Shown: positions 1-64,000 of the stretch, piece after piece | Position numbering within the stretch: the stretch's first letter is position 1 | How the letters are laid out: every line of letters begins with the position of its first letter | NCBI GenBank assembly: GCA_963707025.1 | Contig: CAVPOM010000004.1 | Location: 640,001 to 704,000 of the forward strand | Source: an uncultured Verrucomicrobiae bacterium | Lineage (GTDB): Bacteria > Verrucomicrobiota > Verrucomicrobiia > Limisphaerales > Palsa-1400 | Direction of reading: 5' to 3' | DNA length: 64,000 bases | The notes under the pieces: generated by a model | Told to the model about the DNA's origin: nothing | What the model saw: the letters and a program-made list of their open reading frames with translations, nothing else | Database searches by the model: none | Made by a program: the position numbers and the translations under genes

Positions 1-2277
1 TCCGGAGAGCGTGTTCCTGTCAGCGGCCTGCTGATCGCGAAGGCCAGGCAGTTCGCTCAGTATTTGCAGAATGCGGGGTCCCGTGCGTTTGTGAGGCTCC
101 GCGAGGTCCGCCGGCTGGTCGAGCCGCCGGCCGAAACCGTGTCCTTTGTGGTCACCACCGAGCGACCACAGAAGCTGGCTCATCCAATTGAGCGCGAGGA
201 GCCGTTGGCTGCGACATTTCCCGAGGGCGACCACAGGGTGCCGGAGGTGATCAGCCTCCGCCGCGACTTCCCAAATGTGCCACACTTGAACCTCGGGATT
301 AACGAGCTGCCAAAAAGTCTCTGCCTATACGACCAGCCCTACGAGAACGTGAGGCTGACCTGGACCCCAGCCGAGTTTCTCTATCGGATACACTTCTGGC
401 TTTCCGGAACCGCCACAGGAACGCTGCACGGGGAGGATCAGCCACTGGAGCCGCTCCTGGCCGGCTCCGGGTTTCGACTGGTTCTGCCCGCCGACTTCGA
501 CGTATCCAATCCCAACCAAAAGCCACGGCCGTTCAACCTCTTTCGGGTTGAATCCGTGGAGGGCCAGTTCACACTGCGCGCTGTCTGGCAGGCGCCAGGG
601 CAGAAGATTGATTCGGTCGCGGCCGTGTTCCGGTGTCAGCCGCAGCAGCACGGTGTCATCAACCACCAGCCACTAAACCTCCAGCAATTGCAAGAACTCT
701 GCCTCCGCGTCGGTTTGAACATTGCCGAGGAGCTTCGCCAGACTCTCCGCCAATGGTTTCTGGACAAGCCCCAGGAGGACATCCTTCAGGCCAAAATCGT
801 GCTCATCCTGATCCTCCCAAAGACCAGGCATCCGGGAGGACAGGTTGAGTCGGTGGAGACCCGGGCGTTCGTCACGAGGGGGGTCTCCGTGGAAGAGCTG
901 GGGCGGCGCCTCGGGTTGTTCGACCGGCACGGGGGCACCGCAGGGATGATCATCGGCAACCCCAGCATTCCGGGCAAGACGCTGGAAAGCGTGGAGATCT
1001 GTCTGCTCCAGGTTCTCAACGCTCTCTCCCCGGCCAGCGCGGCGGTCCTCAACGGCATTAAGCCCTGCCAGGTTCGCATCGTCGCCATCGGCACCGGGGC
1101 CCTCGGCTCGCAGGTCTATAACAACCTTGCCCGCGCGGGCTATGGAAGGTGGACGCTCATCGACAATGACGTGCTCCTGCCGCACAACTGCGCCCGGCAC
1201 TTCCTTGGAGATTGGGCCGTAGGCACGAACAAGGCCCAAACGATGGCGCAGGTGGGGAAGATCACCCTAAACGATCCCGCCATCGCAGAGTTCATACCCG
1301 CCGACGTTCTCCAGCCGGCGCAACACGCGGAGGCCGTCAATAAGGCCCTGCAAAGCGCGGAATTGGTGCTGGACCTCTCCGCCTCGGTGGCGGTTTCCCG
1401 GCATCTGGCCCAAGTCGAAACCAAGCCGCGCACGTTTTCGGCTTTCCTCGCTCCAAAAGGGGACGGGCTGGTCATCGCGGCCGAGGACAACCAGAGGACA
1501 GTCCGCCTTGATTGGCTGGAGATGCTGCACTACCGGGCGGTTCTGAACGAGCCTGCGCTCGCAGACAGCCTGCAGCCCAAAGAGGCCCGCATCCGCTATG
1601 GAAATTCCTGTCGCGACATCAGCACGGAAATGGCGCAGGACGACACCGCGCTATGGGCCGCAATCGCCAGCAAGGCGGTCAAACAGATGAGGGAGGATGC
1701 CGGCGCGGCGCTGAGGATTTATCGCGCCGACGAACGCGGCCTCACAAGCCTGATTGAACCCAAGGTCTTGGAGGCCAAAACCCTTCGGTTTGGGGACTGG
1801 GTCATTCGCATGGATGGCTGGCTTTTGGAGAAGCTGGCCAGGCTCAGAGACGCCAGATTGCCCAATGAAACCGGGGGAGTCTTGCTTGGCGCATTCGACA
1901 CCTACCAGCGAGCGTGTTCCGTCGTGGACGTCCTTCCCTCTCCTCCCGACAGCACCGAGTGGCCGACCTCCTACATCCGTGGATGTGAAGGCCTGGCCGC
2001 CAAGGTCCAGGAAGCAAAAAGGCTCACCCTGGGCCAGATCAGCTACGTCGGGGAATGGCACTCCCACCCACGAGGCGCCTCCATCCATCCCAGCTCCGAC
2101 GATCTGCGGGCTTACGGATGGCTCACGAGCCATATGCATGCCGAAGCACTGCCCGGCATCATGCTCATCATCGGCGACAGGCGGGAAATCTGCCTCGTTT
2201 CTGCCGAGCCGAGATCACCGAGAACCGGACCGAAGATCAATACCAAAGCCCGGGCCCTGGCTGGTGGCTGTAGTTGA
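1..2277 (+). CDS. Prokaryotic E2-like + ThiF/E1 + JAB/MPN isopeptidase triple-fusion protein (5' end truncated by window edge)
   Basis: Frame is open from base 1. E2-like segment FPNVPHLN...SLCLY (candidate catalytic Cys); ThiF motifs IVAIGTGALGS and LIDNDVLLPHNCARH with downstream Cys in YGNSC; JAB motifs PNETGGVLLG and GEWHSHP...PSSDD. Confidence 0.88.
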   Translation, partial: SGERVPVSGLLIAKARQFAQYLQNAGSRAFVRLREVRRLVEPPAETVSFVVTTERPQKLAHPIEREEPLAATFPEGDHRVPEVISLRRDFPNVPHLNLGINELPKSLCLYDQPYENVRLTWTPAEFLYRIHFWLSGTATGTLHGEDQPLEPLLAGSGFRLVLPADFDVSNPNQKPRPFNLFRVESVEGQFTLRAVWQAPGQKIDSVAAVFRCQPQQHGVINHQPLNLQQLQELCLRVGLNIAEELRQTLRQWFLDKPQEDILQAKIVLILILPKTRHPGGQVESVETRAFVTRGVSVEELGRRLGLFDRHGGTAGMIIGNPSIPGKTLESVEICLLQVLNALSPASAAVLNGIKPCQVRIVAIGTGALGSQVYNNLARAGYGRWTLIDNDVLLPHNCARHFLGDWAVGTNKAQTMAQVGKITLNDPAIAEFIPADVLQPAQHAEAVNKALQSAELVLDLSASVAVSRHLAQVETKPRTFSAFLAPKGDGLVIAAEDNQRTVRLDWLEMLHYRAVLNEPALADSLQPKEARIRYGNSCRDISTEMAQDDTALWAAIASKAVKQMREDAGAALRIYRADERGLTSLIEPKVLEAKTLRFGDWVIRMDGWLLEKLARLRDARLPNETGGVLLGAFDTYQRACSVVDVLPSPPDSTEWPTSYIRGCEGLAAKVQEAKRLTLGQISYVGEWHSHPRGASIHPSSDDLRAYGWLTSHMHAEALPGIMLIIGDRREICLVSAEPRSPRTGPKINTKARALAGGCS

Positions 2278-2583
2278 ACCCCGGCCCCCGCTGTGCATAA
2301 TGGTCCTGTCGTGCATGAAGACCCTACCGTGACGGATAGTGCCGGCGCTGCCGGTGACCTTTGGAGGTCATCTCGCGGCGGATATGGATCTGCTCGCGGG
2401 AGCAATGCTCCCGACGCCCAGCCATCCTCCACGTCTGAGGACATCCGGCGCGTTCGCAGGGTGTTTGCCGCGCGGTCTGATACGGTTAATTGCACAGGGA
2501 GACGATTTCGTCCCCGTCATTCTCCCGAACCCGGCCGATTGGCTGCCGCCCACACACGCCCTATGAACTATTGACCAAATGCT

Positions 2584-5500
2584 ATGCAAAAGGACTCCGG
2601 CCATTTGCTTTTCTCGCCCAGCGACCTCGTCCGTTATCTGGCCTCCCCGTTCGCATCATGGATGGATCGCTACCACCTGGAGAATCCGGGTGCGGTCACT
2701 CCGGACGAGCCAACCGCAGATGAGAAACTTATCGCGCAGACGGGCGATCAGCACGAGCGCACGGTGCTCGATGAATTCAAGTCATCGGCCGCCAGCCCGG
2801 TCGAGATTCCGAAAAACGATCGCGCCGCCGCCCGGAAAATGACGCTTGCGGCCATCCGTGCAAAAGCCCCGATTATTTACCAAGCTGCCTTGGAAAACGG
2901 GCGTTTCACCGGCTTCGCAGACTTTCTCACGCTCGACGCGTCCGGGAGGTATCAGGTTTGGGACACCAAGCTCGCCCGCTCGCCCAGGCCGTATTACGCC
3001 ATTCAGCTTTGCTGCTACTCGGAAATGCTGGCCGCCGCGACCGGCGAGCGGATGCCCCAAAAATTCGGCATTATTCTCGGCAGCAAGGACAGGGTTGAAT
3101 TCCGCGTCGAGGACTTCATCCACTACTACCACCGTATTATGGGGAGCTTCCTCGCCATGCACGACAGCTTCACCGGGAAAATGGCGGAACGCCCGGAGCC
3201 CCTCCCGCGAGCGGACCACGGCCGCTGGACCTCCCACGCGGAGAAGTTCTTCAACGACTCCGACCACATCGTGAGGGTCGCCGGAATCAGTGTAGGCCAA
3301 ATCAAGAAGCTGAAAACGGCCGGCATTGCAACGGTGGCGGGACTTGCCGCAGCCTCGGGCAAGTCGGTTCACAAACTCTCCGGCGACTCGTTGGAAAAAC
3401 TCGTCGCCCAGGCTCGTCTTCAGTGCCAGACGCGCGCCGATCGGATCGAGGACCCAGATGCCACACCGCGATACGAAGTCTTGCCCCACATCGGCATCAA
3501 CAGCGAAGCCGTGGGTCTCGCTGCCCTTCCGCCGGATCATCCGGCCGATGTTTTTTTCGACATGGAGGGCTACCCGTTGGTGTCCGGGGGACTGGAATAC
3601 CTGTTTGGTGTCGGCTCGCGGAACGTGCAGCCGGGTATATTCAACTTCGCGGACTGGTGGGCGCACGACCGCGACGAAGAGAAGCTCGCGTTCGAGGGTT
3701 TCGTGGACTGGGTATTCAATCGGTGGAAACATAACCCCGGGATGCACATCTACCATTACGCCGCCTACGAGGTCATTGCTGTTCGGCGGTTGAGCACCCG
3801 CCACGACACCCGTCAGGAGGAGGTGGACGAGCTTCTCCGGAACAAGGTGTTCGTGGATCTCTACCAAATCGTCCGTCACGGTGTGCGCATCGGCGAGGAC
3901 AGCTACTCCATCAAGACAGTCGAGCGCATTTACCGACCGAAACGCGCCACCGAGGTCGCCACAGCCGCCGAGTCCATCGTTCAATACGCCCGCTGGATCG
4001 AGAGCAAGCAGGCCCGCGATTGGAACATCAGCCCCATCCTCAAGGGCATCCGAGACTACAACGAGGACGATTGCAAATCCACGGCGGAACTGTTGCAGTG
4101 GTTGCGCAAGTTGGCTGGTGAACACAAGATCACCGCTGCACGCCCAGGTTCTGTCTCCACCCCGGCGGCGCCGCCGGTGTTGCCGCCGCAGGTCATCGCG
4201 AGGCAGGACACCGCGATAAAACTCCGCAAGCAGGGCGACTCGGTCGCGGTGGTTCTTGCTGACTTGATTGACTTTCACCGCCGGGAAGAAAAGCCCATGT
4301 GGTGGCGGATGTTTGACCGCGCCGTAGCTACGCCCGAGGATCTCCGCGACGACCCCGGCTGCATCGAAGGCGTCCAGGCCGCAGGGTCTCCCGTGCCCGA
4401 AAAACAATCGTCCGTGCAAACCTACCGCTTCGATCCGTCGCAGGAATGCAAACTTGCCGCGGGCGACAAGTCCAAGGTGATGTTTACCCACAACCTGGAG
4501 GCGAAATTCACACTGGCGAGGCTTGATGCGTCCAAGGGCGAACTGCAACTCAAGATTGGCAACAAAGCGTTGACCGAGAAATTCAGGGGTGCTTTCCCCC
4601 GGCATGGCTCACTGCTTCCGGATGAGTATGTGCCGGCGGCGGCGATCCAGGCGGCGTTGAACGAGGTTGCCGCCCGGCACTTGTCAAAAAGCCTCCACGC
4701 GCCGGTGGCGGCACTCTTGAATCGAGTGCCAACCGCGACGTTGCTGCAAAACGCCGGCGAGTCCGCAGGCAACGCCGCCATCCGCATTACCCGCTTGATG
4801 GCCGGTGGATGCCTTGTGGTCCAAGGCCCGCCAGGAACCGGCAAGACCCACACAGCCTCGCGTGTAATCACCGCGCTTCTCGCTGGGGGCAGGAAGGTCG
4901 GCATCGCCTCCAACAGCCACAAGGCGGTGGTGAATCTTCTCATTGCCTGCGGCGACGCAGCCAGGGAGGGCGGTGGCCTTCTTCGTGGAATCAAGGTCGG
5001 TGGTGACGCCGAAGGGCCGTTGTTTTCGTCCAACCCCGGCGTGAAATTCATCAAAGACACCGGCGACGCGTATTCTGCTTACACGGGTGGCGCCGTAGGT
5101 GGAACGGCCTGGCTCTTTGCCCGGCCCGAATGGGAAGGCGCCCTCGATTTCCTTTTCATTGATGAAGCCGGCCAGGTGTCTCTGGCCAACGCCGTCGCCA
5201 TGGCGCGGTGCGCGAAGAACCTTGTCCTCCTCGGTGACCAGATGCAACTTGAGCAACCCGTGCAGGGCTCCCATCCCGGCGATGCCGGGCTCTCCGCCCT
5301 GCAATACGCTCTCAAGGACACGAACGCCAGCCGGCCCGATTCGCCCGTCTTCCACGCCGTGGTGCCACCGGACCACGGGCTTTTTCTTGGCGAATCGCAC
5401 CGGATGCACCCGTCGGTCTGCCGCTTCATCTCGGAGAGCATTTATGAGGGTCGGCTCGGTTCACATCCCGACTGCGCCAGGCAGAAGATCATTGTCCCGC

Positions 5501-6009
5501 CAGGCACCAACGGCCTCATCACCCGGGAGGCCGGGATTGTCTTCAGCGGCGTCGAGCACGATGGAGACATCCAGCAGAGCGACAAGGAAGTTGAACGGAT
5601 CATGGTGATCTACGGCGAGCTGATGGGGCGCCCCTTCACCGACAAGCATGGCATCACAAGGCCGCTGGCGATCGAGGACTTTCTTTTCATCGCCCCCTAC
5701 AATGCCCAGGTCCGCGCTCTTCAGGCCGCTCTCCCAGTTGCCGCCCGCGTCGGCAGCGTGGATAAGTTTCAAGGGCAGCAAGCCCCCGTCTGCGTTCTTT
5801 CCCTCTGTTCCAGCTATGGCGAATACGGCACTCGCGGGCTTGCCTTCATTCTCGACCGCAACCGGATTAACGTCGCCGTCTCTCGCGCCCAATGCCTCGC
5901 GGTGGTCGTCGCAGACCCGCGCATCGCCAGCGCGGCCGCTGGTTCCATTGACGAAATGATGCTCATCAACCTGTTGTGCAAGCTGACCGGATCATATGCC
6001 GCCAACTGA
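2584..6009 (+). CDS. TM0106-family RecB-like nuclease + RNase H-like domain + SF1 (DNA2/UPF1-like) helicase
   Basis: N-terminal SPSDL; DFL...WDTKLA...IQLCCY (RecB-type PD-(D/E)xK); FFDMEG and YNEDDC (RNase H-like); helicase motifs QGPPGTGKT, FIDEAGQ, LLGDQMQL, RMHP, SVDKFQG, NRINVAVSRA. Confidence 0.9.
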   Translation: MQKDSGHLLFSPSDLVRYLASPFASWMDRYHLENPGAVTPDEPTADEKLIAQTGDQHERTVLDEFKSSAASPVEIPKNDRAAARKMTLAAIRAKAPIIYQAALENGRFTGFADFLTLDASGRYQVWDTKLARSPRPYYAIQLCCYSEMLAAATGERMPQKFGIILGSKDRVEFRVEDFIHYYHRIMGSFLAMHDSFTGKMAERPEPLPRADHGRWTSHAEKFFNDSDHIVRVAGISVGQIKKLKTAGIATVAGLAAASGKSVHKLSGDSLEKLVAQARLQCQTRADRIEDPDATPRYEVLPHIGINSEAVGLAALPPDHPADVFFDMEGYPLVSGGLEYLFGVGSRNVQPGIFNFADWWAHDRDEEKLAFEGFVDWVFNRWKHNPGMHIYHYAAYEVIAVRRLSTRHDTRQEEVDELLRNKVFVDLYQIVRHGVRIGEDSYSIKTVERIYRPKRATEVATAAESIVQYARWIESKQARDWNISPILKGIRDYNEDDCKSTAELLQWLRKLAGEHKITAARPGSVSTPAAPPVLPPQVIARQDTAIKLRKQGDSVAVVLADLIDFHRREEKPMWWRMFDRAVATPEDLRDDPGCIEGVQAAGSPVPEKQSSVQTYRFDPSQECKLAAGDKSKVMFTHNLEAKFTLARLDASKGELQLKIGNKALTEKFRGAFPRHGSLLPDEYVPAAAIQAALNEVAARHLSKSLHAPVAALLNRVPTATLLQNAGESAGNAAIRITRLMAGGCLVVQGPPGTGKTHTASRVITALLAGGRKVGIASNSHKAVVNLLIACGDAAREGGGLLRGIKVGGDAEGPLFSSNPGVKFIKDTGDAYSAYTGGAVGGTAWLFARPEWEGALDFLFIDEAGQVSLANAVAMARCAKNLVLLGDQMQLEQPVQGSHPGDAGLSALQYALKDTNASRPDSPVFHAVVPPDHGLFLGESHRMHPSVCRFISESIYEGRLGSHPDCARQKIIVPPGTNGLITREAGIVFSGVEHDGDIQQSDKEVERIMVIYGELMGRPFTDKHGITRPLAIEDFLFIAPYNAQVRALQAALPVAARVGSVDKFQGQQAPVCVLSLCSSYGEYGTRGLAFILDRNRINVAVSRAQCLAVVVADPRIASAAAGSIDEMMLINLLCKLTGSYAAN

Positions 6010-6420
6010 TAGAGATTCGGCGCGGCGGCCGGTACTTGGATACTGTGTTTCAAGGAGAGGTGCTCAGACCAGTCCAGATCGGCGCAGTCTTTCGCCGGCC
6101 CGGATAAAAACTATGCGTGCGCCAAGCGCAATGGCGCAGGCGGTGGATGCCATTCCGCAAGGCCCACACCCGGGACGCGGTCGGGACGGATTGCCGGAGC
6201 AACACGGAGATATTCAAATGGTTCCGGCTGTTCATTCCCCAGACTGATCCCTGGGAGTGAGCGGTTTTTCTAGGCCCATCGCATGTATAAATGGGGACTT
6301 TGAATGAAGCGGCCCGATGAAAAGCAATCGAATATCTCGAATGAAAAATCGCAACAAGCCAAGAGGTGGAATTCTGCAATCGCAGTGATACACGGTGAAC
6401 GCGGTCGCGGCAAAGCTGGG

Positions 6421-7270
6421 GTGGGTCGCTCTTAAAAGGCAATCGAGGTTACCCTCTAGGGCCACGCGTGGAAAGTGTACCCGATGAAGTGCCGCAACAA
6501 GACACTTTACCGTGTCGTCCACCAAGTGAATAGCGAACGGCGCCCCAAAAATTTTAGCTTGCTGGCTGATGCCAAAGCTGACGCCAAGAATCTCATCAAG
6601 GAAATTTACACTCAAGGTGACAGCAAAATCCACCTGGCCGCCGATGAAAAGCTCGATTGGCAGGCTGCAATGAATGTTTTGAAACGAGCGGGCATCCGGT
6701 AAAGCCTTGAGACGATTTGCCGCCAGTATGCCGATCTGTGCGCCGCCGCAGGCGGGGCCGGACTCTTGACCGACATCGTGCGCAAGCATGTCTCCAGCGG
6801 CCCGGCGAAACACACGCCGATCCAGCTTGGCAGGCTCAAAGTTATCTTCAATTCGACGATGGAGAGCGAGGGCCGTTCGACGAGGTATGTCCAAGTGCTA
6901 AAATCCTATTGTGGAACTTTCGTGCGGGAGATCGGGCCGGACACCATGACTGACCAAATCACGCGTGAGATGATCCAAGAGTTTTTGAATGACCGGAAGG
7001 TTTGCCCCCGTGGAAAACTCAACTTTGCGAGGGCTATTCGTGTCATGTCGGTTTTCGGCAAACGTCAGCGGTGTGTGCCAGAGGATTGGGCGGAAATCGA
7101 CCACCTGACCCTGCCCTTGGTCAAGGAGGGAACGGTGCTGACCTATTCGCCTGATGACCTAAAAAGGCTGCTGGCCGCCTCTCCTGACACGTTTATTCCA
7201 TGCCTCGCCCTGGCCGCTTTTGCGGGAATGCGGTCGGCAGAAATTGAGCGCATTGGATGGGACAATATGC
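6421..7270 (+). pseudogene. Degraded tyrosine recombinase/integrase
   Basis: ORFs 6475-6702 and 6766-7440 share one frame, broken by in-frame stops at 6433, 6457 and 6700. Box I LALAAFAGMRSAEIERIGWD is present; similarity stops near 7270, with no HxxR or catalytic Tyr. Confidence 0.75.
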
Positions 7271-7451
7271 CCGCGCTACGGCAGCGACATGATGCCCCTT
7301 GCGCTGAAGTTTTTCCTGCAAGTGCCATGATGGCAGTGGCGGCGGCGCAATTCACGCCAACCTCGAAACCCTGGATGCAGGGATTGAGCCGACTTGGCGC
7401 TGCGCGTGGTTGGTGGTCGAGGCGGGTGTCGTTGCCCTGATGCTCGCCTTG

Positions 7452-8056
7452 GAACGTCCCTGCCTGAGCGCGGCCGCCCTGGACTTGCTGGCGGGCGCCA
7501 GCAATGGCAATCCACGCCTGCTCAATCTTCTGGCCCGCGCCGCCTGGATCGCCGCTGCCCAAGCCGGCGTTAACACGATCGGTCTCGAACAAGTGCAAAC
7601 CGCTCTGAATTTGGTTCCGGCCGCACGCGACAAAATCAACCCCTAATCAACCTGACTGATGAAACCGGACCTTTCCGTTCTGGAGAAACCTCAAACCTCC
7701 TATGACCTAGTGGCCAACGTCCTGGGCCAGGCGCCGCAGATTTCGATCTTCATCTGGACCAAGCTTTGTTGGTCTTGGTTTTGGCGATGAAACGAGCCCG
7801 GCGTTCCCCAAAGTTACATGCTCCCAAGCGGGCAGACAATCGCGAACAACAACTGCCCTTCTAATCCAGCGGCCACTCCGTAGCCCGGTCAGGCCCGGGT
7901 CTGACCGAGCTACGAATCAAATCGCCACCACCCACGAAATAATCCGCAGCTACACCACCCGTTTCCACGAATTAATCATCCACAAGCCACACGGCAAAGT
8001 CAGCCGCGCCACACGAATGTCCGCGGTGCAAACCCCCGTTCACGGTGTGCTAAACA
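7452..8056 (+). mobile_element. Transposon remnant: C-terminal fragment of an ExeA/TniB-like AAA ATPase plus a probable element end
   Basis: 7452-7646 encodes ...SAAALDLLAGASNGNPRLLNLLARAAWIAAA (GxPRxxN, ExeA-like). Near-identical 13-mers CCACGAAWTAATC-like at 7932 and 7965. The segment ends in ...GTGTGCTAAACA at 8056 (TGT terminus on the minus strand). Confidence 0.5.
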
Positions 8057-8782
8057 TCTTCAACGCCCGCTCCCCCCGCAGATGGCGCCAAGAGGGCATC
8101 GGCAGCCCTTGATGGCACACCGGATCTGCACAGCCCGGCTTGAGGTGCTAACGAGTGCGCGCCTTCGGTCATGTGGCGCAAGTCCACAGTATTCCGCTAG
8201 ACTTTTCAGGCGGCCACCCACTTCAAGCCAAGAGCGAACCAGCCAATGTCCCCAATTGGAGACACCCTTATGAATGCTGGGACCATTCCCGCACATGCGA
8301 ACAACAGCAGGAGTAGAGACGATCCCGCGGCATGCGAACCGTAATCAAGGGCAGCCCCCCAAACTTCGCTCAATTTAACGAAGACGGCGGCGGATGTGGA
8401 CCCCGGCACCTGCGGGGAAGCGTGGCAAGGACTCAGGATGCGGATTACCAGCCACCAAGTTCATGTTTCACGCAGGTGTACCACCCCAGATGGATAAACA
8501 AATTCAACTCCCGATTACCCCATCTAACCGCGCAAGGATCAAGTACGTCAAGTGAGCAAAAATAGCCAATGGGCTCCGCCGGATATTTCGGACCAATTCG
8601 AGATCACAGGGGTACCCAATCCCAGACTGCCGGGTGAATTCGGTTTTCTGTGCGTGGAATATGGCGCACCGGCATGAGATCGGTCCGACCACCCAGCGAG
8701 GGGCGGTCCAAGAGAAGTTCCAAGAGCAGAGGGCCTCTACAATCAAGACCGAAAATACGCCGAAAATAATTAAACCTACAAT

Positions 8783-8989
8783 GTGACCGTGAAAAAATTC
8801 GATATAGCCAAGTGGTTAGGCGCAGCCGATGCTGGCCGCTATCTGGGCTATAGTCGAGACTGGGTGGAGCGCCGGGCGCTGGAATGGCAGGATAAGCCGG
8901 CACCAGACCGTATCCGCTACAAAAAAGCCCGTTCAGACGGACGGCGCCGGTACTTCGTCCCCGACCTTGAGGCCCAGCTTTGTGAATAA
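8783..8989 (+). CDS. Small HTH protein, excisionase/recombination directionality factor-like
   Basis: 68 aa, basic; WLGAADAGRYLGYSRDWVERR HTH and GRRRYF wing; lies beside an integrase. Confidence 0.65.
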   Translation: MTVKKFDIAKWLGAADAGRYLGYSRDWVERRALEWQDKPAPDRIRYKKARSDGRRRYFVPDLEAQLCE

Positions 8990-10186
8990 TTTTGCCCAGG
9001 CGTAGTCCTTCTTTTCCGCGGGCAGCCACTTCAGCTTCGGACCTTTTCCATGCAACCAGTGTTGCGGTATGACCCCGTAAGATTCCCGCAACGTCTCCAG
9101 TCCTCCCACCTGATTCAATTCTGCCGCGGTTTGGCTGTCATGGACTCCATTGCTACGGTTTACCAAAACGTAAAACCCCCGGCCGCCGTGTGATGTCAGT
9201 TTCTTGGTCAGCCGTCCGTCCTTGAACATCAATTCCAGCCGCTGCGTCAGGACCCCCTCCCCGACATGATCTGAGCTTCCGCGGCCCCCTGGAAAATACC
9301 AAGGGGTATCTGGGTACCGTTTTTTTGACCAAGCGTCCATTGCTGCGAGCAGCACTTGCCCGTCTGGATGCAAATAAATGCACGGGTTGTCCGCGTTTTT
9401 CTCCGCGCGTCGGACATACATGGAGTCCCCTTGGATGAAGCCGGGCTGTTCAGTGTCCTTTGCGTCGCGGCGCAGGGCCAGGGTTTCCCCAGTCCTCGTG
9501 CCAAAGAAATTCTCCCAAAGGAATTGCCAGCCAATCACCTCGCTGCGCTTATCCTCAAACAGCAGACCAGCGACGGTATGCACCTCCTCAGTGGAACTGC
9601 ACGCGACCTCTTTGGTTTTCCGGGCTTCGCTCGGGCTGTAATACCGGTCCCGTTTGGAAATAGGATTGACGATCAGCTTTTCCTGCCGCACGTTCCAATC
9701 CAACGCTTTCGAGAGGGTATTCAGTTCGAGGTCGGTAGTCCGGGCTCCGCCTGATCCCGCCTTGACGTTTTTCTTTCGCCAGGCGTGGTATTTATCCAAC
9801 AGGGCCGGGGCAAGTTCATCAACATATTTCCCTTCAAAAAACTCCTCGAGGCGAGGGACGGCATCTGCCTCGGTACGGCTGTGCTTCTCGCCAGGCTTTC
9901 GCATCTTGCCGCGCCGGATCGAAGCGAACTCGGCCTCTTCGTATGTTGACAGCGCGTCCGTGATCTTCAACCTGGGCAACTTCTCTTTCGCTGGCTCGAC
10001 CCCAAGTTTCGCTTCAGATTGTTTCCGTTCGTAGGCGTTTCGGAGGTCAGTGGCGATCGCCTTCCGCGTGGTCTCCAACGATTGATACGTATCTCTGCCG
10101 TCGGTGCAAATCCGGATGTAAAACATTTTGGAGCCAGTGTGCTGGTAAAGCATCCGCTCCCCGGAGACCTTGATGAGCTTTTTCAT
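8933..10186 (-). CDS. Tyrosine recombinase / island integrase
   Basis: 417 aa; N-terminal arm-binding-like region; GTRTGETLAL (Arg), SHGGR (HxxR), ESYG (Tyr); immediately downstream of a tRNA 3' end. Confidence 0.85.
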   Translation of the reverse strand: MKKLIKVSGERMLYQHTGSKMFYIRICTDGRDTYQSLETTRKAIATDLRNAYERKQSEAKLGVEPAKEKLPRLKITDALSTYEEAEFASIRRGKMRKPGEKHSRTEADAVPRLEEFFEGKYVDELAPALLDKYHAWRKKNVKAGSGGARTTDLELNTLSKALDWNVRQEKLIVNPISKRDRYYSPSEARKTKEVACSSTEEVHTVAGLLFEDKRSEVIGWQFLWENFFGTRTGETLALRRDAKDTEQPGFIQGDSMYVRRAEKNADNPCIYLHPDGQVLLAAMDAWSKKRYPDTPWYFPGGRGSSDHVGEGVLTQRLELMFKDGRLTKKLTSHGGRGFYVLVNRSNGVHDSQTAAELNQVGGLETLRESYGVIPQHWLHGKGPKLKWLPAEKKDYAWAKLFTKLGLKVGDEVPAPSV

Positions 10187-10331
10187 GCGTCGTGTTTTAT
10201 GGACGGGTATTATACGGGTATTTTAGCTTTTCGTCAACGCTTTATGTTCGGCAGGGTTCCAGCTTTGCTTCAGGTCTGTTACTTAAACACCATGTTTACA
10301 AGTGGTTATGATGTGTATATTCCCGCGGAAG

Positions 10332-10409
10332 TGGTGCACACCAGATGGAGTTGAACCATCAACCTTCTGATCCGTAGTCAGATGCTCTATCCAATTGAGC
10401 TATGGGTGC
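10332..10409 (-). tRNA. tRNA-Arg (anticodon ACG), CCA encoded
   Basis: Reverse complement reads GCACCCA-TA-GCTC...GAGC-A-TCTGA-CTACGGA-TCAGA-AGGTT-GATGG-TTCAACT-CCATC-TGGTGTGC-ACCA. The acceptor 3' strand has one extra base. Confidence 0.95.
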
Positions 10410-10420
10410 AATACCCTGAT

Positions 10421-10433
10421 TATCAACCACTTG
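10421..10433 (+). promoter_or_regulatory. IHF consensus-like site
   Basis: TATCAACCACTTG matches WATCAANNNNTTR exactly; a related inverted copy sits at 10299-10311. Confidence 0.45.
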
Positions 10434-10577
10434 AGATGCTACAAAACGCGCGCGTGCGGCGCGATTTCAACATTTCACAGTCAGATTGTAGCTTGGAAGA
10501 TTTCGTCTGGCAAACAACAATTCGTCAAACTGTTCTCTTGTCACTATTCAGCACGCTGGGTTCATTATTCTTTCCAG

Positions 10578-11990
10578 CTATTCTTGCCAGCCGCCGCCCA
10601 GGGCCTTGATCAGGCGGATGGTGGCGGCGAAGCGGCGGCCGGTCAATTCGGCGGTTTGGCGTTCTTGTTGAAGTTGGGCGCGGCGGGCAGCCAGGACCTC
10701 AAATTGGGCGACACTGCCGGCGTCGTAACGGGCCTGGGTCAGTTCGGTGACGCGCCGGGCGGCCGCCAGGGCGTCGGCCAGGGCGCCGGCCTGCGCGGTC
10801 CAGAAGGTGATTTGGGCGAGGCTGTCTTCCACTTCCTTGAACGCGGTCAGGGCGGCTTGTTGATAGTTGGCCAGGCTCTCCTCATAGGCGGCCCGGGCTT
10901 GCCGGACTTGGGCGGCGGTGCGTCCGGCGGTAAAGAGGGGCAGGCTGGCGCCGGGGCCGAAGGAGAAGGCCAGGCTGTCCAGGTTGAAGAGGTTGCCGGC
11001 CTGGCCGCTGAGGTAGCCGGCCTGGCCTGTCAAGCGCACAACAGGAAACCAGGCGGCGCGGGCCGCGCCGATCTGGGCGCTTTTGGCGGCCAGGGTGCGT
11101 TCGGCGGCGGCGATGTCGGGGCGGCGTTCGAGAACGGAGGAGGGGAGGCCGGCCGGGACGGGCGGCGGCGCAGCGGCGGGCGGAAAATCTGTCAAGGTGA
11201 AGGAACTGGGGGCCTGGCCGCAGAGCAGGGCCAGGGCATCCAGGGTTTCGGCGCGCTGGCGGCGGAGATCGGCCAGGTCGGAGCGGGCGGCGGCCAGATC
11301 GCCCCTGGCCTGGGCGGCGTCAACCTCCGGGATGCTGCCGGCCTCGTAACGGGCCTGCAAAATGCGGACGGAGTCCTCGCGCAGTTGGATGTCGGCGGCG
11401 GCGGCGGCGAGCTGGCGGTCGAGGGAGCGGAGCAGGAAATAATTGACAGCGATGTCGGCGGTCAGGGTGAGGAGGATATTTTGGGTGTCGGCGACGGAGG
11501 CCTGGGCCTGGGCGCCGGCGGATTGGAAGGAGCGGCGGACCCGGCCCCAGAGGTCAACTTCATAGCTCAGGTCGAGGGGGACATTGTAGGTGTTCAGGTA
11601 AATGGGTTTCAACTGGAAAGGGATGTTGAAGGGGATGGGTTGGTTGCCGGAAGTGCGCTGGCGGCTGAAGGAGGGGTCGAGGGAAAGTTCGGGGAAGAAC
11701 TGGCTGCGGGTCAGGCGTGCGGCGGCGCGGGCCTGGTCCACGCGGGCCACGGCGGCGCGCAGGTTTTGGTTGCGGGCGATGGCGTTGGTTTCCAGGCCGG
11801 CGAGGACGGGGTCGTGGAACACATTCCACCAATCGCCCTTGGGGGCGGCGTCGCCCGGTTCGGCCGGTTTCCAATGCCAGTCGGCGGGAGCGAATTGGGC
11901 GGGGACGGGCGGCTGGTAATTTGGGCCGACGGTGCAGGAGGCGGTGACCAGAAAAAGGAGGCACGCGCTGGGAAGGGCCGGTGTTTTCAT
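10578..11990 (-). CDS. Outer-membrane efflux lipoprotein (NodT/OprM/TolC family)
   Basis: Lipobox VTASC followed by TVGPNY; WWNVFHDPVL, SYEVDLWGR, LERRPDI, LIKALGGGW. Start set at ATG 11990. Confidence 0.93.
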   Translation of the reverse strand: MKTPALPSACLLFLVTASCTVGPNYQPPVPAQFAPADWHWKPAEPGDAAPKGDWWNVFHDPVLAGLETNAIARNQNLRAAVARVDQARAAARLTRSQFFPELSLDPSFSRQRTSGNQPIPFNIPFQLKPIYLNTYNVPLDLSYEVDLWGRVRRSFQSAGAQAQASVADTQNILLTLTADIAVNYFLLRSLDRQLAAAAADIQLREDSVRILQARYEAGSIPEVDAAQARGDLAAARSDLADLRRQRAETLDALALLCGQAPSSFTLTDFPPAAAPPPVPAGLPSSVLERRPDIAAAERTLAAKSAQIGAARAAWFPVVRLTGQAGYLSGQAGNLFNLDSLAFSFGPGASLPLFTAGRTAAQVRQARAAYEESLANYQQAALTAFKEVEDSLAQITFWTAQAGALADALAAARRVTELTQARYDAGSVAQFEVLAARRAQLQQERQTAELTGRRFAATIRLIKALGGGWQE

Positions 11991-11994
11991 AGAT

Positions 11995-13137
11995 TTAATC
12001 GAGGGTTTGACGGTAGCGTTTGAGGCCGATGGCCAGGACGACGGCGGTGAAAAGGGCAATGGGCCAGAGTTGCGGGGCGATCTCGGCCAGGCCGTTGCCT
12101 TTGAGGAGGATGCCGCGAACGACGCGCAGGAAATGGGTGAGGGGCAGGATTTCGCCCACGGCCTGAGCCCAATGGGGCATGCCGCGGAAGGGAAACATGA
12201 AGCCGGACAGGAGGATGGAGGGGAGAAAGAAGAACATGCCCATTTGCATGGCCTGCCGCTGGTTTTGGGCGATGGTGGAAAAGGTGATGCCCATGGAAAG
12301 ATTGGCGGCGATGAAAAGCAGGGCGGCGGCCAGGAGCAGGAAGAGGCTGCCGATGACCGGCACGTGGAAAAGGAAGCGGGCGGCGGCGAGCAGGAGGGCA
12401 ATTTGAATGTAGCCGACCAGGATGTAGGGAATGATTTTGCCAATCATTACTTCGAAGGGCCGGGTGGGCATGGAGAGCAGGTTTTCCATCGTGCCCGATT
12501 CGCGTTCGCGGGTGATGGCCAGGGCGGTGATCATGACCATGGTCATGGTCAGGACGACGCCGAGCAGGCCGGGAACGATGTTGTGCTGGGTGAGGCCCTC
12601 CGGGTTGTAAAGGGCGTGGACGCGCAAGGCGGCCGGGCCGCTGGCAGGGGCGAGGTAGGAGAGGGGACCCTTGAGGTCATTTTGCAGGGCGTTGTCCAGA
12701 AAAGCGGGCAGGGCGCCCAGGGCGTTGCCGGTGGCGGCGGGATCGGTGGCGTCGGCCTCGATGAGAATGGCGGGCCGGTCCCCGCGCAAAACATCGCGGT
12801 TGAAGTTTTGCGGGATATTGACGACGAACTGAACCTGGCCGCGGGCGAGAAGGTCGCGGCCCTGGGCTTCGGTTTTTACCTGGCGGACGAAGTCGAAGTA
12901 GGCGGTGTTCTGGATGGCGCTGAGCAGGGTGCGCTGGAACGGGCCCTCGTCGGCGAGGAGCAGGGCCGCGGGCAGGTGTTTGGGGTCGGAATTGATGGCG
13001 AAACCGAAAAGAATGAGTTGCAGGATGGGGATGCCGACCATCATGCCGAAGGTGAGGCGGTCCCGGCGCATCTGAATGAATTCCTTCAGGACCATGGCCT
13101 GGAAACGCGCCCAGGAGAATTGAGGACGGGTTTTCAT
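11995..13137 (-). CDS. ABC-2 type permease (YbhR/YbhS-like)
   Basis: KEFIQMRRDR, LFGFAIN, ITRERESGTMENLL, LSGFMFP. Start at ATG 13137. Confidence 0.92.
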   Translation of the reverse strand: MKTRPQFSWARFQAMVLKEFIQMRRDRLTFGMMVGIPILQLILFGFAINSDPKHLPAALLLADEGPFQRTLLSAIQNTAYFDFVRQVKTEAQGRDLLARGQVQFVVNIPQNFNRDVLRGDRPAILIEADATDPAATGNALGALPAFLDNALQNDLKGPLSYLAPASGPAALRVHALYNPEGLTQHNIVPGLLGVVLTMTMVMITALAITRERESGTMENLLSMPTRPFEVMIGKIIPYILVGYIQIALLLAAARFLFHVPVIGSLFLLLAAALLFIAANLSMGITFSTIAQNQRQAMQMGMFFFLPSILLSGFMFPFRGMPHWAQAVGEILPLTHFLRVVRGILLKGNGLAEIAPQLWPIALFTAVVLAIGLKRYRQTLD

Positions 13138-14060
13138 GGCGGGAAATTGGCGGGGGCCTGATCCATGAGGTGAATGAAAACATCCTCCAGGCTGGGCTGG
13201 ACTTGACTCCATTGCAGTGGCGGGGCGCGGAAGGGGGCGATGGCTTGTTGCAGGGCGGCGGGGTCGTCGCCGCTGACGTGGAGGACGGCGCCGAAGGCGG
13301 AGGCTTCTGTGACGCCGGGGCGCAGGCGGAGTTGGGCGGCGAGGCTGGTCAAATCCGGCCCTGCGACCGACCAGGTGACCAGGCGGGACAGGGCGATGAC
13401 TTGGGCGGCGGCGCCGTGGGTCAGGAGTTTGCCGCCGGCGATGAAGGCCAGGCGATGGCAGCGCTCGGCTTCGTCCATATAATGGGTGGCGATGAGAAAG
13501 GTCAGACCGCCGGCGGCGAGTTGATGGATTTGCTCCCAGAAATCGCGCCGGGCCTTGGGATCCACGCCGGCGGTGGGTTCGTCGAGCAACAGCAGTTTGG
13601 GGCGGTGCAGGACGCAGGCGGCCAGGGCCAGGCGCTGTTTCCAGCCGCCGGAAAGCTGGCCGGCCAGTTGATCTTTGCTCCGGGCCAGGCCGAGGCGGCC
13701 AATGCTTTCGCGCACGGCCTGGCGGCGATTGTTGACAGCATACATGCGCGCCACGAAGTCGAGGTTCTCTTCGACGGTCAAGTCCTCGTAAAAGCTGAAG
13801 CGCTGGGTCATGTATCCGACCTGCCGCTTGACGGCTTCGCTGTCGGTGATGACGTTGTGGCCGAGGCAAAAGCCCGCGCCCTCGTCCGGCCGCAGCAGGC
13901 CGCAGAGCATGCGGATGAAGGTGGTTTTGCCGCTGCCGTTGGGCCCGAGAAAGCCGCAGATTTCGCCGGCGCGGACCTGAAGATCAATGTGATCCACGGC
14001 GGTGAGCGGGCCGAAGCGCTTGGTCATGCCGCGGACATCAATGGAGAAATCTTCGGGCAT
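13134..14060 (-). CDS. ABC transporter ATP-binding protein
   Basis: GPNGSGKT, LSGGWKQRL, LLLLDEPT. Confidence 0.95.
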   Translation of the reverse strand: MPEDFSIDVRGMTKRFGPLTAVDHIDLQVRAGEICGFLGPNGSGKTTFIRMLCGLLRPDEGAGFCLGHNVITDSEAVKRQVGYMTQRFSFYEDLTVEENLDFVARMYAVNNRRQAVRESIGRLGLARSKDQLAGQLSGGWKQRLALAACVLHRPKLLLLDEPTAGVDPKARRDFWEQIHQLAAGGLTFLIATHYMDEAERCHRLAFIAGGKLLTHGAAAQVIALSRLVTWSVAGPDLTSLAAQLRLRPGVTEASAFGAVLHVSGDDPAALQQAIAPFRAPPLQWSQVQPSLEDVFIHLMDQAPANFPP

Positions 14061-14062
14061 GG

Positions 14063-15040
14063 TCAGGGGCCGAACAGCACGTCCACGGGCTGGCCGGGAT
14101 GAAGATGGGCGGCGGCGGCGGCGTCAAAAACCGTCTCCACCATGAAGACCAGTTTGCCGCGGCTTTCCTGGCTGTAGATGACGGGGGGAGTGTATTCGGC
14201 CTGGGGCGAAATGAAGGAGACTTTGCCGGCCAGCGCCTGCGCCAGGCCGTCCAGGGTGACGCGGACCGGATCGCCGGGATGAATGGCCCCGACGCGGGCT
14301 TCCGCCACGAAGGCGCGGACTTTGACGTTTTCCGGCGGGAGCAGCGCGACCACCGGCAGGCCGGCGGCGACCCATTCGCCCGGACGATAGAGCGTGTCAA
14401 AAACAAGGCCGGCCGCGGGCGCGCTTTGACTTTTTTGCGACAAGTCCCAGTCGGCCCGGTCCAGGGCGGCTTGCAGGGCGCGGACGGCGGCGGCGGCGGC
14501 GGCGATTTGGTCTTCGCGGGAACCGGTTTGCGCGGTCTTTAAATCCGCTTCCAGTTGGGCGGCGCGCTGGCGGTCCTGGTCCCGGGTGGAACGGGCGCGG
14601 TCCAGGTCCTGCCGGGCGGAGCTTCCGGGAATGGCGTCGAGTTTTTCCTGGCGGTCCAGTTCCTGGTTTGCCAGGAGGAGGGCGGCTTGGGCCTGGTCGA
14701 GTTGGGCCTGGGCGGATTGGATTTCGGAAGGGCGTTTGCCCTTTTTCAAGTCGTCCAGCGTGGCGCGGCCCTGGGCCAATAGTTCGGCGGCCTGGTCGCG
14801 CGCCGCTTTCTCCGGGACATTGTCCAGGGCGAAGAGAGGATCGCCGGCCCTGACCTGGACGCCGCGCTGGACGGGGAGGGCCTGGAGCGTTCCGGCCACG
14901 GGGGAGGAGACATAAACAAATTCGCCCTCGACATAACCCTGCACGGCGGGGGCGGGCGGCCCGCCGCAAGCGGCCAGCAGGCCGCAGGCGGCGAGCAGCG
15001 GGAGCAGTTGGCGAAGGGGGGGTGAAGGTGAAGCAATCAT
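14063..15040 (-). CDS. HlyD-family membrane fusion protein (YbhG-like)
   Basis: Lipoprotein-like signal LAAC, QGYVEGE, coiled coil, ISPQAEYTPP. Confidence 0.92.
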   Translation of the reverse strand: MIASPSPPLRQLLPLLAACGLLAACGGPPAPAVQGYVEGEFVYVSSPVAGTLQALPVQRGVQVRAGDPLFALDNVPEKAARDQAAELLAQGRATLDDLKKGKRPSEIQSAQAQLDQAQAALLLANQELDRQEKLDAIPGSSARQDLDRARSTRDQDRQRAAQLEADLKTAQTGSREDQIAAAAAAVRALQAALDRADWDLSQKSQSAPAAGLVFDTLYRPGEWVAAGLPVVALLPPENVKVRAFVAEARVGAIHPGDPVRVTLDGLAQALAGKVSFISPQAEYTPPVIYSQESRGKLVFMVETVFDAAAAAHLHPGQPVDVLFGP

Positions 15041-15666
15041 AAGTGTGATTTTCCTTTCCTGACGACTACGCCGTGGAGGACTACCTTGAGGATGGCGGAA
15101 AAGGCGGTTTTCGGAGTGAGGCCAAGTTCGGCCATTTTGGGCGGATTGATGACGGCCTGGACCGCGCCGAGCAGAATTTCGATCATGAGAACGGCGGAGA
15201 TGTCGTGGCGGATGAGGCCGGCCTTGCGCCCCTCGGCAAAGAGCTTGCCGAGGTGGCGTTGAATGATGTCGCGGCGCCGGGTCTCGACCAATTGGAACAG
15301 TTCCGGCGCCGCCCGGCGGAGGTCGCGGACAAAGTGCGGCTGGATTTCGTCCGTATGCCGTTGCACCAGGGCCAGAAGTAGCCGGAGGGCGGCGCCAACG
15401 TCGGCGGAAGAGCGGGCGGTGACGCGGGCGAGGTCAGCGTCCACGTCGGCAAATTTGTGCAGGAGGACGGATTTGAGGAGGTCGTTCTTGCTGGGGAAAT
15501 GGGCGTAGAGCGTTTTCTTGCTCATGCCCAGCTCGGCGGCCAGGTCGTCCATGGTGACGTGACGGAAGCCGTTGGCCAGGAAATGGCGGCGCGCGCCGGC
15601 GATGATGCGCTGCCGGGCGGCGCGGACGGCGGGCCGGGGCGGGACGGTTTTCAACTGGCGTCTCAT
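15037..15666 (-). CDS. TetR/AcrR-family regulator
   Basis: GFRHVTMDDLAAELGMSKKTLYAHFPSK HTH; first gene of the efflux operon. Confidence 0.93.
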   Translation of the reverse strand: MRRQLKTVPPRPAVRAARQRIIAGARRHFLANGFRHVTMDDLAAELGMSKKTLYAHFPSKNDLLKSVLLHKFADVDADLARVTARSSADVGAALRLLLALVQRHTDEIQPHFVRDLRRAAPELFQLVETRRRDIIQRHLGKLFAEGRKAGLIRHDISAVLMIEILLGAVQAVINPPKMAELGLTPKTAFSAILKVVLHGVVVRKGKSHL

Positions 15667-15690
15667 ATCCGGTTTCAGAGCGATAAACGC

Positions 15691-15731
15691 TGGAAACTAT
15701 TCCAGTATCCCTGGTTTCCACAATTTGTCAA
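15691..15731 (-). promoter_or_regulatory. Sigma70-type promoter with overlapping palindromic operator for the tetR operon
   Basis: Minus strand TTGACA (15731-15726)-N16-GATACT; inverted repeat TGGAAAC-N16-GTTTCCA at 15691-15720. Confidence 0.65.
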
Positions 15732-15770
15732 GTCCGAAGACAGGGCGGCAGAGGCCTTCCCCCCTGGCCG

Positions 15771-15830
15771 GAACTGAAATTAACTGAAATCAGGTGAAAA
15801 CAAGCGAAATCAGGCGAAATTAACTGAAAA
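15771..15830. repeat. Six tandem degenerate 10-mers
   Basis: GAACTGAAAT TAACTGAAAT CAGGTGAAAA CAAGCGAAAT CAGGCGAAAT TAACTGAAAA. Confidence 0.85.
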
Positions 15831-16080
15831 TAATGGGACGCACCGGACGGTTGGGGCGGACGGGGCCGCCTGGGCGGAGGCGGGCCAACACGGTCGCGCG
15901 CCTGCGGCCCGGCCACCCAGGGCGCCGGGCGGCCGATGGGTTTGAACCCTCCGCCACGGCTCCCGCCTGCTGCGCCTTCTTCCATACTGAGGGCATAGTA
16001 GTGGTTAAATGCCATAGTGTCAATGGAAATGTTGGAGATTTTTAGCGCGGTTTCACAAATACTGCAGCCGCATTACGCGC

Positions 16081-16178
16081 CAGGGCGGGTCCCGAATTAT
16101 CGGGACCCGCTGCGGCGCGCACGGAGTGCGCGCCCTACCATCGTCATTTAGGGCTGCACAACTTCTTAAACCGCCCTG
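16081..16178. repeat. Composite REP-like element (two hairpins)
   Basis: 16081-16110 is identical to 35559-35588; 16112-16178 is the reverse complement of 59834-59900 with 4 mismatches. Confidence 0.85.
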
Positions 16179-16289
16179 GCCGGCTGGATTTCGGGGCGGC
16201 GGCAGGTGAGGACGGGGACGAACAGCGGGGCGGACCGGGGCAGGTTCGCCGGCCCGCTGCGCCGCTTGCGGCCGGGGCGGTTTTTCGGG

Positions 16290-16652
16290 TCATTTTCCCG
16301 GCTGGCCGGCCAGGGTGTTTTTCTGCTGCTGCAAGGCCTGGAGGGTGTCTGTATCGGCGGGTGGGATGACCTGGAGGAGTTGGTCAATGACGGCCATCTG
16401 CTGATTGAGCAGGGCGGGAGCGGCCGGCGTCCCTTGGGGAAGTGGCGGTTGAGGCGCGGGCGGAACGACGGCCTCCGGAGCAGGCGCGGGCGGGGGCGGG
16501 GATTTTTTGAAGGCGAGGCATGCCCCCGCGCCTCCCGTGAGGAGAAGGGCCAGGAGGATGATTGGAAAAAGGAGGGACGGCCGCGCCGGCTCTGGCGCGC
16601 GTCCGGCCCGGCCTGGTCCCGCCTTGGGAAGGTCTCCATTCATTCTTGGCAA
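16290..16652 (-). CDS. Hypothetical small membrane-anchored Pro-rich protein
   Basis: One hydrophobic segment (LLFPIILLALLLTGG), a Pro-rich linker and a short helical C-terminus; co-oriented downstream of the PSD1 gene. Confidence 0.5.
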   Translation of the reverse strand: MPRMNGDLPKAGPGRAGRAPEPARPSLLFPIILLALLLTGGAGACLAFKKSPPPPAPAPEAVVPPAPQPPLPQGTPAAPALLNQQMAVIDQLLQVIPPADTDTLQALQQQKNTLAGQPGK

Positions 16653-16688
16653 CGGACTTGGTGAATTGAACCCGGCATGCGGGGAAAG

Positions 16689-19172
16689 TCAATTGAGGAA
16701 CAGGACTTCGTTGGTCTGGAGGAGGGCGTGGGCGTATTTGGCCCAGGTGCCGATGGCCCGCAACTGGTTGGGGCCCAGGCTGACCAGGGACATGCTGCGC
16801 CGCCCGCCGGCGCGGCCGCCGACGGGCCGGGCGGTGGCGCCGCGGTCGGCGCGGAGACGCTGGCGCGCCTCCTCGGTGATCAATTCCGCCGGAGGCGAGT
16901 CGTCCACAAATTCCACGCCCAGCTTGATTTCCATGTCCGTCGGGGGCCGCTGCAAAATGCGGTCGTAGAGGAAGCGGATGCGGGCCTCGGGGCCGGACAG
17001 GGCGAGGAACTCAGGCAGGTTGACCAGCTTGCGGGCCAGTTCCACGACCAGGGGACTGTTCATCATGAACAGGGCCTGCTGCGGCACGGTGGTCTGGTAG
17101 CGTTTGCCCATGGTGATGTCAGGGTTGGCAAAATCGAATTGACTGTACACTTCCGGCAGATTGCGGCGGTCCACCAAACCATAGAGGGTGCGGCGATGGG
17201 AGAAGCCGCCCTGGCCCTGTTGCAGCGGCACGGGCGGGCCGCCAAGGGTCAAATCCAACTGCCCGCCCAGGGCGAGGACGGAATCGCGCACGGCCTCAAA
17301 TTCCAGGCGGTGGATGTTGGCGCGCCACAAGAGCCGGTTCTGCGGGTCCACTTCGGCGTAACGCGGATTGTTCTGGCTGCTTTGCTGGTAAACGCTGGAA
17401 AGCATGATGAGGCGGTGGAGTTTTTTGATGGACCAGCCGTCTTGCATGAAGCGGGCCGCCAGCCAGTCCAGCAGTTCGGGATGGCTGGGCGGGTCGGACT
17501 GGTTGCCGAAATCGTCCGGGGTGGTGACGATGCCTTCGCCGAAATGGTGCATCCAGACCCGGTTGACCAGGACGCGGGCGGTGAGGGGATTGGCCGGATT
17601 GACGATGGCCTGGGCCAGTTGGAGGCGGCCGCTGCCGAAGCGGAAGAGCGGGGGATTGGGGCCGGCGATGACGGAGAGGAAATGGCGCGGCACCAGGTCG
17701 CCCTTGTTGCCGGCCTCGCCGCGGATGAAGAGGGGTGAATCGTGGGGCTTGAGGATGTCGCGCAAAACGGTGGCGCGGGGCGGAGAGCCGGGATCGTTGG
17801 CCTCAAGGTAGGCGACGGCGCGGCGGGCCTGATTGATTTGTTGCTGGAGTTGTTTGCGCGTGTCGGCGTTGGAGCCAGCTCCGCCGCCGCGGGCCAGGCT
17901 GCGCAGTTTGAACTGGGCCTGGGCCAGGATTTGGTTGGTGGCGTTGAACTTGGCCGCGAAATTGGCGTAGGCCGGGGTCATCTTGATTTCCCCCAAAAGC
18001 GGCTCCTCGGCCGGTTCAGCCGAGCTGTCAAATATGCCTTTCAAGGAATAGTAATCCTTTTGCGGAATGGGGTCGAATTTATGGTCGTGGCAGCGGGCGC
18101 AGGTGACGGTCAGGCCGAGCATGCCTTTGCAGACCACGTCAATCCGGTCGTTGATGATGTCGTTGATGTTATCATTGAAACGGGGTCCGAGGGTGAGGAA
18201 GCCCAGGGCGGCCAGTTCCTGGTGGTCCTTGGTTTGGGGAAGCTGATCGCCGGCGATTTGTTCGCGGATGAATTGGTTGTAGGGCTTGTCTTCGTTGAAG
18301 GAGCGCACCACGTAATCGCGATAAGTCCAGGCGAAGGGATATTGCGGGGTATCCTGATTGGCTTTGATGTCGCCCTTGGTGTCGGCGTAGCGGGCGGTGT
18401 CGAGCCAGAACCGGCCCCAGCATTCCCCGTATTGCGGCGAGGCCAGGAGGCGGTCCACCACCTTGGCGAAGGCGGCGGGGGAGGGGTCGTTGGCGAAGTC
18501 CAGCGCTTCCTCCGGGGTGGGCGGCAGTCCTGTCAAGTCGAAAGTAGCGCGGCGCAGCAAGGCCTGCTTGTCCGCGGGCGGGGCCGGCTTGAGGTGGCTG
18601 GCCTCCAGTTTGGCCAGAATGAAGGCGTCCACCGGCGTGGCCACCCAGGCGGCGTCGGCCACTTCCGGGGGCTGGACTTTTTGCAGGGGCTGAAAGGACC
18701 AGTGTTCGCGCCGGTTTTTGCCCCAGTCCGCCGCGGCCAGGGTGGCGCCGGCCACGCGCGGGTCGGGCGCGCCCATTTTGACCCAGGCTTCCAGGTCGGC
18801 GATCTGCTGGTCGGGAAGTTTCTGGTCCTTGGGCGGCATTTGCAGGTCCGGGTCGGTGTAGCGGACGGCTTTGATGAGCAGGCTGTTGTCCGGATCGCCG
18901 GGGAGGATGGCCGGCCCGGTCTCGCCGCCTTTGAGGAGGCTTTCGCGGAATTCGACGGAGAGATTGGCCTTGAGTTTTTCGGCCTGGCGGCTGTGGCATT
19001 TGTAACAATTATTGACAAAGACGGGGCGGATTTTGTTTTCGAAGAACTGGAGTTGGGCCGGAGTGGGGTCCGCCGCCCAGGCGGGCAGGGGACTCAAGAG
19101 GAGCAGGCCCCAATGCAGGGCGCGGCGGAGGATTGGCAGCCCTGGATTGGCGCACGGAGCTAGAGGGCACAT
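16689..19172 (-). CDS. Planctomycete cytochrome c / DUF1549 (PSCyt2) / DUF1553 (PSD1) protein
   Basis: FFENKIRP..NNCYKCH, HWSFQP, LLRRATFDLTGLPPT, CARCHDHKFDP, NPLTARVLVNRVW, PSHPELLDWLA, TTVPQQAL. Start uncertain (19172 or up to 19289). Confidence 0.92.
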   Translation of the reverse strand: MCPLAPCANPGLPILRRALHWGLLLLSPLPAWAADPTPAQLQFFENKIRPVFVNNCYKCHSRQAEKLKANLSVEFRESLLKGGETGPAILPGDPDNSLLIKAVRYTDPDLQMPPKDQKLPDQQIADLEAWVKMGAPDPRVAGATLAAADWGKNRREHWSFQPLQKVQPPEVADAAWVATPVDAFILAKLEASHLKPAPPADKQALLRRATFDLTGLPPTPEEALDFANDPSPAAFAKVVDRLLASPQYGECWGRFWLDTARYADTKGDIKANQDTPQYPFAWTYRDYVVRSFNEDKPYNQFIREQIAGDQLPQTKDHQELAALGFLTLGPRFNDNINDIINDRIDVVCKGMLGLTVTCARCHDHKFDPIPQKDYYSLKGIFDSSAEPAEEPLLGEIKMTPAYANFAAKFNATNQILAQAQFKLRSLARGGGAGSNADTRKQLQQQINQARRAVAYLEANDPGSPPRATVLRDILKPHDSPLFIRGEAGNKGDLVPRHFLSVIAGPNPPLFRFGSGRLQLAQAIVNPANPLTARVLVNRVWMHHFGEGIVTTPDDFGNQSDPPSHPELLDWLAARFMQDGWSIKKLHRLIMLSSVYQQSSQNNPRYAEVDPQNRLLWRANIHRLEFEAVRDSVLALGGQLDLTLGGPPVPLQQGQGGFSHRRTLYGLVDRRNLPEVYSQFDFANPDITMGKRYQTTVPQQALFMMNSPLVVELARKLVNLPEFLALSGPEARIRFLYDRILQRPPTDMEIKLGVEFVDDSPPAELITEEARQRLRADRGATARPVGGRAGGRRSMSLVSLGPNQLRAIGTWAKYAHALLQTNEVLFLN

Positions 19173-19289
19173 CTTGACACTGGCGCCTTTGGATGGGAGA
19201 AACCTCTCACCCTGGCCCTCTCCCCACTTTGTGGGGCGAGGGAATTGGCCCTTCGCATGGGGGCGGTGTCGAGAGGCGGACGGACTCAT

Positions 19290-20696
19290 TCAGGCCATGA
19301 CTCCTTTCACGACGGTGCCGGCGACATCGGTCAAACGGAAGTCGCGGCCGTTGTAGCGATAGGTCAATTTGGTGTGGTCAAACCCGAGCAAGGCCAGAAT
19401 GGTGGCGTGGAGGTCGTGGATATGCACGGGATTTTCCACGGCCTTGGCGCCGATTTCATCGGTGGCGCCATAAACGGTCCCGCCTTTGACGCCGCCGCCC
19501 GCCAGCCAGAGGCTGAAGCCCTTGGAGTTGTGGTCGCGTCCGGGCTTGGGGTTGCCGCCGCGGTCCTGGGTGGGAGTGCGTCCGAATTCACCGCCCCAGA
19601 CTACCAGGGTGCTGTCGAGCAAGCCGCGCTCTTTCAAATCGGCCAGCAACGCGCCCAGGGGCTGGTCAATCTCGCGGGCGCTTTGGGGCAGGCGGACGGC
19701 GATGTCCTGGTGATGGTCCCAGCCGCCGGCCCAGACTTGGACGAAGCGGACGCCGCGTTCGAGCAGGCGGCGGGCGAGGAGCATTTGCCGGCCCTGGGTG
19801 GTATCGCCATAAAGGGCGCGGACGGCGGCCGGTTCTTTTTGGAGATCGAAAGCGTCGGAGGCGGCGGCCTGCATTTTGAAGGCGATTTCGTAGGCTTCGA
19901 TGCGGGCTTCCAGTTGGGCGTCCTTTTGCAGATTCTGGGCGTGGAGTTCGTTGAGTTGATGGATCAAATCGAGCTGGCGGCGCTGCTCCTTTTCGGAGAC
20001 GTAGGGATTGCTGATGTTTTCAATCATCTGATTGACAGAACCGGCCTGGGTGTTGATGCTGGTCCCCTGGTAAACGCCGGGCAGAAAGGCCGCGCCCCAA
20101 TTTTGTTCGCCGCCGGCCGGGACGCCGCCGCCGGCGTGGAGGGAGATGAAGCCGGGCATGTTTTGATTTTCCGTGCCCAAGCCGTAAACCGTCCAGGATC
20201 CCAGGCAGGGTTTGACCAACTGGCGGGAGCCGGTGTTCATCATGACGGTGGCGATTTCGTGCGCCGGGATGTCGGTGTACATGGAGCGGATCAGGGCCAT
20301 CTCGTCCACATGTTCGGCCAGTTTGGGAAAAACTTCGCTCACCTCGATGCCCGACTGGCCATGTTTGGCAAAACTGAAAGGGGAGGGCATGGCGACGCCT
20401 TTGTCGCCGACGGGCTGGCCGGCGTATCTGGCCAGGGCGGGCTTGGGGTCCCAGGTATCCACATGGGAGGGCGCGCCGGCGGCAAAGATGTGGATGACGC
20501 GTTTGGCCTTGGCGGGCAAAGGCGGCGTTTTGGGGGCGAGGGTGGAGAGGCCCGGCGGCAGATCGGCCGCCCAGAGCGAGTCCTGGCTGAGGAGGGCCGC
20601 CAGACCCAGGCCGCCAAAGCCCAGGCCGAGGCGGGAGAGGAATTCACGGCGGTTGAGCACCGGGGTCCGGATGCAGTTTTCGCACAGATCGAACAT
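19290..20696 (-). CDS. DUF1501 family protein (Tat-like signal)
   Basis: LNRREFL, AKAKRVIHIFAAGAPSHVDTWDPKP, ARRLLERGVRFVQ, WDHH, GEFGRTP, GRDH, HDLHATIL. Confidence 0.92.
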   Translation of the reverse strand: MFDLCENCIRTPVLNRREFLSRLGLGFGGLGLAALLSQDSLWAADLPPGLSTLAPKTPPLPAKAKRVIHIFAAGAPSHVDTWDPKPALARYAGQPVGDKGVAMPSPFSFAKHGQSGIEVSEVFPKLAEHVDEMALIRSMYTDIPAHEIATVMMNTGSRQLVKPCLGSWTVYGLGTENQNMPGFISLHAGGGVPAGGEQNWGAAFLPGVYQGTSINTQAGSVNQMIENISNPYVSEKEQRRQLDLIHQLNELHAQNLQKDAQLEARIEAYEIAFKMQAAASDAFDLQKEPAAVRALYGDTTQGRQMLLARRLLERGVRFVQVWAGGWDHHQDIAVRLPQSAREIDQPLGALLADLKERGLLDSTLVVWGGEFGRTPTQDRGGNPKPGRDHNSKGFSLWLAGGGVKGGTVYGATDEIGAKAVENPVHIHDLHATILALLGFDHTKLTYRYNGRDFRLTDVAGTVVKGVMA

Positions 20697-21645
20697 AGGA
20701 TTAAGTCACTTGATGACGAGTTAAGATCACATTATGTCTGCGTGATTGTAAGCATACATTATACCTTGCATTCGGGCAAATAAATACACTGCAAAAGACG
20801 GCGGGGGAGGCGGGGTGGTTTCAAGGGTTTTAAGGGATTCGATCCCGAGGCGGGCATGACCGGCGGGGTGTTCGAGGTCAAGGTGGTCAGGGTTAAGAAC
20901 ATGGTTTGACTGAGTTTGACCGGTTTGGGTGTCCGGCGGGGAATTGCCGTGAATAAATCCAGCACGACAACGGCGCGAGCAACGATGAATTGGCCGGGAA
21001 AGAGCGGAAAGGTCGCAAAGAAAAAATCGGCATAAGCCATTATCGCTGTGGCTCTTGCAGTCATTTGTGGAGAAGTATTGGCAGAACAGCGGACTGATTG
21101 AGAGTCGAGGGGCGGCATACTACCTGGATTAGCATTCTTAGCGTCAGGTTTGACGGTCAAACCTGCATTTTGGTTTGACCAGGTTTGACCGGGTATGACC
21201 GGATTGACCAGTGGGGCGAAGGTGGGCAAAAGCTGCCCATGCCGGGTGTTGGCGTTAAGCTGCTTCCTAAACTGCGCGGAGGTTGCGTCCCAGACACACC
21301 GGAACCCGCCCGCCCTTTGTGGCCTTGCCTTTCTCACTATGGAACATTAACAGATACTTGAAAGCTGTCAACGGAAATCATGGCTCATGTATCAGCAGAT
21401 TGTTGCGGACCCGCAAAACAGATCAGAGCATCCGTCCGCTATTGAACCCGACCCTTCTCGAAGATGGCTGCGGTGGAAGTGGTCTGTCTGGTTTGGCGTC
21501 AAGCAGGTTCGCCTTATCTGGCGCGGAGATTTGCGTGAAAAATGCGACGCTCATAGAGCGCCGCTACATCATTCTTGGAATCGCGGCGAAGGTTGGCAGT
21601 TCTTGCTTGCCATTCCGGCGCCGGCTGCGGAGTCTCGGTGTCGCA

Positions 21646-22659
21646 ATGGCGAAACGAGCGCTCATTACGGGGATCACCGGGCAGGATGGTTCTTATCTGG
21701 CGGAATTGTTGCTGGCCAAAGGCTACGAGGTGCATGGCCTCATCCGCCGGGCGAGCACGTTTAACACCGGACGGCTCGATGCGATCTATTCGGACCCGCA
21801 TGCGGCCAAGGCCCGGTTGTTTCTCCATTACGGCGACTTGAGCGACGCGAGCGGATTGAGCCGGCTGCTGGGCGAGGTGCGGCCGGAGGAGATTTACAAC
21901 CTGGCCGCGCAGAGCCATGTGCGGGTGAGCTTCGATTCGCCGGAATACACGGCGGACATCGGAGCCACCGGCACGGTGCGGCTGCTGGAAGCCCTGCGGC
22001 AGGGGGGGGTGCAGGCGCGTTTTTACCAGGCTTCCTCCAGCGAGATGTTCGGCCAGGCGCCGGAGATTCCGCAAAGCGAGGCGACGGCTTTTCATCCGCG
22101 CAGTCCGTATGGCTGCGCCAAGGTGTATTCGTATTGGATCACGGTCAATTACCGGGAATCTTACGGCTTGCACGCCAGCAACGGGATCCTGTTCAACCAC
22201 GAATCGCCGCGGCGCGGGGAGACGTTTGTCACGCGCAAGATCACGCGGGCATTGGCCCACATCCTGGCGGGTTTGCAGGACAAGCTTTTCCTGGGGAATC
22301 TGGAGGCCAAGCGGGACTGGGGTTACGCCAGGGAATATGTGGAGGCGATGTGGCTGATGCTGCAGCAGGAGCAGCCGGATGATTATGTGGTGGCGACGGG
22401 GGAAACGCATTCCATCCGGGAGTTTCTGGAACTGGCGTTCGGCCATGCCGGGTTGTCGTGGGAGAAATATGTGGAAATTGACCGGCGTTATTACCGTCCG
22501 GCGGAGGTGGATGTGCTGATGGGCGATGCGCGCAAGGCGCGGCGGCAACTGGGCTGGGAACCCAAAACCAAGTTTGCCGATCTGGTCAAACTGATGGTGG
22601 AGGCGGACGTAAAACTTTTGAAGGACCATCGGGAGGGGCGGATCAAGGTGACAAGTTGA
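21646..22659 (+). CDS. gmd: GDP-mannose 4,6-dehydratase
   Basis: [50 protein letters not shown]. Confidence 0.97.
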
Positions 22660-22735
22660 CGTATTTTTGACTGTAATAAACTTGACCGGGGGCGCTTCGC
22701 GCCCGTAACCTGCGGGCGATTGGTAGGCAAAATTC

Positions 22736-23762
22736 ATGTTTGATCAATTCAAAAGCCTGTTTTCCAACGACATCGGAATTGACTTGGGCACGGCCAATTG
22801 TCTCGTTTATGTCAGGGACAAGGGGATTGTGCTGCGAGAGCCTTCGGTGGTCGCCATCAAGGCCGGCACAACCAATGTGCTGGCGGTGGGCGAGGAGGCC
22901 AAACGAATGTTGGGACGGACCCCGGGCAATATCATCGCCATCCGGCCGATGAAGGACGGCGTGATCGCCGATTTTGAAATCACCGAGGCCATGCTGCGAC
23001 ATTTCATCCAGCGAGTGCATCATCGCAAATTGATCGCGCCCCGGGTGCTGGTGGCGGTGCCTTCGGGGATCACGGAGGTGGAGCGGCGGGCGGTGAAAGA
23101 TTCCGCCACGCACGCTGGGGCGCGGGACGTGCATTTGATCCCGCAACCGATGGCCTCGGCCATCGGGGTGGGACTGCCGGTGGCTGAACCGGCGGGCAAT
23201 ATGATCGTGGACATCGGGGGCGGAACGTGCGAGATCGCGATTATTTCGCTGGCTGGCATCGTGTTCAGCCGCAGTTTGCGCGTGGGGGGCGATGAGTTTG
23301 ACGAGACGATCGTGGCGCACATGAAGAGAGCCTATAACCTGATGATTGGCGAACGGACGGCGGAAGAGATCAAGATCCGGGTGGGATCTGCCTTCCCGCT
23401 GGAACAGGAGTTGACGATGGAAGTGAAAGGGCGCGATTTAAGCGCCGGCCTGCCAAAGACTTTATCCATTCGTTCGGAAGAAATTCGAGAGGCCTTGAAA
23501 GAGCCTCTGAGCAGTATTTTGGAGAGCGTCCGCATCACCCTGGAGCGCTGCCCGCCCGAGTTGTCCGCCGACCTGGTGGAACGGGGGATCGTGATGGCCG
23601 GGGGCGGGGCGCTGCTGCGGGGCATTGACCGGCTGGTGGCCAAGGAAACGGGGCTGCCGGTGCATGTGGCCGAGGACCCGATGAGCGCGGTGGCGGAAGG
23701 GACGGGACAGGTGCTGCAAAACTTCGAATTTCTCAACGCGTTTGACTTCCGGCAAGAGTTGA
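22736..23762 (+). CDS. mreB: Rod shape-determining protein MreB (apparent frameshift near 23736)
   Basis: [27 protein letters not shown]. As sequenced the ORF runs to 24016, overlapping mreC; removing one base near 23736 gives a normal-length end FLKRLTSGKS*. Confidence 0.95.
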
Positions 23763-23855
23763 CTCAAGCGCCGTTCGCCCAAGCAAACAAAGTGGCCGCC
23801 CCTGCGGGGAAGGCGGCCGGCAAAAAGACGGCCCGGCGGCAGGAGCCGGGGCCGG

Positions 23856-24689
23856 ATGGGCGAAAAGTTGAAGAAGACGCAATATATAACTTTGGTTTTG
23901 GTGGTTTTGCTGGTGGTGGTGCTTTTGAGCCTGCCCAGCCGCACGGCGGACGGGTTGAAGCTGGCCATCAGCGGACTGTTTATGCCGTTGTACGGATTGG
24001 CGGCCTCGAGCCATGAGGCGGCGGCCAAGACGCGCGACACGCTCACGCCGAGAGGGGAATTGCTCCGGGAAAGGGACCTGCTTCGCACGAACAACCAGCT
24101 TTTGACCCTCCGGCTGCAAGCGGCGGCGGACGCTGTGCGCGAGAACGAACAATTCCGCCAGATGCTCAAAATCCCCCCGGCAAAACAAGGGACGCTCCAG
24201 TTGGCGCGGGTGATCGCGCGCGATCCGGAGACGTGGTGGCGGAGTGTGTGGATTGACCTGGGCAGCCGCACGACGCCGGGGATGCGGACCAATTTGCCGG
24301 TGCGGACGGCCGACGGGCTGGTGGGCAAGGTGGTGGTGGTGGGGGAAAGACGGTCGCAGGTGCTGCTGCTGGGCGATGCGGGGCTGCGGGTGGCGGTGCT
24401 GGTGGGGCCGGGGGGGCTGAACGGGACGCTGACGGCGGGGACGGCGTGGATGCGGGAGAATAATATGCTTGACATTGAGAATCTTGCCGGGGAGAGCGCG
24501 GACCGGATGGTCCATCCCGGGGACCAGGTGGTGACGTGGGGCGTGGGCGGGGTGTTCCCGGGCGGGATTCCGGTGGGCCAGGTGGTGGATGTGCCGCGGA
24601 AGGATTACGGGACGGCGACGGAAGCGCGGGTGCGGCCTGCGGCCCACCTGGACGCGCTGCAGTACGTGTGGGTGATGATTTTGCCATGA
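23856..24689 (+). CDS. mreC: Rod shape-determining protein MreC
   Basis: N-terminal TM, coiled coil [40 protein letters not shown]; synteny. Confidence 0.9.
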
Positions 24690-25237
24690 ACTGGCTGAAC
24701 ACAATATTTATCCTGGCGCTGGCCTACGTGGCCTCCTTTTTGGAGGGGGGGGTTGGCTGGATGCGGGATCTGCTGGGGGCGCCGGTCAGCGCGCTGCCGG
24801 CGCTGATGGTTTATACCAGTTTGCGGGCGGGGATCGGAGCGGTGGCGCTGCTGGCGGTGTGCGGCGGATTGTGGCGGGATTCGCTCTCGGCCGATCCGCT
24901 GGGGGCGAGCATTCTGCCGCTGTTTTTCATCGGGTTTATTATTTTGCGCAGGCGGGAGTTGTTGTTGCGGGAACATCAATTTGCCCAGATCGCCCTGGGG
25001 CTGGCGGCGGGGGCGGTCTTTCCCCTGGGGACGCTTTTTCTGCTGTTGAACCTGGGGCGGGCGCCGCTGCCGGGCTGGAGCTGGGTGTGGCAGTGGGTGT
25101 TGGGGACGCTGGCGGGAGGGGTGTTGACGCCGTTGTTGTTCGGGCTGTTTGACCGGCTGCGGCGGGCGCTGGAGTATCCGGCGCTGAAGCAAACCAGTTT
25201 CCGGGAGGACCGGGAAATCAAGCGGGGGCGGCAGTAA
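24686..25237 (+). CDS. mreD: Rod shape-determining protein MreD
   Basis: Highly hydrophobic 183 aa with GLWRDSLS; ATGA overlap with the mreC stop; synteny. Confidence 0.82.
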   Translation: MNWLNTIFILALAYVASFLEGGVGWMRDLLGAPVSALPALMVYTSLRAGIGAVALLAVCGGLWRDSLSADPLGASILPLFFIGFIILRRRELLLREHQFAQIALGLAAGAVFPLGTLFLLLNLGRAPLPGWSWVWQWVLGTLAGGVLTPLLFGLFDRLRRALEYPALKQTSFREDREIKRGRQ

Positions 25238-25238
25238 A

Positions 25239-27197
25239 ATGTTTATATTTGACATATTTAAACGGGAGGCGCGGCGGCTGCGGACGGTGAGCGTGGTCAT
25301 GGCGGGGGGCATGGTGGCGCTGCTGGCCGGGCTGTGGTTTGTGCAGATTGTCTCGGGCAAGCAGATGCAGGGCCAGGCTGGAGATCCAATCCTTCCGCAA
25401 GCCGCAGGTGCCGGCGGAGCGGGGCCGGATTCTGGACCGCAACGGGCAGGCGCTGGTGGAGAACCGGGCGCAATACAACGCGGTGCTTTATTTGGAGGAT
25501 TTGCGGAGCCAATTCACCAATGAATACTACAGCCATGTGCTGAAAGAATACATGCGGGACCATCCAGGAAGCGGCCGGCTGCCCTCGCGGGTGACGGCTC
25601 CGCTGCGGCTGGAGGCGGATTACCGGGTGGTGAGCAACCTGAGCCAGCGGGTGGCGGAGGTTTTGCGCCAGCCGATGACGCTGAGCCGGGAGCGGTTCGG
25701 CTATTTTTACACCAATTACACGTTCATGCCGCTGCCGATTGCGACGAATTTGAACGCCACCAATGTGGCGCGATTTTCCGAAACATTGTACGGCGAGCGG
25801 GGTCTGGATTTGGTGAGGCAGCCGGTGGTGAGTTATCCGCACAAGACGACGGCGGCGCATCTGCTGGGTTATGTGGTGCGGACGGGGGAGGACAGAAAGT
25901 ATCTGGCGCCGGGTTACAAGGGGAACACCGGAATTGAAGCGGCCTTTGACGAACGGTTGAAGGGAGAGCCGGGCACGAATCTGGTGCTGGTGAACAACGA
26001 GGGCTACCGCCGGCATGTGGAAGCCCTGGCGCCCAACCAGGCGGGGCAAGACATATACTTGACGATCAGCCTGCCCCTGCAAAAGGCGGTGGAGAAAGCG
26101 CTGGCCCAACGGAGCACGCGCGGGGCCGCGGTGGTGATGGATGTGCATACGGGGGACATTTTGGCCATGGCCTCAGTGCCAACCTTCGATCCGAACGAAT
26201 TTGTCTCCGGCGTTTCTCCGGCGCGCTGGGAGGAGTTGAATGATGCCAGGCTCCAACCTCAGGTGAGCCGGGCGACCTACGACGCGTATCCCCCAGGCTC
26301 CACCTTCAAGATCATCACCACCCTGGCCTGCCTGGAGAGCGGGGTGATGGATGTGAACGAGCCTTACCTGGTCCCCGCCGACGAGGAGAATCCCGGCCAC
26401 GGGGTGTTTAGAGAATCAGGGTATCACATCAGGGACACCGCCCCGCCCGGCGAGTATAAGTTTGAGAGCGCGTTTTATCATTCGTGCAACAGCTATTTCG
26501 GCCATTACGGCTTAAAGGCGGGTTTGCGCAAATTGCTGGAGGTGGCCAAACGGTTTCATCTGGGGGAAAAGACGGACTTTGCCGTCCCGGGCGAGGAAGT
26601 GGCGGGGGTAGTTCCCGGGCCCGAGCAAGCCGGGGGAAAGGACTGGCCGTTGAACAAAACGCCTTATGTGGCCATCGGCCAGGAAATCACGGTGACGCCG
26701 CTGCAAATGACGGTGATGGCGGCGGCCATCGCCAACGGGGGAACGGTCTTCTGGCCGCGCCTGGTGAGCCGGGCGGGCTGGCCGGAAACGGGGGCGGTGG
26801 AGGAGCTTTATGCGGCGGGCCGGGTGCGCGACCGGGTGCATCTGGATCCGCAGCATCTCCAGATTCTGCGCAACGCCATGCTGCAGGATACCGAACATCC
26901 CGGGGCCAACGCCTATGATTCATTCCATCCGCCGGAGCGCGTGCTGGAGCAGGCCCATTTCCGGGTGGCGGGCAAGACGGGCACGGCGCAGGTAAAATCC
27001 CGGCTCTCGAATACAACCGGGTGACGTGGTTTGTTTCCTACGGCCCCTTTGACGACCCGCGCTACGCGGTGGTGGTGATGATCGTGGACGGCGGCTCGGG
27101 CGGCGGCACCTGCGCGCCGGTGGCGGAGGAGATCTACAAGGCGATTGTGAAGCTGGAAAAAACCGGCCCGCTGACGGGGGCGCTGACCCGGAATTGA
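25239..27197 (+). CDS. mrdA: Penicillin-binding protein 2 (two apparent frameshifts, ~25371 and ~27000)
   Basis: RGRILDRNG, PPGSTFK (SxxK), SCN (SxN), GKTGTAQ; the C-terminal TWFVSYGPFDDPRYAVVV lies in a third frame ending at TGA 27197. Confidence 0.92.
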
Positions 27198-27199
27198 AC

Positions 27200-28348
27200 A
27201 TGTACGAGGCGCATCTCAACGGACGGAAAAATGAATGGGACTGGCCCTTGCTGCTGGCGGCGGGGGCGCTGGCGGTGGTGGGGGTGATTTTTATCTTCAG
27301 CGCCTCGGGGGAGGCGTCGCAGGACCTGGCGTTGTATCGGCAGAAGTTTTTCAAGCAAATCATCTGGTGCGCGGCCGGAGCGGGGGCGGCGGCGGCGCTT
27401 TGCCTGGTGGACTACGGCAAGGTGGCGCGGTGGTCGCGGGTGATTTACTGGGGGGCGATAGCGTCGCTCCTGGCGGTGCTGGTGATCGGGGTGGTGCATA
27501 AGGGAGGGCGGCGCTGGATCAGCACGGGGAGTTTTGACCTGCAGCCTTCGGAATTTGCCAAGATCGCGTTTATCTTTCTGATGGCTGATTTTTTGAGCCG
27601 GCCGGTGGAGGAATTGCGCCGGCCGCGGGTGTTCTTTGCGGCGCTGGGTTATACGGTGCTGCCGTTTGTCCTGATCTTAAAGGAGCCGGACCTGGGATCG
27701 GCGCTGGTGTTCCTGTCCATCTGCCTGGCCATGATGTTTGTGGCCGGCGTGCCCAACCGGTTCCTGGGGAGATTGGCGGGCTGGGTTGGCCCGTTGTTGA
27801 TCGTGTTGGTGGCGGCCATTCTGTATGCCTCCCCGGCCGTCACCATTGTCAAATCGTATCAGAAAGACCGGCTGCGGTCATTTTTCGGGCTGAACGAAAA
27901 GAGCGATGCCGCCAATTACAACGTCAACCAGTCGCTGATCGCGGTTGGGTCCGGCGGACTGTTGGGCAAGGGCTGGCGGCAGGGGACGCAGCACGAGCTG
28001 GGGTATTTGCCGTCGGCGGGAGCCAACAATGATTTCATTTTCTCGGTGATTGCCGAGGAGGAAGGCTTTGTGGGCAGCGTCGCGATCCTGGGGCTCTATT
28101 CGGTGCTTCTGTTGAGCGGGATTAAAGTGGCCAGCCAGGCGCGCGACCGCCTGGGACAATTGCTGGCCGTGGGCGTGGCGACCCTTTTGTTCAGCCACGT
28201 CTTTATCAACATTGGAATGAATATACGCTTAATGCCCGTGACGGGCATCCCACTGCCGCTCTTGAGTTATGGCGGGTCTTCGGTGGTTTGCTCGCTGATC
28301 GCCATCGGCGTTTTGCACAACGTTCACATTTATCGAAAGTCTTATTAG
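27200..28348 (+). CDS. rodA: SEDS peptidoglycan polymerase RodA
   Basis: GGRRWI, LQPSEFAK, EPDLGSA, NDFIFSVIAEE, PVTGIPLPLLSYGGSS. Confidence 0.95.
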   Translation: MYEAHLNGRKNEWDWPLLLAAGALAVVGVIFIFSASGEASQDLALYRQKFFKQIIWCAAGAGAAAALCLVDYGKVARWSRVIYWGAIASLLAVLVIGVVHKGGRRWISTGSFDLQPSEFAKIAFIFLMADFLSRPVEELRRPRVFFAALGYTVLPFVLILKEPDLGSALVFLSICLAMMFVAGVPNRFLGRLAGWVGPLLIVLVAAILYASPAVTIVKSYQKDRLRSFFGLNEKSDAANYNVNQSLIAVGSGGLLGKGWRQGTQHELGYLPSAGANNDFIFSVIAEEEGFVGSVAILGLYSVLLLSGIKVASQARDRLGQLLAVGVATLLFSHVFINIGMNIRLMPVTGIPLPLLSYGGSSVVCSLIAIGVLHNVHIYRKSY

Positions 28349-28351
28349 GTT

Positions 28352-30334
28352 ATGAGCGAGAGAAATTTTGGCAGGCGCCGCCGCGGCGGCATGCGTTTCC
28401 GCCCCGCCGGCGGATTCGGCAACAAACCCGACCGGTCGGCCCAGGAAGCCCGCGCCGAAGCGGTGGGGGAGAAAGGGCCGGAGGCGCCGTTCGAGCGCGC
28501 CCGGCATCAACAGGAAATCGAGCGGGCGGAGAACCTGGCCGCCGGGCTGCCGGCGGAAGGCCCGCCGGAGAACGCGCCGCCGCCGCCGGAAGCGGGCGGC
28601 CGGAGGAGAGAGTTCCGGCAGCCTCATTTGGACACGCCGGCGCAGGTGGAGGAGGACAAATTTGAAATGGTGCCCCTGGCCGAGCCGCCGCCCAAGGGCC
28701 TGGTGGAGAACCTGAAGGCGCGGGTCAGCAAGGTGGTCAAGAAGGTGCAGCGCTTGATCAAGCCCGAGGTCCGGACGAACAAGGAAATCATCATTAACGC
28801 CGAATCGCTCGAAACCCGCGTGGCGGTGCAGGAGGAGGGGCGCCTGGAGGAGTTCACCATCGAGCGCACGACGGAGGAGCGGCTGGTGGGCAGCGTTTTC
28901 AAGGGCAAAGTGCGCAATTTGCAGGACGACTTGAAAGCGGCCTTTGTGGATATCGGCTTTGAGAAGAACGCCTTTCTCCATTATTGGGACATCATCCCCA
29001 CGCCCTTCGACAGCGGGGTAGAAGTGGTGGAACGCCATACCCAGCGGCGCGACCGTCCGCGCATCACCCAGAAGGACATCCCGCGCCACTATCCGCCGGG
29101 CAGCGAGATTATCGTGCAGGTGACCAAAGGGCCGATCGGGACCAAGGGGCCGCGAGTCACCACCAATTTGGTGTTGCCGGGACGCTACCTGGTGCTGCTG
29201 CCCCATTCCGACCAGAGCGGCATTTCGCGCAAGATCGAAAATCAGGAGGAACGCCAGCGCCTGAAGAGCATCCTGCGGGAACTGAGCATTCCGGAGGACA
29301 TGGGTGTGATCATGCGCACGGCGGGGGAGGGCCAGCGCAAGGCCTATTTCATCAGCGATCTGGCCTTGCTCCTGGAGAATTGGGCAGAAATCCAGGAAAA
29401 AATCAGGACCCAGCCGCCGGCCACCTGCGTTTTCCAGGAACCGGACCTGATCGAGCGCTCGGTGCGCGATTTTCTGACGGAGGACGTGGAGCGGGTGGTG
29501 GTGGACAACAAGGCGGCCTATGACCGGATGCGGGCGATCATCGCGCGCATTTCCACGGGGGGCATGCTCAAGAGCACGGCGGACAAAATCAAGCTCTACA
29601 CCGAGCACCAGCCCATCTTCGACCGCTTCAACATCACGCGCCAACTGGAGAACGCCTTCTCGCGCCAGGTGCATTTGAAAAGCGGCGGCTACCTGGTGAT
29701 AGACGAGACCGAGGCGCTGGTGGCGATAGACGTCAACACCGGCCGGCACAAAGGCACGCGCGACCAGGAATCCACCATCCTGCGCGTCAACCTGGAGGCG
29801 GCCGACGAAATCTGCCGCCAGTTGCGCCTGCGCAACATGGGCGGGCTGATCGTGCTGGATTTTATTGACATGAAATCGCGGCGCGACCAGCAGCAGGTCT
29901 ATCAGCGCATCAAGGACGGATTGCGGCGGGACCGGGCCAAAACGCATGTGCTGCCGATCTCGCAACTGGGCCTTTTGGAAATGACGCGCCAGCGCCATTC
30001 GGAAAGCGTGCGCAGCGCCGTCTATGACGACTGCCCCTATTGCAAGGGCCGGGGCAAGGTCAAAAGCTCCATCACCATGAGCGTGGAAATCCAGCGCAAG
30101 CTCAACGAAATCCTGAAAAAGCGTTCGCGCGATGAATCCGATTTCCAGCTTCGCATCGCGGTGCATCCGACCGTCTTGGAGCGTTTGCGCACCGAGGACG
30201 AAAAACTGATCATCGAAATGGAGAAGCGTTACTTCGGGAAACTCTCCTTCCGCCCCGAGCCGACCTTCCACGCCGAGCAATTCAAGATTGTTAACGTGGC
30301 CACCAACGAGGAACTGGTCAGCGTGGGTTCCTGA
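28352..30334 (+). CDS. rng: Rne/Rng family ribonuclease with N-terminal disordered extension
   Basis: AAFVDIG, VQVTKGPIGTKG, IDVNTG, LRLRNMGGLIVLDFIDM, CPYCKGRG. Confidence 0.92.
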   Translation: MSERNFGRRRRGGMRFRPAGGFGNKPDRSAQEARAEAVGEKGPEAPFERARHQQEIERAENLAAGLPAEGPPENAPPPPEAGGRRREFRQPHLDTPAQVEEDKFEMVPLAEPPPKGLVENLKARVSKVVKKVQRLIKPEVRTNKEIIINAESLETRVAVQEEGRLEEFTIERTTEERLVGSVFKGKVRNLQDDLKAAFVDIGFEKNAFLHYWDIIPTPFDSGVEVVERHTQRRDRPRITQKDIPRHYPPGSEIIVQVTKGPIGTKGPRVTTNLVLPGRYLVLLPHSDQSGISRKIENQEERQRLKSILRELSIPEDMGVIMRTAGEGQRKAYFISDLALLLENWAEIQEKIRTQPPATCVFQEPDLIERSVRDFLTEDVERVVVDNKAAYDRMRAIIARISTGGMLKSTADKIKLYTEHQPIFDRFNITRQLENAFSRQVHLKSGGYLVIDETEALVAIDVNTGRHKGTRDQESTILRVNLEAADEICRQLRLRNMGGLIVLDFIDMKSRRDQQQVYQRIKDGLRRDRAKTHVLPISQLGLLEMTRQRHSESVRSAVYDDCPYCKGRGKVKSSITMSVEIQRKLNEILKKRSRDESDFQLRIAVHPTVLERLRTEDEKLIIEMEKRYFGKLSFRPEPTFHAEQFKIVNVATNEELVSVGS

Positions 30335-30503
30335 ATAACTCCGGGGGAAGACCTTTCACCCGCCGGACAGGTCCGGCGGGTGAGGGTCATCTCCCGATTT
30401 TGTATGGCATCACCATCAGGTGGCCGGCTGGGTCCAAGGATGAACAATTTCCCGGCCGAGGCCCGGAGCAGGTTTCTCATGGAACACGCGTAGCTGTTCC
30501 GAC

Positions 30504-30532
30504 TTGCCGCCAGCCTGCCAACAGGCTACATT
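30504..30532 (+). promoter_or_regulatory. Putative leaderless promoter with operator palindrome for the TA pair
   Basis: TTGCCG-N17-TACATT, 6 nt before ATG 30539; AGCCTG-N4-CAGGCT palindrome spans the spacer. Confidence 0.5.
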
Positions 30533-30538
30533 CAGCCC

Positions 30539-30835
30539 ATGAAAGTCGCGCATCAATCGGGCCGAAAACGGAAAGTTAATTGGCGCTCGGACAGTTTCAG
30601 TCTGAGCAACGCCAAAACTTATTTGGGACGCCTGATGGAAAAAGCCGGCAAAGGGCAAACCGTGTACATTGTGCGGGGAGAACGCCGCTTTATTTTGCAG
30701 TCAGTTCCCCCGGTTGATCCCATTCCCATCCGGCCAGCGGGCTACTTCGCCAATTGTTATAGCACAGAAGAAATCCAGGAACAAAACCGGCTCGCCAAGG
30801 CATCCGTCATCCGCCCCGCGGCAGACTTGGAATGA
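30539..30835 (+). CDS. Putative antitoxin, Phd/YefM-like
   Basis: SFSLSNAKTYLGRLMEKAGKGQTVYIVRG resembles the Phd N-terminal fold; directly upstream of a toxin-like gene. Confidence 0.65.
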   Translation: MKVAHQSGRKRKVNWRSDSFSLSNAKTYLGRLMEKAGKGQTVYIVRGERRFILQSVPPVDPIPIRPAGYFANCYSTEEIQEQNRLAKASVIRPAADLE

Positions 30836-30848
30836 GCGGAGAGCGAAC

Positions 30849-31186
30849 ATGAGGCAATGGGATATTTTCATGTTCCCGTTCAGCAAGGAAAAACGGCATC
30901 CCGCGGTTGTCATTTCCAATGATGAAACCTGCCAAAATGGCGACATTGAGGAAGTCAACGCACTGCTTTGCACATCGGCGAAAGTGAACCGAGGCCCGAA
31001 ACTGACCGAAGAAGTGTTGGATGAGGCGGACGGACTCGATTGGAAGACAATGGTTCGTTGTGACAGAATATATTTGCTGCCAAGGCCGGATTCAAGGACG
31101 GGAAAGGACACGTCAGCGAAGAACGGCGACATTTGGTTGCGCGAAAAATGGTGGAAGTGTTAAGGCTGCCAATCCACCGCAGGTAA
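30849..31186 (+). CDS. PemK/MazF-family toxin (apparent frameshift ~31080)
   Basis: MRQWDIFMFPF..KRHPAVVISND, DGLDWKTMVRCDRIY; an alternate frame supplies GHVSEERRHLVARKMVEVLRL. Confidence 0.75.
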
Positions 31187-31311
31187 TAATCGGCGGCGCC
31201 AGGCTCCCGACCGGGCATTCCATTGGCGACGCGGAGGCGCGTGCTTTTGCTTTGCCGCTGCGCTGGCGGACTGGACTTTCCCGCCGGGGGCTGGCATGTT
31301 GGCGCGTCACG

Positions 31312-32121
31312 GTGAATAAACTCGAACAACTGCAATCGCTGCTGCGCTCCTACGGTTCGTGCCTGGTGGCCTATTCGGGCGGGGTGGATTCGGTTTTGCT
31401 GGCGTTTGTGGCCCATCAGACGCTGGGCGGCAAATCCCTGGCGGTGCTGGCCGATTCGCCCAGCCTGCCGCGGCGCGAGTTGGACGAGGCGGTGGCCGTT
31501 GCGGCGCAATTTTCCATTCCGTTGCGGGTGATTCACACCCGGGAGTTTGAAAATCCGGCCTATACCGCCAATCCGGATAACCGGTGCTATTTCTGCAAGC
31601 ACGAATTGTTCGCGCAATTGGCGCCGCTGGCCCGGCAGGAGAATTTCGCCGTCATCGCCTACGGGGAAAATGCCAGTGACGCGGCGGATTATCGTCCCGG
31701 GGCGCAGGCGGCGGGCGAATTTGCGGTGCGCGCGCCGCTGAAGGAGGCCGGGTTGAGCAAGGCGGAAATCCGCGCCCTGTCGGCGCAAATGGGCCTGCCC
31801 ACGGCGGACAAACCGCAGATGGCCTGCCTGAGTTCGCGCGTGCCGCACGGCGAGCCGGTCACGCCGGAGAAACTTTCCATGATTGAGCGAGCGGAATATG
31901 TTTTGCGCGATCTGGGTTTCCACGACTTGAGGGTGCGCCACCACGAATTGCCCGGGCCGGGCGGCCCGCTGGCGCGGATTGAAGTCGGCGCGGGAGAAAT
32001 GCCAAAATTCCTGGCCGGCGGCGCAGGGACGCGCGTGGCCCAAGCCTTGAAAGAAATCGGCTACGCCCACGTCACGCTGGATTTGCAAGGCTATCGCCAG
32101 GGCAGTTCGAAGGGGGTTTAG
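31312..32121 (+). CDS. larE: LarE-like ATP-dependent sacrificial sulfur transferase (PP-loop)
   Basis: VAYSGGVDS, NRCYFCKHELF, DYRPG, ACLSSRVP, LRVRHH, VTLDLQGYRQGS. GTG start. Confidence 0.9.
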   Translation: MNKLEQLQSLLRSYGSCLVAYSGGVDSVLLAFVAHQTLGGKSLAVLADSPSLPRRELDEAVAVAAQFSIPLRVIHTREFENPAYTANPDNRCYFCKHELFAQLAPLARQENFAVIAYGENASDAADYRPGAQAAGEFAVRAPLKEAGLSKAEIRALSAQMGLPTADKPQMACLSSRVPHGEPVTPEKLSMIERAEYVLRDLGFHDLRVRHHELPGPGGPLARIEVGAGEMPKFLAGGAGTRVAQALKEIGYAHVTLDLQGYRQGSSKGV

Positions 32122-32222
32122 GATTAGGATTAGGATTTGCTGTCACCCGGAGTTTGGATTATTGTCCTGACAGGAAACACGATAAAAGCGACCGTCCTTT
32201 GAGCCAGGCCGGTGTTCTGAAT

Positions 32223-32699
32223 ATGAGTGAGGAAACCGCCCGGCAGGCCCTGGCCGAGACTTTGGGCAACGAGACTATTTTACTGGTTGATGACGAGGAG
32301 CTCACCCGCCTGATGCTGGTGGAAATATTAACGCGCCAAGGCTATGGCGTGCTGGATGCGGCACGGGGCGCCAACGCGTTGACGCTGGTGGAAAAGGCGG
32401 CCAAGCCGATTGATCTGCTGGTGACCGATATGTCCATGCCCGGCATGACGGGCTGGGAATTGGCCAAAAGCCTGCGCACGACCCGCCCCGGCCTTCCCGT
32501 GCTCTTTATTTCCGGCCATAATAATCACGAAACGCAAAGTTGGGGCAGGCTGGACCCGCCGCTGGATTATTTGTTCAAACCTTTTTCCTTGGAAGCGTTT
32601 TTGTACAAGGCGCGCCACCTGCTGGATCGCGGAAAAATGTCCGCCGCGGACCGGCTGCGGGAAAAAGCGGGCGCCGGCAGCCCGCCGGTCGTTTCGTGA
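32223..32699 (+). CDS. Single-domain response regulator (receiver)
   Basis: ETILLVDDE, LLVTDMSMPGMTG, FISG, LFKPFS. Confidence 0.9.
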   Translation: MSEETARQALAETLGNETILLVDDEELTRLMLVEILTRQGYGVLDAARGANALTLVEKAAKPIDLLVTDMSMPGMTGWELAKSLRTTRPGLPVLFISGHNNHETQSWGRLDPPLDYLFKPFSLEAFLYKARHLLDRGKMSAADRLREKAGAGSPPVVS

Positions 32700-32701
32700 A
32701 A

Positions 32702-33832
32702 ATGGAGCCTTCTGCCGCGCCCATTGCCCGGTCGCCCGCGCGGGCCGGCGACGCCCCGGCCGCAGCCTGGCCGGAGTCCATGCAGCGGCAGGCGCTGGAA
32801 TACACCCGGCAGTGGGTCGTGGAGCGGCAGGGTTCCTCCGGCGAATTGATCAGGGGGCTGGAGGAGCAACTGGGCTGGCCGGCGCGGCATATTCTCCCGG
32901 GTGTGCTGGCGGCCTTGCGCGCCATCAGGGATTTGCCCGCGACGGAGCGCAAATTCCTTAACTACACACTCAACGACGGCGCGGTGCGGGAGGCCCTGGC
33001 CGGGGAAGCGGGCCCCAACGCGGAGCATCAATCTTCGCTGGATGAGTTGTTTGTGCGCAGCCGGCAATATCGCCGCTCCAAAAGGTTCGCCGCGGCGGTG
33101 GATTTCATGTCGAGATTCCGCGAGTATTCGCCGTTCAACAACATGCTGGTTTTTTTGCAGAACCCGCTCGCCACCTACTTCGCCACCGCCAGCCATTGGC
33201 GCAAGGCTTTCCGGCGCACCGTCAAGGACGAGGCCCGGGGCCTGGTCATCCTGGCCCCGCGCACGCCCGTGCTGATGGTTTATGATATTGCCGACACGGA
33301 CGGGCCGCCTTTGCCGCACAAGTTGCGGGTCTTCATGCAAACCACCGGCCCATTCAATCCGCTGATCCTGGAGCGCACTCTGAAAAACGCGGAGAGGGAC
33401 CGCGTCCGCATCGAGCGCAAGGCAATGGGACCGCTGCGCGGGGGGTTCGCCACCGCGCGGGCGCGGGAGCAGCCTTGGAAAATGCGCATCGGCCTGCGCC
33501 AGGAACTGGAGCCGGCGGCGGCCTATGCCGTGCTCTGCCATGAATTGGCCCACATTTATTTGGGGCATTTGGGCGCGGACAAGGAGGGTGGGTGGCCCTG
33601 GCGATTGAGTCTGCCTTACGCGGTCACGGAGATGGAAGCCGAAGCGGTGGCGTACATTGTCTGCCGCCGGACCGGCTTGCACACCCGCTCGGCGGAATAT
33701 CTCTCCGGCTTTGTGGACGAGGAGGCCGGCCTGGAATCCATCAGCCTGGACCTGGTCAGCCGCGCGGCCGCCCGCATCGAGGACATGGGCCGCCGCCTGC
33801 TGCCTCCGCGCCTGGAGGCCGGCGGCGAGTGA
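32702..33832 (+). CDS. ArdC-like N-terminal domain + ImmA/IrrE-type HExxH metallopeptidase
   Basis: FREYSPFNNMLVFLQNPLATYFATASHW...ILAP (ArdC-N-like); LCHELAH and EMEAEAVAYIVC. Confidence 0.7.
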   Translation: MEPSAAPIARSPARAGDAPAAAWPESMQRQALEYTRQWVVERQGSSGELIRGLEEQLGWPARHILPGVLAALRAIRDLPATERKFLNYTLNDGAVREALAGEAGPNAEHQSSLDELFVRSRQYRRSKRFAAAVDFMSRFREYSPFNNMLVFLQNPLATYFATASHWRKAFRRTVKDEARGLVILAPRTPVLMVYDIADTDGPPLPHKLRVFMQTTGPFNPLILERTLKNAERDRVRIERKAMGPLRGGFATARAREQPWKMRIGLRQELEPAAAYAVLCHELAHIYLGHLGADKEGGWPWRLSLPYAVTEMEAEAVAYIVCRRTGLHTRSAEYLSGFVDEEAGLESISLDLVSRAAARIEDMGRRLLPPRLEAGGE

Positions 33833-33886
33833 GGGGAGGCGCAATCCGCGCTGGACAAACAGCGCCGCGCCGCCCTATTTTCCGGC

Positions 33887-34471
33887 ATGGCCTTAACTGC
33901 TTCAACCATGCTGGCGCTGGGAACGGCGGCCCCGGATTTCCGGCTGCCCGACGTGAACGGAAAAATGGTGGCGCTGGCGGATTTTAACTCCGCCCCGGCC
34001 CTGGTGGTTCTGTTCATCTGCAATCACTGTCCCTACGTCAAACATATCCGCGCCGGGCTGGCCGAATTCGGCCGGGACGCGCAGAAGCGCGGCGCCGCCG
34101 TGGTCGCGATCAACGCCAACGACGCCGAAGAGTATGCGGAGGACAGCCCGGCAAAGATGAAGCAGGAAGCGCAGGCGGTGGGTTACCCGTTTGCCTACCT
34201 GTTTGACGAGTCCCAGGCGGTGGCCAAGGCCTACCGGGCGGCCTGCACGCCGGATATATTTCTGTTTGACAAAGATCGCAGGCTGGCTTACCGCGGCCAG
34301 TTTGATGACAGCCGCCCGGGCAAAAGCGCGCCGGTGACGGGCCGGGATTTGCGGGCCGCGCTGGAGGCGGTTTTGGCGGGAAAGCCCGGTCCGGCCATCC
34401 AGACCGCCAGCATCGGCTGCAACATCAAGTGGAAGCCCGGCAACGCGCCGGATTACGCCGGAGGAGTTTAG
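33887..34471 (+). CDS. Thioredoxin-fold protein (AhpC/TSA family)
   Basis: APDFRLPD, FICNHCPYV, AACTPD, YRGQFDD, SIGCNIKW. Confidence 0.92.
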   Translation: MALTASTMLALGTAAPDFRLPDVNGKMVALADFNSAPALVVLFICNHCPYVKHIRAGLAEFGRDAQKRGAAVVAINANDAEEYAEDSPAKMKQEAQAVGYPFAYLFDESQAVAKAYRAACTPDIFLFDKDRRLAYRGQFDDSRPGKSAPVTGRDLRAALEAVLAGKPGPAIQTASIGCNIKWKPGNAPDYAGGV

Positions 34472-34623
34472 GATTGTGATTGTAATGCGCCAGTCCTGGT
34501 TGGCAGGGTCCCGATTCATCGGGATCGAGCCGTAACTCGATTCCGTGGGATTTAGTCACGGCTCGAACAGAGTCTCGCCCTGCCGATTGAGAATCGCGCA
34601 TTTCTGGCAGCGAAGATTTCCAC

Positions 34624-35613
34624 ATGCAAAATAGTTTTCTCGGAATCGAAATCGGCGGCACCAAATTGCAAATCGTGGCCGGCAATGAGGCGGGCGCAAT
34701 TGAGGAGCGATTTCGCTTTGCCATCAGGCCCGCCGGCGGCGCTGCCGGGATTCGCCGCCAAATGGAAGAAACGCTCCGCGATCTGGTCCCGCGCCTCAAA
34801 CCGTCCGCCATCGGGGTCGGTTTTGGCGGCCCGGTGGATTGGCGGACCGGAGTCATCTGCTGCTCGCATCACATTGAGGGATGGACGGATTTTCCGCTGG
34901 GGCCGAGGTTGTCCGGGCTGGCGGGCGCGCCGGTTTATGTGGACAATGATGCCAATGTGGCGGCGCTGGCAGAGGCGCGGCGCGGCGGGGGCCATGGATT
35001 TAATCCGGTTTTTTACGTGACGCTGGGCAGCGGAGTCGGGGGCGGCCTGGTGGTGGACGGAAGGATTTATCACGGGGCCAGGCCCGGCGAGGTGGAAATC
35101 GGGCATGTCCGCCTGGACCGGTCCGGCGTCATCCTGGAATCGCGCTGTTCGGGCTGGGCGGTGGATGGGAAAGTGCGGCGGGCCATGGCGGAGAATCCAT
35201 TGGGTTTGCTGGCCAGCCAGGCCGGTGGCGCCACGAGTGGGGAGGCAAGGTTCATCGCGCCGGCCCTGGCGGGAGGCGATGCGGCCGCGCGAAGGATTTT
35301 GGAGGAAACGGCGGGTGATCTGGGTTTTGGCCTGTCGCATGTGGTGCAGTTGCTTCATCCGGAGGTCATCGTGCTGGGCGGAGGATTATCGCTCATTGGC
35401 GAACCGCTGCGGGCGGCGGTGGAAAGAGCATTGCCGCCGTTCGTCATGCAGGCGTTTCGGCCCGGGCCCAGGATTGTGCTGGCCGGGCTTGGGGAGGATG
35501 CCGTGCCGGTGGGGGCGCTGGAATTGGCCAAGCAGTGCCATGAGCCTGTCATGGGTGGCAGGGCGGGTCCCGAATTATCGGGACCCGCCCTGCCTTTCCC
35601 GATCCAACCATGA
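34624..35613 (+). CDS. ROK family sugar kinase
   Basis: GIEIGGTK, DNDANVAALAE, TLGSGVGGG, EIGH. Confidence 0.9.
   Translation: MQNSFLGIEIGGTKLQIVAGNEAGAIEERFRFAIRPAGGAAGIRRQMEETLRDLVPRLKPSAIGVGFGGPVDWRTGVICCSHHIEGWTDFPLGPRLSGLAGAPVYVDNDANVAALAEARRGGGHGFNPVFYVTLGSGVGGGLVVDGRIYHGARPGEVEIGHVRLDRSGVILESRCSGWAVDGKVRRAMAENPLGLLASQAGGATSGEARFIAPALAGGDAAARRILEETAGDLGFGLSHVVQLLHPEVIVLGGGLSLIGEPLRAAVERALPPFVMQAFRPGPRIVLAGLGEDAVPVGALELAKQCHEPVMGGRAGPELSGPALPFPIQP
35557..35594. repeat. Perfect 17-bp-arm hairpin (REP-like) inside the 3' end of the ROK gene
   Basis: GGCAGGGCGGGTCCCGA-ATTA-TCGGGACCCGCCCTGCC. Confidence 0.85.
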
Positions 35614-35670
35614 CTGGCGCAATACAATGGGGTCTTGAATCGCGGGCAAATTGACTTAGACTTGGGAGAG

Positions 35671-36240
35671 ATGAATCCTTGGATTTGCGATTATATCAAG
35701 GCCCAAAAGGCGGCGCTGGATTCCATTCCCGCGCAGGCGGTGGAGGAATTGGTCAAACTGCTGCGTCAGGCGCTGCAGGAGGACCGCCAGATTTTTGTCT
35801 TTGGCAACGGTGGCAGCGCCGCCAACGCCTCCCATTTCGTCACCGATCTGGGCAAAGGCGCCTCCGACAAAGCGGGCAGACGCTTCCGCTGCCTGTCCCT
35901 CAACGACAACGTGAGCTGGATGACGGCGCTGGCCAACGATTACGCCTATGAGGACATCTTCGTCCGCCAGTTGGAGAATTACGGGCGCAAAGGCGACGTG
36001 GCCCTGGCCCTGAGCGTGAGCGGCAATTCCCCCAACGGGGTCAAGGCCCTGGCCTGGGCCAAAAAGGCCGGGCTGACCACCATCGCCCTGGTGGGCGGCA
36101 AACGGGGCGAGATGGCCCGGCTCGCCCAGCATGTCATTGTAATTGACTCCGTTCATTACGGGCGGGTGGAGGACGCCCAGATGGCGATTTGCCACATGCT
36201 TTGTTATGCCTTCATGGAACATCCCGAATGGGCGCAATAG
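35671..36240 (+). CDS. SIS-domain phosphoheptose isomerase (GmhA-like)
   Basis: FGNGGSAANASH, TALANDY, SVSGNSPN, VEDAQ. Confidence 0.85.
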   Translation: MNPWICDYIKAQKAALDSIPAQAVEELVKLLRQALQEDRQIFVFGNGGSAANASHFVTDLGKGASDKAGRRFRCLSLNDNVSWMTALANDYAYEDIFVRQLENYGRKGDVALALSVSGNSPNGVKALAWAKKAGLTTIALVGGKRGEMARLAQHVIVIDSVHYGRVEDAQMAICHMLCYAFMEHPEWAQ

Positions 36241-36261
36241 CCTGAAGCGCGCGTCTGTGTT

Positions 36262-37794
36262 ATGCCCGCGACCGAGCAGATTCGCAAAAAGATCGGGAAT
36301 CTGCCGCACAAGCCCGGGGTTTATTTGATGAAGGACCGTTTCGGCACGGTCATTTATGTGGGCAAGGCGCGCGATTTGCGCAAGCGCGTCAGCACCTATT
36401 TTCACCCTTCCCGCCGCCTGGGCTGGGACTTGAAGTTCAACGCGCTGGTGGACGCGGTGCATGACCTGGACACCTACACGGTGGGCAGCGAACCGGAGGC
36501 GCTGCTCCTGGAGGGCAAGCTCATCAAGGAATACCAGCCGCGCTACAACATCAGCTTTCGCGACGACAAACGGTTTCTGCTCATCAAAATCAACTTGAAC
36601 GATCCCATCCCGCGCTTCATGCTGACACGCCTGCGCCAGGACGACGGGGCGCGTTACTTTGGCCCCTTCGCCCATTCGGCCTCGGCGCGCCACACCCTCA
36701 CCCTGGCCCGGCGCAAATTCAATTTGCGCGGCTGCCGCCCCCTCACCCCCGGGGAGGAGGACTACAAACATTGCCTCTACGGCCATCTCAAATACTGCAC
36801 CGCTCCCTGCATCGGCAATGTCAGCCGCGAGGATTACCGCCTCCAGGCCCGGGCAGCCTGCGATTTCCTGGACGGCCAAACCGGCGAAATGGAGCGCGAT
36901 TTGGAAGAGCAGATGAAAAAGGCCGCCGCGGCGGAGGATTTTGAGAAGGCGGCGCAATGGCGCGACGCCCTGGACGACCTGCGCCGCACGGTGGAAAAAA
37001 CCAAAAAATTTCCGCGCCTGCCATACAGCCTTCCCGTGGCCGTGGAGCCGCAGGCGGACCTGGCCGAGCTGGCCAAAGTTCTCGCCCTGCCGGCCAACCC
37101 GGCGCGCATCGAGGGTTTTGACATTTCCAACATCAGCGGCACCTTCGCCGTCGCTTCCATGGTGAGTTTTCGCAACGGCAGGCCCGACCGCTCCAATTAC
37201 CGCCGCTACCGCATTAAAACGGCGGCGGGCCAGGACGACTTTGCCTGCATGGCCGAAACGGTGCGGCGGCGCTACGCGCGGTTGCTGGCGGAAGGCGTGG
37301 CCAGGCCCGGCGGGGAGGGCGGAGGAGCGGCCCCCATCCTGCTGCCCGACTTAATTTTGATTGACGGCGGCAAGGGGCAGCTCAACGCGGCGGTGGCGGA
37401 ACTGACCGCGCTGGGTTTGGAGCGCATCCCCATCCTGGGCCTGGCCAAGGAATTTGAGGAAATCTTCCGGCCCGGGGAGACGGAGCCATTGCGGTTGAGC
37501 CATGATTGCGGCGCATTGAAATTATTGCAGCGGGTGCGGGACGAGTCCCATCGTTTTGCCAACACCTACAACGCGCAACTGCGGCTGAAGAGAATCTCCG
37601 AAAGCATTCTGGATGAGTTTCCCGGAATGGGCGGCCGGCGCAAGGCGGCACTTTTGAAAAAATTCGGTTCCGTGCAACGATTGCGGCTGGCCCGGGTGGA
37701 GCAGATCGCGGAGGTTTGCGGTTTTGGCGGAAAGACGGCGGAGGCCTTGAAGAAGTTTCTGGAGGCGCACTCGCCCTCCGGTGGGAAGGTCTGA
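36262..37794 (+). CDS. uvrC: Excinuclease ABC subunit C
   Basis: PGVYLMK..IYVGKA (GIY-YIG), Cys-rich region, UVR motif, IEGFDISN, IDGGKGQL, RVRDESHRFA, HhH. Confidence 0.95.
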   Translation: MPATEQIRKKIGNLPHKPGVYLMKDRFGTVIYVGKARDLRKRVSTYFHPSRRLGWDLKFNALVDAVHDLDTYTVGSEPEALLLEGKLIKEYQPRYNISFRDDKRFLLIKINLNDPIPRFMLTRLRQDDGARYFGPFAHSASARHTLTLARRKFNLRGCRPLTPGEEDYKHCLYGHLKYCTAPCIGNVSREDYRLQARAACDFLDGQTGEMERDLEEQMKKAAAAEDFEKAAQWRDALDDLRRTVEKTKKFPRLPYSLPVAVEPQADLAELAKVLALPANPARIEGFDISNISGTFAVASMVSFRNGRPDRSNYRRYRIKTAAGQDDFACMAETVRRRYARLLAEGVARPGGEGGGAAPILLPDLILIDGGKGQLNAAVAELTALGLERIPILGLAKEFEEIFRPGETEPLRLSHDCGALKLLQRVRDESHRFANTYNAQLRLKRISESILDEFPGMGGRRKAALLKKFGSVQRLRLARVEQIAEVCGFGGKTAEALKKFLEAHSPSGGKV

Positions 37795-37826
37795 CCGATC
37801 GGTCCTATCAGTCGGATCCGACTGAT
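37793..37826. repeat. Two perfect palindromes between convergent uvrC and secA
   Basis: GACCGATCGGTC (37793-37804) and ATCAGTCGGATCCGACTGAT (37807-37826). Confidence 0.6.
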
Positions 37827-37863
37827 TCCGTTTTGTCAGGCGGTTCCATGACCTTCCCCGCCG

Positions 37864-40800
37864 CTATCCGTTTTTGCCGCAGCACTGTTTGTATTTCTTG
37901 CCGCTGCCACAGGTGCAGGGGTCGTTGCGGCCCACTTTGGGGCCGGTGCGGACGGGCCTGGCCTTCTGGGCCTTGGCCACAAACTCGGTTGCTTCGGGTC
38001 ACCATGTCGCTGGGATTCTTGCCGCCGGCGGAGGCGGTGGCGGTGGGGGACTCCGGCTGGCCGGTGCCAAAGGAACTGACCTCCAGGTGGGTTGTTTTGC
38101 GCGGGATGCGGTTCTGGAATTGGGTCAGGGCCAGCAGGCTGGAGGAACTGCGGAAGATGTTGTGGCAAATCTCGCTTTTGATGCTGGTCATCAACTCCTC
38201 GAACACCTTGAAGGCCTCGGCCTGGTATTCCACCAGCGGATCGCGCTGGCCGTAGGCGCGCAAGCCGACGCTTTCGCGCAAGCCGTCCATGCCGTAGAGA
38301 TGCTCCTGCCAGAGCTTGTCCACGGAAACCAGGATGGTGTAGCGCTCCACCGATTTGAGGGCGTCGGGATTTTCACAACTGACCTTCAATTCATAAATGT
38401 TGCGCACGGCCTTGCAGATAAACTGGCAGACGGCAAATTGGGCCGCGCTCAGGCCGGCAAAGGCCGACCCTTCCAGCGGCGCCTCGTGGCCGGATTTGGC
38501 GGCCTTGATGATTTCCTCTTCGGGCATGGTCAGGGGAAAATTGAGGTTGACCCAGTCGGCCAGGGGCCGGGGCGTCCACTCCTCCGGTTCGGCGTTGTCC
38601 AGGGTCAATTCCCGGACTTTGGAGATGACCACTTCCTCCATGATGTCCATCAGCCGGTCGCGCACGTCGTCGGCGTTGATCACTTCGTCGCGGAAGCCGT
38701 AAATGACCTCGCGCTGTTTGTTCATCACGTCGTCGTATTCCAAGGTGCGTTTGCGGCGCTGGAAGTTCTGCTGTTCGACCCGCTTCTGGGCGGACTGGAT
38801 GGATTTATCGAGCATGAAGTGCTCCAGTTCCTGGCCTTCCTCCAGCCCGACCCGCTCCATCATTTTGACCAGTTTGTCCGAGCCGCCGAACAGGCGCATC
38901 AGGTCGTCCTCCAGGGAGATGAAAAAGTGGGAGGAGCCCGGGTCGCCCTGGCGGGCGCAACGTCCGCGCAACTGGCGGTCAATGCGGCGGGATTCGTGGC
39001 GCTCGGTGCCGATGACGTGCAAGCCGCCCAGCCCTGCCACGGCCTCGCCCAGTTTGATGTCGGTGCCGCGCCCGGCCATGTTGGTGGCGATGGTGACCGA
39101 GCCGCGCTGGCCGGCGCGGGAGACAATCTCGGCTTCCTGCTGGTGATATTTGGCGTTGAGGACGGAATGGATGATGCCGGTTTTCTGCAACATTCTGGAG
39201 ACATGCTCGCTGGTTTCCACCGAGACGGTGCCGACCAGAATGGGGCGGCCCTGGTTGTGAATGGCGGTGATTTCCTTGAGGACGGCGTTGAATTTTTCGC
39301 GTTTGGTTTTATAGACCGAATCGTTGGCGTCCCGCCGCGCCACCGGGCGGTTGGTGGGGATGACCAGGACGCCCAGTTTGTAAATGTCCAGAAATTCGGA
39401 GGCCTCGGTCTCGGCGGTGCCGGTCATGCCGGCCAGCTTTTTGTAAAGCCGGAAATAATTTTGAATGGTGATGGTGGCCAGGGTCTGGGTCTCGCGCTCG
39501 ACCTCCACCCCCTCCTTGGCTTCGACCGCCTGGTGCAAGCCGTCGCTCCAGCGCCGGCCATACATGGGCCGCCCGGTGTGTTCGTCCACGATGACCACCT
39601 TGCCGTTTTCCACCACGTAATGCACGTCCAGTTGGTAAAGACTGTAGGCCTTGAGCAGTTGGGAAATGGTATGGATGTCGCCGGCCTTGGATTCGAACTC
39701 GGCCTGGACTTGCGCTTTTAATTCCAGCCGCCGGCGCGGGTCGGCTTCCGGGCCGGTGTCTATCTCATGAAATTTCACGGTCAAATCCGGCAGGACGAAC
39801 GCGTCCGGGTCCTGGGGCCGCATGAAAGCGCGCCCTTTTTCCGTCAGGTCGGCATCATGGCTCTTCTCGTCCATGGCGAAGAACAGTTCCTCCTTCTCGG
39901 CATAAAGGGCTTTCTTGGTTTGATCGGCATGCAACTCCAATTCGGCCTGGTTCATCAGCCGCTGGTTCTCCGGATTTTCCAGCACTTTGAGAAAATTGGG
40001 CGAGCGGGGGCACCCCGACTTGACGCGAAACAGCAGCAGGCCGATTCTGGCTTCCAGCTCCTGCGGGCGGGCCGGATTGGAGCCGTCGGCCGGGTGCAGT
40101 TTTTTCATCAAATCCTCCGCCTCGGCCAGGAAGCGGGCGCACAGCTTTTCCTGGGCGCGCTCGAGCGATTCGACCACCGGTTTGAACTGGTCGTATTTGT
40201 TGTCAATGGCCAGCACGGACGGGCCGCTGATGATCAGGGGCGTGCGCGCCTCGTCAATAAGAATGGAGTCCACTTCGTCCACAATGGCGAAATAATGCCC
40301 GCGCTGCACCTGTTCCTCCCGGCGCATGGCCATGCCGTTGTCGCGCAAGTAATCGAAGCCGAATTCGGAGTTGGTGCCGTAGGTGATGTCGCAATTGTAT
40401 TGCTCGCGCCGCACGGCGGGGGATTGGTCCCGGAGAATGCAGCCGACCGTCAGGCCCAAAAACCGGTAAACCGCGCCCATCCATTCGCTGTCGCGCGCCG
40501 CCAGATAATCGTTGACCGTGACGACATGCACGCCCAGGCCGGTCAGGGCGTTGAGATAGACCGGCATGGTGGCGACCAGGGTTTTGCCCTCGCCGGTGGC
40601 CATTTCCGCGATCTTGCCCTGGTGCAGGGCGATGGCGCCGACCAGTTGCACGTCGAACGGGATCATCTCCCATTTCAGCGGATGTTCCCGCACGATGATT
40701 TCCGTGCCGCAGAGGCGGCGGCAGGCATCTTTCACCACGGCGCAGGCTTCGGGCAAGATCTCATTCAGGCGCGCCGCCCTTTCCGCCGCGTCCTGGATGG

Positions 40801-40966
40801 GCGCCAGCTCGGCCTTCCATTGTGCGGTTTTTTGGCGCAAAACCTCTTCCGGCTGGGACTGGAGCGCCGTTTCGTGCCCGTTGATCAGTTTGACCAGCGG
40901 ACCGAGCTTTCTCACCTCGCGTTCGTTTTTTGAACCGACAATTTTCTTGATGATATACTTGATCAT
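37864..40966 (-). CDS. secA: Preprotein translocase subunit SecA (apparent frameshift ~37997)
   Basis: [53 protein letters not shown]; removing one C restores the SEC-C tail [21 protein letters not shown]. Confidence 0.97.
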
Positions 40967-41104
40967 ACCAGCTTTGGCGCGCCCCCTTCCTTCCAACTCC
41001 GGCCCGCCTGGCACGCCTGCGGCGGCTGGGCCGCCCCTCGCGCTGGGGAAGGCTACGGGAAGACAGGGGAAGCGTCAAAGAATAACCGCCCGGCCCCGCG
41101 CCGG

Positions 41105-41347
41105 CTAAGGGCGCTTGCCGCTCTTGCGGCCGCGATGGCCCTTGCGCCGCGTAACGCTTTCGATCATGAGTGAACTGAGATGATGCGGGGTTTCGTCGGC
41201 CTCAAAGAAGATGATAAACGAGCCTTTGGGCGAAACCATAACAAAATCCGGATGCGGCACGACAAAGCTTTCGCCGCTTACCATTTGGATTTTATATGGC
41301 TGGAACGGCACCGCGCGATTAAATTCACGTATTGATGTGACGACCAT
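41105..41347 (-). CDS. Small hypothetical protein
   Basis: 80 aa with PFQPYKIQMVSGESFVVPHPD, a pattern recalled from small PVC proteins. Confidence 0.6.
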   Translation of the reverse strand: MVVTSIREFNRAVPFQPYKIQMVSGESFVVPHPDFVMVSPKGSFIIFFEADETPHHLSSLMIESVTRRKGHRGRKSGKRP

Positions 41348-41397
41348 AGAAATTACATAGCCCGGTTCGCCTGATTTTTCAAGCGCCGGCTGGACCC

Positions 41398-42099
41398 TTA
41401 TTTTTCGCCGGGCGGATCGGCCACATCCACTTTTACCGGCGTGGTGGGAATGCTCACCACCGGGTCTTCCGCCAGCAAGGCCGGTTCGTAGGGGATGACC
41501 AGCGCATGGGTTTGGTCTGTTTTGAAGAGCCGGTCCCCGCTTTTGGCGTGAACCACCACGCTCGCCTCCTTTTCCAGGGGGTAAATCAGTTTCAGCCCGA
41601 AGATCTGCAAATCAGGCGAGCCGGGAATTTTCTTCATTTCACCGCGGATGATTTCCACGTCTTTGAGGGGCCGCATCAGCTCGCCATAATGAATACTGTG
41701 GGAGCGAATGGGGAGGACCTTCAAGCCCACGAACCATCCCAGGCACATGGTGTCTTTGGGCTGGTTGACCACCAGGAAGGGGCGTTCGGCCAGGAGGCTG
41801 TCCCGCATGGGGAGGGAAAAGCCGCCGTTGGTCGGGTTCAGTTCCACCGGGATCCGTCCCTCCTTGCTGTCAACATAAACGATCAAATCCCGGATGGCGA
41901 CCTCCGGCCGGGTCGAAAACATCCCCAAATACATGTAGAGGTTGGTAAAGGTCAGGCTGAGGCGGGCCTGGGTTTTCTGCATCTGGTAGATCAACTCATA
42001 AGGAATGCGGGCCGGCTCCGCCGCCGGGAGCAGGAACGCCCAGAACAGCAGCGCGCAAATTCCCAGGGGCCTGGCTCTCCGGTTCATGGGCGGGAACAT
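41398..42099 (-). CDS. Secreted hypothetical protein (possibly DUF2987-like)
   Basis: Signal peptide (ALLFWAFLLPAA), then a globular region with FSLP...NQPK; directly follows ccsA. Confidence 0.6.
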   Translation of the reverse strand: MFPPMNRRARPLGICALLFWAFLLPAAEPARIPYELIYQMQKTQARLSLTFTNLYMYLGMFSTRPEVAIRDLIVYVDSKEGRIPVELNPTNGGFSLPMRDSLLAERPFLVVNQPKDTMCLGWFVGLKVLPIRSHSIHYGELMRPLKDVEIIRGEMKKIPGSPDLQIFGLKLIYPLEKEASVVVHAKSGDRLFKTDQTHALVIPYEPALLAEDPVVSIPTTPVKVDVADPPGEK

Positions 42100-42104
42100 T
42101 CCTT

Positions 42105-44036
42105 TTAAGTCGCGGCGGCGGCGGGCGCTCCCGGCGGCGGTGGCGGCGGCGCGGCGGCGGCCTTGAAGCTGGCCCAATGGCGTTGCGGCGTCAGCGCCAG
42201 AATGATGAGCGCGAGCTGGGAGGCGTCGAAAAACATCAGCCAGCGAAAGGCCGCGTCCATAAAGCCATAGGAGTGCAGGCCAATGCCCAGCATGTTGACG
42301 CCGAACCAGGAAAAACTGGTGACGATGTTGCCGAAGACGGCCAGGGCCATCAAGCCGCGTTCCCGGATCAGCCCGCCCCAGCGGGCGTGGAGAATAATCG
42401 CGTTCCACAACACAATCAGCAACGCCCCGTTCTCCTTGGGGTCCCAGCCCCAGAAACGGCCCCAGGATTGATCGGCCCAAATCCCGCCCAGAATCGTCCC
42501 CACAAAACTAAACAGCGTGGCGAAACAAACAATCCCATACACCATGCGCGCCAGCGTCCGGCCCAGCTCGGCGGTGAGGGAACGGGTGAAAAAGCCGCGC
42601 ACGATGTAAATGATGGCCAGCAGCCCCGCCACGAACATGGAGGCATAACCCAGCGTCACCACGACAACGTGGGTGGAGAGCCACAAGTTGGTGTCGAGCA
42701 CGGCGCGCAGCATTTCCATGGTGTCGCCCCGCCCCGGCGCGGTCCACAGGTCCTGCAAGGCCAGATGATGGGCGATGTTCAGGGTGATGAAGCCGATCAG
42801 TCCGGCACAAACCAGGCCGATGCCACCCTGGAAGAGCCGTTCCAGAACCAGGCCGAAGAGCACCGCCGCCCAGCCGATGAAGATGGCCGAGGAATAAAGA
42901 TTGGTGACCGGCGGGCGTCCTTGCAAATACATGCGGAAGACCAGCGCGAAGGTGTAAATGGCGAAGGCCAGGACGAGCAGGTAGAATCCCGATTTCCGCG
43001 CGGTGGGGGACAGATTGATCCAATACAAACATCCCAGGATCACCGCGGCCACGCAGATCACCATGCTCACATAAAAGGGCTGGATCTGGTTGAAAAAGAA
43101 TTCCTGCTCTCCCGCGGCCAGCGCGGCGGACAATCCATTGGCCCGCAGCCACTCGCGGTAATCGGCCACCGCCTGGTTGAATTCGCCCGGCCTGTCCGCG
43201 TTGAAGGCCCCGGCCATCCTGGCATAGTCCTTCATCGGCTCGCTCACCGTGCCCGAAAGAATGGCGTCCATAAGATTGGTCCCCACGTTGGACCAGCCCT
43301 GGCGCGGCTGGCCCGGGGCGGGAGGAATCATCAAGGGATAGGCGAGCTGCGAAAGCTCCTCGTAGCGGCGGAAAAAATAGGTGATGCTTTTCAAATCGTC
43401 CTGGTTGGCCGGTTTGCCTTGATCGGTGTTTTGCAAGGCGGCCCGGCCGGCGGGCAGACACTGCTGGTAAGCCTCCAATTCCTTCTGAAAATCTTCCGCC
43501 GCCTCCGGCTGGAGGCTGTTTTTGATGCGAAAATACAGTTGCAGGCTGCTATACAGGTGCAAGACGTCTTTTTGGAACGGCTGGCGCTGTTTCTCCGCCT
43601 CATCGCCCAATCCTTTCTCCGCCTCGAAAATCAACTGCGCCTGCTCCCGGATGAAGGGGTGCTGGTTGGTCAGGTCGTTGAAGGAGAATTTGGTCAATCC
43701 TTCCGTGGTCGCGCCCAGCTTCCCGGCCAGATCGGGATGTTGCACGCGAAAAATTTTCCGCTGATCGGCCAGTTCCGGATTGGTCATGGCTTCCAACAAC
43801 CATTCCGTGGCGCTCAGCCGGCCGCCGCTGGCGTTGGTCAGCGTGGAGGCGCCGCTGATGCCCAGAAGCGAATTGCGCGCCACCGAATCCAGCGGCTGCA
43901 CACGCCCGTTGAGCAGCACGGGCAATCTTCCCCAGGCCGCCACCTGGAAGCCGTTCGCCGGCTTGGGCGCCTGCAGGCCGGACAAAAACCAGGCGGCAAA
44001 AATTCCGGTCAAAATCCAGGGCAGCCATTTTTTCAT
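42105..44036 (-). CDS. ccsA: Cytochrome c biogenesis protein CcsA/ResC (System II)
   Basis: GRVQPLDS, PPVTNLYSS, WLSTHV, WWD motif GGIWADQSWGRFWGWDPKE, GLHSYG. Confidence 0.93.
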   Translation of the reverse strand: MKKWLPWILTGIFAAWFLSGLQAPKPANGFQVAAWGRLPVLLNGRVQPLDSVARNSLLGISGASTLTNASGGRLSATEWLLEAMTNPELADQRKIFRVQHPDLAGKLGATTEGLTKFSFNDLTNQHPFIREQAQLIFEAEKGLGDEAEKQRQPFQKDVLHLYSSLQLYFRIKNSLQPEAAEDFQKELEAYQQCLPAGRAALQNTDQGKPANQDDLKSITYFFRRYEELSQLAYPLMIPPAPGQPRQGWSNVGTNLMDAILSGTVSEPMKDYARMAGAFNADRPGEFNQAVADYREWLRANGLSAALAAGEQEFFFNQIQPFYVSMVICVAAVILGCLYWINLSPTARKSGFYLLVLAFAIYTFALVFRMYLQGRPPVTNLYSSAIFIGWAAVLFGLVLERLFQGGIGLVCAGLIGFITLNIAHHLALQDLWTAPGRGDTMEMLRAVLDTNLWLSTHVVVVTLGYASMFVAGLLAIIYIVRGFFTRSLTAELGRTLARMVYGIVCFATLFSFVGTILGGIWADQSWGRFWGWDPKENGALLIVLWNAIILHARWGGLIRERGLMALAVFGNIVTSFSWFGVNMLGIGLHSYGFMDAAFRWLMFFDASQLALIILALTPQRHWASFKAAAAPPPPPPGAPAAAAT

Positions 44037-45319
44037 GCGTCACTCCTTTTTCCGGCCAGGGCCGGTTGCAGGGCTTTGGCCGGCGGCGCGCCGCGGGCCG
44101 GGAGTGGCGGCGTCTGTTGCGCCCGCTTCCGGGCAAAGCCGGACAAGTGCATGAGGAATTGCACGATCAACCCCAGCGCCACCAGACTGCACGCCACATA
44201 GGGCGTGAGCGCGGCCGGATTGCGCACCACCTGCAAAATGGAAACGCGGTCACCCTCCTCAAAACTGGCCTGGTAAAACGTTTCCCCGCCATAGCGCAGC
44301 GGTGCGTTCATTCGGATCAGCACGTCCCGGTCCTCCCCGCGCGCCGGGTCGCGCAGGTGAATCTTGCTGGAAAAATTGCTCGGGATGTCGGTGCCGGCGT
44401 AAATGTCGTGTTTGAACTCCAACAAGGTGATCGTGTAAGGCTTGTAATAGCGCACCGGCCGCAGCGCCATTTCATACGTGCGCCCCGCCGCCTGGAATCT
44501 TTGCGGCTCGGTCAGCGGCTGGCGCAGCAGCCCGCCAAACTCCGCCTGCAATTCCTGCGCCAGCGGCGGCCGGGCCAGCCAAAAGGACACCGTCCAGTCG
44601 CCCAACGAACGGTTGCCGTCCACCACCTCGACCAGCGCGGTGGGCCGGTTTTCGTCGTCCATCCGTTTGGCCTCGGGGAGGGGCGCGAAGAGAAGCTGCC
44701 GGCCGATTCCCTGGCTGGCTTTGAGTTTTTCGCCGCCGCCGGACATCGGGCCGGCCGGGGTTGAGTTTTGAAAATAAGTCTTGACGCGCAAGGCGAAGGG
44801 CAGGCCGGGGGGATGCAGTTCCCCGCCCTGGGCCAGGAGCGCCTCCGGGATGGACACCACCCGGTCGCGTCCGGGATCGGTCACATCCGTCACCGCCAAT
44901 TCATGGCGGCGGCTGTCTTCGGTGTAATTGCCCGACCCGCCCACCGGCAGCCGCATCTGGCTTTCGATCTGAAATGTCTCCGTCAGGAATTGGCCGGCCA
45001 GCAGAATGATCAAGCCGGCGTGAACGAGCAGAATGCCGGTCTTCTTTTTGCTGAGTTGAAATCGTTTGATATGGGCCGCCAGCAAATTGAGCAGCAGCGC
45101 CAGGCCGATCGTCCAGCCTCCCGGAAAGACCGGGATCCGCAGGTGCGATCCCGCCGGCGTCCAATGCACAACAAAGCTGCGGAAAATCTGCGTCTGCGCG
45201 TCGTAAAGCCCCATGTGAACCTCTGCCAAAGTGCCGAAGAAAACCAGCAGGAGCGCCAGCGCCAGCAGGACCACGGTCAGGCGCAGCAACGTCAGGAAAT
45301 TCAGGCAGTTCTTCAGCAT
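44033..45319 (-). CDS. Cytochrome c biogenesis protein ResB/CcsB-like
   Basis: LRLTVVLL..FFGTL, GILLVHAG, NFSSKI, MNAPLRYGGETFYQAS; ATGA overlap with ccsA. Confidence 0.85.
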   Translation of the reverse strand: MLKNCLNFLTLLRLTVVLLALALLLVFFGTLAEVHMGLYDAQTQIFRSFVVHWTPAGSHLRIPVFPGGWTIGLALLLNLLAAHIKRFQLSKKKTGILLVHAGLIILLAGQFLTETFQIESQMRLPVGGSGNYTEDSRRHELAVTDVTDPGRDRVVSIPEALLAQGGELHPPGLPFALRVKTYFQNSTPAGPMSGGGEKLKASQGIGRQLLFAPLPEAKRMDDENRPTALVEVVDGNRSLGDWTVSFWLARPPLAQELQAEFGGLLRQPLTEPQRFQAAGRTYEMALRPVRYYKPYTITLLEFKHDIYAGTDIPSNFSSKIHLRDPARGEDRDVLIRMNAPLRYGGETFYQASFEEGDRVSILQVVRNPAALTPYVACSLVALGLIVQFLMHLSGFARKRAQQTPPLPARGAPPAKALQPALAGKRSDA

Positions 45320-45322
45320 GGC

Positions 45323-46435
45323 TCAGGGGTAGCGGACGGTTTGGACGAATTGGGTGAAGGCATCTTTTTCACGGGCCACGACCGCGCCCGCCCCCATCAA
45401 TTTATAGAACCAGGTCTGGCCGGCGTGCGGCACGGTGACGGCCACCATCCGGCTGGGCTGGCCGCCGGCGTCTGTGCCGGTCAGATCCACCAGTGTGGCC
45501 TTTCCGCCCAGCACATCCAGGGATGCCGTGGCCTTCGCCAGCCCATCCTCCGCAATGTCCGGCAAATTCAACTGCCTGCGCCAGCGATTAACGTTGGCCA
45601 GCGTGCCGCCGCCTTCGCCGCCCAAAACGCTGATGCTGACAACGGCTTTCTGGCCCGCGTCGCCCGCGATGGAGAAGCTTTTCATCACCATGGCGCCGGG
45701 CGGGGTTTCCATCCAGTTCGCCGGGGTGTTCCATTTGGGTTGGTCGTTGGAATTGCCAGGGGCGGCCATGCCCATGCCCATGCCCATGCCCACGCCGGTC
45801 ATGCCCGCGTGCGGATCGGCCTTCGTCACGGCGGCATCGCTTCCGCCGAAATGGACCGATTTTAGAAACTCAAGAAAAACCGGTTTCGCTCCTGCCACCA
45901 CTTCCGCGTCTCCGCGCATTTTAAAAAACCACGAAGCGCCGTCGCGCGGAATCATCGCCACCACCGTCCGTTGCGAGGCGCCCGCCATCTCGTAAAGTTT
46001 TCCTTCGTTGGAATCCACCACCGTCTTTTCGGACACAATGTCTTTTTCCGTGATGTCGCCCAGGCCGACCTCCTGCCGCCAGCGGTTGACGTTGGCCAGC
46101 GTGCCTCCCACGTCGCCGGGAAAGGAGGTGATCGTCACCTCGGCCTTTTTGTCGCCGGGCCCCGGCACCACAAAATTGCCCAGGCGGATGCTGTTGGGCG
46201 GCATTTCCTTCCAGCCGGGCGGCGTGGTCCAATGGACGGCGGCGGAGTTGACGGGGACCGGCGGGGCATCCGCGCCCATCATGGACATGCCGGGGGTCCC
46301 CTGGTTCTGGGCCGCCGGGGCTGGCGCCGCCGGTTCCTTGGGGGCGTCATAACTTTTGATTTGATTGTCGCGCCGGCATCCCGCCAAAAGGCCGGTCACC
46401 AAGCACGCCGAAACAACTGCGCAAGATAATTTCAT
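45323..46435 (-). CDS. Lipoprotein with tandem duplicated domain, first gene of the ccs operon
   Basis: Lipobox LLAGC; two copies of W.TP..W...GGTLANVNRWR...WF.K(M/L); DPHAGMTGVGMGMGMGM linker. Confidence 0.75.
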   Translation of the reverse strand: MKLSCAVVSACLVTGLLAGCRRDNQIKSYDAPKEPAAPAPAAQNQGTPGMSMMGADAPPVPVNSAAVHWTTPPGWKEMPPNSIRLGNFVVPGPGDKKAEVTITSFPGDVGGTLANVNRWRQEVGLGDITEKDIVSEKTVVDSNEGKLYEMAGASQRTVVAMIPRDGASWFFKMRGDAEVVAGAKPVFLEFLKSVHFGGSDAAVTKADPHAGMTGVGMGMGMGMAAPGNSNDQPKWNTPANWMETPPGAMVMKSFSIAGDAGQKAVVSISVLGGEGGGTLANVNRWRRQLNLPDIAEDGLAKATASLDVLGGKATLVDLTGTDAGGQPSRMVAVTVPHAGQTWFYKLMGAGAVVAREKDAFTQFVQTVRYP

Positions 46436-46672
46436 TTCGAGTGAACACAACATAGCACGCCCCGCGCCGGGCAAAAGACGTTTTTTTCGTTTCCCGTGGC
46501 ATCAACGTGGCACCCTTTGGGCTTCGCCGATCCTGGGCGGGGGCTTGCCAGACATCTGCGATTGGCGGAATCTCCTTGAATTTGTCGTGAAGGACTGCGA
46601 ACAATTGCAACCAAATTATGACAGCGCCGTGGCGCGAAGCGGCGACGAGTCGAACTGAATGGACGACAAATC

Positions 46673-48100
46673 ATGCTAACAAATCTCCAGCTCAAGAACT
46701 TCAAGATTTGGAGGGACACCAAGCCTTTTAAGATGGCCCCCTTGACGGTCCTGTTCGGCACGAACAGTTCGGGCAAAAGCAGTATCGAGCAATTTTTCTT
46801 GATGCTCAAACAGACGATGGAATCCTCCGACCGCAAGGTCGTAATTTATCCCGGGGACCGGGACTCGGCGGTAAACCTCGGCTCGTTCGAAGAACTCGTC
46901 TTCGCCCGCGATCCCAAGAACAAGCTCGAATTTAACTTTGAGTGGAGCTTGGCAAAACCCCTTACCATCAAAGACCCCCGCTCTGAATTCGCCTGCTCTG
47001 GAGACCACCTCCGCTTCTCCGCAGACGTAGGCATGGCAGGAGAAAAGCACCCTAAGCTCGCCGTGGGTCGGTTTGAGTATGAACTCAAGCAGGACGGCAG
47101 CGACGTGATGCGCGTGTGGGTCGTGCGCAAAGCCGGCGAAAAGATCGAATACAAACTTGACGCCTCACCTTATACCCTGATTCGCAATCAGATGCGGGCC
47201 TGGCCGCTCGGCGCCCCCACCAAGTTCTTCGGCTTCCCGGACGAAATTCCGGCCTACTATCAAAATGCCGACTTTGTGCAGGATTTCAGCCTCCAAATGG
47301 AGCAATTGCTTCGCTCCATCAGCTACCTGGGCCCGCTGCGATCCAAGGGCGAAAGGCTCTACTACTGGACCGGCGGCGAACCTGCAAGTGTCGGCTATTC
47401 CGGTGAGAATACGATTAGCGCCCTCCTCGCCGCTAAAGCACGCCAACTCAACACCGGAAGGAAAAAGAGAAGGAAGCCTTTCGAACAGTTTATCGCCGAG
47501 AAACTGCATCAGCTTGAACTGATTGATGAGTTCGAAGTAAAACAGATATCCGAGCATCGCAAAGAATACGAAGTGAAGGTCAAGACGCCAGGTTCCCCAT
47601 TCTGGGTGGACGTTCCTGATGTCGGCTTCGGCATTTCACAGGTCTTGCCCGTCTTGGTGCAGTGCTTCTACGCGCCCGCTGACTCGATTCTCTTCATCGA
47701 ACAACCGGAATTGCACCTCCATCCCAAAGCCCAATCGAACCTCGCGGACTTGTTCATCAATGTTCTATCTTCTCGGGTTGACGGCAGGCCGCGCAACATT
47801 CAACTCGTGATCGAGACACATTCCGAACATTTTCTTCACAGACTCCAGCGCCGTATCGCCGAAAACCACCCGGATCGTCTTATTACTCCCGACCAAGTCG
47901 CCGCTTATTTTGCTTACACCACTGGCGCCGACTCAAAGTTGGAGCCACTCCAGATTGACCTCCTTGGTAACGTCATTAATTGGCCGGAGAATTTCTTTGG
48001 CGACAGCATGGGCGATCTCACGGCCATGACCCAAGCGGCAGCCCTGCGCGAACAGGCGCGCACCATTCCAAATATCCAACCGAAGGCTGCCACAGAGTGA
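46673..48100 (+). CDS. ABC-type (AAA_15/AAA_21) ATPase with DUF3696-like C-terminus
   Basis: LKNFK, Walker A GTNSSGKS, DVGFGISQVLP, FIEQPELHLHP, VIETHSEH, C-terminal IDLLGNVINWPENFFG. Confidence 0.9.
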   Translation: MLTNLQLKNFKIWRDTKPFKMAPLTVLFGTNSSGKSSIEQFFLMLKQTMESSDRKVVIYPGDRDSAVNLGSFEELVFARDPKNKLEFNFEWSLAKPLTIKDPRSEFACSGDHLRFSADVGMAGEKHPKLAVGRFEYELKQDGSDVMRVWVVRKAGEKIEYKLDASPYTLIRNQMRAWPLGAPTKFFGFPDEIPAYYQNADFVQDFSLQMEQLLRSISYLGPLRSKGERLYYWTGGEPASVGYSGENTISALLAAKARQLNTGRKKRRKPFEQFIAEKLHQLELIDEFEVKQISEHRKEYEVKVKTPGSPFWVDVPDVGFGISQVLPVLVQCFYAPADSILFIEQPELHLHPKAQSNLADLFINVLSSRVDGRPRNIQLVIETHSEHFLHRLQRRIAENHPDRLITPDQVAAYFAYTTGADSKLEPLQIDLLGNVINWPENFFGDSMGDLTAMTQAAALREQARTIPNIQPKAATE

Positions 48101-48624
48101 GCGCCGTGGTGATTGATACGAACGTCCTGCTCGTAGCCGATGGTAAAGCCAACCAGATGTCGGCAGGTTGCCGCGCGGAATGTGCGCAACGCCTTGAAGC
48201 GGTCAAAAAAGGGGATCGCGTTGTCTTGGATCAGCAGTGGTTGATTTTGCGTGAGTATCAAAATAAACTCAGTCCGTCCGGCAAACCGCCAACGCCAGGG
48301 AACCTCTTTCTTAAATGGCTGATGACAGTCTGTCGCAATGAGCAACATGTCTCACAAGTTTCGATCACACCAACGAATCGGGATCAAACGAAGTTCGCGG
48401 AGTTTCCAGACGACGAGCCTCTTGAATTGGCATTCGATCCGGAGGATCGAAAGTTTGTTGCAGCCGCGCATGTGCATCCAGACAATCCACCAATTTTAGA
48501 AGCAGCCGATTGCAAATGGCTGGGTTGGGAAGCCAGTCTGAAACGACATGGCATACAACTGGAAGTTCTCTGCCGGTGCGAACTTGAATTAATTCGGAAA
48601 CGCAAAAAAGGTGCGGGAACATGA
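48097..48624 (+). CDS. PIN-domain-like nuclease
   Basis: GTG start overlaps the ATPase stop (GTGA); acidic tetrad VIDTNV, ILREY, DPEDRKFVAAA, EAADCKW. Confidence 0.75.
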   Translation: MSAVVIDTNVLLVADGKANQMSAGCRAECAQRLEAVKKGDRVVLDQQWLILREYQNKLSPSGKPPTPGNLFLKWLMTVCRNEQHVSQVSITPTNRDQTKFAEFPDDEPLELAFDPEDRKFVAAAHVHPDNPPILEAADCKWLGWEASLKRHGIQLEVLCRCELELIRKRKKGAGT

Positions 48625-49310
48625 CCGATGCCTTCCACAAGTTTCCCCACACGCCCCATCTGCTTTGGCTCGGTCTTGGATCGCCGCGTGACGACAAAAT
48701 TCTCAAGGCGGCAGAGGCCGCTGATTTCCTGTCCGCGGAAGTAATCGTCGAAGAGAAGGTGGACGGGGCAAATTTAGGTTTGTCTCTTGGCCCCGACGGC
48801 CGTGTGCGCGCCCAAAGTCGCGGCAATTATCTTGCCTCCGGCCGCAGTCATGCCCAATGGAATCCTCTCTGGCCGTGGCTTGCCGAACGACGTGATATTT
48901 TGGAAAATGGTCTGAGCAACGGCTTGGTAATTTTTGGTGAATGGTGCTATGCCCGGCACACTGTTCCTTACGACGCCCTGCCGGACTGGTTTCTCGGTTT
49001 CGATATTTTCGAAGTTGCTTCACGACGCTTCTGGTCGGTGGAGCGGCGGAATGAGTGGCTGCGACAGAAGGGCTTGGTTTCGGTCCCGGAAGTCAAACGA
49101 GGGCATTTATCCAGCAAGCGCCTGCCTTCCTTGCTGGGCAATTCCGCGGTTGGAAGCACGCCGATGGAGGGCATTTACTTGCGGCGCGATCAGGATGGCT
49201 GGCTCCAGGCACGGGCCAAGGTTGTCAGCACGGCCTTTCAGCAGCAAATTGAGGAACACTGGACACGTCGTACCGTGACCCCAAATCAACTGGCGCTGGT
49301 CCATGTTTGA
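48621..49310 (+). CDS. ATP-dependent RNA ligase family nucleotidyltransferase (Rnl2-like, stand-alone)
   Basis: ATGA overlap; KFPHTPHL, motif I EEKVDGAN, QSRG, IFGEW, FLGFDI, MEGIY, RAKVV. Confidence 0.87.
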   Translation: MTDAFHKFPHTPHLLWLGLGSPRDDKILKAAEAADFLSAEVIVEEKVDGANLGLSLGPDGRVRAQSRGNYLASGRSHAQWNPLWPWLAERRDILENGLSNGLVIFGEWCYARHTVPYDALPDWFLGFDIFEVASRRFWSVERRNEWLRQKGLVSVPEVKRGHLSSKRLPSLLGNSAVGSTPMEGIYLRRDQDGWLQARAKVVSTAFQQQIEEHWTRRTVTPNQLALVHV

Positions 49311-49342
49311 AAAACCGCCGATGCCGGGAGCACCTTCCAACC

Positions 49343-51585
49343 ATGAACTCTGACATCCCCGGTTGGCGCACGGACTTCGACAGGGAGTTTACCGCCGCGC
49401 GCCTGGCGCTGCTGCTGGGCGTGCTCATGCTCGTCTCCTATCCGGACATCGTCCTTGGCACGCACGCTTTCTTTTACCGCGATACCGGGCAATTCGGGTT
49501 CCCGGTCGCGTATTATTTGCGGGATTGCTTTTGGCGCGGCGAGGTTCCGCTGTGGAATCCTTACAATAATTGCGGCCTTCCCTTTCTCGCCCAGTGGAAC
49601 ACGCTGGCCCTTTATCCGCCGTCCTTGTTCTACGAGTTGCTGCCTATGCCCTGGGCGATGAACTTTTTCATTCTGGGCCATGTTTTTCTGGCGGGAATCG
49701 GGATGTACTTTCTGGCCTTGCGCTGGTTTGGCAATCGCCTGGCCGCCAGTTTCGCCGGCCTGATTTTCGCCTGGAACGGGCTGGCTCTGCATTGCTGGAT
49801 GTGGCCCTGCCACATTGCCGCCCTGGCCTGGATGCCGTGGGTGGTGCTGCTGGCCGAACGGGCCTGGAGCGGAGGCCAACGCCCTGTCGCCGGGGCGGCG
49901 CTGGCCGGCGCATGCCAGATGGTGACCGGCTCGCCGGAAATAATCATCTTTACATGGCTGATCGTGCTGGGAGTTTTCCTGCCTCGAGGTCTGGCGGCAA
50001 AAGCGTTTGTCCTGGGGCGGGGCGGGGCGGCTGGCCTCGGTGGTCGTGCTCGTCACGGCCCTGAGCGCGGCGCAACTTCTGCCCTGGCTGGATTTGCTGG
50101 CGCACGGCGACCGCACCACGGCTGTCGGCGACAACACCTGGGCGATGCCGGTGTGGGGCGCGGCCAATTTTCTCGTCCCGCTTTTCCGCATGACCTCATC
50201 GCTCAGCGGCGTCTGGATGCAACCGGGCCAGGAATGGACAACGTCTTATTACGCGGGCATCCTCACGCTGCTGCTGGCGTTGCTGGCGGTGGCGAAGGTG
50301 CGCAACGCGCGGACCGCCTTGCTGGGCCTGCTGGCTTTGGGGGGCGTGCTTTGTGCCATGGGCGATTCCGGCCTGCTCCTTAAAATTTTGAAAACGCTCG
50401 CGCCCGCTTTGGGTTTGACCCGTTTCCCGATCAAATTTGTCGTGGTCACGATTTTTTGTTTGCCGCTGCTGGCGGCCGCGGGAATGGTCTGGCTGCAGAG
50501 CGGCGCGGCGTGGCGCGCGCGCCGCAGCTTGCTGGTCATCGGCGGAGCGCTCGCCGTCGCGGTGGCGGCTCTGGCCTTTGGCGTTCCCTATGCCGAGGAC
50601 TCGCGCCGCGTGGTTGGGGCCAATGGCGCCGTGCGCCTGCTGATTCTCGCGGCGGGACTGGCCGCCATGCTTTTTCAGCCGCGCCTTCCGCGCAAGGCGG
50701 GACAGCTCGCAGTCTCTTTCGCGTTTTTATTTTTGTCCGGCCTGGACATCTGCACCCATGTCCCGCGCCAGAACCCAACCGTTCCCGTCCGGGACTACGG
50801 GGCCCTGACTCCGCCCATGACCGCCGTGCCGCGCCTGGGAGAATCGCGCGCCATGCCGGGCCGGGCAGGCCCAGGACCTGCTGCTCAGGCTGGTCAATCC
50901 GGACTTGGAGACCCATTATTTGGGACAGCGCTCCATGCTCTTCAGCGATTGCAATCTGCTGGATAAAATTCCGAAAGTGAACGGCTTTTTTTCCATTCAT
51001 CCGCGGGAAGAAGCCGCCGTGGCCCGGCTGCTCTATGGCTCGAACTCGTTGCCCCGATTGGAGGAATTCCTCGGCGTGTCGCAACTGGGCGTCGCCCAAA
51101 TTTCCCCGCTCAAGCTGGCTTGGGAGCCGCGCACCAATTTCATGCCCTGGGCCACCCTCGGCCAGCAGCCGCTTTTCCTGGATGACGACGCCACCCTGGC
51201 CGCGATGAGCCGGCCCGATTTCGCGCCGCGCGCCGTGGTTTATTTGCCCTCCGATGCGCGCGAAAAGGTTTCCGCCAGGGCCGATCCGCGGGCGCGCCTG
51301 GTGTCAAGCACGATCACGGCGGAGAAATGCGCCTTTCAGACGCAGGCGGCGACCGCCACCATGCTGGTGATGGCGCAGGGCTGGTATCATTGCTGGCAAG
51401 CCTCGGTGGATGGGAGCGGCGTTCCGTTATGGCGGGCCAACGGCGGATTTCAGGCTGTTGAAGTCCCCGCCGGCAATCATCAAGTTCTGTTTGAGTACAA
51501 AGACCGCGCCTTCCAACTCGGCTGCGCAATTTCCGTCGTGGCCTTGTTAGGTTGCGCAGTCCTGTTTTTTGCAAAGAACAAGTAA
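49343..51585 (+). CDS. YfhO-like multi-pass membrane protein (GT-C type), split by apparent frameshifts
   Basis: [22 protein letters not shown] at the N-terminus; many TM segments; [11 protein letters not shown]...[20 protein letters not shown] at the C-terminus; frame changes near 49990 and 50860-50905. Confidence 0.8.
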
Positions 51586-51665
51586 CGCCGCCCGCTCCGG
51601 CCCTGTCTGGCGGAGTAGAGCCGGGATATGAGATTGCGCAATCGGCAGAGCTATGGTGAGGCAAG

Positions 51666-53212
51666 TCAACTCACCTGCATGGAGAGGAGGAATTCGATAT
51701 TGGTGCGGATTTTTTTCAGCTTGCCCAGCAGCAGTTCCATCGCCTCCACCGGCGGGACGCCGGTCAGGGCGCGGCGCAGGATGACCACTTTGTTGTATTC
51801 GTCGGGATGGTAGAGCAGTTCCTCCTTGCGCGTGCCGGACAGTTCGATGTTGATGGAGGGGAAGATGCGCCGGTCCACCAGATGCGCGGTCCAGATTGAC
51901 CTCCATGTTGCCCGTGCCCTTGAATTCCTCAAAAATGACCTCGTCCATGCGCGAGCCGGTGTCCACCAGCGCGGTGGCGATGATGGTGAGCGAGCCGCCT
52001 TCCTCAATGTTGCGCGCCGCGCCGAAAAAGCGCTTGGGTTTGTGCAGGGCGTTGGCGTCCACCCCGCCGGACAGGATTTTGCCGGAATGCGGCTGGATGG
52101 TGTTGTAGGCGCGGGCCAGGCGGGTGATGGAGTCAAGCAGAATGACAGTGTCGCTTCTTGTGCTCGATCATGCGCTTGGCCTTTTCGATCACCATCTCCG
52201 CCACCTGGACGTGGCGCTCGGGCGGCTCGTCGAAGGTGGAGCTGATGACCTCGGCGCCGCGGCAACTGCGTTCCATGTCGGTGACTTCCTCGGGGCGCTC
52301 GTCAATCAGAAGGATGAAGAGGTAGGCTTCCGGGTTGTTCTTCAGGATGGCGTTGGCCAGCTTTTGCATCAGGACCGTTTTGCCCGTGCGCGGCGGGGCC
52401 ACGATCAGGCCGCGCGTGCCTTTGCCGATGGGGCAGACCAGGTCCAGCACGCGCGTGGAAAGTTCGTCCGGCGAGGTTTCCAGGAGGTAGCGCTTGTTGG
52501 GAAACAGCGGGGTCAGATTGTCGAAATGGGTCTTGTCTTTGGCCTTGTCCGGGTCTTCCGTGTCCACCGCCTCGACTTTGAGCAGGGCGAAGAAGCGTTC
52601 CTTGTCCTTGGGCGGGCGGATCTGGCCGGCGATGAGATTGCCGGTTTGCAGGTCGAAACGGCGGATTTGGGAGGGGGAGACGTAAATGTCCTCCGGGCAG
52701 GGGAGGTAATTGAAACTGCGCGAGCGCAGAAAGCCGAAGCCTTCGGGCAGGATTTCCAGGACGCCTTCGGAGAAGAGGACCCCCGCGCGCTCGGCATTTT
52801 TTTGCAGGATTTGGAAGATGATCTCGTGCTTGCGCATCGTGCCGAAGTTCTCGATGCCCATGTCCTGGGCCATGTGGTTGAGGTCGGCCATGGCCATGGC
52901 CTGGAGCTTGGCGATGTTCGTGGCGCCGCCGCCAGGCCCCTTGGCCGGGCGGACGGGGGATTCCTCCTCCGGGCTGGATTCGACGGCGTGGGTGGGCGGT
53001 TCCAGTTTCATTTCGGCGGGCGGCGGCGGGGCGGCCTTGCCTTTGGCGTGGGCCGGCCGGGCAGGGGACGGCCTTTCGGGCGGGGCCGCCTCCGGCGCGG
53101 GAGACGGTTCGGGCGGCGTCCCGGTCAGGGCGGCCTCTGCGGGGACAGGGGCGGCCGGAGGGGCGGTCTTGGCGCCTTTCTTTGTCACCTTTTTTGTGGC
53201 TGCTCTAGGCAT
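51666..53212 (-). CDS. rho: Transcription termination factor Rho (apparent frameshifts ~52154 and ~51883)
   Basis: [77 protein letters not shown] spread over three frames; Pro/Ala-rich N-terminal extension. Confidence 0.95.
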
Positions 53213-53296
53213 GGTAAAAAAATGGATTGCCGGACCCAGGACACGGGCAGGACACCTTCCGCACTGCGGCCCAATCGGGATCAAACCTGAATTTTC

Positions 53297-55468
53297 TTAA
53301 TATGGCAAGGGATACTTTGCCGTCAACTCACGCACACGATCTCTCACCTGGCGGGCCGTGTCAAGGTTCTTAATATCCAACAAGACTTCGCTGATCATGT
53401 CCGCCACGGCGGCCATCTCCGGCTCCTTCATGCCGCGGGTGGTCACGGCCGGGGTCCCCAGCCGGATGCCGCTGGCCTGGAAGGGGGAGCGGGTCTCGAA
53501 GGGGATGGTGTTCTTGTTCACCGTGATGCCCGCTTCGTCCAGGGCGGCCTGGCATTCCTTGCCGGTCAAGCCGCGCGCGCCCACGTCCACCAGCATGAGG
53601 TGGTTGTCGGTTCCGCCGCTGACCAGGCGGAAACGGTTGTGGATCATGCCTTCGGCCAGGGCCTGGGCGTTTTTGAGGATTTGCTCCTGATACTCGCGAA
53701 AGGCCGGCTGCAAGGCCTCCAGGAAACAGACGGCCTTGGCGGCAATGACATGCATGAGCGGTCCGCCTTGAATGCCGGGAAAGATCTGGGAGTCAATCTC
53801 CTTGGCGTATTTCTCCTTGCACAGCACCAGCCCGCCGCGCGGCCCGCGCAGGGTTTTATGGGTGGTGGTGGTGACAAAATCGGCGTGTTCCACCGGGCTG
53901 GGATGCAGCCCCGCCGCCACCAATCCGGCGATGTGGGCGATGTCGGCCAGCAGCCAGGCTCCCACCTCCCGGGCGATCTGGCCCATCCGCTGAAAATCAA
54001 TGATGCGCGGATAGGCGCTGGCGCCCACGGTGATCATGCGCGGACGGTGTTGCTGCGCCATTTTCTGCAATTGATCGTAATCAATCCGCTCATCCTCCTT
54101 GCGCACGCCGTAGTGGACGATTTCAAAAAAGCGGCCGGAGAAATTGGCCTTGTTGCCGTGGGTCAGGTGGCCGCCGTGGGAAAGGTCCATGGTCAGCATC
54201 TTATCGCCCGGCTTGAGCATGGCAAAGTAAACGGCCATGTTGGCCTGGCTGCCGGAATGGGGCTGGACGTTGGCATGCTCGGCGCCGAAGAGTTTTTTGG
54301 CCCGCTCGATGGCCAGCCGCTCCACCGTGTCCATGTGCTCGCAGCCGCCGTACCAGCGTTTGCCGGGGTAGCCCTCGGCGTATTTGTTGGTCAGAACCGA
54401 ACCTTGCGCCTCCAGGACGGCGGGGCTGACAAAGTTCTCGCTGGCGATCAATTCGATGTTTTCCTGCTGGCGCTGTTTTTCCAGAAAGAGCGCGTCGGCG
54501 ATGTCGGGATCCACGCTGCGCAGGCGGAGCGGGGCGGGGGTGGGGTTGTGTATTTCCATTTTATTGACACGACTCTGGTGCCGGCCCCCCTCAAAGGAGG
54601 TGGACAGAAAGATGTCGAGGATTTTGACCGCCCGGTCGGGGGGGGTGGTGCCCGCGCCCAGGCAGAGAATATTGGCGTCGTGGTGCTGGCGGCAGAGCGC
54701 GGCCATGGACTCATCGAAGACCAGCGCGGCGCGCGCGCCGGGGATTTTGTTGGCGGAAATGCTGACGCCAATCCCCGTCGCGCACACCAGCAGGCCAAAA
54801 ACGCTTTTGCGGGCCGCCACCTGCTCGCCCACCGCGTGGCCCAATTCGGTCGCGTCGCACGTTTCGGCGGAAGGCGTCCCCAAATCCACCAGCGAAATGC
54901 CGGAGGCCTGCAGATGCTGCTTGAGATGTTCCTTGAGGGCGAAGCCCGCCTGATCGGAGCCCAGGGCGATGCGGCTCTCCGGCGCGGCGCCGGCCGTCTC
55001 CGGGGCCTGGGCGGTTTGTTCCATGAATTTGAGCATGGAGAGAATCCCCTGCTCGATCTGGTCGCGGCAATAGGTGTAGGTTTCGTAGGAGCCGCCGATG
55101 GGATCGCCGATGTCCTTCTCAAAGTCATCCAGCGTCTCGTCAAATTCGCGCAGCAAAAAAGTCTTTTCCACCGCCTGCGGAAACAGCAGGTTGATCGAAT
55201 CCACATGGCTGTGGGTCATCCCGAAAATATAATCCGCCTGCTCCACCAGTTCCTGAGTGAGCATGCGGCTGCGCAGGTTGGCAATGTCAATGCCCAGTTC
55301 GCGCAGCGCCCGCACCGCATGGACCGTCGGCGGCTGGCCGTCCACGGCGCCGACCCCGGCCGAGAGGGCCTGGAAATCATGGCGGCCCCGCACGGCGTGC
55401 TGGAAGAGTCCTTCGGCCATCGGGCTGCGGCAAACATTGCCGGTGCAAACAAATAAAATTGTCTTCAT
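53297..55468 (-). CDS. glyA: Fusion: LMW protein-Tyr/Arg phosphatase + RpiB + serine hydroxymethyltransferase
   Basis: [14 protein letters not shown]...[16 protein letters not shown]...[56 protein letters not shown], all in one ORF. Confidence 0.93.
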
Positions 55469-55525
55469 TCCTGCCATTACGCCGTCAAACCTTGCGCGGT
55501 GCCCGGAGCATCGTCAATCCAAGAA

Positions 55526-56593
55526 TCATCCCGGATGGGGTTTCTGGACGACGGCCAGGCCCTTGAGCAAGTCCAAGGCTCGCGCCAGAACGGGATCGCG
55601 CACGATTTTTAGGTTGGGGTCGCTTTGCAGACGCCCGGCGCCGCCAAACTCCGCTTCCAGGTCCGCCCCGTCGCGCTGTTCCCGCACCAACTCCGCTTCA
55701 TTGAAACGCCGGAAAGAACCCTCATTGGTCTGCGGCATCCCGGCGGCAACGTTGGTCGCGACCGCATTGGTTTTTCCAGCCTGGCCGGGCACCTGCCAGG
55801 GGTGCTCCCAATAAGCTTTTTCATCCTCCGGATTTGTTTTCACCACGATATCCGGCGTGATGCCGCCGCGGAAGACCGTGCCGTCGCCCAGCTTGATTTC
55901 GCCCACGGCGATGCGCAATTTGCCGCCGTCGTTCAGCGGAAAATCCTGGAACAGGCCGGCCCGGCCCGCGGACTCCGTTCCCAGCAGCAGCCCGGTGCGC
56001 GTTTGGCGCAAGACCGCCGCCAGCCCTTCCGCCGCCTCGCTGGTCTGGGAATTGATCAGCGCGGCCAGCGGCACGGTGATGGCATTATCCTTTTTGGTGG
56101 AACGCGCCGTGACACCCCCGAACTCCAGCAACGGCTCGTCGGCATTGAGAAAACAATCCGCCGCCGCCGCCGCCGCGGCAAAATCCGTGCCGCCGGCGAA
56201 CCGCAAATCCAGAACCACTCCTTTAATCTTGGATTTGTTGGTCGCGGCCATATCCCGGTACGACGCCATCAGTTGGCTGGCCAGATTGGTCTCCACTTTG
56301 AGCACGCGAAAATAAGCGTAGGAATCGTCGTAAATAACGGACTTGCCCAGCGTGGAAGGGGCGGGGGCCTCTTCGCCGGCCGCGGCCGCGCCGACCAGCA
56401 TGGCGCCCGACTTGAGTTGTGCCAGCAACCCCTTCACCGCCGCGCGGTTCAAGTCCGCTTCGCTTGCTCCGTTGAGGTGGGCGCGCAACAACTGGTAAAT
56501 CTCGTCGAATTTCGGCAGTTCGTTGGTGGAACCGCCCACGGCGGCGCCGGCCGCCATCAAGAATAAAATGGAAACACAATGTTTTATCTTCAA
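55526..56593 (-). CDS. Secreted S41 (C-terminal protease)-like protein without PDZ domain, catalytic residues altered
   Basis: GVVLDLRF, LINSQTSEAAE, LLLGTESAGRAG, GITPDIVV, DPVLARALDLL. Start uncertain (TTG 56593 or ATG 56557). Confidence 0.75.
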   Translation of the reverse strand: MKIKHCVSILFLMAAGAAVGGSTNELPKFDEIYQLLRAHLNGASEADLNRAAVKGLLAQLKSGAMLVGAAAAGEEAPAPSTLGKSVIYDDSYAYFRVLKVETNLASQLMASYRDMAATNKSKIKGVVLDLRFAGGTDFAAAAAAADCFLNADEPLLEFGGVTARSTKKDNAITVPLAALINSQTSEAAEGLAAVLRQTRTGLLLGTESAGRAGLFQDFPLNDGGKLRIAVGEIKLGDGTVFRGGITPDIVVKTNPEDEKAYWEHPWQVPGQAGKTNAVATNVAAGMPQTNEGSFRRFNEAELVREQRDGADLEAEFGGAGRLQSDPNLKIVRDPVLARALDLLKGLAVVQKPHPG

Positions 56594-56649
56594 GGTGGAG
56601 AATCTACTGTGTTGTTCGGTGATTTTCAAGCACTCGCGCAACGGCGGTG

Positions 56650-56738
56650 TCTTAATCTTAATCCTAATCTTAATCTTAATCTCCTTCGCGTGCGATCTAT
56701 TGAGCCGGATTAAGATTAAGATTACGAGCAAGATTAAG
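56650..56738. repeat. (CTTAAT)n / (ATTAAG)n inverted hexamer-repeat hairpin
   Basis: TCTTAATCTTAATCCTAATCTTAATCTTAATC ... GATTAAGATTAAGATTACGAGCAAGATTAAGA. Confidence 0.8.
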
Positions 56739-58035
56739 AAAACTCCCGCGCAGGGCCTTGGCGCCAATATCCCTTCTGAACTGCGCGCCGTCGAATTTAA
56801 TTTTTGCCACCGCCTGGTAGGCCCGGTCGCGGGCCGCTTAGCCCGAGGTCCCAGGCCGTCACCCCGAGCACTCGCCCGCCCTGGGTGACAATCCCTTCCC
56901 CTTGCGGCGCGACGCCGGCATGGAAAATCTTGGTCTTGGCCAGCGCGCCCGCTTCGGCCAGGCCGCGGATGAGCGCGCCTTTGGCCGGAGTCCCGGGATA
57001 GCCGGCCGCGGCCATGACCACGCAGACGGCCGCTTCGGGCCGCCAGCGCAACTCCATTTTCTCCAAAACCCCGTCCACGCTGGCCTCCAGCAAATCCAGC
57101 AAGTCATTCTCCAAGCGTGTCAAATAAACCTGTGTCTCCGGGTCGCCGAAACGGGCGTTGAACTCCAGGACTTTCGGGCCGTCCCTGGTCAGCATCACGC
57201 CCGGATATAAAATGCCGCGAAAATCAATTCCCTCCTCTTCGCACCCCCGCAGCCACGGCTCCAGAATTTTTCTGCCGGCCTCCGCCAGTTCCATTTCGTT
57301 CAAAAAGGGCGCGGGCGAATAAGCGCCCATCCCGCCGGTGTTGGGGCCGGCGTCGTTTTCCCCGAGCCGCTTGTGGTCCTGCGCGGCGGGAAAAAGCCTG
57401 GCCGTTTTTCCGTCGCAGAGCGCGTGCAGCGAAATCTCCATTCCTTCCAGCAATTCCTGGATGACGACCTGCAGGCCGGCCGCGCCGAATTTTTGTCCGA
57501 GCATGATTTCATCCACCGCCAGGGCCGCCTCCGCCGGGTTGTGGCATATCATGACGCCTTTGCCCAGGGCCAGCCCATCGGCTTTGACGGCGCAGCGCCC
57601 GTGGAGCGCCGCCGCAAAATCCCGGGCCGCGCCGGCCTCGGAGAAAGTTCCGGCCTGCGCCGTCGGAATGCCATATTTCTCCATGAATTTTTGCGCGAAC
57701 ACCTTGGAGGACTCAAACTGGGCTGCTTTCCGGTTCGGCCCCCAGATGCGCAGACCATTGGCCTGGAACAAGTCCACCACGCCCAGGGCCAGCGGATTGT
57801 CCGGGCCAACCACCGTCAGAGCCGCCTTTTTTTCCAGCGCGAAGGCCAGCAAGGAGGGCAGATCGTCGGCGGCGATGGCAGCGCATTGCACCGGGGCGCC
57901 ATCCCGCGCCAGGTGTTCCTGGGCGATGCCGGCATTGCCGGGGGCGCACCACAATTGGGTGATGCGCGGCGACTGCGCCAGTTTCCAAACCAGGGCGTGT
58001 TCGCGTCCGCCCGAACCGAGGACCAAAACATTCAT
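56697..58035 (-). CDS. purD: Phosphoribosylamine--glycine ligase (apparent frameshift ~56839)
   Basis: VLGSGGREHAL, APGNAG, KADGLALGKGV, QDHKR..GPNTGGMGAYSP, EFNARFGDPETQ; an alternate frame gives AARDRAYQAVAKIKFDGAQFRRDIG. Confidence 0.96.
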
Positions 58036-58082
58036 CGCAGCGGATTGAAGCAGGAAGCGGGGAAGTTGGCCAGATTGCAGTT

Positions 58083-58343
58083 TCAAAAACGCTTATTGTA
58101 GTCCTCATGAGTTCCAATCCATTCCCAGAGGAAGAAATCGCCGGTAAACTTGCCCACAGCGCGATAGTGCTCGCCTACCCTTGCGGACCAATTGGGTTTC
58201 TGGATTGGTTTAAAGTGAAGCGAGGGGTGGAACGCATTTGCTGACCAGAGTTGATAGTTCTTCTGAGCCAGCCGTCTCATGTCAGCAGGCAGGGCGCGAT
58301 AAAGCCGCCAGAATTCAGGCGAGCCGCGGCTGGAAATAGTCAC
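58083..58343 (-). CDS. RelE/ParE-fold toxin
   Basis: FWRLYRALP, HPSLHFK, WSARVGEHYRAVG, WIGTHEDY. Confidence 0.8.
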   Translation of the reverse strand: MTISSRGSPEFWRLYRALPADMRRLAQKNYQLWSANAFHPSLHFKPIQKPNWSARVGEHYRAVGKFTGDFFLWEWIGTHEDYNKRF

Positions 58344-58561
58344 GGCTCGTGGAGAATGTCGCTGAGGGGAAGCGTTTTGCCTTCGGCGTGGGCAGTATCA
58401 GCCTCGAGGTTGAGGGAAGCGAATTTGCCCGCGACACCGTCGGCTTTCATCTGGCGGTCCCAATCGTCATCGGTCCAACCGCACAGTTCAGCGGTGATTT
58501 CAGCGCGTTCTGCCACAGAAAGCATCTGGATGGCCCTCCTGATGGACTCAACCGTACTCAT
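58340..58561 (-). CDS. Putative cognate antitoxin
   Basis: 73 aa, acidic; MSTVESIRRAIQML...DDWDRQMKAD..AGK; 4-bp overlap with the toxin gene. Confidence 0.72.
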   Translation of the reverse strand: MSTVESIRRAIQMLSVAERAEITAELCGWTDDDWDRQMKADGVAGKFASLNLEADTAHAEGKTLPLSDILHEP

Positions 58562-58877
58562 TGTTCAAAATATGCCCTGGAAAGCAGCGGCGCGCAACGG
58601 TGATTTTAGCCTGTCCGCCCGCAGAGCGTCAGGCATGTTCGGGCGGGAAAGCCCGGGCCGGCAGTCCGCTCGCCGCCGGCGGGCATTTGCGCAGGAATCA
58701 ACGTCGCACTCTTGTCGTGCGGCGGGGCCCGATAATTCGAGACCCGCCGTACCTCCGATGACTGACGCCTTGCGTCCACCCCAATTTCACCGCTTGACAC
58801 CATTCCGCCCCGCTTGTTAGCGTCGCTCCATGAAGAATTGCAGCCGTCAAATTTTTCCCGCCCGCGCAACGTCTCAA

Positions 58878-59729
58878 ATGAATTTCCTGTCCCGGCCCCT
58901 TCGCGCCCTTGGGACGTGCGGATTGAGTTTGCTGCTCGGCCTGGCCGCCTCCTGGCCGGCGCCGACGGCATTGGCCCAGGGCACCAACGCCGCAGCCGCG
59001 CCCGTGGCCGCCAAGCCGGGCGCGGTGCAGACGGCGGGCGAATTGGTCGTGAGCCTCGACGCGCGCGACCCCAGCGCCGGCACGACCAATTGGATCAACC
59101 AGGGCACGATGGGCAATTTCACCCGCCTTGGCGCGCCCAAGGTGGCGAAGACCGGCGGCCAGCCGGCGGTGGAGTTCAACGGCAAGAGCGACGCCTATCG
59201 CAGCCAGAAGCCGGCCCCGGCCACCATCACCGGCGCGCACGCCCGCTCCGTCGAAGTGTGGGTTTACAATCCGAGCCTGGACTCCACCGAGGAATGCATG
59301 GTGGCGTGGGGCCATCGCGGCACGACCCTGGCCAACCTGTCTTTCAATTACGGATCGGGCGGCGGCTTCAGCGCCGTGACCCATTACGATCAAGACATGG
59401 GCTGGGGTGATGATCCTCCCGCCCCAGCCCAGTGGCACCACCTGGTTTATACTTACAACGGCAAGACGGCCAAAATCTATGACAATGGGGTGGAGCGCGG
59501 CTCGGAGGACTTCGAGCTGGCGACCGCCGCCAACAACCGGATGAACATCGCGGTGGAGAACAGCACCGAGGGCGAGCCGCTTTTCGAGAGCGAGTTCGCC
59601 GACAACTGGGCCTTGTCGCTTTCAGGCTCCATCGCCCTGGTGCGCGTCCACAGCGGCGCGCTGACGGCGGACCAAGTCAAGACGAACTTCAACGCGGACA
59701 AGGCGCGGTTCGGCATGGGCGCGCCGTAG
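58878..59729 (+). CDS. Secreted LamG/concanavalin A-like domain protein
   Basis: Signal peptide; SVEVWVY, WHHLVYTYNG...IYDNG, HSGALTADQV..NF. Confidence 0.82.
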   Translation: MNFLSRPLRALGTCGLSLLLGLAASWPAPTALAQGTNAAAAPVAAKPGAVQTAGELVVSLDARDPSAGTTNWINQGTMGNFTRLGAPKVAKTGGQPAVEFNGKSDAYRSQKPAPATITGAHARSVEVWVYNPSLDSTEECMVAWGHRGTTLANLSFNYGSGGGFSAVTHYDQDMGWGDDPPAPAQWHHLVYTYNGKTAKIYDNGVERGSEDFELATAANNRMNIAVENSTEGEPLFESEFADNWALSLSGSIALVRVHSGALTADQVKTNFNADKARFGMGAP

Positions 59730-59833
59730 CTCGGCCCTCAAGCAATGAACTCAATCACCCGTGGCCAGCCGCCTTGAACCGCCGGGCGAACAAGAGTGAT
59801 GGACTATCCGAGTGTCTGCGTCTCACTGTATAA

Positions 59834-59900
59834 CAGGGCGGTTTAAGAAACTGTGCCGCCCTAAATGAGGATGGTAGGGCGCGCACTCCGTGCGCGCCGC
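59834..59900. repeat. REP-like element with GTAG-hairpin (second copy)
   Basis: Contains GTAGGGCGCGCACTCCGTGCGCGCC; inverted copy of 16112-16178. Confidence 0.85.
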
Positions 59901-59952
59901 GGCGGGCAACGGAGTGCCCGCCCCGCCGTCCATGACGGACGCGCCTTGCGCC

Positions 59953-62721
59953 TTACTGCTCCTTCGGGGAGGAGACGGTGGGGGAGGAGACGGCGGCGGC
60001 GGTCAGCGGCCTCTTGAGCAGCGCGATGTAGTCGGCCATGATGCGCCGGGTTTCCGTCAGGGCGGGATCGGTCGCGGCCGGGTCTTCCCCGGCGGCGGCG
60101 GCTTCGACGGGATCCGGGTCGTCGTCGGGGGCAGTGGTTGGCTTGGGTTTGACTTCCGGCGCATGCAACCCGGCCAGGTCCACGTTTTTGAGGGTGATCT
60201 CATAGATCTTCTCCCCGGATTTGGGCCGGGAGGCGCGTTCCTTCTTTCTGGCCTGCAGGCGGGCCGCGGTGGCGCTCTGCTCGGCCAGCCGTTCCGCCTC
60301 GTTGAGGGAAATGCTTTTGTCGGCCAGCATTTTTCGATACTCGTTAATGTCCTCCTGGAGATAGGCAAAATCTTTGTCGGTCGCGCGGCGGTTGAGGGAG
60401 CGTTTGAGCAATTCGGGCAGATAGGGCTTGACCTGATTGAAGTCGGGCAAATCATCGCTGGTGACATCATCCCACGGCAGCGGATTGGGCAGCCAACTTT
60501 CCCCGACCTCCGCGTAATTGAGGATGGAGGGCAGAACGATGTCGGAAACCACCCCGTTGCTTTGGGTGGAGGAACCGCCCGCGCGATAGAATTTCTTGAT
60601 GGTGACCTTGAGCGAACCGGGATCGTAAGCAAACGGCATGTGCGTCCTGGCCATGGCCTCGCTCATGGGTTGCACCATCTGCACGGTTCCCTTGCCGAAA
60701 GTGGCTTTGTCCCCCACGATCAAGGCGCGCCCGTAATCCTGCAACGCCCCCGCCACAATTTCCGAGGCCGACGCGCTCAAGCGGCTGGTCAGGACGATCA
60801 ACGGCCCGTCGTACAAGGCGGGTTGGTCGGGTGTGGATTCGGTTTCCGTGGTGCCGCGACGGCCGGGTCCATCCGGCGACCTGGTTTGCACCACCGGGAC
60901 CTGGCCTTTGACGAACAAGCCGGTCAGCTTGATCGCTTCCTCCAGAAAACCGCCGCCGTTGCGCCGCAAATCCAAAATGATCCCGTCCACATTCTCCTTT
61001 TTCAGCCGGTTAATGATCCGGGCCACGTCTTTGGAGGTGCTGCCGTGCTCGCGCGGCGGTTCGCCGGGCGGGTCCGGCTCGGTGTCCGCATAAAACGAAT
61101 TCAAATCAATCACGCCGACACGGGTGGGCGGGGCGCTGCTGCTGGTGGGGGTTTGGTAAAACTGGGCTTTGGCCGCCTGGTCCTCCAGTTTGATGACATC
61201 CCGCACCAGGGTGATGGTTTTTTGGCGCTCGGAGGGATCGGTCGGATGGGCTTTGACGATGGTCAGGTTCACCGCCGTGCCTTTGGGGCCGCGGATCATT
61301 TCCACCACCTTGGTCAGCGGCATGCCCGTCACCGTCACCGGCTCCTGCCCTTGTTGGGCCACGGCCACGACGGTGTCGTCGTTGGTGAGCTGGCCGGATT
61401 TTGCCGCCGGACCTCCCGCGACCAGATCTTCCACTTTGCAATCCCCGTCCTCACTCCGCAAACGGGCGCCGATGCCGGAGAGGGACAGGTGCATGTCTAT
61501 GTTGAATTTCTCCATCGAAGCGTGCCCCATGTAATCGGAGTGCGGATCGTAGGCGTGGGCCAGCGCCGTCAGGTAGTATTCCAGCACGTAATCATCGTTG
61601 GTCAGGTCGTTGTAATTCTTCAGCAATCCGGTGTAGCGCTTGGTCAGCGTCTTGACGATTTCCGCCGGGTCCTTCCGGTTCAACTCCACCACCCCCTTGA
61701 GTTTGGGCGCCGGCCCGGATTCCGCGGGGGCGGGGCTGTTGGTCTCCGCCGCCGTGTCGGCGGGATGGAGGAAAGTGATGCTGCCAAGGCGTTTGCCATC
61801 CTCGGAATAAAAGTTGTTGGTGATTCTGCGCTGAGTCTCCTTGGGCGAAATCTGCAGCCGCACGATGACGTTTGACCCGGCGGGGGTGATCGCGCCGAAT
61901 TCATGATGCTCCTGATCCAGGAATTTGCCGGGGAGCAGCCATTCCAGCGGCACGGGAAACTCAAACAGACGCCGGTCGCGGGGATCATCCGGGAACTCTC
62001 CGGGGTGAGGCGGCGGCCTCATCCCGTCGGGCAATGCCGCCGTGGTTTTGACGGACACGGAATTGGTGTACGCGGCGGGCAGCAAAATCACCACGTTGCT
62101 CTGCGCGTCAAAACTGGCCGGCCCGGAAATCGCCATGTCCCCCTCCTTGAGCTTTTCATCCAGGTACTCCAGGCGCAATTCCTGGCGCCAAAGCTGATGG
62201 GCCTCGTCCAGGTTGGTGGGATTGGGCAGGGTGTGGCGGTTGGGGATGAAACGATCGTGGTTGGTGAATTCAAAAGTCTCCGTATGCAGCAAATTGGTCA
62301 CATAAGCGGTCTGTTCGGCCGCCCGCTCCATGAAACGCGAAAATATAACCGTGGACGGGGAGAAATCATGTTCGCGCTCCGACAACACCGGCAGGTTGCT
62401 GCGGTAAACGTCGAACTGCTTGAGATCGGATTGCAAAAAGTAAATATGCCTGCCGTCAAAGATATCGAGGTAGCGGTCCAGGAATTTGCTGGACATCCCC
62501 GCGTCAAACGGATGATGCGAATAATGCCATTGCTCCAGCAATTTGGGCACCAGGGCGGTGATGTTGCCTTCGGTTAAGTCGCGGTTGGCCTCGGAGATGT
62601 CCCCGGCATTGGCGGCCGGATGGCCCGGGGCGCCCAGGGCCTGGTCTTGGGCGCGCGCCGCGGCTGGAAAAACGGCCAGAACCAGCGCCAGCCGGCAGCC
62701 ATGATAAAATGGAACTCTCAT
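59953..62721 (-). CDS. prc: Carboxy-terminal processing protease (Prc/Tsp, S41A) with a large insertion
   Basis: YDPHSDY, PDZ LSGIGARL, ILDLRRNGGGFL, SASASEIVAGALQDYGRA, TFGKGTVQ, C-terminal DUF3340-like region. Confidence 0.92.
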   Translation of the reverse strand: MRVPFYHGCRLALVLAVFPAAARAQDQALGAPGHPAANAGDISEANRDLTEGNITALVPKLLEQWHYSHHPFDAGMSSKFLDRYLDIFDGRHIYFLQSDLKQFDVYRSNLPVLSEREHDFSPSTVIFSRFMERAAEQTAYVTNLLHTETFEFTNHDRFIPNRHTLPNPTNLDEAHQLWRQELRLEYLDEKLKEGDMAISGPASFDAQSNVVILLPAAYTNSVSVKTTAALPDGMRPPPHPGEFPDDPRDRRLFEFPVPLEWLLPGKFLDQEHHEFGAITPAGSNVIVRLQISPKETQRRITNNFYSEDGKRLGSITFLHPADTAAETNSPAPAESGPAPKLKGVVELNRKDPAEIVKTLTKRYTGLLKNYNDLTNDDYVLEYYLTALAHAYDPHSDYMGHASMEKFNIDMHLSLSGIGARLRSEDGDCKVEDLVAGGPAAKSGQLTNDDTVVAVAQQGQEPVTVTGMPLTKVVEMIRGPKGTAVNLTIVKAHPTDPSERQKTITLVRDVIKLEDQAAKAQFYQTPTSSSAPPTRVGVIDLNSFYADTEPDPPGEPPREHGSTSKDVARIINRLKKENVDGIILDLRRNGGGFLEEAIKLTGLFVKGQVPVVQTRSPDGPGRRGTTETESTPDQPALYDGPLIVLTSRLSASASEIVAGALQDYGRALIVGDKATFGKGTVQMVQPMSEAMARTHMPFAYDPGSLKVTIKKFYRAGGSSTQSNGVVSDIVLPSILNYAEVGESWLPNPLPWDDVTSDDLPDFNQVKPYLPELLKRSLNRRATDKDFAYLQEDINEYRKMLADKSISLNEAERLAEQSATAARLQARKKERASRPKSGEKIYEITLKNVDLAGLHAPEVKPKPTTAPDDDPDPVEAAAAGEDPAATDPALTETRRIMADYIALLKRPLTAAAVSSPTVSSPKEQ

Positions 62722-63013
62722 GCTAATCTTCTCATGCCCACAGCATCGCCGATTGCCCCGCGAATATCAAATGCAAAGAATCACCCATGTCGCGAAACCC
62801 CAGGATTTAACCCGCGCATTTCATTCCCCATGGGTGGAATCCCGATCCAATCGGGACCCGGCGGAATATGGCGGACAACCATTCTGTAAAAAAAACTGCG
62901 TCTCACAGCAGGTATTCGTCGCCCGCTCCGGTCGGCGGGTTGCCGACCGTCACAGGTCCCGACTGCATCGGGATGCCAACCACGGGGTGGGGAGCGGGTA
63001 TGAAAAGTCCGGG

Positions 63014-63790
63014 TCAATCCAGGCGCGCTCCACGACGGCCCGGACGCGGAGGCGAACAACGTTGCAGCGCCAACTTGCGTGCGCCAAGCCGGTGGGAAAC
63101 TGCCGCCAGACCGGCCAGACTCAGGGCCAGGAGCCACAGGGTTGTGCCGGTGTCGGGAACAGGAGAATCTCCGGTGTAAACCAATTGGTTTTGGCCTGCG
63201 TTCCCGCTGGAATCCCACAATTCCAGGATTTCCACCCCGAATTGATCGGAACTGGCGGCCGTTTCCAGGTTGGCGCCCAGCGCGCCTGCCGCCAAGTCAT
63301 AGAAAGGATTTCCCGCGCCGCCAAATGCGAAGGAACCCCCGCCACTCTGACCCCCTTGCAAATACCAAAGGGCCGACTGGAGCAGACCGGCGTTTTGCGA
63401 CCGGCTGACCGCGCCATTGTTGCCAAAATCATAACCCGCCAATTGGCCCTGCGCGAATTGGGAGTAAAGGTAGGCCGCGCCCTCCGTCAGGGACCGTCCC
63501 TGGCTGTCCACGCTGCCTGTCGTATAATTATAAGTGACGCCCCCGTAAAAATACACATCCGCTTCCACGCAAAAGGTCTGGAAACCGGTTTGGTTGCCGA
63601 CGGCAAGCTGGGTGGTGGGGGCATAGAATTGGGCAAATCCGTCCGGCGCAGTCACCGCCGTAAACTCGCCGCCATCGGCAAAATAATTAGCCCTCTGCGT
63701 CAGGACAATCGTATTGGCCATGGCGGCGGGAGCCACGGCGACCGCGCCCAGAAACACCCCCGCCAAACTAATGCTGTTAAATTTCATCAT
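63014..63790 (-). CDS. Surface protein with VPDSG-CTERM-like sorting signal
   Basis: Signal peptide; FQTFCVE; C-terminal PVPDTGTTLWLLALSLAGL followed by a basic tail. Confidence 0.82.
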   Translation of the reverse strand: MMKFNSISLAGVFLGAVAVAPAAMANTIVLTQRANYFADGGEFTAVTAPDGFAQFYAPTTQLAVGNQTGFQTFCVEADVYFYGGVTYNYTTGSVDSQGRSLTEGAAYLYSQFAQGQLAGYDFGNNGAVSRSQNAGLLQSALWYLQGGQSGGGSFAFGGAGNPFYDLAAGALGANLETAASSDQFGVEILELWDSSGNAGQNQLVYTGDSPVPDTGTTLWLLALSLAGLAAVSHRLGARKLALQRCSPPRPGRRGARLD

Positions 63791-64000
63791 ATTATTATTT
63801 CCGGAAAAAAGCCCTCAACGTGTCCCATTATCATCCACGCGCTGTCTCATTGTTAAGCACCTTCCATTCCGCGCATCCTTGCGAATCGAGTCGGTCCGGC
63901 GGGCTCCAGTCTTTGGTGTGAAATCCAAGCATTATTTTCAAAGTGCTAATCTTCAATATGTTACAACAGGATTTGCATTCCAAAGGCTGGGAGAAACGAC

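What the first reader, a model, noticed from the sequence alone, without database searches (positions are those of the whole stretch)
1..2277. Single-chain E2-E1-JAB ubiquitin-like conjugation enzyme in an integrase island
Seen: E2-like, ThiF/E1 and JAB motifs in one ORF, each with its candidate catalytic residues. Established: type II CBASS encodes E2-E1 (Cap2) and JAB (Cap3) separately, and Bil systems encode E1, E2 and JAB separately; triple fusions have been noted bioinformatically but are poorly characterised. No ubiquitin-like or cyclase gene lies downstream. Inference: the conjugated substrate is encoded upstream of the window (cyclase, metallo-beta-lactamase or other effector), making this a self-contained write-and-erase defence enzyme.
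Basis: partly seen in the sequence, partly recalled or inferred. Interest (0 to 1): 0.75.

Follow-up and report, generated by a model that had tools for sequence, protein, structure and literature searches.

The report
Known 6A-MBL defence, swappable membrane partner
The three-in-one attach-and-detach enzyme is real but belongs to an already named anti-phage system (6A-MBL), where it likely attaches the neighbouring metallo-beta-lactamase-fold enzyme to targets by that enzyme's glycine tail; the less ordinary part is a third gene, a membrane protein here and a phospholipase in many relatives, that is likely the system's killing arm.

Summary
Observation confirmed. The ORF starts 30 nt before the window (768 aa) and carries E2, E1 and JAB domains with invariant catalytic residues. 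It scores 629 bits on NCBIfam 6A-MBL_cap2_3 (cut-off 320). The gene upstream is the 6A-MBL MBL-fold protein, not a cyclase. This is the Iyer 2006 class 6a operon, named 6A-MBL; the scan noted it 12 times on other DNA. The MBL ends in SPRVG. P[RK]xG lies in 63 of 68 partner tails, 26 tail motifs carry short extensions, and 0 of 23 second MBLs have it, so the MBL is likely the conjugated moiety. In this assembly the MBL has one extra base, absent from 7 of 7 public runs that span it, and 14 of 130 conserved genes are frameshifted genome-wide: likely an assembly error. The operon lies in a 59.6-kb element at tRNA-Arg. Added here: 50 of 53 fully flanked relatives carry a small membrane protein or a patatin beside the core, never both within 2.3 kb, with repeated swaps on the tree. 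That suggests a CBASS-like exchangeable effector slot, untested. Known system; modest interest.

The parts
1..2277 (+). E2-E1-JAB fusion (6A-MBL cap2_3); true start 30 nt before the window (C4:639971), 768 aa
139..504 (+). Prok-E2_A domain; His at 283-285, catalytic Cys at 322-324
   Evidence: Pfam; invariant in 65 of 65
1069..1704 (+). E1/ThiF domain; GxGxxG at 1090-1107, invariant Cys at 1609-1611 in the loop that aligns with Cap2 structures
1825..2115 (+). JAB/JAMM peptidase; Glu 1867-1869, HxH 2059-2067, Asp 2101-2103
1..1 (+). Placeholder coordinates: this gene lies wholly upstream of the window, at C4:638867-639974 (L001 16867-17974). 6A-MBL MBL-fold protein, ComEC-like, ending SPRVG; split in this assembly by one extra base at C4:639561
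1..1 (+). Placeholder coordinates: this gene lies wholly upstream of the window, at C4:638138-638809 (L001 16138-16809). 223-aa membrane protein, weakly Csx27-like; candidate effector
   Evidence: PADLOC Csx27 E 1.3e-6; 3 hydrophobic segments by the script threshold
2584..6009 (+). TM0106/RecB-like nuclease fused to an SF1 helicase; neighbour in the island, not a conserved part of the system
   Evidence: not among recurring neighbour families
8933..10186 (-). Tyrosine-recombinase-like gene beside the tRNA; likely the element's integrase
   Evidence: no Pfam or PHROGs hit; Atlas look-alikes at 0.98-0.99 include tyrosine recombinases
10330..10410 (-). tRNA-Arg(ACG) at 10336-10410; 55-bp att core at 10330-10384, repeated (54 of 55) at C4:590752-590805

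Best explanation
This is a copy of the known 6A-MBL anti-phage system, in which the E2-E1-JAB fusion likely conjugates the neighbouring MBL-fold enzyme through its C-terminal glycine and likely acts with an adjacent membrane protein as effector. Shown: domain order, invariant catalytic residues, family membership of both genes, the conserved PRxG tail, and the recurring third gene. Inferred from type II CBASS and Bil biochemistry: the E1 domain adenylates the tail glycine and forms a thioester at Cys547, hands the MBL to E2 Cys118, and E2 transfers it to an amine on an unknown target; the JAB domain trims tail extensions to expose the glycine and removes the MBL from conjugates, holding the system off. 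Inferred more weakly: on infection conjugation outruns removal, the primed ComEC-like di-metal phosphodiesterase becomes active, and its product or its conjugate switches on the membrane protein (a patatin phospholipase in other copies) to arrest or kill the cell. In this assembly the MBL reads as broken, likely through a sequencing error.
For: NCBIfam NF058523 629 bits versus cut-off 320; both MBL pieces hit NF058524 and tile profile positions 1-235 and 238-346, the first piece alone above cut-off. Class 6a operon described in PMC1779556 (passages). [quoted passage not shown] P[RK]xG in the last 30 aa of 63 of 68 partner MBLs against 2.4% in shuffled tails; 40 end at the motif and 26 extend 2-19 aa; 0 of 23 second MBLs in the same loci have it; 5 of 5 plasmid copies have PRAG. 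The terminal glycine is an invariant column in 57 MBLs. The tail is unstructured in the model (pLDDT under 50 for 352-368, mean 91.4). BilA has the same extension-then-trim pattern (10.1101/2023.09.26.559546, passages). Best structural match is the ComEC beta-lactamase-like domain 9ic4. Third gene.
Against: No biochemistry here; the conjugation target and the MBL substrate are unknown. The primary papers (van den Berg 2024, Ledvina 2023 Nature, Makarova 2019) were not held, so the tested gene content is not seen. NCBIfam returned models for only two 6A-MBL genes, none for the membrane protein, and I recall 6A-MBL being tested as a two-gene unit. 3 of 53 fully flanked loci have no membrane or patatin gene within 2.3 kb. 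No base rate for membrane-protein neighbours in defence islands was measured. The MBL of this assembly is frameshifted.
Confidence: 0.78

Rival explanations
1. The two-gene core is complete, the MBL itself is the toxic nuclease or phosphodiesterase, and the membrane and patatin genes are separate defence modules that cluster beside it.
For: Only two curated models were hit. Membrane gene plus a second MBL occur together in 10 loci, and L022/L077 membrane proteins match a separate PADLOC candidate, PDC-M48A. In 2 of 2 enterobacterial plasmids the membrane gene lies in the divergent WYL operon. 3 of 53 loci lack either gene nearby.
Against: Patatin and the main membrane family never share a locus within 2.3 kb (0 of 53), most abut the fusion's stop codon, and the enterobacterial membrane protein is 50% identical to ones directly downstream of the fusion in a verrucomicrobial and an archaeal contig.
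Confidence: 0.35
2. The MBL is conjugated directly onto phage proteins, Bil-style, and damages the phage or its compartments instead of priming a host-killing step.
For: 6A-MBL is listed among jumbo-phage defence systems (10.1101/2025.09.30.679545, passage). [quoted passage not shown]
Against: The E2-E1 part is Cap2-like, and Cap2 primes its own signalling enzyme; a recurring membrane-directed third gene fits abortive infection better.
Confidence: 0.2
3. This particular copy is a dead system: the extra base in the MBL gene is a real mutation in this strain.
For: The runs that lack the extra base differ from the assembly by about 1%, so they are other strains. Defence genes are often inactivated (general knowledge).
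Against: 7 of 7 runs that span the site lack the base (4 DNA, 3 RNA); it lengthens a run of A; 14 of 130 conserved genes are frameshifted in this assembly.
Confidence: 0.2
4. The Csx27-like channel, ComEC-like nuclease and conjugation enzyme form a regulated DNA uptake or degradation system, as proposed for Csx27-family operons.
For: Weak Csx27 hit and ComEC-like fold. PMC7642515 reports that Makarova 2019 predicted Csx27 channels for ssDNA in such operons (passage).
Against: A patatin replaces the membrane protein in 18 of 80 loci, which a DNA channel role does not explain; the system is curated as anti-phage.
Confidence: 0.07
5. It is a canonical type II CBASS or Pycsar operon with a cyclase upstream.
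For: PADLOC CBASS E1-E2 and JAB models match weakly (best E 2e-25).
Against: No cyclase among the upstream ORFs scanned; Cap3 model 28 bits versus cut-off 200, 6A-MBL model 629 bits.
Confidence: 0.01

Closest known systems
6A-MBL anti-phage system (class 6a of Iyer, Burroughs and Aravind 2006, PMC1779556; named by van den Berg et al. 2024; NCBIfam NF058523 and NF058524)
   Same: MBL gene directly followed by a single-chain E2-E1-JAB gene; both pass the curated cut-offs; mobile-element location.
   Different: Host is likely outside Proteobacteria (nearest named relatives are mostly Verrucomicrobiota); about 31% identity to enterobacterial plasmid copies; a Csx27-like membrane gene leads the operon; the MBL reads as frameshifted in this assembly.
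Type II CBASS (Cap2 + Cap3 + CD-NTase + effector)
   Same: E2-E1 chemistry with homology to Cap2 structures 7tsq/7to3; JAB eraser; enzyme conjugated by its own C-terminal tail; exchangeable membrane or patatin effector genes.
   Different: JAB is fused; the conjugated enzyme is an MBL-fold hydrolase, not a cyclase; no second messenger is known; two patatins tested did not hit PADLOC models.
BilABCD and Bub systems
   Same: JAB that trims residues after a conserved glycine and reverses conjugates.
   Different: They use a separate ubiquitin-fold protein and separate or differently fused E1 and E2; no ubiquitin-like gene here.
Csx27-family operons with ComEC-like and ubiquitin-system genes (Makarova et al. 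2019; paper not held, known from a citing review and recall)
   Same: Membrane protein of Csx27 likeness beside a ComEC-like MBL and a multidomain ubiquitin-system protein.
   Different: That work proposed DNA uptake; the patatin swap seen here points to an effector role.

Membership tests
6A-MBL | Single chain with E2, E1 and JAB in that order | tested here: met
   Pfam; NF058523 629 bits, cut-off 320, whole profile 1-665
6A-MBL | Adjacent MBL-fold gene of the 6A-MBL family | tested here: met
   NF058524 234.6 bits on the first piece (cut-off 220) and 117.8 on the second; stop overlaps the fusion start
6A-MBL | Intact MBL reading frame | tested here: inconclusive
   Split by one base in this assembly; base absent in 7 of 7 spanning runs of near-identical strains; assembly error-prone
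6A-MBL | Catalytic residues of E2, E1, JAB and the MBL metal site | tested here: met
   the motifs THGDIDH, VHSP, TADS and IPHHCS are present in the window's own MBL pieces
6A-MBL | Anti-phage activity | not testable with these tools
   needs a phage challenge
6A-MBL | MBL tail is conjugated by E1/E2 | tested here: inconclusive
Type II CBASS / Pycsar | CD-NTase or pyrimidine cyclase gene in the operon | tested here: not met
   none among the upstream and downstream ORFs scanned
Type II CBASS | Separate Cap3 gene | tested here: not met
   JAB is fused; Cap3 model 28 bits versus cut-off 200
Bil / Bub | Ubiquitin-fold gene in the operon | tested here: not met
   none recognised among neighbouring ORFs; no such recurring family among ORFs of 90 aa or more in 80 loci; shorter ORFs were not clustered
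Csx27 family (type VI-B accessory) | Sequence match to Csx27 | tested here: inconclusive
   PADLOC E 1.3e-6, 27 bits; one of three other cluster members scanned also hits; no Cas13 or CRISPR search was made

The most novel reading that the evidence does not exclude
6A-MBL is a three-part system built like type II CBASS with the cyclase replaced by a hydrolase: the conjugated ComEC-like MBL makes a new kind of alarm signal, or is itself ligated to the effector, and switches on an exchangeable membrane-attacking gene (several small membrane-protein families or a patatin phospholipase) that current two-gene definitions leave out.
Probability: 0.4. Interest if true: 0.65.

Novelty: new member of a known kind. 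Interest (0 to 1): 0.27.

Why it matters
As a sighting it matters little: the triple fusion was described in 2006, has curated models, and occurs in at least 499 candidate stretches of the species-genome collection and 247 plasmid records. What could matter is the gene slot beside it. If the membrane protein and the patatin are alternative effectors, then a hydrolase, not a cyclase, triggers CBASS-type effectors, which implies an unknown signal or direct ligation to the effector, and it makes the open question of what 6A-MBL conjugates and how it stops phages directly testable.

Tried and rejected
Complex prediction of the E1-JAB part with the MBL: never run (too many chains; queue full), so no evidence either way. 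Fold search by VIA-align was busy; Foldseek ran later. Single-sequence PDB search with the MBL found nothing; the profile did. ESM Atlas gave only unnamed clusters for the membrane protein. Search of 60 relatives: none over the NF058524 cut-off, so no close-genome copy for comparison; many are incomplete. First frameshift count was inflated by antisense ORFs and was replaced; in its reciprocal control (6 of 126) most sites appear by coordinates to be the same breaks in this assembly. RNA contigs of 4 peat metatranscriptomes together cover parts of all three genes and some bridge MBL and fusion, but contigs show neither strand nor level and DNA can be present, so this is not taken as proof of expression. 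Fisher p of 5e-7 for membrane/patatin exclusion ignores kinship and the 2.3-kb limit was my choice; at 3 kb L029 holds both, the membrane gene on the other strand beside a second MBL. A likeness of these patatins to ubiquitin-activated phospholipases is recalled only and was not tested. Papers not held: van den Berg 2024, Makarova 2019, Ledvina 2023 Nature version, Burroughs 2015. Ten searches showed no paper describing an exchangeable third gene, but with those papers and their supplements unseen this is weak. PMC12390725 (passages) held nothing relevant.

Full report
Observation. The frame from window 1 to 2277 is open. The window is G000:C4:640001-704000, so I fetched the upstream DNA. The gene starts 30 nt before the window, in an ATGA overlap with the upstream stop, and encodes 768 aa. 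Pfam finds Prok-E2_A, ThiF and Prok-JAB in that order, each above cut-off. In 65 full-length fusions (query plus 64 of 80 loci) the E2 His95 and Cys108, the E1 glycine motif, Asp388 and Cys537, and the JAB Glu623, His687, His689 and Asp701 are invariant (window-ORF numbering; add 10 for the full protein). The E1 part aligns to Cap2 structures (E 3e-9), Cys537 falling in the loop that I recall holds Cap2's catalytic cysteine. The fusion is not an indel artefact: 117 of the 120 best database hits have all three domains in one chain, and four DNA runs show no indel in its first 2 kb.

What it is. The fusion scores 629 bits on NCBIfam NF058523, 'anti-phage 6A-MBL system cap2_3 protein', cut-off 320. 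The gene upstream matches NF058524, the 6A-MBL MBL-fold protein, in two pieces that tile the profile. [quoted passage not shown] A review (PMC13276650, passages) credits van den Berg et al. 2024 with 6A-MBL as an anti-phage component in Pseudomonas aeruginosa; a preprint lists it among jumbo-phage defences (10.1101/2025.09.30.679545, passages); it is also reported in an Asgard archaeon (PMC13700489, passages). The family is common: 499 of 586 candidate stretches in the species-genome collection and 247 plasmid records. The scan had 12 earlier notes on 6A-MBL in at least 11 other genomes; I had reached this reading before looking.

The conjugated partner. The MBL ends in SPRVG. Of 80 loci, 68 gave an MBL partner end; 63 of these have P[RK]xG in the last 30 residues, against 2.4% of shuffled tails. 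With a looser motif, 40 end exactly at the glycine and 26 run on by 2-19 variable residues. None of 23 second MBL genes in the same loci has the motif, and 5 of 5 proteobacterial plasmid copies have PRAG. A model of the intact relative from L005 is confident (mean pLDDT 91.4) except for the last 17 residues: a free tail. BilA proteins show the same glycine-plus-extension pattern and are trimmed by their JAB (10.1101/2023.09.26.559546, passages), and Cap2 and Cap3 write and erase conjugates of the cyclase tail (10.1101/2022.03.31.486616, passages). PMC11601596 (passages) already states that MBL pathways conjugate their signalling enzymes, so this idea is in print. The MBL's best structural match is the ComEC beta-lactamase-like domain 9ic4 (profile E 3e-7; Foldseek E 2e-14), then the phosphorylcholine esterase Pce: a di-metal phosphoester hydrolase of unknown substrate, with no sign of being a resistance enzyme. 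A complex prediction could not be run.

The broken MBL. In this assembly the MBL gene is split near C4:639561. Contigs of 4 of 4 DNA runs and of the 3 of 4 RNA runs that span the site lack one base there. These are strains about 99% identical, not the source sample. Among 68 related MBLs, 65 are one ORF over the part held. Against a same-genus genome, 14 of 130 conserved genes show a clean frameshift in this assembly. An assembly error is the likelier reading (about 0.8); real inactivation is not excluded.

Setting. The operon lies in a 59.6-kb element bounded by a 55-bp direct repeat of the tRNA-Arg(ACG) 3' end, with a tyrosine-recombinase-like gene beside the tRNA. The element also holds AbiEi/AbiEii, a serine recombinase with ParB/RepB genes, RecD2 and a weak coupling-protein match. 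None of 60 relatives has the MBL above cut-off, as fits a mobile cassette.

The third gene. Upstream of the MBL, on the same strand, is a 223-aa membrane protein with a weak Csx27 match. Clustering all ORFs of 90 aa or more in the 80 loci gave two main recurring neighbours: a membrane-protein cluster that includes this gene, and a patatin phospholipase (Pfam). Within 2.3 kb of the core, 41 of 80 loci have the first, 18 the second, none both, 21 neither, many of those truncated. Among 53 loci with at least 1.2 kb on both sides: 33 membrane only, 12 patatin only, 0 both, 8 neither. Five of those 8 have another small hydrophobic protein directly downstream, giving 50 of 53. On a tree of 65 fusions the patatin label needs 12 changes (at least 8 forced by well-supported branches; shuffled mean 12.8), and close sisters differ, such as L027/L037 and L022/L025. 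In five plasmids picked by hand from the 40 rows listed, three alphaproteobacterial copies have a patatin next to the fusion (one on the opposite strand), and two enterobacterial copies have a 172-aa membrane gene in the divergent WYL operon that is 50% identical to genes directly downstream of the fusion in L008 and L057. Against this: the profiles were built from the same loci, the distance limit was mine, no base rate was measured, 3 of 53 loci have neither gene, 10 loci pair the membrane gene with a second MBL, and I recall 6A-MBL being tested as two genes. Makarova 2019 linked Csx27 proteins to competence and ubiquitin-system genes (title and summary seen in PMC7642515; paper not held), and earlier scan notes mention both add-ons, so neither association is new alone. 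The mutual exclusion and repeated swapping was not found in ten library searches, which is weak evidence given the papers not held.

Mechanism. Most likely: E1 adenylates the MBL's tail glycine, passes it through Cys547 to E2 Cys118 and on to an unknown target; JAB exposes the glycine where there is an extension and removes conjugates. Infection tips the balance, the primed MBL acts, and the membrane protein or patatin arrests or kills the cell. Membership and anatomy are shown; the conjugation steps are inferred from Cap2/Cap3 and Bil; the effector step is my inference at about even odds or less.

Verdict. A real, well-formed member of a known system. Interest 0.27; the effector-slot reading has probability 0.4 and would deserve about 0.65.

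Noticed in passing
G000:C4:590752-650384 (ends at window 10384): 59.6-kb tRNA-Arg-integrated element with 55-bp att repeats; pieces 90-94% identical recur on contigs C5, C8 and C15, so the genome holds a family of related elements.
   Followed up: partly
G000:C4:591100-593690: Long degenerate tandem-repeat region, offsets in steps of about 72 bp, GC near 69%, at the far end of the element, with a similar region on C5:140300-142000.
   Followed up: no
window 2584-6009 (+): 1141-aa TM0106/RecB-like nuclease fused to an SF1 helicase with PADLOC Mokosh-model hits; same position after the fusion in L003, 98% identical DNA.
   Followed up: partly
L001 12408-14287 (+): AbiEi/AbiEii pair about 2 kb upstream of the operon.
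   Followed up: partly
L001 8155-12154 (+): Resolvase, large serine recombinase and two ParB/RepB genes in a row inside the element.
   Followed up: no
L001 14900-15940 (-): 346-aa ORF divergent from the operon, no Pfam or PADLOC hit; sits where relatives often carry a regulator.
   Followed up: partly
19 of the 80 related loci, e.g. L077 3039-4106, L006 4008-4718: HTH and IrrE/ImmA-type peptidase genes in the locus, mostly just upstream of the MBL; recalled as CapH/CapP-like control of defence operons.
   Followed up: partly
window 6766-7440 (+); L001 2508-4043 (-): Two further integrase-like genes, one a fragment, inside the element (PHROGs).
   Followed up: partly
L002 10379-12759 (+): Glycosyltransferase and radical SAM/SPASM genes as cargo in the element, near RecD2.
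   Followed up: no
G000 whole assembly: About 1 in 9 conserved genes is frameshifted against a same-genus genome (14 of 130); split genes in this genome should be read with caution.
   Followed up: yes

Follow-up and report, generated by a model that had tools for sequence, protein, structure and literature searches.

A predicted RNA ligase in one operon with a HEC-03-type ABC ATPase and PIN nuclease: a candidate three-gene defence cassette in a Verrucomicrobiae bacterium

HEC-03 was described as a two-gene anti-phage system in which an ABC ATPase and a VapC-like PIN protein are both required for defence in E. coli (Payne 2024, 10.1101/2024.01.29.577857). Its representative is toxic upon induction, and the word "ligase" does not occur in the accessible portion of the preprint's main text (10.1101/2024.01.29.577857). 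In Menshen, the ABC ATPase NsnB carries DUF3696, and its tails are predicted to grip a domain with the PIN fold; according to the accessible sections of its description, Menshen requires the ParB-DUF262 protein NsnA, and its PIN domain lacks activity and forms one polypeptide with a C-terminal nuclease (Li et al., PMC12065111). In PARIS and Septu an ABC ATPase (AriA and PtuA, respectively) controls a nuclease (AriB and PtuB), and neither system as described includes a ligase. The effector of Septu is an HNH protein. AriB of PARIS is a TOPRIM protein that cleaves tRNA, as reported in the accessible text of PMC12409363.

Here we analysed a window of 64,000 nucleotides (the whole stretch of DNA under study) from an uncultured Verrucomicrobiae bacterium, for which the original prediction had proposed a defence cassette encoding an ABC ATPase, a PIN nuclease and an RNA ligase. 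The cassette and its surroundings comprise the following features.

45323..46474, minus strand: left flank, outside the cassette; conserved hypothetical gene without a Pfam family, preceding ResB-like and cytochrome c assembly genes
46495..49339, no strand: inserted low-GC block, consisting of an upstream region of ~180 bp and the three genes (empty site in genome G807; GC content)
46673..48100, plus strand: ABC ATPase with a DUF3696 tail, 475 aa; HEC-03 ATPase, with Menshen NsnB as sister family (PADLOC, Pfam, motifs)
48097..48624, plus strand: predicted VapC-like PIN ribonuclease, the HEC-03 effector; GTG start, 175 aa (PADLOC, fold, acidic residues)
48621..49310, plus strand: predicted stand-alone ATP-dependent RNA ligase with a nucleotidyltransferase domain only, 229 aa (Pfam, model, fold)
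49343..51585, plus strand: right flank, outside the cassette; fragmented gene for a YfhO-like membrane protein (tblastn; Pfam YfhO at the C-terminus)

As had been proposed, the three genes are real, intact and joined by stop/start overlaps, GTGA between ATPase and PIN and ATGA between PIN and ligase. The low GC content was borne out as well: the cassette has a GC of 0.542 vs 0.602 for the genome, placing it in the lowest 4.5% among 2628 equal-sized windows, and the GC3 of its genes is 0.49–0.67 vs 0.77–0.81 in five flanking genes. The genome holds a single copy of the cassette. Its claimed insertion between a ccs operon and a YfhO-like gene is confirmed by G807, a genome of the same genus with flanks of ~91% nucleotide identity, in which 49 bp replaces window positions 46495–49339. 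Homology to this empty site stops at 46494 and restarts at 49340. The YfhO-like gene, however, lies in pieces and starts at 49343. The left flank gene is present in 52/61 related genomes, the window's own counted, and in five same-genus genomes it lies beside the ATPase in two, the YfhO-like gene in two and neither in one. The inserted block measures 2.8 kb and holds three genes only, and the empty site together with the same-genus comparison indicates that these were gained or lost as one unit. Neither terminal repeats nor a target duplication could be made out convincingly at the block ends, and a search for a sigma-70-like promoter of the cassette was negative. No kinase or phosphatase gene lies within the block, again as predicted; RtcB and kinase-like genes exist elsewhere in the genome.

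The right flank has peculiarities of its own. The YfhO-like gene aligned by tblastn in four segments that change among three frames (window 49343–51585), vs a one-frame copy in L002; it forms one or two segments in L001, L002 and G806, and the G807 copy is broken near residue 176–239. Its fragmentation in the window reflects either decay or an assembly error. The adjacent Rho-like gene (51547–53284) apparently also occupies two frames, with a break near 52130–52260, and the frame splits of both genes may be indel errors in the assembly. Window positions 53297–55477 hold one 726-aa frame that, judged by its translation, appears to combine a low-molecular-weight phosphatase-like domain, an RpiB-like domain and serine hydroxymethyltransferase. 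On the other side, a minus-strand frame of 80 aa (41105–41347) between secA and the cytochrome c genes has no Pfam family.

The ATPase matched the PADLOC model named HEC-03B over residues 1–460 (E 3e-116), far above the models for NsnB (E 6e-59) and PDC-M55A, and gave weak matches to the AriA and PtuA models. On the PADLOC results we discarded Menshen, PARIS and PDC-M55 as the family to which the cassette belongs. Pfam AAA_15, AAA_21 and DUF3696 (E 4e-9, residues 404–449) were detected, together with a Walker A motif (29–36), an ABC-signature region (316–320) and an H-loop (381–386); the Walker B region (341–346) reads EQ where DE is expected. The PIN protein, an unfused single domain of 175 aa, matched the model named HEC-03A (E 8e-29, residues 4–159), its sole PADLOC match. 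The letters used by PADLOC, B for the ATPase and A for the PIN, are opposite to those in the accessible preprint text. The structural model of the PIN (pLDDT 96.6) had VapC21 as its best match in a wide fold search (Z 9.6, rmsd 3.6, 127 aligned residues), and Foldseek gave no match at E ≤ 0.001. Its acidic residues D7, E53, D117 and D138, as well as D45 and D114, occur in the window and in 79/79 complete trios. Across these 79 trios, divergence of the ATPase goes hand in hand with that of the PIN (rho 0.72), in agreement with the predicted DUF3696 clamp on a PIN-fold domain in Menshen.

By these model matches, which cover nearly the full length of both proteins, the ATPase and PIN are HEC-03, a named and validated two-gene anti-phage system, and the core of the cassette is already known. 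The proposal of a defence cassette is upheld by this identity; the statement that the trio is not a named system is not supported, and the match to HEC-03 amounts to part of the refutation that the original prediction had itself named. The ligase has no PADLOC model. HEC-03 was described and tested as two genes, with anti-phage activity reported, in the accessible text, for the preprint's representative only, whereas here a third gene follows. The cassette shares with Menshen an ABC ATPase with a DUF3696 tail; it differs in that no ParB-DUF262 gene lies in the three-gene block, the flanks being ccs-type and YfhO genes, in that its PIN is intact and alone, and in that its third gene encodes a ligase. 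It likewise differs from PARIS in its effector, which both PADLOC and fold identify as a PIN.

The third protein has a single Pfam domain, RNA_ligase (PF09414, E 2e-32). Residues K46, D48, G49, R67, E107, F127, D128, E183, G184 and K200 are invariant in the window and in 79/79 complete trios, so that the catalytic motifs of PIN and ligase are intact, as originally stated. We take these residues to be the KxDG motif I and motifs Ia, III, IIIa, IV and V, and K46 is the predicted adenylated lysine; position 202 is a valine in 78/79 complete trios, not a second lysine. The ligase model (pLDDT 92.3) matches Naegleria RNA ligase, trypanosome REL1, T4 Rnl2 and archaeal ligases (E 9e-8 to 1e-5). A phmmer search against solved structures found no match, whereas a profile search did. 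Neither this ligase nor two further cassette ligases compared with PADLOC has a model there. A profile search retrieved 5298 representatives at E ≤ 0.001, and among 26 long relatives scanned from the best 150, 19/26 carry kinase-like, 2H or phosphatase domains, none of which occurs in the cassette ligase. From its domain content the protein is a bare Rnl2/3/5-like domain. It shares domain family and fold with Swiss Army Knife-type RNA repair proteins, which are fused to 2H, phosphatase or kinase-like domains, and with Rnl2, Rnl3 and Rnl5, which have extra domains, but differs from both in being a bare 229-aa domain within a nuclease operon. Distant stand-alone relatives (22–38% identity) are found in large phages and viral contigs (L183–L257, H31–H44) without PIN or ATPase, and some viral contigs carry such a gene twice.

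The co-occurrence of the ligase with ATPase-PIN pairs, on which the original prediction depended, proved to be conserved across many phyla. Among the best 80 of 582 ligase relatives, picked by likeness to the window's ligase, PIN lies directly upstream in 69/80, with the ATPase also present in 67; ten have no PIN and one is undecidable. Conversely, among the best 80 of 537 PIN relatives, retrieved with an alignment taken mostly from ligase-bearing loci and including a few near-copies, the ligase follows the PIN in 31/76 decidable loci and is absent from 45/76, four being cut by contig ends. Two less biased samples were also screened. In 401 same-phylum genomes the ligase follows the PIN in 5/6 non-self HEC-03 PIN loci, and 401 genomes of a betaproteobacterial family yielded 21 PIN loci, namely 14 trios, 4 PIN-ligase and 3 ATPase-PIN loci (ligase in 18/21). 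Every PIN had the ATPase, the ligase or both beside it among the 76 decidable PIN-anchored loci (from the best 80 of 537) and the 21 betaproteobacterial ones. PIN and ligase share the 4-base overlap in 59/96 ligase-bearing loci. Given the linkage in 69/80, 31/76 and 18/21 loci, chance neighbourhood was rejected as an explanation of the ligase.

In an unrooted FastTree phylogeny of 125 ATPases, whose sampling leans to ligase-bearing loci, the ligase label switches 7 times vs a shuffled mean of 37. Ligase-bearing loci lie on both sides of the midpoint (deepest) split, and ligase-less loci form one 36-row clade and scattered single losses. The simpler reading of this tree would be an ancestral trio with later losses of the ligase. 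A longer PIN tail had seemed to mark ligase-bearing loci (89/96 vs 26/47), and this candidate was dropped because the ligase-less rows belong mostly to one clade and because, of 8 inspected PINs that lack a ligase but branch within ligase-bearing groups, most retain the long tail. Single loci depart from the plain trio. In L014 (6151–10813) two more genes lie behind the trio, one for another ATPase with DUF3696, which is NsnB-like, and one of 180 aa without a Pfam or PADLOC match. An insertion sequence splits the ATPase from the PIN in L037 (6129–7354, on a contig shared with L155), with PIN and ligase intact downstream. L091 and L092 (Bacteroidota) have HEC-03-like ATPases with no detectable PIN or ligase behind them.

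Seven genomes of one lineage, including four of Aquabacterium, carry PIN and ligase with no adjacent ATPase.

L147 3998..5178, and likewise L149, L168, L174, L264, L265 and L268: PIN and ligase without ATPase, a two-gene module

These genomes, whose assemblies are possibly incomplete, yielded no HEC-03 ATPase of full length; G455 gave a distant partial match. The four Aquabacterium PINs retain their acidic residues, and pairwise dN/dS values are 0.11–0.50 for PIN and 0.03–0.21 for the ligase (L174, with its ligase in two frames, left out). By these ratios the pair without ATPase is under purifying selection, and its retention indicates that the link between PIN and ligase outlasts the ATPase. 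Beside most of these modules, on the opposite strand at a shared site, lies a gene that we take from its sequence to encode an ExeA-like ATPase.

The trio is also found on mobile elements. Among viral loci, 3/80 carry it, and in L180 and L182 it is the sole cargo between integrase and psu in P4-like elements. This slot of P4 was described as a defence hotspot (10.1101/2021.01.21.427644), in an accessible text in which "ligase" does not occur. Of 53 plasmid records with a match, four regions were opened and 4/4 hold the trio, Azotobacter pAcX50e being one of them; a Myxococcus locus (L017) carries it too. Three trios used as blastn queries had no match among complete E. coli genomes.

In the reading that we favour, and regard as evenly poised between right and wrong, the PIN is under the control of the ATPase and cleaves host RNA (probably tRNA), and the breaks are closed again by the ligase. 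By analogy with Menshen, PARIS and Septu, an oligomer of the ABC ATPase would hold the PIN via its DUF3696 tails and sense a phage signal. Cleavage by the released PIN would then halt translation; defence itself was shown for the two-gene homolog, and RNA is the presumed target. The ligase would act as the PIN's own repair enzyme that directly reseals 5'-P/3'-OH cuts, offsetting leaky cutting in uninfected cells and letting the cell recover. It would be coupled to the PIN through the cut RNA and not by a fixed protein contact, and could for this reason be swapped or lost; such coupling would account for both the persistence of PIN-ligase pairs without ATPase and the exchange of ligases. Prediction of a PIN-ligase complex scored 0.00 in two runs, in which no controls were folded.

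This reading depends on the ends that the PIN leaves. The accessible text of PMC7824862 states that ligases of the Rnl2/3/5-like class require 5'-P/3'-OH, and the cassette ligase is predicted to seal RNA breaks of this kind. A ligase without healing domains is what one would expect for a substrate that requires no healing, and the absence of healing genes favours a PIN that would leave 5'-P ends. Several eukaryotic PIN-type nucleases leave 5'-P. In the accessible texts, VapC products carry 5'-OH (PMC6459853, PMC4705866) or either end (PMC10945364). Ends of the 5'-OH type, if formed, could not be joined by the cassette ligase alone, which would count against resealing. A ligase that undoes the cuts would also work against defence unless it were slower than the activated PIN. 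Further points against resealing are that the ligase is absent from many PIN loci (45/76, from the best 80 of 537), that the validated system has two genes, that the ATPase-less genomes belong to one lineage, and that a close ligase follows another gene pair in three loci. Being optional, the ligase is not an essential antitoxin. A broader and more tentative form of the reading, which we hold to be possible though somewhat doubtful, is that PIN and ligase form a self-resetting toxin-antitoxin pair, viable without ATPase in the Aquabacterium-type loci, in which the antitoxin rejoins the toxin's cuts; together with the ATPase they would make up an ancestral three-gene HEC-03 through which phage infection triggers a reversible dormancy, and the two-gene system that was tested would have arisen by reduction.

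The ligase might instead serve defence islands as a general accessory for RNA repair, only loosely tied to the PIN, that mends cuts inflicted by neighbouring systems or by phage nucleases; we think this rather unlikely. Its exchange between cassettes speaks for such a role. The window's cassette is a mosaic, with an ATPase 67–74% identical to those of six Planctomycete cassettes whose ligases are 44–48% identical, and a ligase 74% identical to the window's is paired with an ATPase of 51% identity. Ligase divergence correlates weakly with that of ATPase and PIN (rho 0.21 and 0.22; shuffle maxima 0.14 and 0.10; 79 trios), in a set whose choice by likeness to the window's ligase narrowed the range and lowered the correlations, and ligase and ATPase have the same nearest neighbour in 36/79 trios. 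On these comparisons the ligase is dispensable and swappable, as it appears from the sequences. The same role is favoured by the 10/80 ligase loci without PIN and by the at least two BREX genes in 14/80 (both among the best 80 of 582), as well as by L003, L006 and L010, in which a 72–79% identical ligase follows the pair PDC-M07A/B (L003 6193–8687). A DruE-like helicase occurs in 9/80 of the ligase loci and type I or IIG restriction genes in some, and HEC-03 too is embedded in larger defence loci according to the accessible preprint text. A loosely tied accessory is, however, at odds with the fixed position and start/stop overlap of the ligase, its presence on both sides of the deepest ATPase-tree split, its retention with the PIN after ATPase loss, and its movement together with ATPase and PIN at sites away from islands, such as the one in the window. 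As separate observations, the PDC-M07A/B-ligase group lies within a BREX locus in L003 and L010, and PDC-M07B (~180 aa) has no Pfam family.

Tight linkage to the PIN would fit equally well with a ligase that aids killing, by adenylylating, circularising or mis-joining PIN products and so blocking their restoration by phage RNA-repair enzymes. The cassette ligase is a catalytic domain only, and truncated T4 Rnl2 adenylylates ends and seals nicks poorly. Archaeal Rnl3 enzymes circularise or adenylylate RNA, and both T4 Rnl2 and archaeal ligases are among the nearest structures; the related ligases in large phages make phage repair a plausible pressure. Two-gene HEC-03 already defends, however, a PIN-ligase pair without its regulator is more easily explained by a protective ligase, and relatives of the ligase occur in repair-type multi-domain proteins, and we consider a killing role unlikely. 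A DNA-directed system, with a PIN that makes nicks in DNA or resects it and a ligase that closes DNA nicks, is highly improbable: frequent location inside BREX and restriction-modification loci and weaker fold matches to DNA ligases would fit it, but RNA ligases and VapC RNases match best, and the 229-aa model has no space for an OB or DNA-binding domain.

No description of ATPase, PIN and ligase together was found in a literature search that included the accessible texts of PMC7824862, PMC3710099, PMC12409363, PMC9252829 and PMC12707154. A prior computational mention of the trio is quite possible. Burroughs and Aravind 2016 and Krishnan 2020, outside that search, reportedly survey gene neighbourhoods of the cassette's sort. 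The cassette would be a three-gene form of HEC-03 with a known core and an apparently undescribed ligase add-on.

The best-known RNA repair in phage conflict is a phage counter-measure, T4 Pnk/Rnl1 against PrrC. The two cases share RNA cutting and religation, as presented in the accessible text of PMC12409363, but there the phage encodes the ligase and a kinase is needed for healing, whereas the cassette ligase is host-encoded, lies in the nuclease's own operon and comes with no healing enzyme. The HEC-03 definition in detection tools omits a gene that is present in many loci, and a family of 229-aa single-domain RNA ligases is of biochemical interest in itself. The ligase is also a possible tool to trap and identify the target of the HEC-03 PIN and its end chemistry. 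If the resealing reading is true, a host ligase encoded in one operon with the defence RNase that it serves would give the system an off-switch of its own, which bears on the standing question of whether RNase-based immunity leads to death or to reversible dormancy.
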